Shown here: positions 1-64,000 of the stretch, piece after piece
How positions within the stretch are numbered: position 1 is the first letter of the stretch
Layout: the number at the start of each line of letters is the position of its first letter
Assembly: GCF_963921235.1 (NCBI RefSeq)
Contig: NC_086107.1
Coordinates: 110,238,001-110,302,000, forward strand
From: Mobula hypostoma
Lineage: Eukaryota
Direction of reading: 5' to 3'
DNA: 64,000 nucleotides
Translations under genes and position numbers: made by a program
Notes under the pieces: generated by a model
Database searches by the model: none
The model's input: the letters and a program-made list of their open reading frames with translations, nothing else
What the model was told of the DNA's origin: nothing

Positions 1-248
1 CAGTGTTAACGGCAACGCAATCCGACTTAACATGGCGGACGGTGTGATCCGACTTAACATGGCGGACGGCGTCCTCCTTCCTTAAGCCGACAAACGGCTG
101 AAGCTGCGCAATGTTTTCATGAGCGTCACAAAGTAGTGCGTGTGTTCGTTGTATTTAACTCAAATTTTTAATATAATAGACTTTATGGCAGTCTGTTCAT
201 AAGTACCAGTTGTCTGTAAGTCGGACGTTCTTAACCCAGGGACTTACT
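1..248. mobile_element. End of a Tc1/mariner/pogo-type non-autonomous element
   Basis: Ends ...GGGACTTACTG followed by TA. Contains an internal repeated TCCGACTTAACATGGCGGACGG and is CpG-rich relative to its surroundings. Confidence 0.45.
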
Positions 249-2889
249 GTAATACTGAGGACTGAACAGAGACAAGTTCAACCCTGACTCTGGTAATTTA
301 TCCACAAAAAAGTGAATCCCATTGATTTGTTGTTGAAGATCCCATCCAGTTCCCAATGTCCCAAAAGGAAGATAGTGTCCTTGATCTGTTCTGTGCGGAT
401 TCTAGACCCATTGGAATGTGGCCAACTCTTAATTAATCTCTGAAAAGGCCTGGAACTTGCTTGGTTATATCACTATCATGCACTGTAAAAGCACCACAGA
501 TAAAACACTCCAGGGATTCTAGCCAGCTCAACAAGCATCTTCTCAATGGCAATTTTGTGATACCAAAACAACACGAATGGAAAAAAACCCCTCAGCAGTC
601 TGGGTATGGTGGATGAGGGGCAGAGTTCAATATGGCACAGTGTAACGTACTGCACATAACGTTCAGAAAACACAACTATGAACAGTTTATGATAACAAGG
701 AGGATGGTGATAAAGCCTGTGTGCAAGATGGGAGATAGATTAAGGAGACAGAAGATCACAGAAGAAACAATGTCAGTACAACATATAATACAACTAGTTG
801 GGGGTAGACGAGTTGAGGAGGAACTGCAACGCCTGACTGGGTGGAACAGGGATTACATGGAGATTCAAATGCAAGCAGTAAGACAACTATAGACACAATA
901 CAAAGACCATATCGTGCCAAGTCTACAAGAGAAATGACAAAAGCTGATTGAAGCGTGAAGAAACAGTTAGACACTATGCAGCTTTTTCCACTGGGGTCAC
1001 TTAAAGGAAATATTAATGCTATCCACTTCCACTGATGTGTCAATTACACAGCCGGCAGCCTGGCAGCTGCAAAACCTCGTGTTAAATCTAATGTTTAGAA
1101 TACACATGTAACCAAAGATTAACTCAACTATTCCTTTTTAAAGCTGGGATGCACAGAGAAAATAATGTGCGCCAAGGCAAGATCATATTGTTCAGAAACA
1201 TCTTGATAATATCATCCCATTTTTAGCAATCAATTGCATCAATGATTCAAACAAAGTCACTAACAGGTGGAAGAAATTAACTGGGATTTGAGATTATCTA
1301 ATGACTTTCGAATGGCTTCACAGAAGCTTACTTTTAACATCATTTACAAAATAGCCAAATAAAGCATGAAGTGGTAGCCAATATACAGTGTTCACATTAA
1401 AGCTATTGTGTGCATCACAGACCAGAGGGACAAATACCAATCAAAACTGAATTGACAGTCAACTCAATTCCCAAGATCATACTGTGAAGTTACACAATCT
1501 TCTATTGGCTATTTAGGTTTAAAAGGCTTTTGAGATGCATTCCAGCTGAAACGTTTCTTTGGGACAAAATAACAGTGCCCAAGAATCAAATACCCCTGCT
1601 CAGCCAATTGAAAACCTTGCATTTTATTCTAGTTGCCTCTTAATACTGAACGTCAATGTTACTGATTGGTGAAGAGCTTTCTCCCACTCCAGGAGAAGGG
1701 AGAGTTAAAGCCTTCATACTGATGAGTTTCACATTTTGAAAAACATCCACAATGTTATTTCACTGTAAATAATTCATTGAATTATACTGTAGTTCCTATT
1801 CCAATTCCACTACAAAACACTTGCATCAATTTCTTTTTTGTTTTCATACATAATTAACTCAATTTCTCAAACTTGTGATCATATTGTGATCATTGACAAC
1901 AGTATAATTATTATATAACGCCATGGTCATATGTGCAAAGACTGAATGGTTAGAACATGTGCATTGCTCAGGACAATGCATTGTTCTGCTTAGTTTTAAA
2001 AATGAGCGCCACCTGCTGGGTTCATTTCAGAATGAAAGACAGGAAAAAGAGTTCACAATGGAGCCACTCTGGTTCCAGACTGGCCTTTGCCAGCATTCCA
2101 GGTCCACAACATTCTGGGTTATCCACCGATAACCTCAAAACAGTTTAATCACAGACGATGTCACTCAAACTTAAAAACACATTAAACTGTGGTAGCTTAG
2201 CAATTACCAGGCATTACAATATAATTATCAGCAGCCTTTGCCCAGTTCACTGCCACATGCACCACAGATTGAATGAAAATTCTCAAGTATACAAACAACA
2301 AGAATAATACTACAACAGATGACAGATGCTCCTCGGCGTTATATAATAGCAATAATGAACTGGAAGGTGTATATTTTTTGTACATTTTGTATAGATATTC
2401 TTCACATCCCATTCACCTAGGAATTTTTTAAAAAAATCAGAATTGTTGTACTGACTCAAATCTTGATTTTGCAATCCTTTCCCCTTTTGGACATGGTAGA
2501 CTGTTGAAGCCTAGTAATTTAGACACAGTGATCAGAATAGTCCATTACAAAATCCCTTTCAATTCTAAGTTAATATTTTGGGGTAAAAAGGAGATTAGGC
2601 TATACAAACTGTAACATACAAGATATCACTTGCTTTTTAATTTCTCTTTCTAAACAGCATCCGACCGTCATTATTAGCTCAAACTACACAACTATTTTGT
2701 CTCAAATATGGAATCTGTCAAGTAGGTTGGGATTCCATCCTAAATTACAAAAGTGCCATGATAAATCAATAGCAGCCCACCTGGAACACAACACAGTGAA
2801 TTCCAAAGGAATATTCCTCCCCCCCTCCCTCAAGAGAACAGCTTTGTTTATAGAACTTAGTAAGCTGCATGTTAATATTATCATCTAAC

Positions 2890-3175
2890 TGGGTGCCTCG
2901 GTAGCATTGCGGTTAGCACACCCTACTGCAGCTCGGGTTGTCGGTGTTCAGAGTTCAGTTCAGGCATTTTCTGTAAGGAGTCTCTGTACGTCTTCCCCGT
3001 AGTATGTGGGTTTCCCACAGGTGCTCATGTTTTTCCCACAGCCCAGTGATGTACCGGGTAGGTTGACTGGTCATTGTAAATTGTCCTGTGATTATGTTAA
3101 GGTTAAATCGGTGTTGTCAGAATGGCATGGCCCAAAAGGCCTATTCCACGCTGTGTCACTAAATAAACAAACAAC
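2890..3175 (+). mobile_element. tRNA-derived SINE
   Basis: A-box-like GGTAGCATTGCGG, GAGTTCA, core GGGTTTCC...GGTTGACTGGTCATTGTAAATTGTCC and an AAATAAAC tail. Related copies near 7540, 23750, 44815 and 55015. Confidence 0.65.
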
Positions 3176-4649
3176 TGGGATCTATTTTATTATACAAATT
3201 ATATTAAAAACTGAGAATTTAGTATAATGCAGGAGTGTTTATAGTCTTAAATTTAGCTTTTCTCTTTTACATTTAGTCACATGGAAGAAGTGTCCCAGTC
3301 ATTTGCAAGTTTGAGGAGTTAATGAATGGTCTTGCTTGCTGATTATGGGGATTAGGGTTAGGATTACTTTTGATGACCTTAGCTTGTCTTCGATTAAAAA
3401 AATAACATAACTTTAGGCTAAAATACAAATAGAGCTGAATCTACTTGTGCAAAATGTTTCCTTTTGTAGAATTGCAAAACTTGAAGAAATTGGTCACAAA
3501 AGCCTTGCTGCTGTGATTACTCCTAAACACCACATGCTTTAAAGACGGCTTTACTCTGGGAGAGTTCCTTCACTGATACGTACAAGTTTTTTTGTTTGGG
3601 TATCAATTTTTATTTTGGATAAGACAATATTGAAATTAATTTCCTTCCAACAAATTTTAAGGCACAGATATTTTGCTCACATCATTAACCCTTGTTGTGC
3701 TCAGAATAAAAACCGGATGTACACTACATGGGAAGACAGTGAAATGATTGGCCAGTGCATTATTGGCTAATGTACACCTTCTTGCTCATTATTGCGGGTG
3801 AAAAAATATCACAATACATAGTACATTGTTTTAGCTCGCAATTTTAAAACTGACAACAAATAACTAAAGAACCTCAAAATTAAAAAATACAAAACAGTTT
3901 ACAATATTAACTCCAAAAATGTTACTGACTTTGAGCTTTTGATGACTGAGGTAGCATTTCACAGGTTTATTTTAAAGAAACAATTCTAGACTTGCATTCA
4001 GGCCTGGAGACAAGTGAACAAATTATATGTGCTACGAGTAGTATAAATGAAGTTATAGAGCCAAATGAACTAGCTTAACAAGCCAATACCATCTCAGTGG
4101 ATATGATCTACAATATCATAATTGTATTTTACAATTCCTTCAATTTGTATTACACAATACAAAATATCCACATTCTTAAACCTCATCACACAATACAATG
4201 ATATTGCAGTGTAGTGTCAACACATCTGTTGAACATTTCCAACATTTGTTTAATCTTGCTAAAAGAAAACCTTCCTGCTTTCTAAGTAAACACATGCCTG
4301 GATCAAAACTTCAACACAACTAAGTATTATGTGATTGACACAACTTGCATATTCAAATCCAATCATTGTAATCTGAAACTGATTCTTTTTTTCTTCATTA
4401 CTCTACTCAGAACCAATTACGTGTATTAACCTTTTGACACAAAGAACTTTATAATAGTTTCTCTAAAAGCCCTTTAAACACGCCTTTTCTGTTTCTTGCG
4501 TATTTTAATTAGAACATATACTGACAGATAGTGGCAAGTCAATGGCTATTAATGTAGCACCATCTCTGCTGGAGTACAGTGAGATGTTAAATTGGTAATG
4601 TAGTTAGGAGCTGTAAATTATGAGGGATTTATTAATAGGTTCACTGAGG

Positions 4650-5600
4650 TGTCCAGGGAAGGGTAGGACCTCTGGTGAAGGGGCTTGTCGTGTCCATTCT
4701 GGGGCAGCTCACCCACCTTTGGCCCCCTCTGGACACTGAGCTCTCATGTGTGGCTCCAAGCACTACCTCAGAATTTTTTCCCCTTTCCTTCTCTTTTTTC
4801 ACTACTTATTTAATTTAATTTCCCTTTTTATATATACTTATTGTAATTTATAGTTTTTATTATGTATTGCAATGTACCGCTGCCAAAGAATAACAAATTT
4901 CACAACAGGTCAGTGATATTAAACCTGATTCTGAAGTAGCCGTCTGCATGCGACAGCAGCCACACCCTGGCGCACCATTTTGACAGGTGGGCTAAACCAG
5001 ATGAGGATGGCTGGTGGGCGTAATACTTCGGGTAGATAGGAACGTGCCTAACTTAGCATGTGAAGTCGGCTTCGGCAGCCTGGGTGAATGAGATCTACAG
5101 TGAGATCAAAGGCCACTATGATTGTTCTGCAACGCTCTGTGGAGAGCAAAGGACATGACGAGGTATAACTAATGGTCAAAGGAAGACCCCAGTTGTGATG
5201 ACTATTTGTACCACTGGACCCGGACTTCCAAGGTTGAGAGAGTGAAACTGCCCCAGTGCAATGGCTTTTCCACTTTAAAAGCTCTCCAGCACAGGTTTCC
5301 TGTCGTCGTCAGATACGAGAGACAACCACCATAATAACAGCTTCGTAGAGTTACAGCTCTGCCATGGATGCTCTCAAGCCCAGCTGCAAAAGGAGGGGGT
5401 TTGGACACGGAGTTAGCAATCCCGTCCCGTTAAAAACCCAGTGTTACAAAAATGCCAACAGGACTCCAAAGACCTCAATCCTGGGAGAGGAAGGAAACAC
5501 CAAGAAGATGGACTATACCTGGGGACAACTTCAAAAAGTGGTCCAGGACAGAGGACTCTGACCAGTTGATGCCAGTGGCCTATATCCCATTAGGGGTGTA
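4650..5600 (+). mobile_element. Degraded RTE-like LINE/SINE fragment interrupted by another LINE tail (~4775-4935)
   Basis: 3' part encodes YTWGQLQKVVQDR, similar to the end of RTE ORFs. The inserted tail ends AAACCTGATTCTGA. Confidence 0.45.
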
Positions 5601-6250
5601 AGGAAAGAGTTCATTGTGATTCCTCCTTGCTGAAATAAAATGGAAGCTCGAGGACAAAATGGTGTCAAGTTGCAATGTGGTAACAGCCTGTTTTCCCTCT
5701 TACTGACCAATATTTTGTCTCTATTTTGAATGCATATCATTAAGATCCTCCTTAAAACACTGTTGTCTTTGTTTTCCTAAATTATGTGTCTGGGCTGAAG
5801 GTTAGAGATAAAGGAGCACAGCTGGGACAACCAAGGGACGGAAAAGTACCAGGGTGATAATTATGCAAACGCGAGGAAATCTGCAGATGCTGGAATGTGT
5901 GTTGTAGGGTGATAATTATGTTAAGTTTTGAAGGAATCTTAAAGGGTATAAAAATAGATCATGACCAGGACTAGTGCTCAGTCACAGTTAGAGAAAAAAA
6001 AGGCTGCATGAATTTTGTGGAATCTGTGGCTCCTCTCTGACATGCAAAGAATGGCGATGGGCTTAAGTCAGTCATAGAGTTACTGAAACAGGCCATTCAG
6101 CCCAATGTGCACATGCCAACTTGGGTGCCTATCCACATTAATTCCATTTTCCTGTATTTGGCTGATATCATTTTAAAATCTTTCTTATCCATGTAACCTA
6201 CCAAATATATTTTAAACATTGTAGTTTTACCTGCTTCCATTATTACCTGT

Positions 6251-6560
6251 GGTGTGGGCACGTGGCCAAGTGGTTAAGGCATTGGACTAGCGACCTGAAG
6301 GTTGTGAGTTCAAGCCCCAGCTGAGGCAATGTGTTGTGTCTTTGAGCAAGGCACTTAATCACACATTGCTCTGCGATGACACCGGTGCCAAGCTGTATGG
6401 TCCTAATGCCCTTCCCTCGGACAACGTCGGTGTCGTGGAGAGAGGAGACTTGCAGCATGGGCAACTGCTGGTCTTCCATACAACCTTGCCCAGGCCTGCG
6501 CCCTGGAGAGTGAAGACTTTCCAGGCGCAGATCCATGGTCTCGCAAGACTAACGGATTAC
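6251..6560 (+). mobile_element. tRNA-derived SINE inserted in a CR1 remnant
   Basis: TGGCCAAGTGG (A box) and GAGTTCAAGCCC (B box). TACCTGT flanks both sides (6244-6250, 6561-6567). Confidence 0.65.
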
Positions 6561-7539
6561 TACCTGTCAGCTCATTCCATAAACTCACTACCCTGTATGG
6601 AAAAACTTGACACTCAGATCCCCTTTACAATTTCCCCTCTCCTTTCGTTTTAGATGCCCTTACCCTGGGAAACATTATGACTTTCGATCATATCTATGGC
6701 CCTCATAATTTTATAAGTGTCTCAGTCCTTGGCCTCCTTCACTCCAGGGAAAACTGCCCCAGTCTTTCCAATCTCTCCTTGTAACTCAACCCCTCCTGTC
6801 CAGGCACCTTTGAATATTTTCTGCACCCTCTCTAGCTCAATTACATCTTTCAATTTACCTGTACATATACAGAAGAAATATGGAAAGCTCCTGCGTGGAG
6901 AACTACTAACAGGTAGACCCATTTGCACATACATATTAGACCTGAGCACCAAGTTTCCAAAACATTCCAAGACAGGGAAACAAAAGCACACCAAGGAAGA
7001 AATTGAGGGTTTATAGTGGTCATTAAATGTGAGGATGGAGAAATGTGGATGTCTCATAAATCAACTTACACAATTTTGTTTGCACTGGACAAAGTACTTA
7101 AATCACTCGGTACAATTAGTGGAGGATATTTTTTGTGAAGGATAGAACAAGAAGCTCAATGAGGTTGTGAGGTAAACCAGAGAGACGATCATGGCGTAAG
7201 GCAAGTGGGAAATGTTATTTGTGAAAAGATCTTTGAACAAAAATAGGGTCTGCTATAATTTTGGGGCTTTTGTACTATTTGGCATTCATCGGAAGAGAAA
7301 TGTAGTAGTTGAGTTTAAACCAATAACAAGTTTGAACAAGTCATTTTGTGCAGGGGGAGCAAGAATGGGTACAGGCACTGATGGAAGGTAGAAGTTAATC
7401 TTCATATGTTTACTAAAACTAACACAAGGCAGTGAAGGACGCCACGGTGGATTTTACAGACAGGGGCTCGACGGGAGTTAAGGTACTGAATTTCTAGTGT
7501 GATACATTTGGTGATGTTTAGCTGGAATAAATTGTGTAT

Positions 7540-7820
7540 AGGCTTCATAGCATACTGGTTAGTGCGACATGATTACAATTCAGGCCACTGGAGTTTGGTG
7601 TTCAGCTCCGGCGTCCTCTTTAAACAAGTTTGTACCTTTCTTCCAGTGTGTGCATGGGTTTCCTCCCACATTCGAAAGACATACCAGTTAAGTAGATTAA
7701 CTGGTCATTAAAATTATCCCCTGATAAGGCTAGGGTTAAATAGGTGGGTGGCGCGGCTCAAAGGCGGGAAGGTCCTATCCTGCGCAACTTCTCCAAATAA
7801 ACAATAAATAAATACATAAA
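7540..7820 (+). mobile_element. tRNA-derived SINE
   Basis: Same core as the 2890 copy, with an (AAAT)n tail. Confidence 0.55.
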
Positions 7821-8279
7821 ATCACGAAAAACCTACAGAATCAAAGCTAATGGTAAAACAATAAAGTTGGGCTGCATTAATCTAACAGAGCCAACCCTAA
7901 AGTTTAAACTGCAAAGCAAAAACTAATGCTGCAAATACACAACCTGGAGAATTGCAGATATGGAAACAAGTCCTCAACATCCCCCACTGATGTAGGAATA
8001 GCTCCAGGACTGGTTGCATAATAATCAACAAATACAGGAAACCTGGAGTTCAGGTGTGCAAAAAGGAGCTTTCTATCTGAACACTAGCTTCTGAATACAG
8101 TTGCAATGACCACGATAAAAAAAAAGTAGCTGATGATTAATCGGCTGTGTGGCAGCCAGAGCAATGTCAAATGTCCTGTCAGGTTTTGGGAGAAAATTCT
8201 GCTGGCTAGGAAGAGATGTTGGGAACCACGGAATAAAAGCAAACTGTGAAGGAAGGTCATGTAAGTGACAATGGATTCC

Positions 8280-9915
8280 AACATCTTCCGAAACTACGAT
8301 GTCAGGGTAACTGACCTAAAATTTCTTTTCTTCTGCCTGCCTCCCTTCTTGGAGTGGAGTGACATTTACAATTTTCCAGTCTTCCGGAACCATGCCAGAA
8401 TCCACTGATTCTTGAAACATCATTACCAATGCCTCTACAATCTCTTCAGTTACTTCTTTCTGAGCCTGGGGTGTAGACCATCTGGTTCAGGTGGCTTATC
8501 TACCTTCAGGTCTTTCAGTTTCCCAAGCACTTCCTCCTGAGTATTAGCAATTTCACACACTTCGGCCTCCTAACACTCCCAAACCTCTGGCATACTGCTA
8601 GTGTCTTTCACAGTGAAGACTGATGCAAAATAGCTATTCAGTTCATCTGCCATTTCTTTGCCTCCCATTACTACCTCTCTAGCATCATTTCCAGCGGCCC
8701 ATTATCTACTCTCACCTCTCATTTACACTTCACATACATCTGAAGAAACTTTCTATATCCTCTTTAATATCATTGGTTAGCTTACCTTCGCATTCCATCT
8801 TTATGACTTTTCTTTAAGTTGTCTAATGTTGGTTTTTAAAAGCCTCCCAATCCTGTAATTTTCCACTAATTTTTGTTCTAGTATATGCCCTCGCTTTGGT
8901 TTTTATGTTGGCTTTGACTCTTGTCAGCCATGATTGTGTCATCCTGCCTTTAGCACACTTCTTCTTTGGGATGTATCTATCCTGCGCCATCTAGATTGCC
9001 CCCAGAAATTCCAGTCCTTGCTGCTTTGACGTCATCCTTGCTAGTGTTCCCTTCCAATCAATTTGGGCCAGCTCCTCCCTCATGCCCCTGTAATTTCCTT
9101 TACTCCACTGTAATTCTCAAATTGCAGGGTGAATTCTATCATATAGTAGATATATGATATATGTCGCCTAATGGTTCCTTTACCTTGATGTATCCAATCA
9201 ATTCCAGTTCATTGCACAACTCCCAATCCAGATTAGCTGATCCCCAAGTGTGCTCACCCACGAGCTGCTCCAAAAAGCCATTCTACAAATTCTCCCTCTT
9301 GGGATCCAGCACCAACCTGATTTTCCCCAATCTATCTGCATATTGAAATCCCTCATGACTATCCTATTACCCTTCTGACATGCATTTTCTATCTCCCGTT
9401 GTAATTTGCAGCCTACACCCTGGCTACTCTCCGGAGGCCTGTACATAAAACCCACCAGTGTCTTTTTACCCTTGCAATTTCTTAGTTGTACCCACAAGGA
9501 TTCTACACCTTCCGATTCGATGTCACCTCCTAAGGATTTGATTTCATTTTTTAAATCAACAGAGCCACACCACCGCCTCTACCTATCTGTCTGCTCTTTA
9601 GATATAATGTCTATCCTTAGACGTTAAGCTCCCAGCTATAATCTTCTTTCAGCCATGATTCAGTGATGCCCACAATGTCATACATGCCAATCTGTGCTAC
9701 AAGTTCATCTACCTTATTCTGTAATCTGCAAAGCATTCAAAGGTAACACTTTTAAAATCCTGTATCCATCACCTTTTTCAATATTGTTCTCTTTTACATT
9801 GCAGCTAATCCTATTCACTGTAATTCTGCCCTATCATCAGCCTCTTTGCTAGCAGCCTCACTACACATTGCCCCTGTTAGTAAATCAACTACCCCATCCT
9901 CAGCCCTATCACTCC
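8280..9915 (-). mobile_element. CR1-type LINE ORF2 remnant (endonuclease region)
   Basis: WVQLRNCKGKKTLVGFMYRPP...DFN is typical of the CR1 APE domain. Multiple frameshifts. Confidence 0.75.
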
Positions 9916-9931
9916 AGTATGATTTAATACA

Positions 9932-11670
9932 CAGTGGATTCCAGTTAATTGGGACACATTGGGACCCCAGTATATTTTGGCTCAAATAGCCAAAGTTTCA
10001 TGGTGTTAGACTCTATAATTGTTATTTTCTCTGCAGTTTTAACAATGTTTGCCTGCTTGTATTGTATATAATTACCTATATACGTGTATATACATGTAAT
10101 TGTTCAGCCTGTTTCCAAGTGGTTACAGTTCTGCCTCTTTCTGGAATTTTCTTTGGTATTGAACTATTTGATAGGGTTGAACTGATTGGTCAACTCTTGT
10201 CTACAAATCTGAATGAAATAAGGGCTGAGCATATTGACTCACCATCTTTCTTTCTTTGCTTCTTCTTTCCCTACCCCTACTAGCCTCTCGCTACTTCTCG
10301 TTTTCAATTCTCTTTGTTCTATTAGTGCTTAATAAAATGATTGTGAAGCAACAAGTTTTTTGCCTCTTTCTTGACCTCTGAAAGAACCTTGGATCAAAAG
10401 CATCAGAATCCAACAATGGAAATAGTTAAAATATATTTTTTAAAAAGGCAAGCTACCGTTTAACTGAATAACAAATTATCCATTTAAAAGAAATGCAGGA
10501 TAAATTAGAACACTACCAGTACTACCACAGTACTATAAAACTGTTATAGTTCCTAATCGGTATCGACGGAGGAATTCATCCAGTGTATACTGTTGTGTTC
10601 TCTTGATTGGCTATAAATGATCAAAATCAACGCAGACACCCAGTGCAGATGATGAACTGGCTTCACTGCCTTCCTGCATGAATCAATGTTATAATCTAAC
10701 AATAAATTTCCTACCATCCTATATAGTCACTAGTTCAAGTTCAGATGCATTATCTTCATCATTTTCCTTGTCTTCGTATTTCCTGCCTTGGTGTTATGAT
10801 ACAATGCTTTCGATGACTGCATCCTCCAAACCTTCAGGGAGTTTTGTACATTTCCATGTTTCTGCACCTGCAGAATCAGCACCATCTTTCTCGCCTTGTA
10901 CTTTCTTGAATTTAATGTGGTGCCTACGTTTCCACCGAAACAACCAACCATCTGTTGCTTTAAAATCTTTGTGACCCAGCTTCTTAGCTAGCTCCTCTGA
11001 CACGTTTTTTAACATTGGTCCACTGACACGTACACCTCGACCAGTTACAATGGAAAACCATTGATTGAGGGCCTCTTCAACATTTGGATCCTTACTTTCA
11101 CGCTTTCGTTTTTGGGATGTTCCCTGTTGACCCTCACGTAATGCCCATTCTCGCAGTTTATCTTGCTGAAGTATCAAGCGTGCAATCGTAGATTTTGGCA
11201 CTCCAGTTATCTCCGCCAGCCGACGATAAGTGGTGTTAGGCGGATGACTTTTAATTTGATCCAGTAGGGTAACTTTTTCGGCTAGTGTCAAATCTTTTCG
11301 TGCCATCTTGGCAAGAGTCTGAAATTTTTTAAAGTCAAAATAAAAATCAGAATTATCAAAAATCACTGCTTTTTGAATCGGTGTCCCTCGGCCCAAATGG
11401 ATAACATATCACAAGCACACGCAACTGGCACGATCTAAAAACTGTTCGCTCCATGCAAGGTGCAGTGTCTAATCGCCACAAAAGTGCACATGACTGATGC
11501 TAGTTAGAAACCGTTCAGCATTAGTCTCCTTTCCCAATTAAGTGAATAGTGTCCAAACAAATAAAGGGAATCCTGGCTATTTTCTTGATTAGAATTTTTG
11601 TTCTTTATGAGTTGCCCCAAATAAGTGGCTGCCCCAGTTAACTGATGACCCAATTATCTGGAATCCACTG
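9932..11670 (-). mobile_element. Tigger/pogo DNA transposon, internally deleted
   Basis: TIRs CAGTGGATTCCAGTTAATTGGG ... CCCAATTATCTGGAATCCACTG, with TA on the right flank. Encodes CENP-B-type HTH domains. Confidence 0.85.
10794..11306 (-). pseudogene. Truncated Tigger transposase ORF (CENP-B N-terminal HTH + Tc5 HTH, no DDE), 170 aa from ATG
   Basis: RKDLTLAEKV...RRLAEITGVPKSTI; VEEALNQWF...VSGPML...FKATDGWLFRWKRRH. No DETG motif. Confidence 0.8.
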
Positions 11671-13641
11671 TATATTCAATCAGAACCCAACTGTCAACAC
11701 TAATTACATTTAAAGACTGTTACATATAACAGTGCAGTTTAAATAGTTAACCCTTTAAAACAGTAAATATATTGTTACAGACTTGACAAGTTCTGCACCA
11801 GTAATTATTTTATAATTATTACAGAGCAATTATCTTAAAATAAACTGGAAAAAGGTGTCATATAGCTAAAGGAATATAATCTCACTGGATAAAGATGGAG
11901 TATGCATCATAAGGGGAAGTTCCTACCATTCAAGATTGTTAGCCTCCATTGATTCTCAAATAAAATGTAGGGTAATATTTAATTGTTGCCAGTTCAAAAA
12001 ATAATCTGTAAGGAATTGAAGCACATCATTGGTGTTGTTTAGTGAAATCTGCAGGTAGGCAACAAGAATTACTCATATCATAATTTATACGAGCCTTCAC
12101 CCAAACCATAATAACCTGCTGTATTAAAAAAATACAATTTATTTGCCAAATAAGTTATACTAGTGTCTACTCGTTACTGCCCCTTAAAGGAAGCAGTTTT
12201 GTTCATCTCACTAAAACCCCTCTTAACTTTGAGCACAAATATTCACTTAACTATTTCTGCTCTAATGAGAATAGTACTAGCTTCTGCAGTATTTTATACT
12301 TGATATAATACCATATTAAGAGCTTCACATTGTCCGCAAAAGCGGATACCCAAAAACTAGATACTTTGGCCATGGCTGAACTAGTAATTTGGAAAGATTT
12401 TGCGTTTTAGTACTCTACACCTCAGTTTAAAAAAACCAAGGATCCATCAACATGCTTCTGTAGCAATTATATCAATCCAACCCACTCCTTTTAAAGAGCT
12501 GAATACATAAAAGTACGTGATCTAACGCATCTCTTAATTCCCACACCCTTTCAAAAATCACCCTCCATCTTATTTTAGTTTTGATATAAATTAGTTACAA
12601 ATTATATGGATTTTATAAAATAAAGAAAAACTGAAACTAGTTTTTTCCTCCCAATACAAACTTCATCTTGCTAGTTCAAATGAGAATACCTCTATTTCAG
12701 CAGCATTAATAGCAACTAAAGGAAACAAAAATATACAGTTGGGCAGATATATACATTTTATTTATTCAAGAACCACTGATAGAAAGGGATTCTATCTCCC
12801 AAATCCCATTAGATGAAAGTACCTCTCAATCTATTGCAAGGACAGCTACAATAAGACTCCAAGAATGTCTCCTACAACATAGGCTACCCACGGGAGCTTA
12901 AACAACAGTATCTCATATCCAGCAAGGATGGTAGTTTAAATGCGTGTCCTAGCTAATGTGATGCAAGGTTGTGTTGGAAGTGCATACAATCCATGTGTTG
13001 TACGGACGTATACAACCATTACTGTACATTAACACTACGAAAGGACTGGTATTTGATATCAGATTCAAACCGATACTGATAGGAAACACATATTGTATTT
13101 TTTATTGACATGAGATCAGTTTCTGATTTACCTTCTCATAAGTTTTATAATTAAAACAATTTTAATGCAGGTTAAGTAAGTACCATTTAGAATTGACATT
13201 CTGTGTTTTGATCAGTGCTGTAACAAAGGTTGTAACAATTTCAGAAGCCCTGGTGGAACAGCAAAGCCTAGGTGCTGCTTTTTTAGATCTCCACCTCAAA
13301 TCTGCGGTCTCCACATCGTAAACTTTTGAACCCACAGTGCAGCCACTTTCAACACCAGTGTGGATTCCCAGCTTCGTCATCTTTGATGCCCCTTCTTTAA
13401 AAATCAGAGCTTTAAAGGACAAAATATACTTCAGGGTTAAAGCTGGGAATCATTAAAGTAACTTCCAATTATATATAAAACAGCCAACCTCTATTGATCA
13501 AAAGCTCAATTTAAAGAACTAGTCTCCTTCAGTCATATTAAATATAACAATGAAATTGCACATGATCATACTTTCCAGTTGTCCATTTCAGAACTATTAT
13601 ATATTCTTTTAAAACAATACATTACTTTTTTTGTCTGTATA

Positions 13642-13647
13642 TTTATT
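13642..13647 (-). terminator. Candidate polyadenylation signal AATAAA for the recombinase isoform
   Basis: AATAAA on the minus strand about 27 nt after the stop. Further copies lie downstream (e.g. 13101-13106). Confidence 0.4.
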
Positions 13648-13673
13648 GAATTTCATTCACAGTACTACACAGT

Positions 13674-15002
13674 TCATGTTAGTGGTTCCTGCTTTATGAC
13701 ACAGCTTTGCAAGAAGATCCCACTATTTTTCCCAGGCATTGTGCTGCTATTTAATGCCGCTACATTCCCTGCAGAAGATGAAGTTCCTGGCTGTGATTCA
13801 TGTACTACAGAGCTTGGAGTTGTGTAAATGTAGTTGAATCCTGCATCATCTAACATGTCGGACCAGGCTCGGTACTGAAAGTCAGCAGCTCCCCAGTAGT
13901 TTCTAATACTGGATTCTGAGCGGTGCCCAGTAAGTGCCATGATCTCCCGTGCTCCAAGGCCTGCATCGCACAGGAGGCGAACAGTCGTGGTTCTGAGCGA
14001 ATGGTTGGTATACCTCTGGGAGAGTCTGGCAGCAACACTGATCCTAGGCATCATGCTTCCCAGATAGTTTACCCCCATTGGCTCACGTTTATACCAGACA
14101 GGTTGCTCACGTAACTGTTCTGGTGTTAATTTTAGAGGGTGAAGGTAAAAAGCAGGAGGGTCAGGTGGCCGCTTAGATATATAAAGTTCAAGTGAAGTGA
14201 CTGGACAGTTTGCATCGCCTGGCATATCATACATCCGACCCAGCTTCAGCGGGTCTCTGCTTTTCCCAGTATATTTTAGCATTGCATAGCGCCGTCCGTT
14301 GGAGTCTTGCTTAATAACAAAAGCGTTTGGAGGGAGGTCCCTAAGGATTTCCCGCCCACGCTTGGCAAAGTGCAACTGCAGGTCAAACCAGACTTTGTTC
14401 ACGAGTGCCAGGGGTGTATGAAGTCCGAGGACCCCCGATGTTCTGATCTTCTGTAGGTCACCTGCATTAATGGGAGGGTGGTGATTTGTTTCATCCTTCC
14501 CTTGCTTTCTTAGTATCTTAAGCACACCCAGAAACACATTATTGGCACCGCTGAATTCTTTATCCTGCATCAGGCAGATTTGCCGGCTGTAAGGAGGCAT
14601 CTTAAGGTGCCTATTTAAACCAGCTCGGATTGATTTATAACTGGAGATACTGTAAGTGTTACCATCATGATTCCTCACTGTGCCATAAAACTCTCTCAAA
14701 ATACCATTAAGTTCTTCCACTGATATAGCTTCAAATTTATCATCTTTTCCCTTTTCAATGAGCCACTGTTTTAAGATATTCACTGCCCAATCTGTCTGCT
14801 TGCGTGTGTTCTTCTCGTTGCGTTCCTCCTCGAGACCAATGAGATCATCTTCCGTCACACTACCGTGCCGTCGGGTTCCATCTAAAAGCGCGTCACTGGC
14901 AACGTGTTCATCTGCCAATTGGTCCTCAAAACTGAGCAGTGTGCTGCCATCGAAAATGCCATAGGTGTAGAGTGGGGAGTGAGGCGCTGTTTTTTCGGAC
15001 AG
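13674..15002 (-). CDS. Crypton-derived tyrosine recombinase / DUF3504-like alternative terminal exon of ATF7IP (442 aa)
   Basis: The 414-aa ORF (TTG start in the track) stays open for 28 more codons up to acceptor caattcacag|CTG at 15002 (phase 0). Motifs: NTRKQTDWAVN, LREFYGTVRNHDGNTYS, KRGRE, CPV, WY..EPMGVN, TNHSLR, TGHRSESSIRNY. Confidence 0.88.
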   Translation of the reverse strand: MSEKTAPHSPLYTYGIFDGSTLLSFEDQLADEHVASDALLDGTRRHGSVTEDDLIGLEEERNEKNTRKQTDWAVNILKQWLIEKGKDDKFEAISVEELNGILREFYGTVRNHDGNTYSISSYKSIRAGLNRHLKMPPYSRQICLMQDKEFSGANNVFLGVLKILRKQGKDETNHHPPINAGDLQKIRTSGVLGLHTPLALVNKVWFDLQLHFAKRGREILRDLPPNAFVIKQDSNGRRYAMLKYTGKSRDPLKLGRMYDMPGDANCPVTSLELYISKRPPDPPAFYLHPLKLTPEQLREQPVWYKREPMGVNYLGSMMPRISVAARLSQRYTNHSLRTTTVRLLCDAGLGAREIMALTGHRSESSIRNYWGAADFQYRAWSDMLDDAGFNYIYTTPSSVVHESQPGTSSSAGNVAALNSSTMPGKNSGIFLQSCVIKQEPLT

Positions 15003-16164
15003 CTGTGAATTGCGGAGTAATACGTAATTTTTTGATATGATACTTTAAATATTAAAAAAAAAACAAATTATCCAGCAGGTGGTGCTTGTTATTAATGTTT
15101 CCGCAAGGGTGTGCCAATACTCAACAGCGCACATCCCAATAACCAATCACTTTAACACATTACAAACCATGGCATTACATATTGTCACTCAATAAACAGC
15201 AGAAAAACCCAAACTGGCTTTGAGTTTGGAAAAGGAAAATAACACTAAATCTCTATCATAGCTGGCAAATCTTTCAGCTACTGAGAAATCATGATTCCAA
15301 ATGGGGAAGAAAGCATCCATATCATGTCTGTATTCTCTAGAAGAACTGGAAAAATTTTATTGCTGTAGAGAAGAGAATCTGTAATAGAAATGGGAAAAGG
15401 CTTACAATGTTTGATAAATGAACCTTGACTGATTGAACAACTTGTGTGTCAGCACTTTGATGTGCTTCATCCGTATGCGGAGACTAAATGCTGTTCTGAG
15501 GCAAAGCAGCTAATCACATCACAATTTCCACTGTGTTGAAGCATTCGGAAATATTTTAGCCGCAAACTTTGAGGAGTGAATGGAGCCGTACTATGCTGTG
15601 CTGTTCTAGTTTCATTCAGAGAATCTTTCCAGTTTATTTAGAGAATGCACAATTGTTAACAAATTTTACCCTTCCATTTTTTTTAAATAAACAGTGGTTT
15701 GTACAATTGTCTTCTTTGTGGCAAGGGGAAGTTATAAATGCACAACTTAAGGCTTTCTGCCCTCCCTTCACATCACACCTCTGAGTATTTGTGGAAGTTT
15801 ACAACTTAGCATCTCAAATTTTAAGATATGAAGACAGTGAAAAGCTGTGGCATCTCTTTCAGATCAGATCCCTTGTGGACTTAGTAAATTTATCAACGAA
15901 AGGCTTGGTTATTTTATAATTTACTGACAGTGGAGAAGTTAACCTGAAGAGCATGTCACTCCTTAGTGGGCCAGTGGAGCAAGCAGGTCCATGTCCAACT
16001 AACCTGAGAGTGGAACAATATGAAGATTTTGGGTTGACCATCTTCCTTTACAGACAACAGCCAGGAATAACTGTACTATTCCACTAGCCACACTGGTCAG
16101 CAGTCTCAACTTAATGAACTATCAATGAAGCTAAAAATCGTCTGGATAAATGTGCTACACCCAC

Positions 16165-16256
16165 CTGGTTGCCACTAGGGGATGCCTTCTTGGTGGCTGT
16201 TGACTCTCCTGGAACCGCTGTAGAATGTCTCTGGGTGGCCTGACTGAGGCTACTTT
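16165..16256 (-). CDS. ATF7IP: ATF7IP coding exon (ESSLSQATQR...KKASPSGNQ), last shared exon before the recombinase exon
   Basis: ctttactcattaacag| acceptor, CAG|gtgggt donor; 92 nt, phase 1-0. Confidence 0.82.
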
Positions 16257-17629
16257 CTGTTAATGAGTAAAGGCAGTTCATTAATATTTCAGTTTGACAC
16301 AAGGATGATAGAAAGATTAAAGACATTTTCATTCAAAGTATCTTTGTCCCAACAATCGCTACAATACTTACCTTTCTTCTTGGTTGCAAGTGCAATTCTA
16401 GTTTTAAAATGAGCTCCAGCAACTTGAACAAATATTTTTCTTACAACTCCAATTGAAGCTCAACAAAAAAGGTGCCACAGAAGGCAATGACGCATCTTGA
16501 AATTGTCCCTTAAATCATAAGCACTGGCCCTTTACATTCTGCTACCTCATTTTCAATTGTCTTTGTTTTGACCGATGTGGTAAACACCACAGTTCTAGCT
16601 CTTTAAAAATCTGTGAGTCATTTGTGCTACTATTAGTATTGGCTGTCCACATTTTCATCACTTTCTGCAGTTTTTCTAATTTATATCTAGATCCAAAAAG
16701 GTGATAGGTCATACATCAATTGCTTCCTTTCATGATTTCTGGGACAAATTCAATGAAAATTTAAATGAGTTACATTGGTCGTATTTTCAAATTTAAATGA
16801 ATTGATTCTGTTAAACTCACAGACATGATAATAGGAGGTGGCTATGTTTTACTTACTTTAGTCTAGTCCATTGTTAAATACATGTTGTTATGCAAAGTAG
16901 CTTTTCTACTTTTTGAATTTGTAGGGATTAAAAGCTTTAACTACAAAGCTCAAAATATTGTTTTTCAGGACTAAAAGGGTACCTCATATAGTGCAAGGTA
17001 TTATTCCACTAGGTGTAACTCACTAATCTGTAAGTATTACACTTCTTTTACCACTTCTTTCACCACTATTACCAGTTCTTTTAACCTGATGTAGTACGCA
17101 ATACCATCTCAGCGCATCTATAATCTTCTATCATATCAACACAAGCTTTTAGTAGTGATGGCCATGCGATTTCTTCACCAAAGCCATGCGGTTTTCCTCT
17201 ATTGCCCAGGTGAGTGAGATTGCCTCTCTGTTTTATTCTTCTCTATCTAGCACAGCCCTGAGGTTCTCCTTGAATAGCTTGTTTCCTGCTCAGTTGTGGA
17301 AAACACCAAGGAACAGCCCATTACCTTCCTGCTTCTCACCCTAATATTACCCTCAATTTCATTATCTAAAAATAGGCCAGCCTTCAAAAATATGTCAACA
17401 CTTGACTCTGCACAGCAACACCAGATAATGACACCAGTTCATCATAAATAATATCTTCTAATTACATATTACGGGGTGGCGATCCCTGAACTGAGATTTT
17501 CATTTAAATACGAGGAAAATCTTGGTCCTCACCAGGAATCAGTTCTGTATAAACTGGAGGTAAACCAGTAAGCTTCTTGTGACATTGTTGGCTGCTGATT
17601 GGATTGAATGCTGAATAACTGCATTTGAT

Positions 17630-18930
17630 AGAACATAGAACAGTAAGCATAGCACAGGAACAGGCCCTTTGGCCCACAATGTTCTGCTGAAGCAGCTAAA
17701 AATTAAATTAAAAAACCCCCAAAACTAATCCCCCCTACCTACACAACATCCACATCCCTCCATCTTCCTCATATTCATGTGCCTATCCAAATGTCTCTTA
17801 AAAGCCTAATGTACCTCTACCACGATACAAAGCAGCTCATTCCAGGCATCCTCCACTGAATAAAAAAACTTAACTCGCACATCCTCTTTAAACCTACCCT
17901 CTCTCGACTACAATGCATGCCCTCTGGTATTAGGCATTTCTACCCTGGGAAAAAGATACTCTCCACCTACTCTATCTATGCCTCTCAATCTTTTAAACTT
18001 CTATCAGATCTCCCCTCAGCCTCCGTTGCTTCAAAGAAGCAACCCAACTTTGTCCAACCTCTGATGATAGTACATACCCCCTAAACTAGGCAGAATCCTG
18101 GCAGGTCTCTTCTGCACCATCTCCAAAGCCTCAAAATCCTTCCTACAGTGGCACGACCAGAACTGTATGTAATGCTCTAGATGTGGCCTAACCAGAGTCC
18201 GATAAAATTGCAACATATCCTCTTGACTTTTAAAGTCAATGCCATGACTAATAAAAGCATTTCATAAGCCTTCTCATCGACCCTATTGACTTGTGTATCC
18301 ACTTTCAAGGAGCTATGAACTTGGACCCCAAGATCTCTCAGCTCAGCAACACTGTTAAGGGTCTTGCCACATTAACGCACATTTATCTGGGTTAAATTCC
18401 ATCTGCTATTTCTCTGCCCATATCTGCAACTCATCTATATCGCGCTGCATACTTTACCAGTCTTCTACACTACCCACAACTCCATCAATCTTGGTATCAT
18501 CTTCAAATTTATTAACCCACATCTACATTCTCATCCAGGTCTTTTATATACATCACAACAACAGAGGTTTCAGCACAGATCTTTGTGGAACACCACACAC
18601 TTCACTCCATGCTCAACTACGTCCCTTCAACCACTACTCTCTGTCTTCTATGCACAAGTCAGTTCTGAATCCAAACTGCCAATTTGTCGTGGACCCCATG
18701 CATCCTAATCTTATGGATTAGCCTCCCATGAAGGATTTTGTCAAATGTCTTACCAAAATCCATGTAGACAACATTTACTGCTCTACCTTTACCAATCTCT
18801 CATCACTTTGTCAAAAAACTCAAGTCAAGGTGGTAAGAGCCATGCTGGCTCTCCCTAATTATGCCCTGGGTTTCCAAGTGCTCCTATATCCTATCCCTAA
18901 GAATTTCCTCCAGCAATTTCCCTACAACTG
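17630..18930 (-). mobile_element. CR1 LINE 3' remnant
   Basis: LQFYRTLVRPHLEH..QFW is a CR1 RT C-terminal motif, with a TTCTATGTTCTA-type tail. Confidence 0.8.
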
Positions 18931-20424
18931 ACATTAGATATTTCACATTATGCTATACTACTGCTATAGTGGAATCTGTCCAACAATTTTTTTTCTCCCT
19001 TTTAAGACCAGTCTAAGTATACATACAAGCCTGAGGTTACTCAGGTTTTAATAAATATGAAAGAATTTTTACAAGTTTGCAGGCATAAAACAATCAGTTT
19101 GCTGCACCACTCCAAATATAGCAGCATATCTGATATGAGGTTGGTCACAATAATTCTGACAATATGCCACTGTACAAAGAACATTTTCTATTGTGTACCA
19201 TGCAATATATTACCTTGGTAAGAACTTGCCTTTTAAGTGTTAGGAAAACATTTGCGTTGGATACTCAGACCACCTGGTACGCCAGCGAACTGGTATTTTC
19301 AAGCTCTACTCAGATCCAGCTACAAGTCCGAAATATAATAGCAAAATTGCTACCTTATTTTGCTTTGTAAGTATTTTGTTATTTGGGCATGCCGACACAT
19401 TCTCACCATGGTCTCACAAGCTGTTTCAAATTTACTAACAGAAGCAATGAACAGCACATTTGCAGCATTTTCTGTTTTTTTGTTAAATCCCAGAAGTCCA
19501 ATGTACACTGTAACCCAACGTTACTGACATATAATAATAAGCCTTTATACGGCTGAAGTTCCAGAAGCACGGTTAAGGGCAAGTGGGAAACTAATTTACC
19601 TCAGTTGCAAGGTTCATTTAAGTGTTAGCTATACTTGCTTAGTCTACCCTTTAATTCCTGAACTGTCAATTAAAGGGGCCAATGAATCACTAAACAAATT
19701 CAGTAAGATGCATTTCAATAAACCAGAATTTAACCAACTTAGTTGGGAATGAGGGAATAGGGATAAAATATAAGAATAAAGTCAGCATTTTCTTATTTCA
19801 GACTCCAGACAATTCCAGCATCAGTGCTCCTTCAACTCTTCTGCAGGTTACCGATAAATTTATATGTCAGAGAATCAGCAGGTGGTCTTTCAGTCCATCA
19901 TTGTTATGCTAGCACCTTGGAAGACCAACAGAGCTACCGGAGAGGTCAATATCAAAATCAGAACACCAGCAGCTCCAGTAGCTGCATAACCGAGCAGACT
20001 TACTTTCCAATTCTTTCACAGATCTCTGCAAATTTCTTCAAGTACATTACTTTTTAAAATTGATTTTATGATTACATTTCACTCTCCCTTCATGGTATGC
20101 TTGCCAGAATACAGATTTTTTTCTCTCCAATTTCCCCTCCCTACCATTCTTCATCGTTACTCTGATTACCTTTTAATCCTAGGACGTCTGGTTACTAGCC
20201 CATCTGACAATGGGATTAGTTCCTCTTTTGAGCAGCTCTATTAAGTCTCCCTTTAACCTACCCAAACAACCCTCAGTTCCTTAGACTCCATATCACTAAA
20301 GTCCCTCATCTTTAATAACCCTCCCTCAAAGTATTGTTATTCCTTCCAAAATGTTATATCCTGAAATGAATATTAAGTTCCAGCAGAGGTCTAGTCTGTG
20401 ATGCCAAAGGTGCATCTACTGAAT

Positions 20425-20650
20425 ACTGACTTGAAGGGGATGAATAGTTATGCAATCAATTATTTTATGTTTTATATTTGTCATTAATTTAGATTACTTT
20501 GCAGAGATTTGTTTTCACGTTGACATGAAAAAGTCTTTTTCTGTTGATCAGTGTCAAAAAAGCCAAATTAAATCCACTGTGATTCAAAGTTGTAAAACAA
20601 TAAAACATGAAAACTTCCAAAGGGGGTAGTCAATACCTTTTATAGGCACT
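20425..20650. mobile_element. Tc1-like terminal fragment
   Basis: Internal direct repeats AAGGGG..GAATA..T and terminus TTTTATAGGCACT-ATA, similar to Tc1 IR/DR ends. Confidence 0.45.
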
Positions 20651-20815
20651 ATAGGTAAAACCTTTTCACAGCTTAACAACACGGAAAAATTACAAATTTA
20701 TTGACAGTAAAAGGCAGCACAATAAAACCCAGCAATATGATGCTAACTTAATGAATGCACAGAAGACATAATTTCAATATGAACATACAGCTTGCTGCAC
20801 ACGAGTTGTCATTAC

Positions 20816-21436
20816 CTGTTCTGGAGGTTCCTGTATTGGTTGTATCTGAACTGGTAGGTAAAGGCTGACCTGATGACACAGACATTTGCCCTTGGCTGTA
20901 AGTCTGTGAAGGCCTTGGCTGTATTGCAGGCCTAGAAGTTGTTGAAGGGCTAAAATGTCCTGGAGAGTTCAAAGATTGCTGTGACGTCCGGGAAATTTGG
21001 GGTGAAAGAACAGTCTGAGTACTAGTCACAGAAGCAGTCTGACTGGAAATTGCGCTACTGATTTGCATTGATCCCATCGTTGCAGGGGACTTCCTCTGGA
21101 CTCCTGGGCTTGGCAAAGAAGTACTAGCACCATTTGTTTTTGCTACATTTGCTGGCATTTGTGATGCGAGTGACTTCGGGAGGTTGTTAAGCGAGGGTTG
21201 GGACTGAACAGGTAAAAATTCCAGTCCGGGCTGCTGGTTGGTCACCAAGGTGTTTGGTGACGCCTGCAGGAGCTGAGGTTGGGAAGACATTGCCACTGGA
21301 ACGGTAAGTAATACTGGCACTGACTGTAGAGATACTGGCATAGGCTGGTTACTGCCAGAGGTTGGCAGTGACTGATTGGTTCCTACCACTGCGGCAGTTG
21401 CTGGGAGCAGAGGAGGAAGCACACGACCAGATGACC
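20816..21436 (-). CDS. ATF7IP: ATF7IP S/T/P/Q-rich coding exon
   Basis: SLQSVPVLLTVPVAMSSQPQLLQ and TLVTNQ..EFLPVQS resemble ATF7IP. ttttgccgttgcag| acceptor, ACAG|gtaatg donor; 621 nt, phase 1-1. Confidence 0.9.
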
Positions 21437-22211
21437 CTGCAACGGCAAAACATCCTTTAATTAGAGTCTGTAAATAGTATATACTTCCTACTCCAATTCA
21501 TCCACTATAATGGCCCCCACCCATGCAGTTGGCTAGTCTGGTGGTTAAGCCTTTAATTTGACTGATGGTAGGATTGCAAAATGGGCAGGGCCAATTCAGA
21601 TATGTTGTACAACCCTTTGGTGCCTAAACACATGACACAATGGGGCAGTAGGATACAGATTTAATATTGTGGTACCATATGAACCAACTGCTGATGCTTT
21701 CCCAGAAGACGTGAAGAGAGCAAGTCATTAAGCCGAAAACACAGCAACACTGGCATCTCATTATATTAAAGTTAACAAGATAACTGTTTTAAATGTGAAT
21801 GAAATTGATGGGTATCTACAAATTCTTATAATACCCTAAATTACTTTCTAACAAATCAGCAATTATCTTTTTCTCTTATCTGGATGGCAAATATGTTAAA
21901 TCGCAAAACTTATGATTAAATCTCAAACAAAAAAAAGTTGGCAAATTGGATGCTTAAAATAATATTAACTGTTTTAAGTCCTGCTCTCTCTTCTGCTCTT
22001 CAGGGCAACACATAATCAGAAAATATAAAAGTTATAAAACTTTGCTGGAAACCAAATAGGTCCAGTAAAGAAGCCAGTGATTTGAATCCTAAGGAAAGAA
22101 GAAATCACCCGAATTTCTCTTCTGAAAAGCAGAATTTTCTTCCTCAATTAAAAGTAGTAAAACATTATATTCTCACAAATCAGTTCCTTTGGAGCCACAT
22201 CCTGCAGTTTA

Positions 22212-22498
22212 CAGTAAAACTCCATTAACCTGGCATGCTCAGAATTAGGCAGTGCTGGACTGGCAGATTTTCTGTATTATTTGATGTTGTTTTACTTAAT
22301 GCTCCAACACACTTTTAATTTATTTTTCAAAGACGTCACACAGTAGTATAATAAATATGCCAGTGAAACCAGTGTGCTTCAGGGGAAAGTGAGATACAGG
22401 TGGCCCAGGCACTTCAAGGGAGCAGGGCCGACATGACAGAAGATGCTGAATGACTGGGATTTCCCATACTTGGATAGTGGATTGTTAGAATTTTACTG
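22212..22498. mobile_element. Tigger/pogo-type MITE
   Basis: TA|CAGTAAAACTCCA ... TAGAATTTTACTG|TA: TIRs with a TA TSD. Confidence 0.7.
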
Positions 22499-22614
22499 TA
22501 ACTAGCAGGTCCGGCAGGCATGCTAGGATTCTGCTGAGAGACGAAAGAGAGTAGAGTAAATGCAAGTGCAGTTAGAAGATACTATGCAATGGCACTGAAT
22601 TGTTCTGCAAGTAC

Positions 22615-22703
22615 CTTTATTACTGGAATTTGTAGAAGGCTGGACTGCTGCTGAAATATCTGCCATATTTCTTCTTAAATCCAGCATCTGCCTTACTGTT
22701 CCA
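22615..22703 (-). CDS. ATF7IP: ATF7IP coding exon (GTVRQMLDLRRN...SSNK)
   Basis: GTVRQML motif is conserved in ATF7IP. ttttcag| acceptor, AAG|gtactt donor; 89 nt, phase 2-1. Confidence 0.9.
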
Positions 22704-23790
22704 CTGAAAACAGAAAACAACAAGGAACAAAGCTTATTACAATCCTTGCCACTTGCTGATTTTTTTCTAAGGTGAAATTTATATCACAATTAAAAAAAAG
22801 TCATTTGCTGAGGGCACAAAATAATGGACCTGGAAATAACCCTAAATTCACCATGGATAAAGATTATTAGATAGGTTGGAGGGAGGGGAGAAATAGAAAG
22901 AAAAATATATTACCTAGAACACAGAATAGAGAATAGTATAGCACAGTATAGGCCCTTCAGCCCACAGTGGTGTGCTGATCTTATAACCTACTCTGAGACA
23001 AATCATTGTCTTTCCATAATGATCTTTCATATTACTTTTCCTGACACAAAACCCTCCATTTTTCCATCATTCATTATAATTATAAAGTTAACAACACAAA
23101 TGCAATCTGAGTTAGGATAATTTTAATGACAACGAGACGGACTACAGGTTAATGCTGGGGCCATTAAAGAGAAGCTAATTGCCCAGTGAAGTTATCGGCA
23201 TCACATTTAGTGAGGAAATTAAACATTAAGAAAGCAAACGGTGAATTATAAATAAATGGAAGTAGACAGAGTTGTGAAAGTTCTCTCAGATATGGGGAAA
23301 AAGGAAGATAAAAGCTGATATTAAGTCAGAAATGACAAATGCTTGAGTGTTCAATTGTAGCTGAAAATTTCTAGCATTAGCAATATCCTGAGGCAGTATT
23401 TACCTCAGATCCAAACAAATTTGAGCACAGTTAATTCTTTAAAGAAAACCTCCTGGATTTACATCACAAGTTCCGCAAAGGTAATCTTTGCTAAACTACA
23501 GCCAGAAAGAATGAAGGAAAATTCCAGTGCTCCATGGAGGTACAAAGAGTTAGAAAATTCAACTTTCTGACCATCGAGTGGATACTGATATGTAGGAAAT
23601 AAACTGTAAACACCCAAATACTTTTCTTCCATCTGCAGTAGAAACACTTCAATTGCACTAGCTGAAGTGCAATAATCTCCAACAAGAACCCCATTTATAC
23701 ATGGAATTCCATTTGGGATAGACAATTCTGAATAATACTGAGTGAGACAGGATGGCATGGTAGCACAGCAGCTTGTGTAACACCGTGTAG

Positions 23791-24421
23791 CAGCGGTCCC
23801 CAACCACCGGGCCGCGAGGAAACGATATGATTTGGCGATATGAGTCAGCTGCACCTTTCCCGTATTAGCCAGGACATCCCTTATATTGGGCTAAATTGGT
23901 TTGTCCCATACGGGACCACCCTTGTCCCGTTTTTCCCCCTCTAAGGTAGAGCGTTCTTATGAAACCGTTCGTAAGCGGAAATAGCGTAAAACAAAGAAGC
24001 AATTACCATTAATTTATATGGCAAAAACTTTTGAGTGTTCCCAGACCCAAAAAATAACCTACCAAATCGTACCAAAAAGCAGGAATGATATGATAATTAC
24101 ACAGCCTATATAAAGTAGAAATAATGTATGTACAGTGTAGTTTCACTTAACAGAATCGGGAAGATTAAGCCAAAACCGATTTGTAGAAAAAACCCAGCAG
24201 GTGCACGCATGCGCACACAGGTGCCCCCGCAAGGCTTCATGGTCATGGTAGTCTTTCTCGGGGTAAACACAAGTGTCCCGTATTTGACTGCTACTTTTGT
24301 CCCTTATTTGGGAGTGAGAAAGTTGGCAACCCTACTTGAACACCGCCCCCCACCCCCCAGTCCGCAAGAATATTGTCAATATTAAACCAGTCCGCGGTGC
24401 AAAAAAGGTTGGGGACCCCTG
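23791..24421 (+). mobile_element. Composite hAT MITE (copy 1), inserted in a SINE
   Basis: CAGCGGTCCCCAACC ... GGTTGGGGACCCCTG termini. Highly similar to 36511-37244. Confidence 0.8.
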
Positions 24422-24649
24422 CTTTATAGCACCAGTTCAATTCCCACCGTTGTCTGTAAGGAGTTTTTATGCTCTGCCTGTAACCTCCTGGGTTTCCTCC
24501 CACATTTGAAGGACTTGTGGGTTAGTAGGTTAATTGGTCACATGGGTGTAATTGGGTGCCACTGGCTCGTTGGGCCAGAAGAGCCTGTTTGTGCTGTACC
24601 TCTACATTTAAGTTTCTAAATATAAATCTAATATCTTAGATTTCAAATA

Positions 24650-24870
24650 CAGAGGATTCCTGTTAATTGGGGCAAATGCTTATTTGGGATAACTCTTAAA
24701 AGAACAAAAACTAATCAAGAAAACAGCCAGGGTTCCCTTCGTTTATTTGGGACACTATGCTGCTTAACTGGGACAGGAGACTGTTGCCTAACAGTTGCTA
24801 ACTAGCGTCGGACGCGAGTACTTGTGTGGCCGTTAGACACTACACTGTGCTTAGATGTGGAACTGTACTG
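24650..24870 (+). mobile_element. Tigger fragment, same family as 9932-11670
   Basis: TA-CAGAGGATTCCTGTTAATTGGG TIR, followed by sequence resembling the reverse complement of ~11450-11670. Confidence 0.65.
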
Positions 24871-25104
24871 CATCTGGCTGCCTTGGCTCATGGGCCAATT
24901 CATATTACAAGACATGTACTAAAACAGCAGCCAGAAACATTCTGCCCGCATCTGAATCTTCATGTAAAATCACTTCACAATTTTGTAATGTTTATCTCTG
25001 GGTGAATCTTTTAAAGAAGTTCTTTCCCTTCCTTTTATATTATGTATCTCAATTTTTTTTCCTTTTATCCTATTTTAATTGGCATCAAAGGAGGATTGGA
25101 ATCT

Positions 25105-25930
25105 AGGGGAGGAGCTTAGGAGGAGACAATGGCGCCTAATGGCGGTTCCTTTGCTCGCATCTTCGGAAACAGCTATTTCCATCTTTAATAAATCCATTTT
25201 TTCCCTTTCAGGGTTCTTTTGAAGACCCTGACCTGGAGTTACAAGCTGACTTTGGTTCTATGTAGGAATGGGACCTGCTCTCGAGGTTTCACGACTGGCC
25301 GTTATTCGATATGCCAAGGATGCGGTCTAGGAGATTAGTTCATCTTCGGAGATCCAGGATCTCATGGCTCTAGAGACGGGCAGACCAAAGGTCGGTGTCA
25401 CTACAGGAATCTGGTCTGTTGTGGGAGACAGAAGATCGAAAGCAGGGGGCTGGCTGCTGGCTGTGTGCCCAGAGACCTGAGTTCTGTGGCACAGAGCTCG
25501 GAAAAAAGACACGCAACGGGCTTTTAACATTGTAACTCAGCAAGTTGTTTGTTATGTCTCTCCTCTCACTGTGAAACGAAGACACCTCTTTCTCCCTTTT
25601 AGGAAGAGAGAGAGAGAGAGCCTGTGGTATGTCAAATACCAAGTGAATGAGTAGTCTTCAGGATACTGCAAGTCTGTGCCTTTGCTGATGCTTAGCCGCA
25701 CACTTGAGGGCTCGGTGGCGGGTGCCGATGCTTTTTTTTGCAAGTGGAGGGGGGGTGTTTACCGCTTTGCTGTTGCTTACGTGTGGGAGGAGGGAACTGG
25801 GGGGGGTTTGGGGGTTCTAACATTTAACTGTCATTCATTCTTTGGGGGCACTCCTCTGTTTTCGTGGATGTTTGTGAAGAAAAAGTACTTCAGGATGTAT
25901 ATTGTATACATTTCATGTACCTTTGAAACT
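25105..25930 (+). mobile_element. Unclassified non-coding interspersed repeat, probably a non-autonomous retroelement
   Basis: GC/CpG-elevated block beginning ATGGCGCC with a LINE-like 3' end (TGTATATTGTATAC...TTTGAA). No credible ORF. Confidence 0.4.
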
Positions 25931-26027
25931 GGGATTAAATAGAAGACTCACTGGGCACCAAGCACAAGAATCAAAAAATCATTTAAACTTTAAACGAAGT
26001 GGCAGAATGAATCAAGAGCTGTTTTAC

Positions 26028-26143
26028 CTGCGACATTGCACATTGCCAGAAGAACAAACGGGGGGATTTTGGGATTTGCTGGGAGAGTTGGGTTGCGTAG
26101 TCTGAACTCCAGATGATTGCTGAGGTATCGAGATGGAAATATT
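26028..26143 (-). CDS. ATF7IP: ATF7IP coding exon (NISISIPQQSSGVQTTQPNSPSK...VQCR)
   Basis: ttctgttcttcccag| acceptor, CAG|gtaaaa donor; 116 nt, phase 0-2. It supplies the phase required by the next exon. Not in the ORF track. Confidence 0.8.
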
Positions 26144-26288
26144 CTGGGAAGAACAGAAATTAGTAAGAATACATGCTCCCAAGTCGATATTCTATTCCCT
26201 CAAAACACGAGCGAATAACAAGTTTCTGGAACATCAAATGGTTCGTTTAAATAACTTACACTGTACCAACTGCCCTTAATAGTATCCA

Positions 26289-26510
26289 AGCAACATACAT
26301 CAAAGTTGCTGGTGAACGCAGCAGGCCAAGCAGCATCTATAGGAAGAGGCGCAGTCGACGTTTCAGGCCGAGACCCTTCGTCAGTCCTGACGAAGGGTCT
26401 TGGCCTGAAACGTTGACTGCGCCTCTTCCTATAGATGCTGCTTGGCCTGCTGCGTTCACCAGCAACTTTGATGTATGTTGCTTGAATTTCCAGCATCTGC
26501 AGAATTCCTG
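26289..26510. mobile_element. Penelope-like terminal fragment as an inverted repeat, with hammerhead motif
   Basis: ~98-bp near-perfect inverted arms centred at 26385-26386. 13-bp TSD TTAATAGTATCCA (26276-26288, 26511-26523). Confidence 0.75.
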
Positions 26511-28263
26511 TTAATAGTATCCAGTTGGTTTGTGAAGAAAAGCAGTTCTAGTACTAATGGATTTGAAATGACCAGCCTCTCTGCGGCCCACCAAAAGAAA
26601 CCTTCTGCTCTTTAACAAAAATTAAAGAAGCATAGATTCGGTACAGTACAGGAGGAGGAAATCAACTGGTTCCTGAGTCCACACTGGCTCATTGTGCACA
26701 ATTCCTTTAGTCATATTACTCCACTCTTTCGTCTTAGCCCTGAAAGTTAGGGTTTCTCTCAAATGCCACATCAATTTACCCTGGAAAGTCTTGATCAACT
26801 CTGCTTTCACCACACTTACAGACACACACTTCCCGATTATAATCACTCTGCATGAACATATTTTCCACACATTCCGAATCATCACTCTTGGAAGTAGTGT
26901 CCAGCCCTCATACTCTAATGGGTACAGTTTTAAAAAAATTAATTTTACATATACTTTTCTTACTGTAATTTTTTTGTATTTTTATGCATTACACTGTACT
27001 GCTGCCGCAAAACAACAATTTCATGACACGTACCAATGATATTAAATCCATTTCTGAGCTTGAATTCTCTAAATGCTGTAAACTGTTATATTTCTGAAAC
27101 CTTTATTTTATCCACTAGTGTTTCATTTCTCAGGTTTAATTAATGTCAAAGACTAGAATTTGTAAAGAAACAAATCCTAGTGACAAACTGGAGAGCAAGG
27201 CCAGCATGCATCTACTCTATGCTAACATAGTTTTATTCAGCAGAATGTGGGAATATTGAAGGCATTTATTAATGTGCTAATTTAAGATTTCAGTGTTGCA
27301 GATCAATAAAAAGTGGGAATCTGCAAAGATATGGAGTGTTCTGAACAGAAATGCACACAAAAAAAAAATTGTTTACATACAGAGATGTTTACTGCTAATG
27401 AGACTACCAGCCAAATGGCAAATAACTGCTGTGGACAACATCCATGAAAGATAAAAAGCTAAAGAAAGAATGTTAAAGAATATTAAATGATAGTGCATTT
27501 ATCATATGGCAAAAAGGTTCACGTTTAGAGGACACAAGCAAGACAATGTATTAAAGAATATTGGTGCAGTGATTTTTTAAATTCTTTTCTCTCCCTGGTC
27601 AACTGAAGAACATGATATGCAGATAACTTCACTGCAAGTGACAAGTGTTAACTTCAAGTACAAAAGCAGTTATTAAGTTTCTTTCCAAGTATTCTACCGT
27701 GTGAATGCTTGGCATTTTTCAATTCCACAGGTGCAATCTTAAGTCTCATTAGCACATCAAACCTTACCAGATGGAACAAAAATACGTCCATTCCCAAAGG
27801 AACATAATGTAGAATTAGAACTGATAGAAGCACAACCATGCGTTCTAAGAATCACAATGTCATGTAACACTTTAATAATTTCCTGTTAAGGGGAGCTACA
27901 ATTGATTAGTAGGGGTGTCAAAGTTATGGAGAGAAGGCAGGAGAATAGGTTTCAGAGGAAAAATAAACCGGCCACGACTGAATAGTGAAACAGACTCGAT
28001 GGGATGAATGGCTTAAATCTGATCCCATGTCATATGATCTAAAATAAGAGTTGCATCAGGAGATGTACATGAGTGGAACACAACTGAGAAATAATTTGTG
28101 AACAGATCTGCATAATAAAAGCAGAGTCAATTATACAGGATTTCCACTTATTATTTAATATGTGATTCAAGCCTTTAACAGAAAACAATACAATTCTGAT
28201 AACAATGAAGAATTACGGAAGATGATCAACCTTTGCGAATTTGGTTAAAGTCAGAATACAGAA

Positions 28264-30236
28264 CAGCCTTTCTCAACCTTCTTAGCATGGAGTAATTTTC
28301 AGGTCTCAGCGAACCCCTGCATAAAATTTATTGTATCTACGGCTCATGGTACGTCAACATGATCAATAAGCTGAGTAATCCAAAAATAATTGTCAATGCT
28401 GTTTTGAGTAGAGAATGGATTTTTAGCCAAACTTTCCTGGGGAAAAAAAACAGGTAGTTAAGTTTAGCTTACCTTTCTTGAAATTAATCTTTCTTTCCCC
28501 TTAATAAATTTTTAAAACTCATAAGGCAAACATAACAAGTTTCTTTTAAAGAACTGGCTTAAGCCAAAATGGGATTTAATTTTTCTAAAGGTAGGCTCAG
28601 AAGATTTAATTTAAATAAAGGTTGTAAATTGATTTTAATTTTGCTATTTACAACATGAAAATTTATTTGCAATGTTGAAGCAGTGTGTTGCGACGATATC
28701 AGGATTTTCCCTTTTTTAAAAAAAAGATAAATGAAACCTCTCATGGAACCAACCATTGAATGGGGCACCATCAGTACAGGTGCCAACACAGATCCTCCAA
28801 GACAGACCTTTTGTTTCCAGATATAAACACCAGACATTAAATATATCTTGGCCTTTAATTGTTTCGGGTTTCTCTTTGCAACAGAAAAAAGCTTTCTTCA
28901 ATTTCACCATCATTTACAAATCTTACAAAAGCTACATGATATTTATTGGTGAAATATGTTGACACATCAAACTGGATAGAGAAGCTGTTGTTTTTCAGTT
29001 TATCACACTAAGCCTCTTCAGCATCATGTGACATGTCAATACGTCAACTGTTTGAGAGTGAAACGTTTTCAATTTCTCATACTGCATCTTGACCTAGTAT
29101 TTTATCCACTATAATTTTACAGGCTGTCATTATTAGGTCCTCACCAACTGTGCGACTGTTCCTTTTCTGGGTAATAAGTCTGCTACTAAATAACTTGCTT
29201 CCCGCTTCCTTTTACTGACTATGACTTTATTAACAAAAGCTTTAAAAGATTTGTTTTGAGATTCCAATAGCCATTTAGAATAATCAGCACTTTTACATGT
29301 CATATGGCTGTGATTTGTAGTTAAGTGTCCTTTCAATTTTGCTGGAGCCATTGCTGCATTTGTAAGTTAATTTGCACAGACTAGGCACCATGGAATAGGA
29401 CAACTTGGATCACCAGCCCATGTAAAAGCCATTGATAAGTAGCTTTCATTGTAAAGACGCACTGTATAATAAGAAGGGCATAATGAACAATCAAATGAGA
29501 AAACTGTAAAAAAATACAAAAGCTTCACAATACAATTCACTTCTAACCACCTTTTGCAATGTTTACAACAACAGCAAAGTGGCAGGCCAGCAGCTGAGTC
29601 ATGGCGCATAAAAATTCCTTCTTTAGAATAAAAATTTCCCTCCAATTTTCTACTGCACCAGTTGTTTGTTTGCTCCCATAAGTCAGTTCGCGGTGCACAA
29701 GGGGAAGTTGGGGAAGTAATTCGGGAGGGAGAGGCTGACGTCACAGCCCAAGTTGGGGGAGCCCTTTCAATGCTCGGAAAACGCACCTCAAGCTCATCAA
29801 CCTACCGTCTTCCTCTCCGTGCAATACAGTGCTCACAATCAGCCTACTGTGCTCTCTTCCTCTCCGTGCAATACAGTGCTCACAATCAGCCTACTGTGCT
29901 CTCTTCCTCTCCGTGCAATACAGTGCTCACAGTCAGCCTACTGTGTTCTCTTCCTCTCCGTGCAATACAGTGCTCACAATCAGCCTACTGTGCTCTCTTC
30001 CATGCAGTGCAGCGATCATCAATTAACCAATTATCAACGACCTCCCCAATCTCACATCAAAACCTGAGAATAAATAATACTCTGCGCTGCCATACTAGGC
30101 TGAGACCTCTGAGATTGCTAAAGGGGCTGCTTGGTCACTGCCCACCGCTGCGAGCACTAGCATTGCTCGGAGTTAAAAAAAAATGTTAATTTTGTTTAAT
30201 CACGAGATCTCACAGAACCCTGGTTGAGAAACCACG
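28264..30236 (-). mobile_element. hAT (Charlie/Buster-type) transposon remnant
   Basis: Termini CAGCCTTTCTCAACC / GGTTGAGAAACCACG. Fragments YNESYLSMAFT...CLVC, MAPAKLKGHLTTNH (BED-like finger) and CVGTCTDGA. Frameshifted. Confidence 0.8.
29808..30001 (+). repeat. 47-bp minisatellite, four copies plus a partial one
   Basis: Unit TCTTCCTCTCCGTGCAATACAGTGCTCACAATCAGCCTACTGTGCTC starts at 29808, 29855, 29902 and 29949. Confidence 0.95.
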
Positions 30237-30409
30237 CCAGGATTTACACAACTTCTTCACAAAAAACCTTCAAGCTTTCTTCACAGTTATGGTTTACAAA
30301 CTAGGATTATACAGATCTGATTTTGCTAGCTGTCAGATTATTGTTTTTACAAAATGACATATTGCTCCAATTGATGTATACTGAAGTTTTCCATCAATGA
30401 AAGTACTGT

Positions 30410-30850
30410 TTATGGTTGAGTTGAGTTGTTCTCCGAACTTGGCAATCTATTTGCAAACGTTTTGTCACGGTACGAGCAGACATCATCAGTGCACTGTTCC
30501 CTTTTGGAGTGTCCTCTGAACACCTGGAACTTATCAATCAGTTGATTGGTTGTCATTACAGAAACTCAACTGTGACATAGGGAGGGGGGGGGGTCTTGTC
30601 ACTAATTGGTTGCATGGAGAACTCTGCACTGTCAGGAATTTTGCCTGCATTGACTTATAAATGAGATCGAGAACTACATGTCTGTTTATAGAATTGTTTA
30701 TGGAAAACCACGTTTCTAGGAATTCTCTTCCACGCTGTGTGTTTGCTGCTTATCATTGGCTGGTTCAAAAACATGGTCTCACATCCATAACAATTCATAG
30801 GAATCCGAGGAAAACCTAGGCTAAAGTGTTCAGTACTAGCCACAAGCTCT
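30410..30850 (-). mobile_element. Penelope-like element 3' fragment (second family)
   Basis: Degenerate hammerhead motif at 30452-30493 and a (CAACT)n tail on the minus strand. Confidence 0.5.
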
Positions 30851-31813
30851 ACTCCTGAGCACTGCCTTCATTCCTCTCTCTACCATATCTTTAAACAAAG
30901 TAGTTCATACATTGGTTCCATATTTGACTGATGTGCCATTGCTCAGGCAACACAATTCCGCCTAGTGTTTCTAGATTACGTTACTTATAGTACTAATAGT
31001 AAAAGAGGCAAACTGAAAGGCTGCCAAAAAAAGATAAGCACTATCACGTCATGATTATGAGAAATGAACAGCGTAACAGCTCCGCTCCTCATTAATCCTG
31101 AATTGAGATGGCAGAGAATGCGATAAAATGTTGGTAGAGAAGAACTGTGTGACACAATAAACATTCAGAGAAAGACAGAACAGAAATTGCTTAGACATTA
31201 AATGCAATGCGATTCCCAATCCTGCAACTGCTGGTAAGAAAGTAAAACAGTATCACTAGGAAAGCAGGTAGTGCCATCAGAGCAGCCCAAATTCTGTGGT
31301 TTTGAAGATTTTACGTATAGTGTTTTTTTGGTGGGGGGAGGAGGATCTGGATGGCACTTGCAAGGCCATTTTTAATTGATAAAATTTGACACCGATATTA
31401 TCATGAATTAATCTTGAAACTTTCATTGAGCAGCAATGAAGGGTCAACTATATTGAGATATGGAGGTTTAAGCAAATAGTTTTGCTGTACAACAATTTCT
31501 GTTGATTTCAGCAGATATGGCATCTTTCAATAGGAATAAAATTCAGCTTCTAAAAAAAAGGCCAGTATCCAATGTACAATTTTCGCATGGCATAGGGGCA
31601 TGGTTTGTCAAATTAAATTGTGCGCTATCTACCCCTGCACCAAAATACAAAATCAATATATAGATTTATAATGCTGAAGTTGATGACATAAATATTCTGC
31701 TGGAATGGAAGCTGAATGTTCATTCCTGTTCATATATTCGATTTTTGCTGAAATTAGCATAAGTTATTGGACAGCAACGCTAACTGCTTAAACCTCCTTG
31801 GTCAATAAAAATA

Positions 31814-32313
31814 CATTCAGTGGTAGCCACTTTATTAGGTACGTTCAAGGTCTTTTGCTGCTGTAGCCCATACACTTCAAGGTTTGATACATTGTGTGTT
31901 CAGAGATGCTCTTCTGCACACCACTGTTGTAAGATAATGTCACCTTCCTATCAGCTTGAACCAGTCTGGCCATTCTCCTCTGACTTCTCTCATTAACAAG
32001 CTGTTTCGCCTACAGAACTGCTGCTCACTGGATTTTTATTTTGTTTTTCACACCATTCTCTGTAAACTCTATACTGTTGCGCATGGAAATCCCAGGAGAT
32101 ATGCAGTTTCTGAGATACTCAATCCACCCTGTCTGGCACCAATGGTCAAAGACACTTAGATCACATTTCTTCCCCAATCTGATGGCTGAACAACTGAACC
32201 TCCTGACCATGTCTGAGTGATTTTATGCATTGAGTTGCTGCCATATGATTGTTTGATTAGATCTTTGCATTAACGAGGTATACAGGTGTACCTAATAAAG
32301 TGGCCAATGAGCG
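31814..32313. mobile_element. Tc1-like non-autonomous element
   Basis: TIRs ...GCCACTTTATTAGGTAC / GTACCTAATAAAGTGGCC..., flanked by TA. Confidence 0.75.
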
Positions 32314-34974
32314 TATAGTGACCTTTGATGAAAGTTTCAAGGTTGATACTACTGTGAATTAAGTGTCAAATTTTAATTACTATTTTAATGGTATCGCCAT
32401 AGTTTTTATTTGCCTTATTCAAACTGACACTGTTGAGACAGAATGCATCCATCGATAATTCTGTAGCCCTTTTGAATAATGTATCACAATTCTTCACAAA
32501 CACACTACTAAAGCAGGATTTAATGTTACCACATAATACTACAGTATCAATTTACAATGAGAGCATTAAGTATTCATTTTTTAAATTTCTTATGCAGCAA
32601 ATTCTGTGGACACTGGTCCTGTTACTATTCAAAACAAAAGCTAAAGTGGTTGCACGTAAGAACAGTGTGAACAGCTCATAAGCACGAGATTCCGCAGATG
32701 CTGGAAATCCAGGTCAGGCAGCATCAATGGAGAAGGAGAGAGAGAACGCCAGAACAGTTCATGCCTGTTTTGCAAACAAAATGATGACATGGAATAATCC
32801 TGGCTCCACAAACTCAGCAGGGATTTTCACCCAGGATGAGCAACTTTTTGACACAATCTACCCAGCTACAATTTGCTACTAAATCTGTATTAGATAGAAA
32901 AACTTGTACCTCTCAGAAGCCTAAGTATTGTACAAACAAAAACAAAACCAGATCCTGTAATTAAATTTCATCTCTGAAGTACACAGCAGTTTTAAACTGT
33001 GTACTTGTTTAATATCCAACAAGGTTTTACCAAGTATTTTGTGTTTATGCCAGAACAATAACTGGACTTAGGCTTTGAGAAATGTACTGTGACTCCACTA
33101 AGTAAATTTCCATTGACCAAGCATGGATCGCTCACAAATGTGCTTCCTCACAATTAGTACCTCTTACTATGTGCTCAACAAGAATCAGGGAGGAATCACT
33201 TGAAGAACTAAATTGTTCATCTTTTGCTTTAAGTTTTATAATGTGACTATGCATCTGGTGTTTCAATAAGTTCAGTTGAGGATGCTGGTTCAAACAAGCA
33301 TTTCTTAATCACTCAAGATTTTTACTAATAAGTTCCTCAATAGGTTCTCCAACTAATTAAATAACCAGCATGCCCTCACCGACAACCACGAAAATTGAGA
33401 AGGGTGATCAAATTGCTTTTAATAGCAAGTTTCAACATCACCTGACAACTCAATACTTGACAAGCTACTTCACATAAAAATTACAGTCTTATGAAGATCA
33501 GTCCAAATTCTGATCACTTCTGGGTTCCCCTGATGCAACAGATCAGGTGTGAGATGCTCACAAGGCCATCAACTAAAGTTAACCGTTTTCAACTGCTTCT
33601 GAATGCATGTACTGAATGTTAATTGTATCATATTCTATTGATTTGGTAGCAAGCTTCTAGAATATGGTCAACACAAAAATGAAATACCTGTATTATCAAA
33701 TGATTTACCAGTTCTTGTTATTTCCTTTCTAAATCTACAATAAAAGTTCAGCAAGTTAGATGACTGCAAATCCAGTGAAGCCAGATACTCACTGATAATT
33801 GTATATTACATTGTATTCTTGAGGTAAAAAACAACAAAGGCCAGTGATTGGATAAGCAGCAAACGTAGTTATTTGATAGTTATCTATACCACTACTGAGA
33901 AGTGATGAACAAACATGCCTACATGTACACAAGAAATTCTGTAGATGCCAAAGTAGCACACACTAAATGCCGGTGGTGGGTAGGAAAAGTAAAGGGCTGG
34001 AGAGGAAGCAATCTGATAGGGGAGGAAAGTGGACCATAGGAGAAAAGGAAGGAAGAGGGGACCCAGGGGAAGGCAGTATAGATAGGTGAGAAGCAGTAAG
34101 AGGCTAGAGTTAGGAATAGAAAAAGAGGGCAGGGGGAGGATTTTTTTTTAAATGGAAGGACAAGTTCTGACCGTGGGAGCAAGTCTGGGTGAGTACATGG
34201 TCGAAGAGTCGGAGGGCAGCAGAGATCATAGAGGGGGAGCAGCAAATCGTGCGTTATTTTAAAATATTAAAGTGTAGTGAGAAATACCAATCTAGATCTC
34301 AAAATTCCACCATATTTAGAAGCAAATACTAAATATTTTCAAACAGTTCATTTAGTAGATTAAATGACAAATTATTCCGCTATTATTGATTGACTGCAAA
34401 CAAGTCCACTAATCACTCATTTAAAAAAAATCTTCTATTGAAACTTAGATGTTTTAAATTTTATTCCATTTTGAGCTGGAAATACTGGACCATGAAAACA
34501 ACAGTTTAAAAATGCAAGAACACTCAGACCTATATAAGCCACCTGCTTCAGTACCTGGTCTTCGCCACTAGAGACCCTCCATGAGCCATGGTGACAATTA
34601 AGGGATCTGCCGCAGTGATAAGACACGTTTGAGGGATGTGATCTAATAAATCTGAGTTTTTCACTGCCTGGTCGATACCAAGCATTCAGAAAGTTAGCAT
34701 GAAGAAACTGGGTGGGGGTTTTAAACCATCTATTGATAATGAATCTGGGCTGATAACTTCCAAGATCTGAGCTGCTGCTCTGAATGGTTTCACACAGTTC
34801 AATGAACCTACATTATTCTGGAAGAAAATTACATAAATCTTGGCCACACCCATACCAGCTGAACCTTCAACAAAGAAAAACAATTTTCTACCCATTTAGA
34901 AAATAATTCACACAAATCTGCCTCATCTCAATTTCTCCTTTCCAACCAAACATCTCATTATGGAACCAAGCAAC

Positions 34975-37945
34975 AATCATCATCATCATCACAGCTTGTC
35001 ACACCAGCCAACCAGCCACTCTAGTATTGTTCCAGTATACTGAGGATTCATCACACTCACAGGATTCGCTGGTCTTTAAACCCCACTTCACCATATTGTC
35101 TCCCGTCCTACAAACTCCCACTCTCGCTCCGTTGAGAGTGCACCACTTCCGTCTGTCAAGCAGTGCCCCGTCTGGCAACATTTCTGTGGGGTCTTGCACT
35201 GTATTGTCTGGTGGGGTTCTGGCTTCTGTTTATTGCCAGAGGTTGATCCTGTAACGTTTGGGGGGGGTATGTTCCGTGCTGTAGTAAAGCTTTTCCTCGA
35301 TTTTAGGCGGTTGGAAACTGGCACATGATGATGTAGTGGGTGCCGTGGATCCGAGTTCTGTTTACCTTTTACAATTTTTGTTGTAGTGTGTCTTCGGATC
35401 TCTGGGGGAACAATGCCTGCAAGTCTGTATATGATGTTACTGGGTGTGGGGTGCGGTGTGCCCGTGATTATTCGGCAGGTTTCGTTAAGCAATGGGTCTA
35501 TTTTCTTCACAGGGGCTGATCTGCCCCACACAGGTGCACAGTATTCTGCAGGTGCATAGCAGAGTGCTAGGGCAGTTGATCGAAGTGTGTGAGCATTAGC
35601 TCCCCATTTCGTGCCTGCTAATTTTTTCAAGAGAGAATTGCGAGAGCCAACTTTCCCTTGGAGTTTTTGGATGTGGGCAGCAAAGGTAAATTGGAGTCGG
35701 ATGGTGTTCGAGCTCCTTCCCACACCAGAAGATCTTGAGTTTCCGAGCTGCTACTCGATTCCTCAGGTGGAATGCACACACTTGAGTTTCTGATGGATTT
35801 GGGTTCAGAGACTATTTTTCGTAATACTGCTTCATTGCTTTGAGGACTGCTGTAAGTTGTACTTCAATTTCTTGGAAGGAGTTAGCTTGTGTTGCTATGC
35901 ATAGGTCATCTGCATAGATAAACCTGCGCGTGTTAGGAAAAGTTGGTTGGTCGTTTGTGTAAACATTAAATAGTAGAGGTGCCAGGACTGATCCCTGTGG
36001 TAGTCCGTTCTTTTGTGGACACCACCTACTCTTAATTCCATTCATTTCTACATAAAATCTATGATTTTCTAGGAGGCTTCTTATTACTTTGACTGTGGTT
36101 TCGTTCTTCAACGTTTTAGATAATTTCAGTAGAAGGCCTCTGTGATTCAGTGTCCTATGCTGCTATTAAGTCAACGAATACTGCCCTTGTAATTTGTCGC
36201 GTTTCAAAGCCATCCTCAATACTGGATTAAGTTCAGGACTTGACCACAGCAAGAGCAGCCTGGCCTGAACCCGGCTATGTCTGGTGTTAGAAGATCTTCG
36301 ACTAAGGGGGATATTCCTTTCAGTACGAGTCTTTTGTAGAGTTTATAGAGGGTGCAGAGCAAGGAAATCGGTCTGTAATTTTTAGGAATGCTGGGGTCTT
36401 TATTGGGTTTTAGGAGAGCAACAACTTTGGTTCTTCTCCACTTTTTAGGTATTTTTAATAATCTTAGGCAACAGTTAAAAAGGGATAGAAGCCAGTGGAG
36501 TGCTTTAGGTCAGTGGTCCCCAGGTACCGGGCCGCGAGGAAACAATATGATTTGGCGATATGAAACGATACAAGTCAGCTGCACCTTTCCTCATTCCCTG
36601 TCACGCACTGTTGAACTTGAACATAGGGTTGCCAACTGTCCCGTATTAGCTGGGACATCCCGTATATTGGGCTAAATTGGTTTGTCCCATACGCGACCGC
36701 CCTTGTCCCGTATTTCCCCTGCTAAAGTAGAGCGTTCCTATGAAACCATTTGTAAACCGAAATGGCGTAAAGCGAAGAAGCAATTACCATTAATTTATAT
36801 GGGGAAAATTTTTGAGCGTTCCCAGACCCAAAAAATAACCTACCAAATTATACCAAGTAACAAAAAACCTAAAATAACACTAACATATTGTAAAAGCAGG
36901 AATATGATATGATAAATACACAGCCTATATAAAATAGAAATAATGTATGTACAGTGTAGTTTCACTTAACAGAATCCGGAAGATTAAGCCAAAACCGATT
37001 TATAGGGAAAAAAAATTGGCACGTACACGCATGCGCACACAGGTGCCTACCCAAGGCTTCATGGTCATGGTAGTCTTTCTCGGGGTAAACACAAGTGTCC
37101 CGTATTTGACTGCTGCTTTTGTCCCTTATTTGGGAGTGAGAAAGTTGGCAACCCTACTTGAACACTCCCCCCCCCATCCCCACCCTGCAAGAATATTGTC
37201 AATATTAAACCAGTCCGCGGTGCAAAAAAGATTGGGGACCCCTGCTTTAGGTCCAAGATGTTTAAGGAATTCATTAAGAATCCCATCTGTGCCAGCAGCT
37301 TTGTTGGATTTTATATGTGATTACTTCATCCTTTAATTCTTCTAGGGTGAGAGGTGGGAAGTTGTTATTCCTGTTTGAGAGAGCTGACTCCATCTCCTGT
37401 GTTGCTTTTTCTTTTGCCTCCGTTCCTTGTTAGTTGGTGGGCCACCTGACTGGGTGTTATGGCAGCAATTCTCTGTGGTGGTCTATTGTCTGAGTTGAGT
37501 TTCCGAACAGTTGCCCATGCCTTCTTACTGTTCTTGGTCATGTCTGTGTTTTCTATCAGTTCCTGCCAATGCTGTTGTCCCTCTTGGCTCAGTAGGGACA
37601 GAACTGACTCTCCCATTTCAATTGTGTCTTGACCAAATGGGTCTTGGTGGTATAAGTTGACATACTCACCATAACTCTGCTTGATATCACTAGTCAATCC
37701 CTGAATATATTTGGTTCTGCAGCCTCTAGGTATGTTTTGCTGTGCTACTTTCCAGATTAGTCATACAAATTCATCATAATGATCAGGTTCTGGTGGTATG
37801 GGATCGGTAAGTTGATCAAGGGATTCTGCGAAAAATATCCAATTTGCTTTTCTCAGGTTAAATCTTGGTATGTACTGACGGTACAGGTCTCAGAACTGGA
37901 AGGGATTCTACCTGGACTGGACGATGTTGGGATTTGGGTATATGT
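34975..37945 (-). mobile_element. RTE-X-like LINE remnant (RT domain), interrupted by a hAT MITE
   Basis: KNGLPQGSVLAPLLFNVYTND, YADDL, WGANAHTLRSTALALCYAPAEYCAPVW and a (GAT)n tail. Frameshifted. Confidence 0.8.
36511..37244 (+). mobile_element. Composite hAT MITE (copy 2) with a nested second hAT element (36624-37156)
   Basis: Outer 8-bp TSD CTTTAGGT. Inner TIRs TAGGGTTGCCAAC / GTTGGCAACCCTA with 8-bp TSD CTTGAACA. Confidence 0.9.
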
Positions 37946-38675
37946 TGGAGGACTGTTTGTGTGAAGAGGTTGGAGGTTGCTCAGGTAACAAAGGTAAACA
38001 ATAATATAGGTAGGTCACCGTAATTGACCATGCCTGTTACTAAGTAAAGTAGCTCCAAGTTCAAAGTTAGTTTATTATTGAAGTACATACTTAAAGGACC
38101 TTATCTCCACCATCCACCTGTTGGAAACCACTGATTTTTTAAAATACTTTTTGTAAGATGAATCAATGTAAAACTAAAAGTTGTATATTAATTATTAGTA
38201 CTTTTTAACAAAATAATGTATTTTTCAAATTATGTGGTGTTCATCCCCACTTACTGGTAGAAAGCGGTATAGCAGTTAAGAAACTAATGGTTTATCACCC
38301 TTCTCATTTTTCACTGGCTAAGTATTAGCACATTACTTGTGTAATATAATTGTGCAACCACTGATTGGTTTATTCTTATCTAAGGAATTTCTGTTTTCTC
38401 AATTATAGAAGTGATGTATTTTTTCCAGAGATGCCATCTTTCCTTTTCTTTTTATCTTCACATTCTTTGCTGTCCATCCACCTCTCTGCTTTGTTTCTCA
38501 GCTTTTTATTTAGCTTGTTTAGTATTTGTATGTTTGTTTGTACTATAAAATAAATGATCCTTAAGAATTTAAGACTGTTCATCGTTCTCAACTCCTGGAA
38601 GAACCCCAAGGCTCAGAAAATAGAGAGAGATCCAACACCCCACATCATTAAACAACAAACCCATTTGGTACCAAC

Positions 38676-38756
38676 CTCTTGAGTCTTTTTCAAGATGGAA
38701 TCATTGCGAGCTTGATTTGCTGACCCCAGCCTTTTCTCTATCTGCATCAGCTTTGC
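38676..38756 (-). CDS. ATF7IP: ATF7IP coding exon (AKLMQIEKRLGSANQARNDSILKKTQE)
   Basis: tattttctgcag| acceptor, GAG|gttggt donor; 81 nt, phase 0-0. Continues the coiled coil. Confidence 0.85.
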
Positions 38757-39564
38757 CTGCAGAAAATACAAGAGCACAATCATTAAGAAGTTCAAGTTTA
38801 AAAATCTTGGTCCAGAGTTCTAGTCAGCCAAAGCTCCTACCCCAACACTACTCTCAGCTGACTGTCAATTAGATTATCTTAAAGCTAAAAAATATGAATG
38901 TTCACAATTAACACTCCTACCAACACTATCAGAAATGTTCATAGATGACCGCATAACATTCAATTTCATTCTCAACTCCTTGGCAAATGTAACAACCCAA
39001 ATCTGCATGAGCCTGAAAATATTCAAGCATGGGCTGATAAATCAGTAATAAGTCACTTCATTACCTAACATCTGGGGGTGGGTTAGTACCAACCATAAAG
39101 ATAACTAAGCCAGCCAGATAAATATTCTGGCTACTAGAGGTGGTCAGAGACTCGCTCTTGGTACCGCAAAGCCTTTTCAACAATGTCAAGAATATGAGTG
39201 TGTTTTTCCCTTCCTTGGATAAACGTAGCTCAAAAACTTTCATCTCAATACCATCCACAACAAAGCTGGGTGCTTTGTTGGTAGTCTATTCAGCATCCTA
39301 TTCAATTCCTTCATATGTTCACAATAATGTATATCATTTAAAAACTGATTAGGCTTCCCCAACATTCACTGGTACTTTCCATTTTTCATTGCTGCTATTT
39401 CACATAGTTATACTACTTCATGTTTTGTTATAATAGTGTCAGTGACACCACAGTGACATTATATTGCCCTACATAAGCATGCACCTCATACTTCATGTTA
39501 ACCTGTCAATCTTCAGGCCATGTCACTCAGGGAATGTGCCAATATTACTTTATATGTATGTAAC

Positions 39565-40085
39565 ATAGAAACATAGAAAATAGGTGCAGGAGTAGGCCAT
39601 TCAGTCCTTCGAGCCTGCACCGCCATTCAGTACGATCATGGCTGATCATCCAACTCAGAACCTTGTACCAGCCTTCTCTCCATACCCCCGATCCCTTTAG
39701 CCACAAGGGCCATATCTAACTCCCTCTTAAATATAGCCAATGAACTGGCCTCAACTGTTTCCTGTGGCAGAGAATTCCACAGATTCACCACTCTCTGTGT
39801 GAAGAAGTTTTTCCTCATCTCGGTCCTAAAAGGCTTCCCCTTTATCCTCAAACTGTGACCCCTCGTTCTGAACTTCCTCAACATCAGGAACAATCTTCCT
39901 ACATCTAGCCTGTCCAATCCCCTTCGGATTTTATACGTTTCAATAAGATCCCCCCTCAATCTTCTAAATTCCAGAGAGTATAAGCCTAGCCGATCCAGTC
40001 TTTCATCATATGAAAGTCCTGCCATCCCAGCAATCAATCTGGTGAACCTTCTTTGTACTCCCTCTATGGCAAGAATGTCTTTCCT
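39565..40085 (-). mobile_element. 5'-truncated CR1 LINE, apparently young
   Basis: Open frame RKDILAIEGVQRRFTRLI...LYSLEFRRLRGDLIETYKI...FFTQRVVNLWNSLP, with a (TTTCTATG)n tail. Confidence 0.9.
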
Positions 40086-40552
40086 ATGTGCTGGATTGTA
40101 ACAAGATGTGCTGTGTGTGACTATATGACTGTGTTTTACACCTTGGCCACAGAAGAACAATGCTAGCTGTATACATGTTGGTGTGTATGGTTGAATGACA
40201 ATAAACCTGAACTGGAGATGTAGAACCTCCATCACCAACAAGCACCGGAGCACCATTACCAGCAGGTACCCCTCCAATTCACATATCATCCTGATTTGGA
40301 AATATACCGTCAATCCTTTATCATGGCTGGGTCTACCCTGGAATACCCTATCGGAACAGAACCGTGGGAGCATTTTAACCAGATGGACTGGTGTAGTTCA
40401 AGACGACAATTAAAGATGATAGCCTTGTCAATGATGCCTAGATTCCAAAGAACAAATTTGCTCTTTCAAACATTAATAGACATACAGCCGTAGAATCAGT
40501 ATTTACAATATTTCTAACAGGATATAGGCATGCCTTTTAATTTTTAACTACA

Positions 40553-41109
40553 TGTAACACGCTGTAAGGCTTCACTGCTAATGTAATGGCCTCTCTGTAA
40601 TGTTTCACTGCTAAGGTAATGGTTTCTCTGTAGCAGCAATATTTGAGTTATGACTAGAGCTAATGGGGGTTTTGGACTGTATGCTAGCCAATGAGAGGCA
40701 TGTTGTTCTTTCTTGTGGGTCTGGGAGCAGGGATTTCGTGGTCTTTTGTCAGCGAGAGATGAACAGGGGAGACGCGAGTGGAGAGAGTTGGTACACTAGG
40801 TGCGAGGATCTGAAGGTCAGCGACGCTCGGAGAAGGTCGATGGGGAAGAATGGTTGAATTCATGAGCTCCAATGTGCACGTTAGACTGTTTCATTAAAAT
40901 GGGCCCTTTTTCTTTTCTTTACTCACCCTATAGTCAGATTAAGATTTATCAAGTTCAATTGTTTAATTGCTTATGGTGTACTGTCTGATATTTTGTGGTT
41001 CTGATCAACACATCACGCAGCATCCACACAAACGAGATTTCTCAGTTTGGCTGGGCCAGAAGCTGTCTTCCCCTAGACAAACGCATGATGGCCGAACCTC
41101 AGGGTTACA
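40553..41109. mobile_element. Solo LTR (probably Gypsy-type)
   Basis: TGTAAC...GTTACA termini with 4-bp TSD TACA (40549-40552, 41110-41113). Confidence 0.8.
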
Positions 41110-41420
41110 TACACATCTGGTGTTTTCAATCATTTTACTTGCATTACAGAGATTCCAATAGCAGGTTAACCTGTTTAACTGGAACCAAAATCCTAATTTC
41201 ATAAAGGTGCTCTTTAAGCTTACAATGACACAAGACAAAGTTGAGTATTTGAGGGAGATTTACAGAGGTATCCACAATAACCATTTCAAACATATTATCA
41301 AGTCTTGAATCTTTATTCGCAAGCAGTGAGGAACTGGGAGCAACTCCGGTCATTTGTCAACCGTTTTTCCCAAATTACTTCCACATTTTGTACAGAGTGA
41401 CTATGGATTCTCATAATTAC

Positions 41421-41558
41421 CTGTAAGCCACTGATTAAAGATTCGTGCCTTGTATTGCATTCTATCTTTTCGACTCTGTTTTTGAGCTCTGCCAATTTCT
41501 TATCAAAAACACCACTTTGCAAGGCATTGATACGCTCTTCAATAATCTGTTGAACGAT
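41421..41558 (-). CDS. ATF7IP: ATF7IP coding exon, coiled coil (IVQQIIEERINALQ...SGLQ)
   Basis: FDKKLAELKNRVEKIEC resembles the ATF7IP SETDB1-binding coiled coil. tttttgcacag| acceptor, CAG|gtaatt donor; 138 nt, phase 0-0. Confidence 0.93.
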
Positions 41559-42259
41559 CTGTGCAAAAATAAAATTGGAGTTACACACTGTGGGTAATAC
41601 TATTGCCCCCATTCCTATGCATTCGCTTCGGCTGGAAAACCTGCCTCAGCGCTTAAGCCATCACATACTTTTGTGATTTCTGCAAAAAGACATGAATGAT
41701 ATTATTCCACATGCAGCACTCTTGCTGGCGATTTATAGGAGGCCTTAGACCATTTAGCTCAAAGAATGCTTATTGTAGGACAAACGTAAGTTGACTTGGT
41801 GCTAACTTTGAAACTGCAGATCTGTCATGTGAGAGTTAAATAAATGTAAAGCTGAAATCGACAAGTTTTTGGATGGAGAATAAACACAGCATCAAGGCAA
41901 GTTGTGGCGGGCAGGGCAGGGCAGGGGTGGTAGCTGATGGAATGGATAAAGCATAGGATCAGATACTGAATGGCTGAGCAACCCTTTGATCTTCTTCTCC
42001 TTGTTCCTATATAATGTGCCTAAAAATTCTGATTAATATGTGTCCACAAATCCTAGGTACAAGTGCCAATCATCTACTATTCATCATTTCACGTTTTTCC
42101 ACACCTGATTTAGAAAGTAATCAAATTTCTAGAATTGTAATAAGTAAGATAATTGGCCTGAAAACCAATAACCTAAGTGCCAGTATCAGGTTAGCAGGGT
42201 TAAGAAAGACTTCAGTCTAGAAAGCGAGATGCTGAGAAAATGAAATATATCCTGGTAGG

Positions 42260-43510
42260 GCCATGAGAGAATCCGCACACTTGTGCAATTGGACACTGGG
42301 TTTCCTCACTTGCAGACCCCAGTCAGTTTGGATTGGTAAAAACATCTCCTCTACAATCTCCATCAGCACAGGTGCACCAAAGGCTGTGTGCTTAGCCTCT
42401 GCTCTACTCACTTTATGACTGTGGGGCTAAGTACAGCTTCAACATCATATTCAAGTCTGCTGATGACATAATTGTTGTGGGCCGTATCAAAGTTGGTGAT
42501 GAATTAGCATACAGGAGGGAGAATGAAAATTTGGCTCAGTGGTGTCATTAACATGATGGTGTGAGCCCTGAGGCTCTTGTATCTTCTGTCTGATGACAGC
42601 AGCGAGAAAAGAGCATTGCCTGGGTGGTGAGGATCTTTGATGATAGGTGCTGTTTCTTATTTCAGCGTTTCATGTAGATGTGCTCAGTGAGTGGGAAGGC
42701 TCAATGTCAACAAGAGCAAGGAACTAATTGTAGACTTCAGGAGAGGGAAACCAGAGGTTAATGAGCCAGTAATCATCAGGGGATCAGAGATGGAGAGAGT
42801 CAGATGGAGAAGGTGTCACTATCTCAGAGGACCTGCCCTGGACCCATCATATAAATGTAATTGCAAGGAAAGCACATCTACTTCTCCTTAGAAGGCTGCG
42901 GAGATTCAGCATGACTTCAAAAACATTGACAAATTTCTATACGTGTAGTGGGAAAGCGTGCTAACTGATTGCATTATAGCCTGGTATAGGAACACCAATG
43001 CCTTTCTGTTCAAGGTTCTATAAAAGGTAGTGGATTCAGCCCAGTACGTCATGGGTAAAACCCTCCCACTCACTGAGCACATCTACATGAAATGCAGAAA
43101 CAGGAAACAGCATCTATCATCAAAGATCCTCACCACCCAGGCAATGCTCTTTTCTCCCTGCTGTCATCAGGCAGAAGATACAACAGCCTCAGGACTCACA
43201 CCATCAGGTTCAAGAACAGTTACTACCACTCAACCATTAGGCTCTTGAACAAAAAAAAAGAGGGTAATTACACTCATCTATTGAGACTCACTTTAAGGAT
43301 TCTTTGTCTTGTTATTTCATGCTCTTTTGTTATTTATTACTATTTATTTATATTTACATTTCAACAATTTGTTGTCTTCTATGCCCTTGCTCTTTTACTG
43401 ATGCTGTTTACAGTTACTATTCTATAGAGTTGTTGAGTATGCCCACAGGAAAAAGAATCTCAGGGTTGAGGAGACATGGATGCACACTGATAATACATCT
43501 TACTTTGAAT
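42260..43510 (+). mobile_element. Rex/Babar-like LINE 3' remnant
   Basis: LNVNKSKELIVDFRR and SIIKDPHHPGNALFSLLSSGRRY motifs. Confidence 0.75.
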
Positions 43511-43803
43511 TTTGAAAAAAATCAAAATATGGATGCCTTTCAAAAACTGTACTAAATTCAGCTAAGGAAAGAATATCACCTGTGTGAAGACAACAAGAGT
43601 GTAACCAACAGACAGAATAGCTTGGACCAAACTATTACAAAGATTGGAGCTGACAACATGGGTTCCTGTCTGACATCAAGAGGTTGCAGAAAGAGAAGAG
43701 TTCCAGTTGACTAAGCAGACATCACACGCTGGACCAATGATATGGTGAAAAAAAAAGAGCCATTTTCTAATGACACAGCGAAACATTAGCAAAGATTACA
43801 TAC

Positions 43804-43949
43804 CTTCTCCAATGTCTGACGGATCTCGCCTCGGGCAGTGATCTTCACTTTTAAGGCTGCTTCATATTCACCTTCAGAAAACCGACACCGTTTCGATATA
43901 CTACTTTCCATGTCTTCAGACTTGGACCTTTTCCGTGGCACTACTTCAT
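43804..43949 (-). CDS. ATF7IP: ATF7IP coding exon (EVVPRKRSKSEDM...RQTLEK), basic NLS-like region and start of the SETDB1-binding region
   Basis: RKRSKSEDM and KVKITARGEI motifs resemble ATF7IP. ctctgcag| acceptor, AAG|gtatgt donor; 146 nt, phase 1-0. Confidence 0.92.
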
Positions 43950-44814
43950 CTGCAGAGATGGACAAAGATATTTCTTTTTTAAAATACCAAGCTTCCAAAA
44001 TTCATTTTCATTTGGGGATCTCTCACAATTACTGATCAAATAGATATGGTGCATATGATGAAGAATAAAAGGAACATCATTCAAAATTTCACTTTTCTAA
44101 ATCTGTGAACACTATAAAACTGTGACCAAATACACAGGATAAAGGTTTTGGAAAGACTGCCAGGTTACAGCTTCAGTTTACATTGATACCCAATTCTGCA
44201 GGCAGTACTTTACACCTTTGGGATGAATGGCCTGTTCCTGTGCTGTGCTGTACTGTTCTACATATATCGTCATTGTTTAATTTTCCGTGTCTGATCCTAT
44301 GGCCAACTACTGCATTTTGTGTTCCCCAATGTAAGAAAAATACTTAATTCAATTTGTAACCCACAGTTGCAACACCCTCTAAGGGTTTAGTGCTGCACTT
44401 TTTGGAACGGCTGGGAGGGTAGAGATGCATCTCTACCAAAAGAGGTGTAAGGCCCTCCTTCTCTCCACTAGCCTGCGGGTCACCCTTGGGCAAACTGTAA
44501 CACTTGATTAGCCTCTCTCACCCCACCCCCCAGATCAGGGTCATGTTACAATATAGGAGCAGCTGGTGTACATCACAAATCCTGGTTAGGTGACCACTGG
44601 CGTCAGGCAGACAACCTCTGAATAGCATTGGTAATGGCAGGGGTCATCCATCTTGTTAGGACAGTGCCCAGAAAAAGACAACAGCAAACCACTTCTGATT
44701 GCTCATGTCATACAGCATGGCACGTAACAAACAAAAATTAAGGAAACCAATTCAGTTTACTTGCTGATCACTGCCCCAAACCTCAGTACATTTCCCTTTC
44801 TATTCATTTTACTT

Positions 44815-45070
44815 AGAGAGAGATACAGCATCGAGTAGGCCCTTTGAGCCGAGCCTGATTCAACCCCAGTCAAATTATGGGATGATTTACAATGGCCATT
44901 TAATCTACCAACCAGTACATCTTTAGGCAGTGGGAGGAAACCAGAGCACTGGTGAAAACTCATGTATTCCATGGGGAGGACATATAGGTTTCCTATAGAT
45001 TATTTCGGAATATACTCCGAACTTTGACGCCCCAAGTGTATTAGCGCCACGCTAACCACTACACTACTGT
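44815..45070 (-). mobile_element. tRNA-derived SINE
   Basis: Reverse complement of the same SINE core (AGTGTAGTGGTTAGCG...GGTTTCCTCCC...TTAAATGGCCATTGTAAAT). Confidence 0.55.
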
Positions 45071-45942
45071 GCAAAGGACTATAATGGAAAAAACTTGTAT
45101 TTCACACAAGTGTACACCTCAATACATCAAAACTACTGGAACTTGAGCTCAAATCTATCACAAACAGATGGAGGGCAAAAGTTTTTAAATGAAAGAAGCT
45201 GGGCAATCACAGATAAAAAGCACCCAATAAGTGACACATGGGCACATGTTTCATTGCTTAGCAGTTTGTTGCTTGCAATGATTACAAGGAATGCTTACAT
45301 CCAATGGTAGCTTGAACTTTATGTAGTGAAGGACATTAGGCAGAAACTATAAGATGCATTACTGGACAAGATGTCACTAACTATTACCTAAACTGTACCA
45401 TATCTGGCCTGAAAGTACAAAATGAATTCCCTGAGTGAAAAGGAAAACATTTCACTCAACAGCATTGTCATGTCACACCCTAATCAGAACCAAAATTAAA
45501 AAGTTATGCCTTCAGTTTCATGATCACCCTGTTGCCACAATTCCCATCAAAAAATGTGCTTTTGTCTACCTAACAGCACAAGTTCTGGAAAAATCTATGC
45601 CTACATTGTCCTATCCACAACTGTCCAAAACTGTACCTCTCCCAAATTGTTACCTGCCTCAAATTATGACATTTTGGAATATCAAATGTGTGTCACGTTA
45701 CAGAAGTGGAGAAGAATTGTTGCTACCGACAGCAGCAACGATACATCAACAAATGGGAACTTCAATTATATACATGTTTCAAATAGGCAACAGCTACAGA
45801 ATTCAGTAGCCTAGATAGATAAAGTTTGTATCAAGCATACTTTACTGAGTGAGAATACACAAGGTGAAACATAGTTGTAGAAACAATATTGATACGATGT
45901 CAACTTTGCGCAACATTTTCCTTCAAGTTCAAATGCACTTAC

Positions 45943-45996
45943 TTGGTTCTTGCTTTTGTTCTATCTCAGCTGCTTGCTCTTCTTTGTGGTCTGCAT
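45943..45996 (-). CDS. ATF7IP: ATF7IP 54-nt coding exon (DADHKEEQAAEIEQKQEP)
   Basis: Acceptor ctttgcttctcag|AT, consensus donor CCAA|gtaagt, phase 1-1, open acidic frame. Not in the ORF track. Confidence 0.75.
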
Positions 45997-47536
45997 CTGA
46001 GAAGCAAAGTACCAGAGCAGTTAATGAATCACTTTATAATTCATCAGTGCATCATCTACCTCAATGTATGTACCCCACCTCTAGAAAAACCATCAGTTCC
46101 TGTCCAGCTTAACCGTTCGAAACTAACTCAGAGCTAACAGCAATACGATCAGAGACAAACACCAAAATTAAAGGTTAAAAGTACTAAACCCAAGTGAACA
46201 ATACAAGATTATAAAAACAACTGGAACGATAGAAAATATAGGACTGATTGGTCATTCCTTAAGTGCCACAAGTGTCTCATTGAAAACCCACTGTCTTCAT
46301 CTTATGGTTTAAATCCCACTAGCCTCTTGCACATCTTCAGTGATGGATTTTCAACACCAAGTACCATAAAAGGTCAGATGGTGCATAATCGGTATTCTTT
46401 TCACTTCAGATTTTCAATAATTGCTGTAATTTTGTCCTTTAGGACCGACACAGTTAATTTCATTTTTTCCCCACCACTCTTTTTACATGCCTTCAACATT
46501 CTCTTAGTCAATAGCACCATGTCATTTAGTATTTCCTCAGTCCCCACCCCATCACAGACATTTCTTTATTCTCTCCATCTATCCCCTTTCCCTTGCAATT
46601 TAAAAATGTTTGTTTTTTTAAAAAAATCTTTTCTAGTACTGATGAACCAAAGTTTCTACTTTTTTCTCTCATTCTGCAGATGCTGCCTGACCTGCTGTGG
46701 CCTGAGAATTTTATACTTTAATTCTATCTCTGAGTACTCTTTCCAAATCGCACATAATCCTCATGTGGATGTTCCTAAAATCCCTGACATTATTATGGGA
46801 GCACCTTTGTTGTACGGACCACAGCAATTCCACACACCACTCACATCTTTCTAAAGAATAAACAGGATGATTAACACATGCTCTGCTAGCAACACGTATT
46901 CCATGAATAAATAAATACATTTTTTTGCTGGTTATGCGCATTTTACAATTGTATGCTCAACTATTAAAGCTTAGATTGTAATACACGCTTGCCAATGATA
47001 GGTCCTGTAATCCTTCCTACTCGGAGGTCACACTGCAAATGTCTGCTCTAAACTTGTAGACACAGCAAAAAGGGTCTTAAACAATCCACTTAGTTGACTC
47101 TGATGTCATGAACCAAAAACAGAAAAAAAATCATACAAATTTAATTAAAATACAACTTTTCTGTCATTGCTTACCCCAGCTACCTGTCTAAGCCACAACT
47201 CGCATCACCTCTTTACTTACATCCTCCCCAAAACACAGCTCTTTGGCATAGTTATTTTAAATCTATTCTCTAAAAATCTTCCAATTAAATATTGGTTAAC
47301 CATATTTTTTTTTCATCTGATTACACCTTTGTGAAGCACCTTTGGTTTCCCCCCATATTATAGTGTTTATACAGATGCTTTTCATAATACCGTCACTGTT
47401 ATCCGATTCCTCACACTTTACATCTCTCATGTTTACTACTGTTGTATTTTCATTTCTATTTCATTTCATTCACATTTTAGCATTAGTTAAAAAAAAATAT
47501 TTTTGGACCTTTCACTCTGCAACACGTTCTCAATTT

Positions 47537-47667
47537 AAGTCCTGATGAAGGGTCTCGGCCTGAAACGTCGACTGCACCTCTTCCTACAGATGCTGCTTGG
47601 CCTGCTGCGTTCACCAGCAACTTTGATGTATGTTGCTTGAATTTCCAGCATCTGCAGAATTCCTGTT
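47537..47667 (+). mobile_element. Penelope-like terminal fragment with a minimal hammerhead motif
   Basis: 10-bp TSD TTCTCAATTT (47527-47536, 47668-47677). Same sequence as the arms at 26.3 kb and 55.3 kb. Confidence 0.75.
47538..47573 (+). ncRNA. Minimal type I hammerhead ribozyme motif
   Basis: AGTC-CTGATGA-AGG-GTCTCGG-CCT-GAAA-CG-TC^GACT: stem I AGTC/GACT, intact core, and a self-complementary ACGT in place of stem III. Confidence 0.6.
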
Positions 47668-47689
47668 TTCTCAATTTTTTGCTGTATTT

Positions 47690-48770
47690 GCATTTAATAC
47701 CATCATTCCCACAATCCTGGTTGAGAAGTTGCAGAACCTGGGCCTCTGTACCTCCCCCTGCAATTGGATCCTCGACTTCCTAACCAGAAGACCACAATCT
47801 GTGTGGATTGGTGATAACATATCCTCCTCACTGACTACCAACACTGGTGCACCTCTGGGGTGTGTGCTTAGCCCACTGCTCTACTCTCTATATACACATA
47901 ACTGTGTGACTAGACGTAGCTGAAATACCATCTATAAAATTGCTGATGATACAACCATTGTTGGTAGAATCTCAGGTGACAACAAGAGAGCATACAGGAG
48001 TGAAATATGTGAACTAGCGGAGTGGTGCCACAGCAACAACCTGGCACTCAATGCCAGTAAGACGAAAGAGCTGATTGTGGATTTCAGGAAGGGTAAGATG
48101 AAGGAACACATGCCAATCCTCTACAGGGAAGTTCCTGCGTGCATGATCTCTAAGAATCTAACCTGGTCCCAACAAATCGATGTATTTATAAAGGTGGCAA
48201 GACAGCAGCTGTACTTTATTAGGAGTTTGAAGAGATTTGGCATGTCAACAAATACACTCAAAAACTTCTATAGCTGTACCATGGACAGCATTCTGACAGG
48301 CTGCATCACTGTCTGATATGGAGGAGCTACTGCAAAGGACCAAAAGAAGCTGCAGAAGGCTGTAAATCTAGTCAGCTCCATCTTGGGTACTAGCCTGCAA
48401 AGTACCCAGGACATCTTCAGGGGGTGGTGTCTCAGAAAGGCAGCGTCCATTATTAAGGACCTCCAGCACCCAGGGCATGCCCTTTTCTCACTGTTACCAT
48501 CAGGTAGGAGGTACAGAAGCCTGAAGGCATACACTCAGCGATTCAGGAATAGCTTCTTACCCTCTGCCATCCGATTCCTAAACGGACATGGAACCTTTGG
48601 ACCTTTATACAGTATTTCCATTTTTGCACTTTTTAAAAATCTATTCAATATACACAATTGATTTACTTGTTTACTTATTATTTTTATTTTATTTATATAT
48701 TATTTGAAGTGCTAAGTTAACAAATTTCACGTCACATGCCGGTGATAATAAACCTGATTCTGACAGTTGT
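47690..48770 (+). mobile_element. Rex/Babar-like LINE RT remnant
   Basis: [34 protein letters not shown], and tail AAACCTGATTCTGA. Confidence 0.8.
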
Positions 48771-49237
48771 CTTTTTTTTTGCACATTGTCTGTTCAGTAT
48801 TTGCTTGCATGCAGTTTTCATTGATCCTATTTTTTTTGTATCTATTGTGAATGCCACAATAAAATGAATCTCAATGTAGTTCATGGTGACATATGTGCAC
48901 TTTGATAATAAGTTTATTTTCAACTTAGAAAAGGAGGATATTTTTCATCTTTTTCTTGCACTTCACCATTGAGATCTAGGGGTAAAACCTTTTCTACTCT
49001 GTCCTAACTATGGAATACCTGTAATGTGAAATTCCCACTTTTATATTCTTAAAGACAAACTTCAATAAGTCACACCCATTAGGAAATAGTACAAAAATCA
49101 AGCAAGCTTTTTTATACATACATTAGGTATTTATGAATGTTAACACTAATTGATAAAGTAGTCACTCCTCCCTTAAAGTTTCAGACCGCATCCAAACCTC
49201 TTTCAGCAAGATTGCACAAGATACCCAAACAATGTAC

Positions 49238-50336
49238 CTGCACTATCATTTTTTGGTACCAGCTCTTCACTTTCTGTTTGCTTCTCAGCTACCGGCTCAT
49301 CCTCATCAGACAAGACAAGAAATGCTTCTTCAGGCAAGTTGCCATTACATTCCTCTTTTGAGGGAGAATTATTGAGAGAAGTGTCCATTTGTTCTTCTTG
49401 CAATGGACTGTCCTTTGGCGTTGGGGATTCCACTGCAGGATCATTTTCTTGCTTGCTGGATAATTCACCATCCTTCTCTGGAGCCAATTTCTCCAGAATA
49501 GGAATTATATCTCCAATTTCCAATTGGCCACTTCCAACTGATCTGTTCTCATTTAATGCATCTTTTGTTGCACTTTCACTTTCAGTCTCTGCACACTCCA
49601 CTTTAGAGTTCTCACTGTCATTTTTCTCCTGTACAGATTCTACGCTACTTGTTATTGCCTCTTCACTAACACCCACTGAATTTTCACAGACTTCCTTTTC
49701 CCTCACAGAGGAAGATGATGATGACTGTAACAAAAGATTACTCTCATCTGGTACATCGTGAGCCCCATTTTCATCAACAGGGGGTGGTTTCCCTTCATCT
49801 GAAAGGCTCGGATCAGTACTTGAATTATCTGCTATTGAAGGCTCCTCCTTTGACGCAACAAACTCTGGTTCCACAACATCATTTGCTTTGCTATCACTGT
49901 CCGTCAAAACTTGGTTTTCTGCACTTTCAGCAGATATTTGTTCATCTTCAGCAACTGAGGGCATAGAGTCCATTTTTTCATCTTGTGGGCTTGAGTCCTT
50001 ATCATCACTAAGACATTTTTCAGCAAGACTTAGTTCAGGTATTTGTGCAATGCCAAGATCGTCAACGGAGTTGCCTTGCAGTTCTTCTGGACCCAGCCTC
50101 ACATCATTAATGCAGTCAATGTCTGTATCATCCATGCAGTTGGTACTTAATGACGTTTTGCCATCGGAATCGCCATTCTCGTGTTTACCATTACAGAGTT
50201 TAGTTTTGGTTTCTTCATTGGCTTTTAAAAGCTCCTCTCTGCTTTTATAGATAGCTTCTAGCTGTTGTCGGTCACTTGCGCGCATGGTTTTTCTAGCCTT
50301 GAAAACTTTTCTTGGAAGCTCTTCACTGGTATCCAT
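49238..50336 (-). CDS. ATF7IP: ATF7IP first coding exon (exon begins 50346; ATG at 50336)
   Basis: MDTSEELPRKVFKARKTMRASDRQQL closely resembles the vertebrate ATF7IP N-terminus and is followed by a long acidic region. Acceptor ...cttttcag|GCATTCTGAGATG; donor GCAG|gtacat; 1099 coding nt, phase 1. Confidence 0.95.
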
Positions 50337-52539
50337 CTCAGAATGCCTGAAAAGTAAGAAAGAAACATTGTGATATAACTCAACGGGTCAGGCCCTCTAA
50401 GTCATTCACTGCTGAATACCTTGCATACAGGGTCAAAAATTATCAGGTCATTTTGATTTATGATGACTTTCAAAGTAATTTTTTAGCATACAATAACTGT
50501 AGTGAATTTAGTTCAACTACTTTTACAAAGATAAATTAATTGCTTATTACTTAAACATGCTTTAATAATCTAAAGATGTCATTCAGAGCCAACTACTTAC
50601 AATGCTAATCTAAAATGTTAAGGTCATTGACATGTAGTATTAACTCTTTCCCTCTGCAGATGCTGCTTGACCTGCTGAGATTTTTCTTGACATACTTTAG
50701 CCAAATTGACAAATATGGCCAACAATGCTTATTCAACGCACATATGCATTGTAGGTATTTGTACTGAATCAGTGGAAATTGCTAGTAAATCAGAACATGC
50801 TCTAGTAACTGTAGCGCTACTTTTGGAGGGCCAAGTCCCCCTGGGTTTCCAAGATACAGGAACACAATGTAAAACTGCAGCAACAACTGATCTGAAGGTC
50901 ATTGATAGGATTAGAGTATATCCATTACTATGTTATTTATTAAATTGTTATTTCTTATCTCTCTGCAGATGATTTCCAACTGCTGGGGCACGTTATTTCA
51001 AAATGAAGAGTCCACATAAGCGTTGACTGGTAAGAACAGCAAGATTAACCAAGCTGAAGGACCGCAATGTAATGAAACGGATATTTAAAAGAAGAATCTG
51101 AAACAGCAACAATATTGTTACACCACTGGATTATTGTATGTCTGATGACATGAGAATTTAATTCTACGTAGCGGTCATCATGGAATAAGTTAGTCAGTTT
51201 AGAAGTAATAGAATTTGAAGAAACCAGTGTATTAGAATTGTATGTTGTAATTTACATTAACAATGTGCTTATTTTTCAATTTCAAAATTGGCTCAATTGC
51301 TAGTTTGTCAAACTCAAAGTCTTCCTAACTGCCTTCTCACATCTTAATGCACAGAAAATAAATAAGCTAGAATTACTGTTACGTCCTATGTACTATGACA
51401 TTCTCCATATAGTGTCATGAGACTTTTCCCCCTCCATTTAATCAAAAACTAGATCCAACACTATAGACAAAAAAAAGGACATTCCAATTATGCAATTTGT
51501 GTTCAAACCACCCGAGAACATCACTAAACGTATCCAAAATACCATGAACTCTTACAACAACCATGTGGCATTTTTTTGGAATCCAAACACCCGAGGAAAA
51601 CTGGTTCCTCTTTCTCCTTCTCATTACATTCTTAAAGTTGTAGAGTAAATTTGTTGAACACAACCTCCCTTTCATAAACTGGTTCTGTGTGAATGCATTC
51701 AGTGATACTCTACCTATGATTGCCCATTAGACAGAAATGAGCTGACAGTGTGGAGCTGTTTTGAAGAGAGCTGGTGATACGCCACTCCCACTAATGAAGT
51801 TCCCAATAAGACCCATAGAGTCCCAACACATCAAGTGACAGACGCCTTGCAACACAACCCAACAGAATCAGGATTTCCCATTGTTACATTATGGAAAATT
51901 CAACTGCTCCTTTCATGGGGCCCTGTAACACCAAGTGGCAACTAAAGGAATATAGCTAAATTAATTTTGTTTGTTTTAAATGAACTATTTAAAACACATT
52001 TGAAAGTTTAAAAAACCTTTTTTAAAAAAAAAATAAAGTCATCAAAGCCTAACTTTGATGGAAACAAGGCTCTACAACTGGGCTTCCTGCCTGTCAAAAG
52101 CTCTCTGGAGATGTGGGGCTAGTCCTCAGCTCTGCCCTGTCTAAATGCTTGGTCTTCGTACACCTCTTGGGTTCAAGATTTAGCTTATCTGGCGCTCTGC
52201 ATTCAAACCAGCTGCAGCTGGGTTTCGACTATAAGCATCAAGGTGTATTCAGGTGTGTCCACTCATATTTTCAGTTCCACTATTTAAAATTAGTTCCACC
52301 ATCAGGAATCAGACCTTAATTGTTTTGAGCAATTTCTACATATTTTGCGTAATCAATGTGATATATTGTTTCCTGGTAACCAATCCAGCATGCATTTCTC
52401 TTACACGTTACCCCTGGCAAAAGTAACCTAATTTGTTTCAGAACCCAAAAATGCTAAAGTGCCTCATTTTTCAAGATCAAGGCCAAATAGGAGAAGAAAG
52501 AAAGACAGTAGAGAGACCTAGGCTTTAAGGAAGCATTAG

Positions 52540-54100
52540 TTCAAAGTTGATTTATTATCTAAATACAAATACGTCACCATATACAACTCTGAGATCCATT
52601 TTCTTCTGGGCATACACAGTAAATCCAAGAAAAAAAAAATAGAATCAATTAAAGACCATAGCCATCAGGACAAAAAAAAAACTATGTTCAAAAGACAAAC
52701 TGTGCAAATACTAAAGAAAAATAAATTTTAAAGTAAGCAACAAACATCTAGAACATGGGACAAAGAGTCCTTGAAAGTGAGTCCATAGGGTGTGGAAACA
52801 TTTCAATGACGGGGCAAGTGAAGTTCTCCCTTTCAGTTCAAGAGCCCGATGGTTAAGGGGTAATAATTGTTCTTGAACCTGGCAGTGTGGGTCCCGAGGC
52901 TCCTGTACCTTCTTCCTGATGGCAGCAGCGAGAAGCAAGCATGGCCCAGATAGTGGGTTCCTTGATGATGGACACTGCTTTCCTAAGAAGTTTCATGTAG
53001 ATGTGCTCAATGATGGAGGGCTTTATCCATGATGGACTGGGTTGTATCCACGACTTTTCAGGATTTTCGATTCAAGGGCATTGGCGCTTCCATAACAGGC
53101 CATGATGCAACCAGTCAATATACTCTCCATCACACATCTATAGAAGTTTGTCAAAGTTTTAGATGTCATACTGAACCTTTGCAAACTTAAGTAGAGGTGC
53201 TACCATGCTTTCTTCATAATTGCATTTGTGTGCTGGGCCCTGAAATGATAACTCTGAAATGTTGACATTGATCAGCTCCCTGGTCTTGCAGACATTGAGT
53301 GAGTAGTTGTTGTGGCACCAATCGGCCAGATTTTTTAATCTCCCTCCCTTTATCGCAACCTTTGATTCGGCAAACAACAGTGGTGTCGCCGACGAACTTA
53401 AATATGGCATTGGAGCAGGGCTTAGCCTCGCAGTCATAAGTATTAAGCGAATAGAGCAGAGGGCTAAGCACACAACCCTGTAGTATACCTGTGCCAATGG
53501 AGATTATGAAGGAGATGTTAAAGCCAATCCAGACTCACTGGGGTCTGCAAGTGAGGAAATCAAGGATCCAATTGCACAAAGTATTGAGGCCAAGGTCTTG
53601 AAGCTTATGGATTCATTCTGAGGGGATGATAGTATTCAATTCTGAGCTGCAGCCAGTAAAGAGCATCGTGATGTATGCATCTTTGCAGTCCAGATATTCC
53701 AGAGTTGAGTGCACAGCCAATAAAATGATATCTGCTGTGGACCTGTTAAGCCACTAGGTAAACTGGAGCAAATCCAAGGCGCTTCTCAGGCAAGAGTTGA
53801 TGTTTCATCACCACCCCTCAAAGCATTTCATTACAGTGAATGCAAGTGCTACTGGACAGTAGTCATTGAGACAAGTTAGCACGTTCTTCTTAGACACCAA
53901 TATAATTGAAGCCTGCTTGAAGCATGTGGGTGGTATCTCAGACTGCCTAAGTGAGAGCCTGAAGATCTCAGTGAACTCTCCAGCCAGTTGATTAGCACAG
54001 GTCTTAAGTACTCGGCCAAGTACCACATCTGGGTTGGATACTTTCCATGGGTTCACCCCCTGAAGGATGCTCTCACATCGGCCTCAGACTGAAATCACAG
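52540..54100 (-). mobile_element. Rex/Babar-like LINE remnant
   Basis: [31 protein letters not shown] motifs. Confidence 0.75.
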
Positions 54101-55014
54101 GGTTATCAGGGGCTGTGGGAGTTCATGAAGGTTTCTTCATGTTTTGATGGTCAAAACATGAGCATAGAATGAATTAAGCTCATCAAGGTGCAAATGTTGA
54201 TTTTTAAACACGATGTGTTTAAAAAGCAACTCCCAGGCTGAGAAGTTCTACTATATGCAAAGACAATCACTGCGACTGACAAATAAGAGCACCATTAAGC
54301 CACCTTGTTGACCTACATCAATCCAGACCAAAAAGGCAGCTCAGACCACTGAAATGAAGAAACAAAAGATGATGTAGACAAAGGGAGGATATGCCTGCAT
54401 GTGAGGGTAACAGGAACTAATGGAGATAGGCAGGAAATGTGGTGACAATCCAGAAGACTTTTCTGCAACACGGGATACAAGTAGTAGAATTTGACAAAAA
54501 CTAGAGTTTATTGAAGTACAACTATGGGCACAGAAATGGCATTGGAAACAAAGGCTAAGGACAACAATGTCAGAATGAAATATCTGATTCAGCACAAGCA
54601 GGTATTATAGGAAACATTTTAATATATTTCCACAGATGAATTCTATTGATTTAAGCAGTCATGTCAAAATATTTGAAGTTAAGCAATTATAAGTGAATCA
54701 ATAAGTTTTTCCTGTAAGTGAGATCAAGATTTTAATATATTTTTGTTTTGCTGCAAGAAATAATTGAATTGGCATTATGTACACAGAAAATAGTGTTCAA
54801 ATTAATACAATGCTCTACCATGCTTCATGCTTCAGTAAAAAATCGATCAGATTATGTCAAAAATTCCCATGTGTTTATACAAATCCAATTTACAAAAAAC
54901 ATAAAAAGATATAGCCACAATCTTCTCTGGAACTTAGTAAGGCAGATTACATAGAAAGAACATGCATAATGGACAAAACTGACTTCACCTTCCACACTTT
55001 TATCATAAAAATTG

Positions 55015-55555
55015 TGCCACGGCAGTGTAGCAGTTACTGCGATGATATTACAGCTCGGAGTGTTCCGGAATTTGCAATTCAGTTCCAGCGCTGCTCTGTA
55101 AAGGAGTCCCTATAGGACCACCAGTGGAATGCATGTGTTTTTCTTGGGTGTTCTAGTTTCCTCCAACAGTTATCAGACATACCGAGTCGGTTAATTGGTT
55201 ATTGTAAATGGTCTCGTGATTAGGTTAGGGTTACACAAACAACAGGAATTCTGCAGATGCTGGAAATTCAAGCAACACACATCAAAGTTGCTGGTGAACG
55301 CAGCAGGCCAGGCAGCATCTCTAGGAAGAGGTACAGTCGACGTTTCAGGCCGAGACCCTTCATCTAGTCCTGACGAAGGGTGTCGGCCTGAAACGTCGAC
55401 TGTACCTCTTCCTAGAGATGCTGCCTGGCCTGCTGCGTTCACCAGCAACTTTGATGTGTGTTGCTAGGTTAGGGTTAATCATGTTTGTCAGGGATTGCTG
55501 GGGCAGCGTGGTGCAAAGGACTGGAAAGGCCTGCTCCGTATTGTATTACTAAAAA
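55015..55555 (+). mobile_element. tRNA-derived SINE interrupted by a Penelope-like palindrome
   Basis: Same SINE core as 2890, split at the TAGGTTAGGGTTA duplication. Confidence 0.6.
55234..55464. mobile_element. Penelope-like terminal fragment as an inverted repeat, with hammerhead motif
   Basis: ~90-bp inverted arms. 13-bp TSD TAGGTTAGGGTTA (55221-55233, 55465-55477). Confidence 0.78.
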
Positions 55556-55679
55556 TTTAAAAAAAACAATTTAATTCATCCTGACTCTTTTCTCATTGCA
55601 GTACTATTTAAAAGTCCACCCTTTCTATTCTTGATTTGTTCTTTGAAAATTGATCAAGGGATCCAGAATTTGCTTGCCC

Positions 55680-56727
55680 ACAGAAGGCAAAGGGTGGTTG
55701 TAGATGGTTCCTATTCTGCATGGAGGTCGGTGACCAGTTGTGTTTTGCAGGGATCTGTTCTGGGACCCCTCCCCTTTGTGATTTTTATAAATGATCTGGA
55801 TTAAGTAGTAGAAGGGTGGGTTAGTAAGTTTGTTGTTGACAAAGGTTGGGGAGAGGGGTGTTATGGATAGTCTGGAGGGTTGTCAGAGGTTACAGTGGAA
55901 CATCGATAGGATACAGAACTGGGCTGAGAAGTGGCAGATGGATTTCAACCCAGATAAGTGTGAAGTGGTTCATTTTGGTAGGTTTAATTCGAAGACAGAA
56001 TATAACATTAATGGTAAGATTCTTGGCAGGGTGAAGGATCTGAGAGATCATGGGGTCCATGTTCATAGAACCCTCAAAGCTGCTGCGCAGGTTGACAGTG
56101 TTGTTAAGACAACGTATGGTGTGTTGGCATTCTCAACTGTGGGATTGAGTTCAAGATCCGTGAGGTAATGGTACAGCTATACAGGACCTTGGTCAGACCC
56201 CACTTAAGAGTACTGTGCTCATTTCTGGTCACCTCACTACAAGAAGGATGTGGCTACTACAGAGAGAACGCAGAGGAAATTTCCAAGGATGTTGCCTCAA
56301 TTGGAGAGCATACCTTATGAGAATAGGTTGAGTGAACTTGGCCTTTTCTCCTTGGAGTGATGGAGGTCCAGAGGTGACCTGATAGAGGTGTATAAGATGA
56401 TGAGGAGCACCGATTGTGTGGACAGCCAGAGGCTTTTTCCCCAGGGCTGAAATGGCTAACACGAGGGGGCATAGGTACTGAGGGGATGTCAGAGGTAAGT
56501 TTTTCTACACAGAGTGGTGGGTTGTATGGAATGCACTGCCGGCGGCGGCAGTGGAAGCAGATACAATAAGGTCTTTTTAAGAGCCTTGTAGATAGGTACA
56601 TAAAGCTTAGAAAAATAGAGGGCTATGCGCTAGGGAAATTCTAGGCAGTTTCTAGAATAGGTTACACGGTCCGCACAACATTGTGGGCCGAAGGGCCTGT
56701 AATGTGCTGTACATTTTTATGTTCCAT
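55680..56727 (+). mobile_element. CR1 LINE RT/3' remnant
   Basis: QGSVLGP, WAEKWQMDFNPDKCEVVHFG motifs and a TATGTTC-type tail. Confidence 0.85.
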
Positions 56728-57599
56728 GGGATAAAAACAGTTTCAAAGCTTACATAATTTAGGCAGTGGTATGCAAGTTTAAACAAAGAGATTCATTATT
56801 TGCCAGGCTTCAAGGCTTTATTTCCCAAGTTTTGTAGAATTGAATGTTAATACTGCCTACAGTGTGGTAGACAGTACAATTTTAGCAGCAACTGAAGGGC
56901 GTACTTGATTACTTAACAAGGCAGCTCAGCATAAATCCAGATGCCATGGCCACTGAAATCAAAAAGGCCATTATTCCTCAGGGTGAAAAGGAATATGAGA
57001 CAAGGGGAACGGAACTGATGGGATTACTCTGCTGTGAACAAGCACAGACTTGATGCGTTGAATTGTTATAATGAGTTCAGTAATAGTTACTAGATTTCTT
57101 CTCATGCCAGAAGATACTTTGGCAGCTTGCATTTCTACTGTAGATGATAAGGAGAGGCAACAAAATAGTTCTTTTTTTTAAAGCTGAAGTTCAATTGCCT
57201 TACTTTATTCCTCTTTCCTTGTCTGTTTTTTTTTGTAAACCAGTTAACCACTTCTCATCACCAAAATATATTCACTAATCCTTACTCAACTTCAAACTAC
57301 ATACAGATCACAACTTAGGTCAGTGATATTAATCCTGATTCTGAAATAGCTTGGAGGATTTAAGATGGCATCTGAGAATGGCAACTGTGTGCAGTTCCAA
57401 AGGAATCATTAAATATTCCCATTTAGGAATCTACCATCACAGTCAGGTACTTCAGGAAGTAAAATTGTTCCAAGATGTTTTTTCAAAACATCCATCGATC
57501 TTCAAAGTTGGCAGTCTCTGGACTGCAGAACACATGGATAGTGAGTGCGGTTTTCCCTTTAAGGAAGTGAGGCTGTCAGACAGGGCTGCAGGTAAAACT

Positions 57600-59765
57600 G
57601 ACATATCAGGCAGTGAGGCGCCACCTCCCTACCTAGCTGATGTACAGTCCTTGGAATACATCAAGGATTGCTAACATACAGGACACCAGAGGCATCAAGG
57701 ATTTCTGTGTACTCTGCTTTCAAACGACATTGCTCTACCCCCAGCACTCTAGTCTGAAGGCTTCATCTTCTACCGCATGGACCAGAGAGCAGCACCATGG
57801 AAAGACCAAGGAATCATTGTTTGCTTCATGATTCATCATGGTGCACAGATATGGCAGTTCTGTCCCAGTCCTGTTCCCACAGCCAGTTACATTTAACGGT
57901 CAAGTTCTGTTCATTCTATCTGCCAAGGGAGACTTCCGTCATCATCCTGGTTCCTGTGTACATTCCACCCTGGTCAAAGCCAGGCAGGCACCGGAGGAGC
58001 CGAGCACCATGATCAGCAATCATGCCACAACATGCTCTATCACTGTTACACCAGCATCAGTAACGCTTACTGTGGCATCCCCAGACCCACACTTTGTCAA
58101 GTCCAAACACCTGGCTGTATTTCTACTCCCGGTGTACAGGCAGAGACTAAGGACCACAGCACCAGTGGCAAGGACCATGAAGGTATGGTCAAGGGAGGCA
58201 GAAGAACATTTACAAGACTGCTTTGGATTGGTGGACTGGATCATATTCAGGGCTTCAGATGTGAATGAATATGCCACGGTTATCACTGACATCATCAAGG
58301 CCTGTGCGGATGAGTGTATAGCTTTGACAACATACAAGGCATATCCAGATCAGAGGCTGTAGATAAACCAGATGTGTAGTCTGCTGTTGGGCTAACTATA
58401 TAGTGTTCCAAGACCCAGTGATCAAGAACTTTTAAGAAATCCAAGTACAACCTACAGGCGGCCATCTTAAATGGGAAAAGAAAATCCAAGTGAAGGTAGA
58501 AATGAAACTGAATACACGTTAACTCTGGCAGGGTTTGCATACCTAACATCATAAATAATTATGATGTTTCACTCCCAAATGTGCTGAATGCCTTTTTCGA
58601 CCAGGAGAATATACCAATACCTGTGCAAATCTCTGCAGCATCTGGTGATCCTGTAATATGTCTCAGAGGGCGACGTTACAACATCCTTCAAGGCACTAGG
58701 TCCCTGTGGTGTACCTGGTAGTTCGCTGAAAACCTATGCCAACCAACTGGTTGGAGTGTTAAAGGGCAGCTTCAACCTCTCACTGCTGTAGTCAGAGGCT
58801 CCACCTGCTTCTAAAGGGCATACATCATACAGATGGCCCAAAAAGGTGAGTGGCCTCAATGACTATTGCCCAGTTGTATTCACATCTACTGTGACCAAGC
58901 GCTTTGAGAGGTCACAGTAGATAAACCAGGAGATATGTAGGACTTGAACCCACTGCAATTTGCCGACTGCCGCAACAGGTTTACAGTGTTTGAAATCTCA
59001 ATGGTTCTCCACCCTGCTTTGGACCACTAGACAACAGAAATACTCAGCATTAAACACCGTTCTCCTCTCAGGATTTATCAACAAGCTTCAAAACCTGAGC
59101 CTCGAAACCTCACACTGCAATTGGATCCTTGACTTCTTCATTGGGAGACTACAGTCAGTGTGAATTACTGGCAATTAACAGGCACCCCTCAAAGATGTGT
59201 GCTTAGCCCACTGTTATACTCTCTCTACATTCACGACTGTGTGGCTAGGGACATCTCAAACACCATCCATAAGATCGCTGATAACACAACTGTTGTTGGC
59301 AGACTTTCAGATGATCAAGAGGAGGTGAACAGGAGTGACAGATCAGCTGGTAGAGTGGTGTCACAACAAACTTACACACATCAGTAAGACCAAGGAACTG
59401 ATTATGGACTTCAGGAAGGGAAGAATTGGGAGAATTCTCAGTAGTTCTCACTGAGACATCAGCAGTGGAAAGAGTGAACAGTTTCAAGTTCCGGACTGTC
59501 AGCATCTCTGAAGATCTATCCTAGGCCTATAATACTGATACAATCATGAAGGCGGCACATCCGCAGCTACATTTCGTTAGGAGCTTGAGGAGAGTTGGTA
59601 CGTCACCAAAGACTTGAGCAAATTTCTATGGATGTATCATGGAGAGCATTCTGACTGGTTAAATCATCATCTAGTATGGAAGCTCCAATGCACAGGATTG
59701 AAAGAGGATTTAATAATTTTTTTAAAATTGCTATGTATCAGAAATTTTAAACCAGATTCTGATTC
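57600..59765 (+). mobile_element. Degraded Rex/Babar-like LINE
   Basis: FYLPRETS...VYIPP, LQDCF..VDW, CNWILDF motifs and a GATTCTGATTC tail. Confidence 0.7.
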
Positions 59766-60219
59766 ACAGAGGTTTCTGTCAGTCCACTTGTGTGCTAACT
59801 TCCTGATTCGTGGCTCTCCTTTCTTCTATTGACAGCCTTAGTGAACCTGGTAAACTTATTTTTAAGTGGCCACTAGCCGTCTGTGATTTGAAATATGCAG
59901 CAAAGCGGTGGTTCAAACCCAAAATAGAAAGCAAGTAATTTTCGCTAAATGATGTGGCAACAGATTTTAAAAATGACCTTTACCAGTGTTGCAACATCTC
60001 ACTTGTATGCTGGACCCAAATTTTAAAATTACAGATTAATTCAGAAACATTGCAGCAGGTATGAATACAGAAAGTATTTTGTAAAATTTTAAACTGAGTA
60101 ATTTCCAAAAGCAATATAGCTGCACTGGAAAAATAGCGAATGCCTATTTTAAACTCTGTCATAATTTAGAATTTAACAGTTTTCAATTATCAAATGGAAG
60201 GGTCAGATAAGGGAATATG

Positions 60220-60940
60220 AACTAATCCCCATAGAGGGATCAGAAGTGGAGAGAGTGAGCATTTTCAAGTTCCTCAGTGGCAAGATTTCTGAGGATCTAA
60301 CCTGGTCCCAACATATCGATGGAGCTATGAAGAAGGCAAGACAGCAACTATACTTCATTAGGAGTTTGAAGAGATTTGGTTTGTCAACTAAAAAAAACTT
60401 GAAAACCTCTATACGTGTACTGTGCAGAGCATTCTGACAAGCTGCACAACTACCTGGTATGTGGGGGCTACTGCACAGGACTGAAAGCTACAGAAAGTTG
60501 TAAAATTAGTCATCTCCATCATGGGCACTACCCTCCATAGTATCCAAGACATCTTCAAGGAGTGATGCCTGAGAAAGGTGACATCCATTCTTAAGGACCC
60601 CTATCACCCAGGACATGCCCTTGTTTCATTTTTACCATCAGGAAGGAGTTTCAGAAACCCAAAGACACACACACAGCGATTCAGGAACAACTTCTTTCCC
60701 TCTGCCATACATTCCTAAATGGACATTGCACTCATGAAAACTACCTCACTTTTTAAAAAAAAAATACATTATTTCTGTTTTTGCACTAATTTTAATCTAT
60801 TCAATATACATATATACTTACTCTAGTTGATTTATTTTTAACTTTTTTCTTTCTATATTATCATGTATTGCATTGTACTGCTGCTGTCCAGTTAACAAAT
60901 TTCACGACACATGCTGGTGATAACAAACCTGATTCTGAAA
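60220..60940 (+). mobile_element. Rex/Babar-like LINE 3' fragment
   Basis: ERVSIFKFL...LTWSQHID...KKARQQLYF, similar to 48140-48770, with tail AAACCTGATTCTGA. Confidence 0.75.
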
Positions 60941-63900
60941 TGATCTATAGATCTCTCCCCTCAATTACCAGTTTCACATTGCTAGCCATCCAATTGCTCA
61001 ATATCCAGACTAGTTTCTGACCATTAATAGATTTTATTAATTTTGTAATTCATGCCACAGCTATCCTAGATGAAATAACTTCTTCTATTTCTACAAAATT
61101 TGTACTCAAGAAAGTCTCCATATCTTGCAAAAAAAATTGCATCTCCCTCTGATTTCTATTGAGAAAAAGATTGGTTCGATGGAATTCTATCAGTTAATTT
61201 TTATGGGCACAATGCACACACTGTTCTGCTATGGATCTATAAATATCCTTTTACAGTCACAGATAAATTTGTTAATACACAAAAGCAATGGTTTAAATTA
61301 AAAAGTAGTTTGAGTAACTGCACAAAATAATGCAAAACATGCTCAAAAGTGATCAGCAGACCCTTTTTGGAACTGCATTCCCACTCAACACCCAGAATCT
61401 CAATGTTATTGTATTAAAAATGTTGCTTCATAGGTACATTACTTGGCTGAAAGCACAAAGATTAATGCTCGACTTCAATAACCAAATGAGCCTAGAACTC
61501 AGCTTGCATTACATTGTTATAAACTACACTTCTGGGATGAAAAAAAATTGTATTCACAGTAGAGCTCAACTGAGAAAAGGAGGCTGGAATGTAGCTAATG
61601 CTGTGCTAACTGTAGCCAAATGCTATTTTTAAAAGCAAGTGTGCAGCAAACATTGTCCACATCTTTTAAGATCCAACCTTATATTGACAGCAGAGGGCAC
61701 TCCTGCTCACTATTTACACAAAAGTTATTCAGTGAAGAATATGTAAGCAATTTATTTAGTTTTCCCAAAATAACATAACACTAAGAATATTTAGGTAAGC
61801 AATGATCATGTTTCCATTTCAATGCTCGTATTTGACTTGTTTAATATGATAAACAAATGCATCTCCTCGCAATAACTTCTGGCACATAAACACATTTAAA
61901 ATGTAATATTACCTTTGCTGTCAGATTATCTCAAAAACTTGGTCATGCATTTATCCTTGGCTGTCACTTCTGCTGAGAACTCATCCAATCAGCATATTAA
62001 AAGCTCCACAAAAGCACATTTTGTTGAAAGCCATATATTATTAAATGCGCTTGTGCATTCTATTTGATAAACCACAAGCATCACATCTTCTTGAGGATGT
62101 GTGGCAATGTCGCAAAACATGCACATCTCTTTTGAGACGTTTGCCACAGTATTGGTACAGGCCATCCATTATTTCAAAGCTTTACCAATATTTGTACCTA
62201 TGTTGTATCATTAGAGGTGTTGGATTGTGAGGTAGACAAGATGGCCATTTTGTTCAAACAGGGTGTGCTCCATTTTGTTCCTGCAGGGATCCAGCGACTT
62301 GCAACAAGTCATTTCCATCACACAGATAGTTCTTATCAACTAGATCTCCTTCAGCGGAAAAAAAATACCTAGGCTTCTGACTAACTGCCATGTGCATTCC
62401 GTCATCCTGATCGTGTGATTTGAAGGAAAGGAAATGGAAACACACAAGTGATCATCTAAGCACCCTCAAGCACAAGCACGGCCTGTCCACAAATACCTTC
62501 TGGGCTGTTTACAGTAATTATGCCGCAAGCAATAGTAGCGTATGTTAATTTCACTAAAGACAAAATATCGTCAATAGTTGAAACTAAATCTGTACCTTCT
62601 TGCGAGTTATAATAGGGCTTTGAGGGAAAGAGAATTAATTGGCTATCAGTTCAGACTGAATTCAACTTATCTGAACAAATCTTCAAACTCCTTTATTTCC
62701 TCAGTTTTAGATTACAAAAGTGATTCATGAATAGCAAGTACGGATTCTTCATCCACAGGTTGTTCATTAAGTAAGTGTTCAAAGTAAAAAGTTAGTCCAA
62801 ATACATTTAAATTAATACCATTTCAAAAGCAGCATCATTCAGGAAACCAAATAAAGTGAAATAAATGTTAAAATAAACACCTGTTTGCATCGTAATCATG
62901 TAAACATGTAATCCTGCTGCTAATCTACAAGATTATCAACTGTTCACATTAAGCAATATCTTGTTTTTGCAGTTTACAACCCCACCTATTCAGTGTTAGT
63001 GAAAAATGCTACCAAAATTTGAAGTCAATCCAATCTGATTTAGCTATCCCATAATGCATCAGTTGTGGACACAGCTCAATTGGTTCAATGGAAAATAACT
63101 GCAGTACCAATCTTTTTTCACTAAACAATGAACTGTCAATTATTCATCTTGCCCAGTGTCACCAATTATATCTAAGCTTGGAAAATGTTATATCAAAAAA
63201 AAATTCTCATTGTGTTCCTAATGTTCCAATAAACTTGCAGAAGAATGTGCCATAAAATGAATTTTAAAACTATTTTGTGCATTAGAGAAAACAACTGTAA
63301 AAATGCTGGACATACCCATGAGGCAGGCCCCTGCAGCCATTTTGCAACCCAGTCAGTTCTCAGCAACTCTGCAGAGAAAAAAAAGACCTCACCTTCCTTG
63401 AAGTCAGAGCACTGGGAAGGTGGGGGGAGGGGAGGGGAGGGGAAGGGAGGAGGGGAACGAGCTGGGTGGGGGAAGGGTGAGTATCTTCAATCTGATAGGT
63501 CTGAATAATCAGATCCACAGCCACCAATAGGGAGCTGCTCAGAGCTGAGCAATCAACAGCCAGCACTGTAAATTTTGCCTGGCAACAGACCGGGGCAAAG
63601 GAGGTGATTATATGGTAATGATGGGAAGGTATGGGGGGGGTGGGGGGGGTGTGGGGGGTGGGGAAGAGACATAGTTTAAATGTGAAGACAATTAACATAA
63701 GACAATGGCTTCAGCATATAATACAAATTGACTACAAAGGTGCAGTTATGAAAATCATCCAAAAACCTTCCTGTCCTAATAAATCTACTTCTGTGTGCTT
63801 TAGTTTTCAAAAGCTACAGTGATCAATTAACTTTGTTAGAGAAAAAAATCTGCATTCCTTTGCATGGAGATGTTGTACTGCATGCAAAAACTCTCACACC

Positions 63901-64000
63901 ACATCAAGTCTTCCCACACAAAAAAAGCTTTTAGGTCTTTAAATATGATGCAAGACAGACCATATTTGCAGACTCTGCAGCTGATTATCACATCAGACCA

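What the first reader, a model, noticed from the sequence alone, without database searches (positions are those of the whole stretch)
13896..14360. Recombinase catalytic residues appear intact
Seen (ORF numbering): R187 in KRGRE (14358-14360), H306-x-x-R309 in TNHSLR (14001-14003, 13992-13994), H332 in TGHRS (13923-13925) and nucleophile Y341 (13896-13898). Candidate catalytic lysines are K215/K219, in a loop that looks short. Known: tyrosine recombinases use R-K-H-R-H/W-Y, and several domesticated DUF3504 proteins have degenerate catalytic sites. Inference: this host exon could still nick, relax or recombine DNA, which would place an enzyme on a chromatin-silencing scaffold.
Basis: partly seen in the sequence, partly recalled or inferred. 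Interest (0 to 1): 0.85.

Follow-up and report, generated by a model that had tools for sequence, protein, structure and literature searches.

The report
Crypton recombinase exon of ATF7IP
An ancient transposon's DNA-cutting-and-joining domain survives as an alternative last exon of the gene-silencing cofactor ATF7IP in a cartilaginous fish, with almost all catalytic residues in place; this case is already in print for birds and chimaera and has never been tested at the bench.

Summary
The frame 13677-15002 (-) is the Crypton-derived tyrosine-recombinase (YR/DUF3504) exon of ATF7IP. It has canonical splice sites and no ATG before residue 107. It is single-copy in the 3.48 Gb genome and lies between ATF7IP exons. 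NCBI annotates ATF7IP isoforms ending in this domain in sharks, a ray, a frog, turtles and many birds.

An AlphaFold model (pLDDT 85.7) matches whole Cre recombinase (Z 19.8, 297 residues). R187, E190, H306, R309, H332 and Y341 have the same spacing as Cre R173, E176, H289, R292, W315 and Y324.

The lysine is the weak point. The family-invariant Lys column holds Arg221 here, with K219 two residues upstream in a loop 3 residues shorter than in relatives.

70 of 79 named species keep the set. Galliforms and hoatzin lack H332 and Y341, and pigeon has Y341C.

This is not new. Kojima & Jurka 2011 described the intact YR in ATF7IP and suggested activity, and Frith 2022 dated it to the gnathostome ancestor. 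Activity remains untested. I put true strand cleavage at about 30% and non-recombining DNA engagement at about 55%.

The parts
13677..15002 (-). Crypton-derived tyrosine-recombinase (DUF3504) exon, the alternative 3' terminal coding exon of ATF7IP. The stop codon is at 13674-13676.
   Evidence: ORF. Pfam. tblastn of the Heterodontus ATF7IP isoform X3 (P0017) gives 87.6% identity over 445 aa. Acceptor and reading phase.
15003..15004 (-). Splice acceptor AG (ttcacag|CTG), phase 0.
   Evidence: The junction reads ...PSGNQ|LSEK..., as in P0017.
16165..16256 (-). Upstream ATF7IP exon (92 nt). Its donor GT is at 16163-16164 and its acceptor AG at 16257-16258.
   Evidence: The joint 16256->20816 was seen in 4 of 4 runs, with 92 letters on this side in 3 of them.
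20816..21437 (-). ATF7IP Ser/Pro/Gln-rich exon, joined to the 92-nt exon in transcripts.
   Evidence: tblastn. Joint and contigs.
41406..41570 (-). ATF7IP exon that encodes part of the SETDB1-binding ATF7IP_BD domain.
   Evidence: Pfam PF16788, E 4.9e-17. tblastn.
49245..50345 (-). ATF7IP large N-terminal coding exon.
   Evidence: tblastn of P0017 aa 2-370, 72.5% identity.
14937..14969 (-). Conserved motif YTYGIFDGSTL at the start of the exon, upstream of the folded domain.
   Evidence: Present in sharks, a frog and some bird isoforms. 89 of 116 rows lack it, and those looked at (e.g. P0070) are bird isoforms that start further in.
14505..14852 (-). N-terminal helical domain (aa 23-138), the counterpart of Cre's core-binding domain.
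   Evidence: AF2 helices with pLDDT above 90. Model residues 25-358 align with Cre 28-341.
13845..14486 (-). Catalytic domain (aa 145-358). It includes a C-terminal helix, aa 346-358, in the place of Cre's last helix.
   Evidence: Catalytic-domain-only matches: HP1, P2 and lambda integrase cores, Z 8.6-10.5.
14358..14360 (-). R187, the first active-site arginine (R-x-x-E box).
   Evidence: R in 124 of 126 rows, the other 2 being gaps.
14349..14351 (-). E190, the glutamate of the R-x-x-E box (Cre E176 position by spacing).
   Evidence: Cre residue list from the section headings.
14235..14276 (-). Beta2-beta3 loop KYTGKSRDPLKLGR, holding K215, K219 and R221. It is 3 residues shorter than in relatives. 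The family's invariant Lys column falls on R221.
   Evidence: 9-nt in-frame insertion in a related organism's contig behind 14254. pLDDT about 80.
13992..14003 (-). H306-S-L-R309, the H-x-x-R box.
   Evidence: Aligned to the XerA H..R box. H in 122 and R in 121 of 126 rows.
13923..13925 (-). H332, at the position of Cre W315 by spacing.
13896..13898 (-). Y341, the putative nucleophile.
   Evidence: Aligned to the XerA tyrosine. Y in 109, C in 2, L in 1 and gap in 14 of 126 rows.
13677..13700 (-). Conserved C-terminal VIKQEPLT at the end of an otherwise fast-evolving, low-confidence tail (aa 359-414).
   Evidence: endings of the x-[IVM]-K-[QK]-E-P-x-T kind, VIKQEPMT alone being 87, in 101 of the 115 rows that one search printed (116 examined). 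pLDDT below 50. Tail differences 3 synonymous against 10 non-synonymous.
13642..13647 (-). AATAAA polyadenylation-type signal, about 30 nt after the stop codon.
   Evidence: This is a sequence match only; the end of the transcript was not shown.

Best explanation
This is the ATF7IP Crypton relic: the tyrosine-recombinase gene of a CryptonA-type DNA transposon that entered an ATF7IP intron before jawed vertebrates diverged and was kept as an alternative last exon.

Splicing from the 92-nt exon (donor at 16163-16164) to the acceptor at 15003-15004 gives an ATF7IP isoform that keeps the N-terminal region and the SETDB1-binding domain. The usual C-terminus, including the FNIII domain, is replaced by a complete Cre-like two-domain clamp.

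Shown here:
- exon structure, single copy and orthology;
- the fold;
- six of seven Cre-type active-site residues with Cre's spacing;
- very slow evolution.

Inferred: the clamp closes on DNA and holds a backbone phosphate in the preserved R-E-H-R-H-Y pocket, so that ATF7IP-SETDB1 is tethered to particular DNA sites or structures. I think the selected function is most likely this DNA engagement without recombination, that is, binding or at most slow reversible nicking. Three things point that way. The general-acid lysine is displaced in this species. Bird lineages that lost the tyrosine keep the rest. No target sites or programmed rearrangements are known.

The identity of the element is near certain (about 0.95). 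The confidence given below is for the functional reading.
For: Identity:
- DUF3504 at E 4.3e-12.
- Best long hits are ATF7IP isoforms with ATF7IP_BD plus DUF3504 in Heterodontus (88%), Chiloscyllium (86%) and Narcine (86%), then birds, turtles and Ascaphus. Callorhinchus P0002 reads ...GGGSQ|LSEKTAP....
- Nine ATF7IP exon blocks map colinearly on the minus strand.
- Splice sites are canonical AG/GT and in phase. There is no ATG before residue 107.
- There is one copy in the genome. The fn3_4 exon lies at C45:110220839-110221141, about 30.5 kb downstream on the same strand.
- The ATF7IP-YR clade of 10 rows is monophyletic (100/100), with end branches of 0.012-0.08 in sharks, ray, chimaera, turtle and finch (frog 0.19, the sturgeon fragment 0.44), against a median of 0.53 over all rows.

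Fold:
- pLDDT 85.7, pTM 0.77.
- Cre 2hoi_A at Z 19.8, rmsd 3.5 A, 297 aligned residues, model 25-358 against Cre 28-341. Also XerA 16.5, XerH 14.5, IntI4 14.2 and lambda Int 10.7. Foldseek gives E 6.9e-9 to Cre.

For binding rather than turnover:
- Arg221 sits in the family's Lys column.
- In Cre, no Lys201 substitution gave measurable recombination in vitro; several, K201R among them, kept weak activity in vivo. No substitution of the tyrosine works.
- Galliforms (3 species) and hoatzin are cut before H332, and pigeon has Y341C, yet the retained part is still 98.6-99.6% identical within galliforms.
- The solved DUF3504 relative QRICH1 works in a coregulator complex on DNA-bound zinc-finger factors without a catalytic set (title of entry 9hjt; citation seen).
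Against: - All six unambiguous catalytic residues are kept in 70 of 79 named species, from sharks to birds. Every other domesticated DUF3504 gene lost the tyrosine and the second arginine. The paralogues in this same genome also lost them: R309 is G, Y or S, and H306 is F or T. That contrast is what one expects if the chemistry itself is under selection.
- Lineages that lost the nucleophile differ more from a turtle over aa 40-320 (13-22 of 281) than intact ones (median 9, 55 of 59 at 12 or fewer). This fits a constraint tied to the intact site.
- K219 is kept in 77 of 79 species and could serve as the general acid from a flexible loop. The Cre paper itself warns that this lysine is hard to place in alignments.
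- DNA binding has not been shown either.
Confidence: 0.55

Rival explanations
1. The domain is still an enzyme. Y341 attacks a DNA phosphate, activated by R187, R309, H306, H332 and E190, with K219 (or K221 in birds) as general acid. The ATF7IP isoform therefore nicks, relaxes or recombines DNA at heterochromatin.
For: - The spacing is the same as Cre's seven-residue site: R-x2-E, H-x2-R, then +23 to H/W, then +9 to Y (against the residue numbers in the section headings).
- The box II block aligns with XerA.
- The full Cre-like fold includes the last helix.
- 70 of 79 species keep the set.
- Birds keep the canonical K-N motif of the Crypton family: YPGKGKNGEDP in 86 bird rows.
- 91 of 119 family members carry R-H-R-H-Y.
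- Bird and turtle differ at only 8-10 of 281 positions.
- Lineages without the tyrosine evolve faster.
Against: - In this species, other chondrichthyans and turtles, the canonical Lys column is Arg; in the frog it is Pro.
- The loop has lineage-specific indels and lower model confidence.
- The tyrosine or the H332-Y341 block was lost at least three times in birds without decay of the rest. Mammals lost the ORF.
- Pigeon does not differ from its intact relative Pterocles in divergence (13 against 13).
- No recombination sites, target DNA or rearrangement phenotype is known.
- The conservation tests here are not corrected for shared ancestry.
Confidence: 0.3
2. The domain is a protein-protein adaptor that does not need DNA. 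The recombinase fold has been re-used to dock partners in place of the FNIII domain it replaces, as in other DUF3504 proteins.
For: - QRICH1's DUF3504 region is the best sequence match among solved structures (E 1.2e-6). It was solved inside a coregulator complex (9hjt).
- Kojima & Jurka proposed protein-protein interaction as one of two likely roles.
- The exon replaces the FNIII exon, which lies downstream of it. The FNIII domain is reported to bind ZMYM2, itself a DUF3504 protein (passage seen).
Against: - It does not explain why the phosphate-binding and nucleophile residues are kept here and lost in all the adaptor-type relatives.
- The structural match to QRICH1 is poorer (Z 14.6, rmsd 17.2) than to DNA-bound Cre (Z 19.8, rmsd 3.5).
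Confidence: 0.1
3. It is an intronic transposon relic that is not spliced or translated in this species. The open frame and the annotated isoforms would be prediction artefacts.
For: - In the four runs laid, the contigs over the exon are colinear with the genome across the predicted acceptor (for example X1 14204-15168, X2 14443-15218, X4 14813-15063, X5 14476-15244).
- Their depth is about 3-6 (X5 about 14), against 34-97 for the canonical ATF7IP contigs.
- No joint to 15002 was among the 15 joints shown.
Against: - The frame has stayed open for the whole of jawed-vertebrate history, with 86-89% identity among chondrichthyans and about 70% to birds.
- Against a related organism, differences are 16 synonymous to 10 non-synonymous in the domain, and the one indel seen in the ORF is in frame.
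- Real transposon remains in the same genome behave differently. The neighbouring Tc5-type ORF has at least 151 copies, most of them with stop codons.
- Contigs drop rare isoforms, and 124 joints were not displayed.
Confidence: 0.03

Closest known systems
ATF7IP Crypton-derived YR of zebra finch, chimaera and alligator (Kojima & Jurka 2011, PMC3212892, passages and sections 9-10 read; Frith 2022, PMC9004415, passages read)
   Same: - Same gene and same place in the gene.
- Same intact YR frame and the same predicted fusion to ATF7IP.
- Same speculation that catalysis is kept.
- Same galliform frameshift, seen here as truncated chicken, Tympanuchus and Cyrtonyx proteins.
   Different: - This is another cartilaginous fish, with whole-gene context that the 2011 paper lacked for chimaera.
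- This species has a loop 3 residues shorter after K219, and Arg in the canonical Lys column.
- The structure model, the Cre mapping, the species tally and the pigeon and hoatzin losses did not turn up in the papers I searched and read.
Cre recombinase (and the XerA, XerH, IntI4 and lambda Int tyrosine recombinases)
   Same: - Two-domain C-clamp fold, matched over 297 residues at Z 19.8.
- Identical spacing of R/E, H/R, H-or-W and Y.
- The box II block is aligned to XerA by profile.
   Different: - About 12% identity.
- His in place of Cre's Trp315, as in most YRs.
- The placement of the lysine is uncertain.
- No known target site.
- The domain is fused to a chromatin cofactor.
- Pfam Phage_integrase scores below its cut-off.
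Domesticated DUF3504 genes KCTD1, KIAA1958, ZMYM2/3/4 and QRICH1
   Same: - Same CryptonA-type origin and the same Pfam family.
- Most are transcription or chromatin regulators.
   Different: - All of those lost the tyrosine and the second arginine.
- The copies in this genome have G, Y or S at R309 and F or T at H306.
- The ATF7IP exon keeps them.
CryptonA transposons
   Same: YR sequence at 44-47% identity to presumed element copies (P0011, P0013) that carry R-H-R-H-Y.
   Different: - Single copy and syntenic across jawed vertebrates.
- No start codon of its own, and spliced to a host gene.
- It is therefore not a mobile element.

Membership tests
Tyrosine recombinase / integrase superfamily | Catalytic-domain fold plus N-terminal core-binding domain | tested here: met
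   AF2 model with pLDDT 85.7. Cre at Z 19.8 over 297 residues, covering both domains. XerA, XerH, IntI4, Tn1549 Int and lambda Int at Z 10.7-16.5.
Tyrosine recombinase / integrase superfamily | Box II residues H-x-x-R ... H/W ... Y | tested here: met
   H306, R309, H332 and Y341. They align column for column with XerA in a profile search, E 1.2e-4. The spacing equals that of Cre 289/292/315/324.
Tyrosine recombinase / integrase superfamily | Box I arginine with glutamate (R-x-x-E) | tested here: met
   R187 and E190. In the family alignment R occurs in 107 and E in 108 of 119 rows. The equivalence to Cre R173/E176 rests on spacing and on position before a helix, not on a residue-level superposition.
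Tyrosine recombinase / integrase superfamily | General-acid lysine in the beta2-beta3 loop | tested here: inconclusive
   K219 lies in the loop and is kept in 77 of 79 species. However, the family's invariant Lys column (108 of 120 rows) holds Arg221 here. The loop varies in length.
Tyrosine recombinase / integrase superfamily | Pfam PF00589 above its gathering score | tested here: not met
   23.2 bits against a cut-off of 27.1, E 6.3e-5, and only aa 277-342.
Tyrosine recombinase / integrase superfamily | The residues meet in one pocket, and a covalent 3'-phosphotyrosine intermediate forms | not testable with these tools
The chemistry needs bench assays.
DUF3504 (PF12012) | Pfam model above its gathering score | tested here: met
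   46.8 bits against a cut-off of 29.7.
ATF7IP Crypton-derived exon (Kojima & Jurka 2011) | Lies inside ATF7IP, on the same strand, between the mid-gene exons and the FNIII exon | tested here: met
   Exon map. ATF7IP_BD. fn3_4 exon about 30.5 kb downstream.
ATF7IP Crypton-derived exon (Kojima & Jurka 2011) | Orthology to the YR of ATF7IP isoforms in other jawed vertebrates | tested here: met
   86-88% identity to shark and ray isoforms and about 70% to birds and turtles. Clade support 100/100.
ATF7IP Crypton-derived exon (Kojima & Jurka 2011) | Spliced to ATF7IP exons in RNA of this species | tested here: inconclusive
   The splice sites fit. Contigs of four runs cover the exon but run unspliced across the acceptor, and the junction was not among the joints displayed.
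Crypton transposon (mobile) | Several copies in the genome and an autonomous coding frame | tested here: not met
   One copy. The other four matches are 27-42% identical paralogues. There is no ATG before residue 107.

The most novel reading that the evidence does not exclude
The ATF7IP-YR isoform is a working phosphoryl-transfer enzyme tethered to the SETDB1 cofactor. On this reading it is the one domesticated Crypton recombinase that kept its chemistry.

It would also be the oldest example of a recurrent pattern in which Crypton recombinase domains are captured by heterochromatin-silencing modules. Annotated proteins 38-50% identical to this domain by pairwise BLASTP include:
- KRAB-YR in two salamanders;
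- SCAN-YR in axolotl;
- THAP-KRAB-YR in a lungfish;
- MORC3b-DUF3504 in a killifish;
- a second, non-orthologous YR on a toadfish ATF7IP isoform.

In such a pathway the recombinase clamp would recognise recombinase-type DNA sites or structures and bring silencing, or a covalent nick, to them.
Probability: 0.15. Interest if true: 0.85.

Novelty: already known. Interest (0 to 1): 0.42.

Why it matters
ATF7IP is the obligate partner of the H3K9 methyltransferase SETDB1. Work on it is done almost wholly in mammals, which have lost this exon.

If the non-mammalian isoform binds DNA through a recombinase clamp, it is a direct, zinc-finger-independent way of aiming SETDB1. If it also cuts and rejoins DNA, it would be a rare domesticated tyrosine recombinase in vertebrates that still works.

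The question has been open since 2011. It can be tested with natural controls that this analysis points out:
- birds, which have the canonical lysine;
- sharks and turtles, which have Arg in that column;
- pigeon, which has Y341C;
- galliforms, which lack the last two catalytic residues.

Tried and rejected
- **RNA evidence.** No RNA holder was listed on record. The runs are RNA by a guess, which the spliced joint 16256->20816 in 4 of 4 runs supports. I could not show the 16165|15002 junction. Only 15 of 139 joints were displayed, contigs drop rare forms, and the cap is one call. Parts without cover are not used as evidence.
- **Homodimer of aa 20-362** (complex prediction): no support, score 0.01. 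This is not evidence either way. The tool folded without my alignment.
- **Pocket geometry.** I wanted distances between the seven residues in the model, but no coordinates are given out. Convergence in one pocket is therefore inferred from the whole-chain match to Cre and the equal spacing only.
- **The search of earlier findings** returned nothing.
- An early note said the box I arginine might be 'R185'. That was a miscount.
- **Toadfish ATF7IP isoform** (P0153, R309K). I first took it for the teleost orthologue. The tree places it with other family members (99/95), outside the ATF7IP-YR clade, so it is not used as an orthologue.
- **Stand-alone Crypton or independent gene.** Rejected: single copy and no start codon.
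- **Mann-Whitney figure** (p 5.7e-5). It ignores shared ancestry, because about three independent losses underlie the six rows, so I do not lean on it. In sister comparisons, galliforms (15-17) exceed ducks (9) and hoatzin (17) exceeds the median (9), but pigeon (13) equals Pterocles (13). Two intact species are also fast (Colius 29, Porphyrio 19).
- **dN/dS.** Codon-level dN/dS across orthologues could not be run, because no eukaryotic nucleotide collection is on hand. The synonymous/non-synonymous count uses only the 40 differences that displayed (149 were not shown).
- **Literature.** Searches for ATF7IP with DUF3504, with Crypton and with tyrosine recombinase found 2, 4 and 4 papers. None of the four distinct papers reports an assay of the domain. 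A search for 'host-transposase fusion' with Crypton found one review, which I did not read. Supplementary figures S3-S5 of Frith 2022 were not opened.
Full report
**Observation.** The minus-strand frame 13674-14918 (414 aa; 456 codons stop to stop) is real. R187 is the first arginine of K-R-G-R-E, so R187-x-x-E190 forms the usual box I pattern.

**What the frame is.**
- Pfam gives DUF3504 (E 4.3e-12, above cut-off) and a sub-threshold Phage_integrase match over aa 277-342.
- Near-length relatives are 84-89% identical in chondrichthyans, including Callorhinchus, and 66-74% identical in turtles, birds, coelacanth and sturgeon.
- A search among longer proteins found 110 hits at E <= 1e-30. Nearly all are named ATF7IP isoforms with ATF7IP_BD plus DUF3504: Heterodontus, Chiloscyllium, Narcine, Ascaphus, sea and soft-shelled turtles and dozens of birds.
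- The Heterodontus isoform maps to nine colinear blocks on the window's minus strand, from 50345 down to the recombinase exon. One block carries ATF7IP_BD.
- The 92-nt exon 16165-16256 ends ...AACCAG|GT. The recombinase exon begins ttcacag|CTG at 15002. Both are in phase 0 and give ...PSGNQ|LSEK..., as in the shark protein.
- The frame has no ATG before residue 107, so the whole domain cannot be made on its own.
- An AATAAA follows the stop by about 30 nt.
- In the 3.48 Gb assembly the domain is single-copy. The other four matches are 27-42% identical paralogues.
- The ATF7IP FNIII exon lies about 30.5 kb further downstream on the same strand. The recombinase exon is therefore internal to the gene and acts as an alternative terminal exon.
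- By contrast, the Tc5-type ORF 2.3 kb downstream belongs to a family of at least 151 mostly broken copies.

**Already in print.**
[quoted passage not shown] It reports an intact YR frame in zebra finch and in a short Callorhinchus contig, a shared frameshift in chicken and turkey, relics in mammals, predicted alternative splicing, and the sentence that the YR may be translated as part of ATF7IP and retain catalytic activity in some birds.
- The same paper states that KCTD1, KIAA1958, ZMYM2/3/4 and QRICH1 all lost the tyrosine and the second arginine.
- My searches found no assay of the domain.

**Fold and active site.**
- With a 120-sequence alignment, AlphaFold gives mean pLDDT 85.7 and pTM 0.77, with residues 20-350 mostly above 90.
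- Foldseek and VIA-align put Cre-DNA complexes first: Z 19.8, rmsd 3.1-3.5 A, about 295 of 320 residues, model 25-358 on Cre 28-341. After Cre come XerA, QRICH1, XerH, IntI4, Tn1549 Int and lambda Int. Both domains and the last helix are therefore Cre-like.
- The section headings of Gibb et al. 2010 list Cre's seven active-site residues as R173, E176, K201, H289, R292, W315 and Y324. Here R187/E190 (+3), H306/R309 (+3), R309 to H332 (+23) and H332 to Y341 (+9) have the same spacing.
- The constant offset of 17 agrees with the end of the structural alignment (358 on 341). A family profile aligns the H..R, GH and Y columns with those of XerA.

**The lysine.** It is the exception.
- In the ungapped family alignment, the nearly invariant Lys of the T-K-N-H motif (108 of 120 rows) falls on Arg221. 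K219 lies two residues upstream.
- Birds, coelacanth and sturgeon have K at both places. Chondrichthyans and turtles have K219 and R221. The frog has K219 and P221. The emu has R219 and K221.
- This species also lacks 3 loop residues that its relatives have.
- In Cre, lysine and tyrosine are the two strictly required residues. K201R kept only weak activity in vivo and none measurable in vitro, against an expected slowing of about 100-fold. The authors warn that this lysine is hard to place in alignments.

**Conservation and natural losses.**
- Of 79 named species, 70 keep R187, E190, K219, H306, R309, H332 and Y341.
- The nine exceptions are: three galliforms and hoatzin (cut before H332), pigeon (Y341C, also in an unnamed related sequence), emu (K219R), one parrot (loop deletion), and partial coelacanth and sturgeon records.
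- Over aa 40-320, birds differ from a sea turtle at a median of 9 of 281 positions. The six nucleophile-less rows differ at 13-22. This is suggestive but is not corrected for ancestry, and pigeon equals its intact relative Pterocles.
- Within galliforms the retained part is still 98.6-99.6% identical, so a tyrosine-less protein stays under constraint.
- The ATF7IP-YR clade is monophyletic (100/100). Its end branches are 0.012-0.08 in sharks, ray, chimaera, turtle and finch (frog 0.19, the sturgeon fragment 0.44), against a median of 0.53 over all rows.
- Against a related organism's contig, the displayed differences are 16 synonymous to 10 non-synonymous in the domain and 3 to 10 in the C-terminal tail.

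**RNA.**
- Four runs show the canonical joint 16256->20816 (GT..AG on the minus strand) at depth 34-97. In three of them exactly 92 letters lie on the small exon, after which the contig leaves the stretch that was laid. This fits splicing to a canonical exon further downstream.
- The recombinase exon is covered at a depth of about 3-6 (14 in the related organism) by contigs that run unspliced across the acceptor.
- The junction to 15002 was not among the joints displayed. Use of the exon in this species therefore rests on the splice sites and on annotation in relatives.

**Reading.** The identity is secure. For function I weigh two facts against each other.
- This is the only domesticated Crypton recombinase that keeps the nucleophile and both arginines, over more than 400 million years.
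- However, the general-acid lysine has wandered, the tyrosine has been lost several times without decay of the rest, mammals dispense with the exon, and no target site or rearrangement is known.

I therefore favour a DNA-engaging clamp that tethers ATF7IP-SETDB1 without recombination (0.55). A true nicking, relaxing or recombining enzyme comes second (0.30), then a pure protein adaptor (0.10), then an unused relic (0.03).

**In passing.** Relatives 38-50% identical to this domain by pairwise BLASTP are annotated as fusions to KRAB, SCAN, THAP-KRAB, BTB, MORC3b and zinc-finger arrays in salamanders, lungfish and teleosts. Two of them, Pleurodeles KRAB-YR and axolotl SCAN-YR, keep R-H-R-H-Y. A toadfish ATF7IP isoform carries a YR that is not orthologous by the tree.

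**Verdict.** The case is already known, and what remains open is the bench test.

Noticed in passing
window 10794-11408 (-): ORF of 204 aa with a Tc5-transposase DNA-binding domain (PF03221, E 7.6e-15), 2.3 kb downstream of the recombinase exon. It belongs to a pogo/Tigger-type family with at least 151 matches in the genome (1437 first-look candidates), most of them with stop codons. It is an ordinary transposon remnant and a useful contrast to the single-copy recombinase exon.
   Followed up: yes
window 13677-13700 (-): The last eight residues, VIKQEPLT, are conserved from sharks to birds (VIKQEPMT in 87 of 116 rows), although the preceding tail is variable and modelled with low confidence. 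The core I-K-Q-E fits the hydrophobic-K-x-E pattern of SUMO acceptor sites (recalled, not tested). This is of note because the exon lies upstream of, and so replaces, the usual C-terminal exons; that these hold a SUMO-interacting motif is also recalled, not tested.
   Followed up: partly
window 14937-14969 (-): The motif YTYGIFDGSTL at the start of the exon is conserved in sharks, a frog and some bird isoforms (YTCGIFDGTTL). Bird isoforms such as P0070 start further in and lack it, so there seem to be two alternative acceptors in birds; 89 of 116 rows lack the motif.
   Followed up: partly
window 14254-14264 (-): This species lacks three codons after K219 that five other chondrichthyan sequences have. 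A related organism's contig has a 9-nt in-frame insertion at this place.
   Followed up: yes
proteins P0128, P0129, P0130, P0133, P0132, P0227, P0182, P0225 (other species): Relatives of the domain are annotated as fusions to KRAB (Pleurodeles, Ambystoma), SCAN (Ambystoma), THAP-KRAB (Protopterus), BTB (Clupea), MORC3b (Nothobranchius) and C2H2 zinc-finger arrays. Pleurodeles KRAB-YR and axolotl SCAN-YR keep R-H-R-H-Y; the others are degenerate. Whether these are real transcripts was not checked.
   Followed up: partly
protein P0153 (Thalassophryne ATF7IP isoform X2): A teleost ATF7IP isoform also ends in a DUF3504 domain (38% identity, R309K). The tree places it with other family members rather than in the ATF7IP-YR clade (99/95). 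This points to a separate insertion into ATF7IP or to a prediction artefact.
   Followed up: partly
proteins P0107, P0008, P0116-P0122 (birds): Natural losses of the nucleophile. Pigeon and an unnamed related sequence have Y341C. Chicken, Tympanuchus and Cyrtonyx share a truncation after ...EAGLGP. Hoatzin is truncated after ...EAGL and also has R189T.
   Followed up: yes
window 17455-19116 and 20225-20778: Summed contig depth in the RNA-type runs is in the hundreds to thousands here, with many internal joints and loose ends. This looks like transcribed high-copy repeats inside the ATF7IP introns. They were not identified.
   Followed up: no
G000 C1:177934412-177936787 (+) and C12:134873703-134900751 (-); loci L002-L005: These are paralogous DUF3504 loci in the same genome. 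One is in two exon-like pieces, 39-42% identical, with R309 replaced by G. Two are 27-31% identical, with H306 and R309 replaced. They were not named here by any search; KCTD1-like and KIAA1958-like is my guess from the literature.
   Followed up: partly
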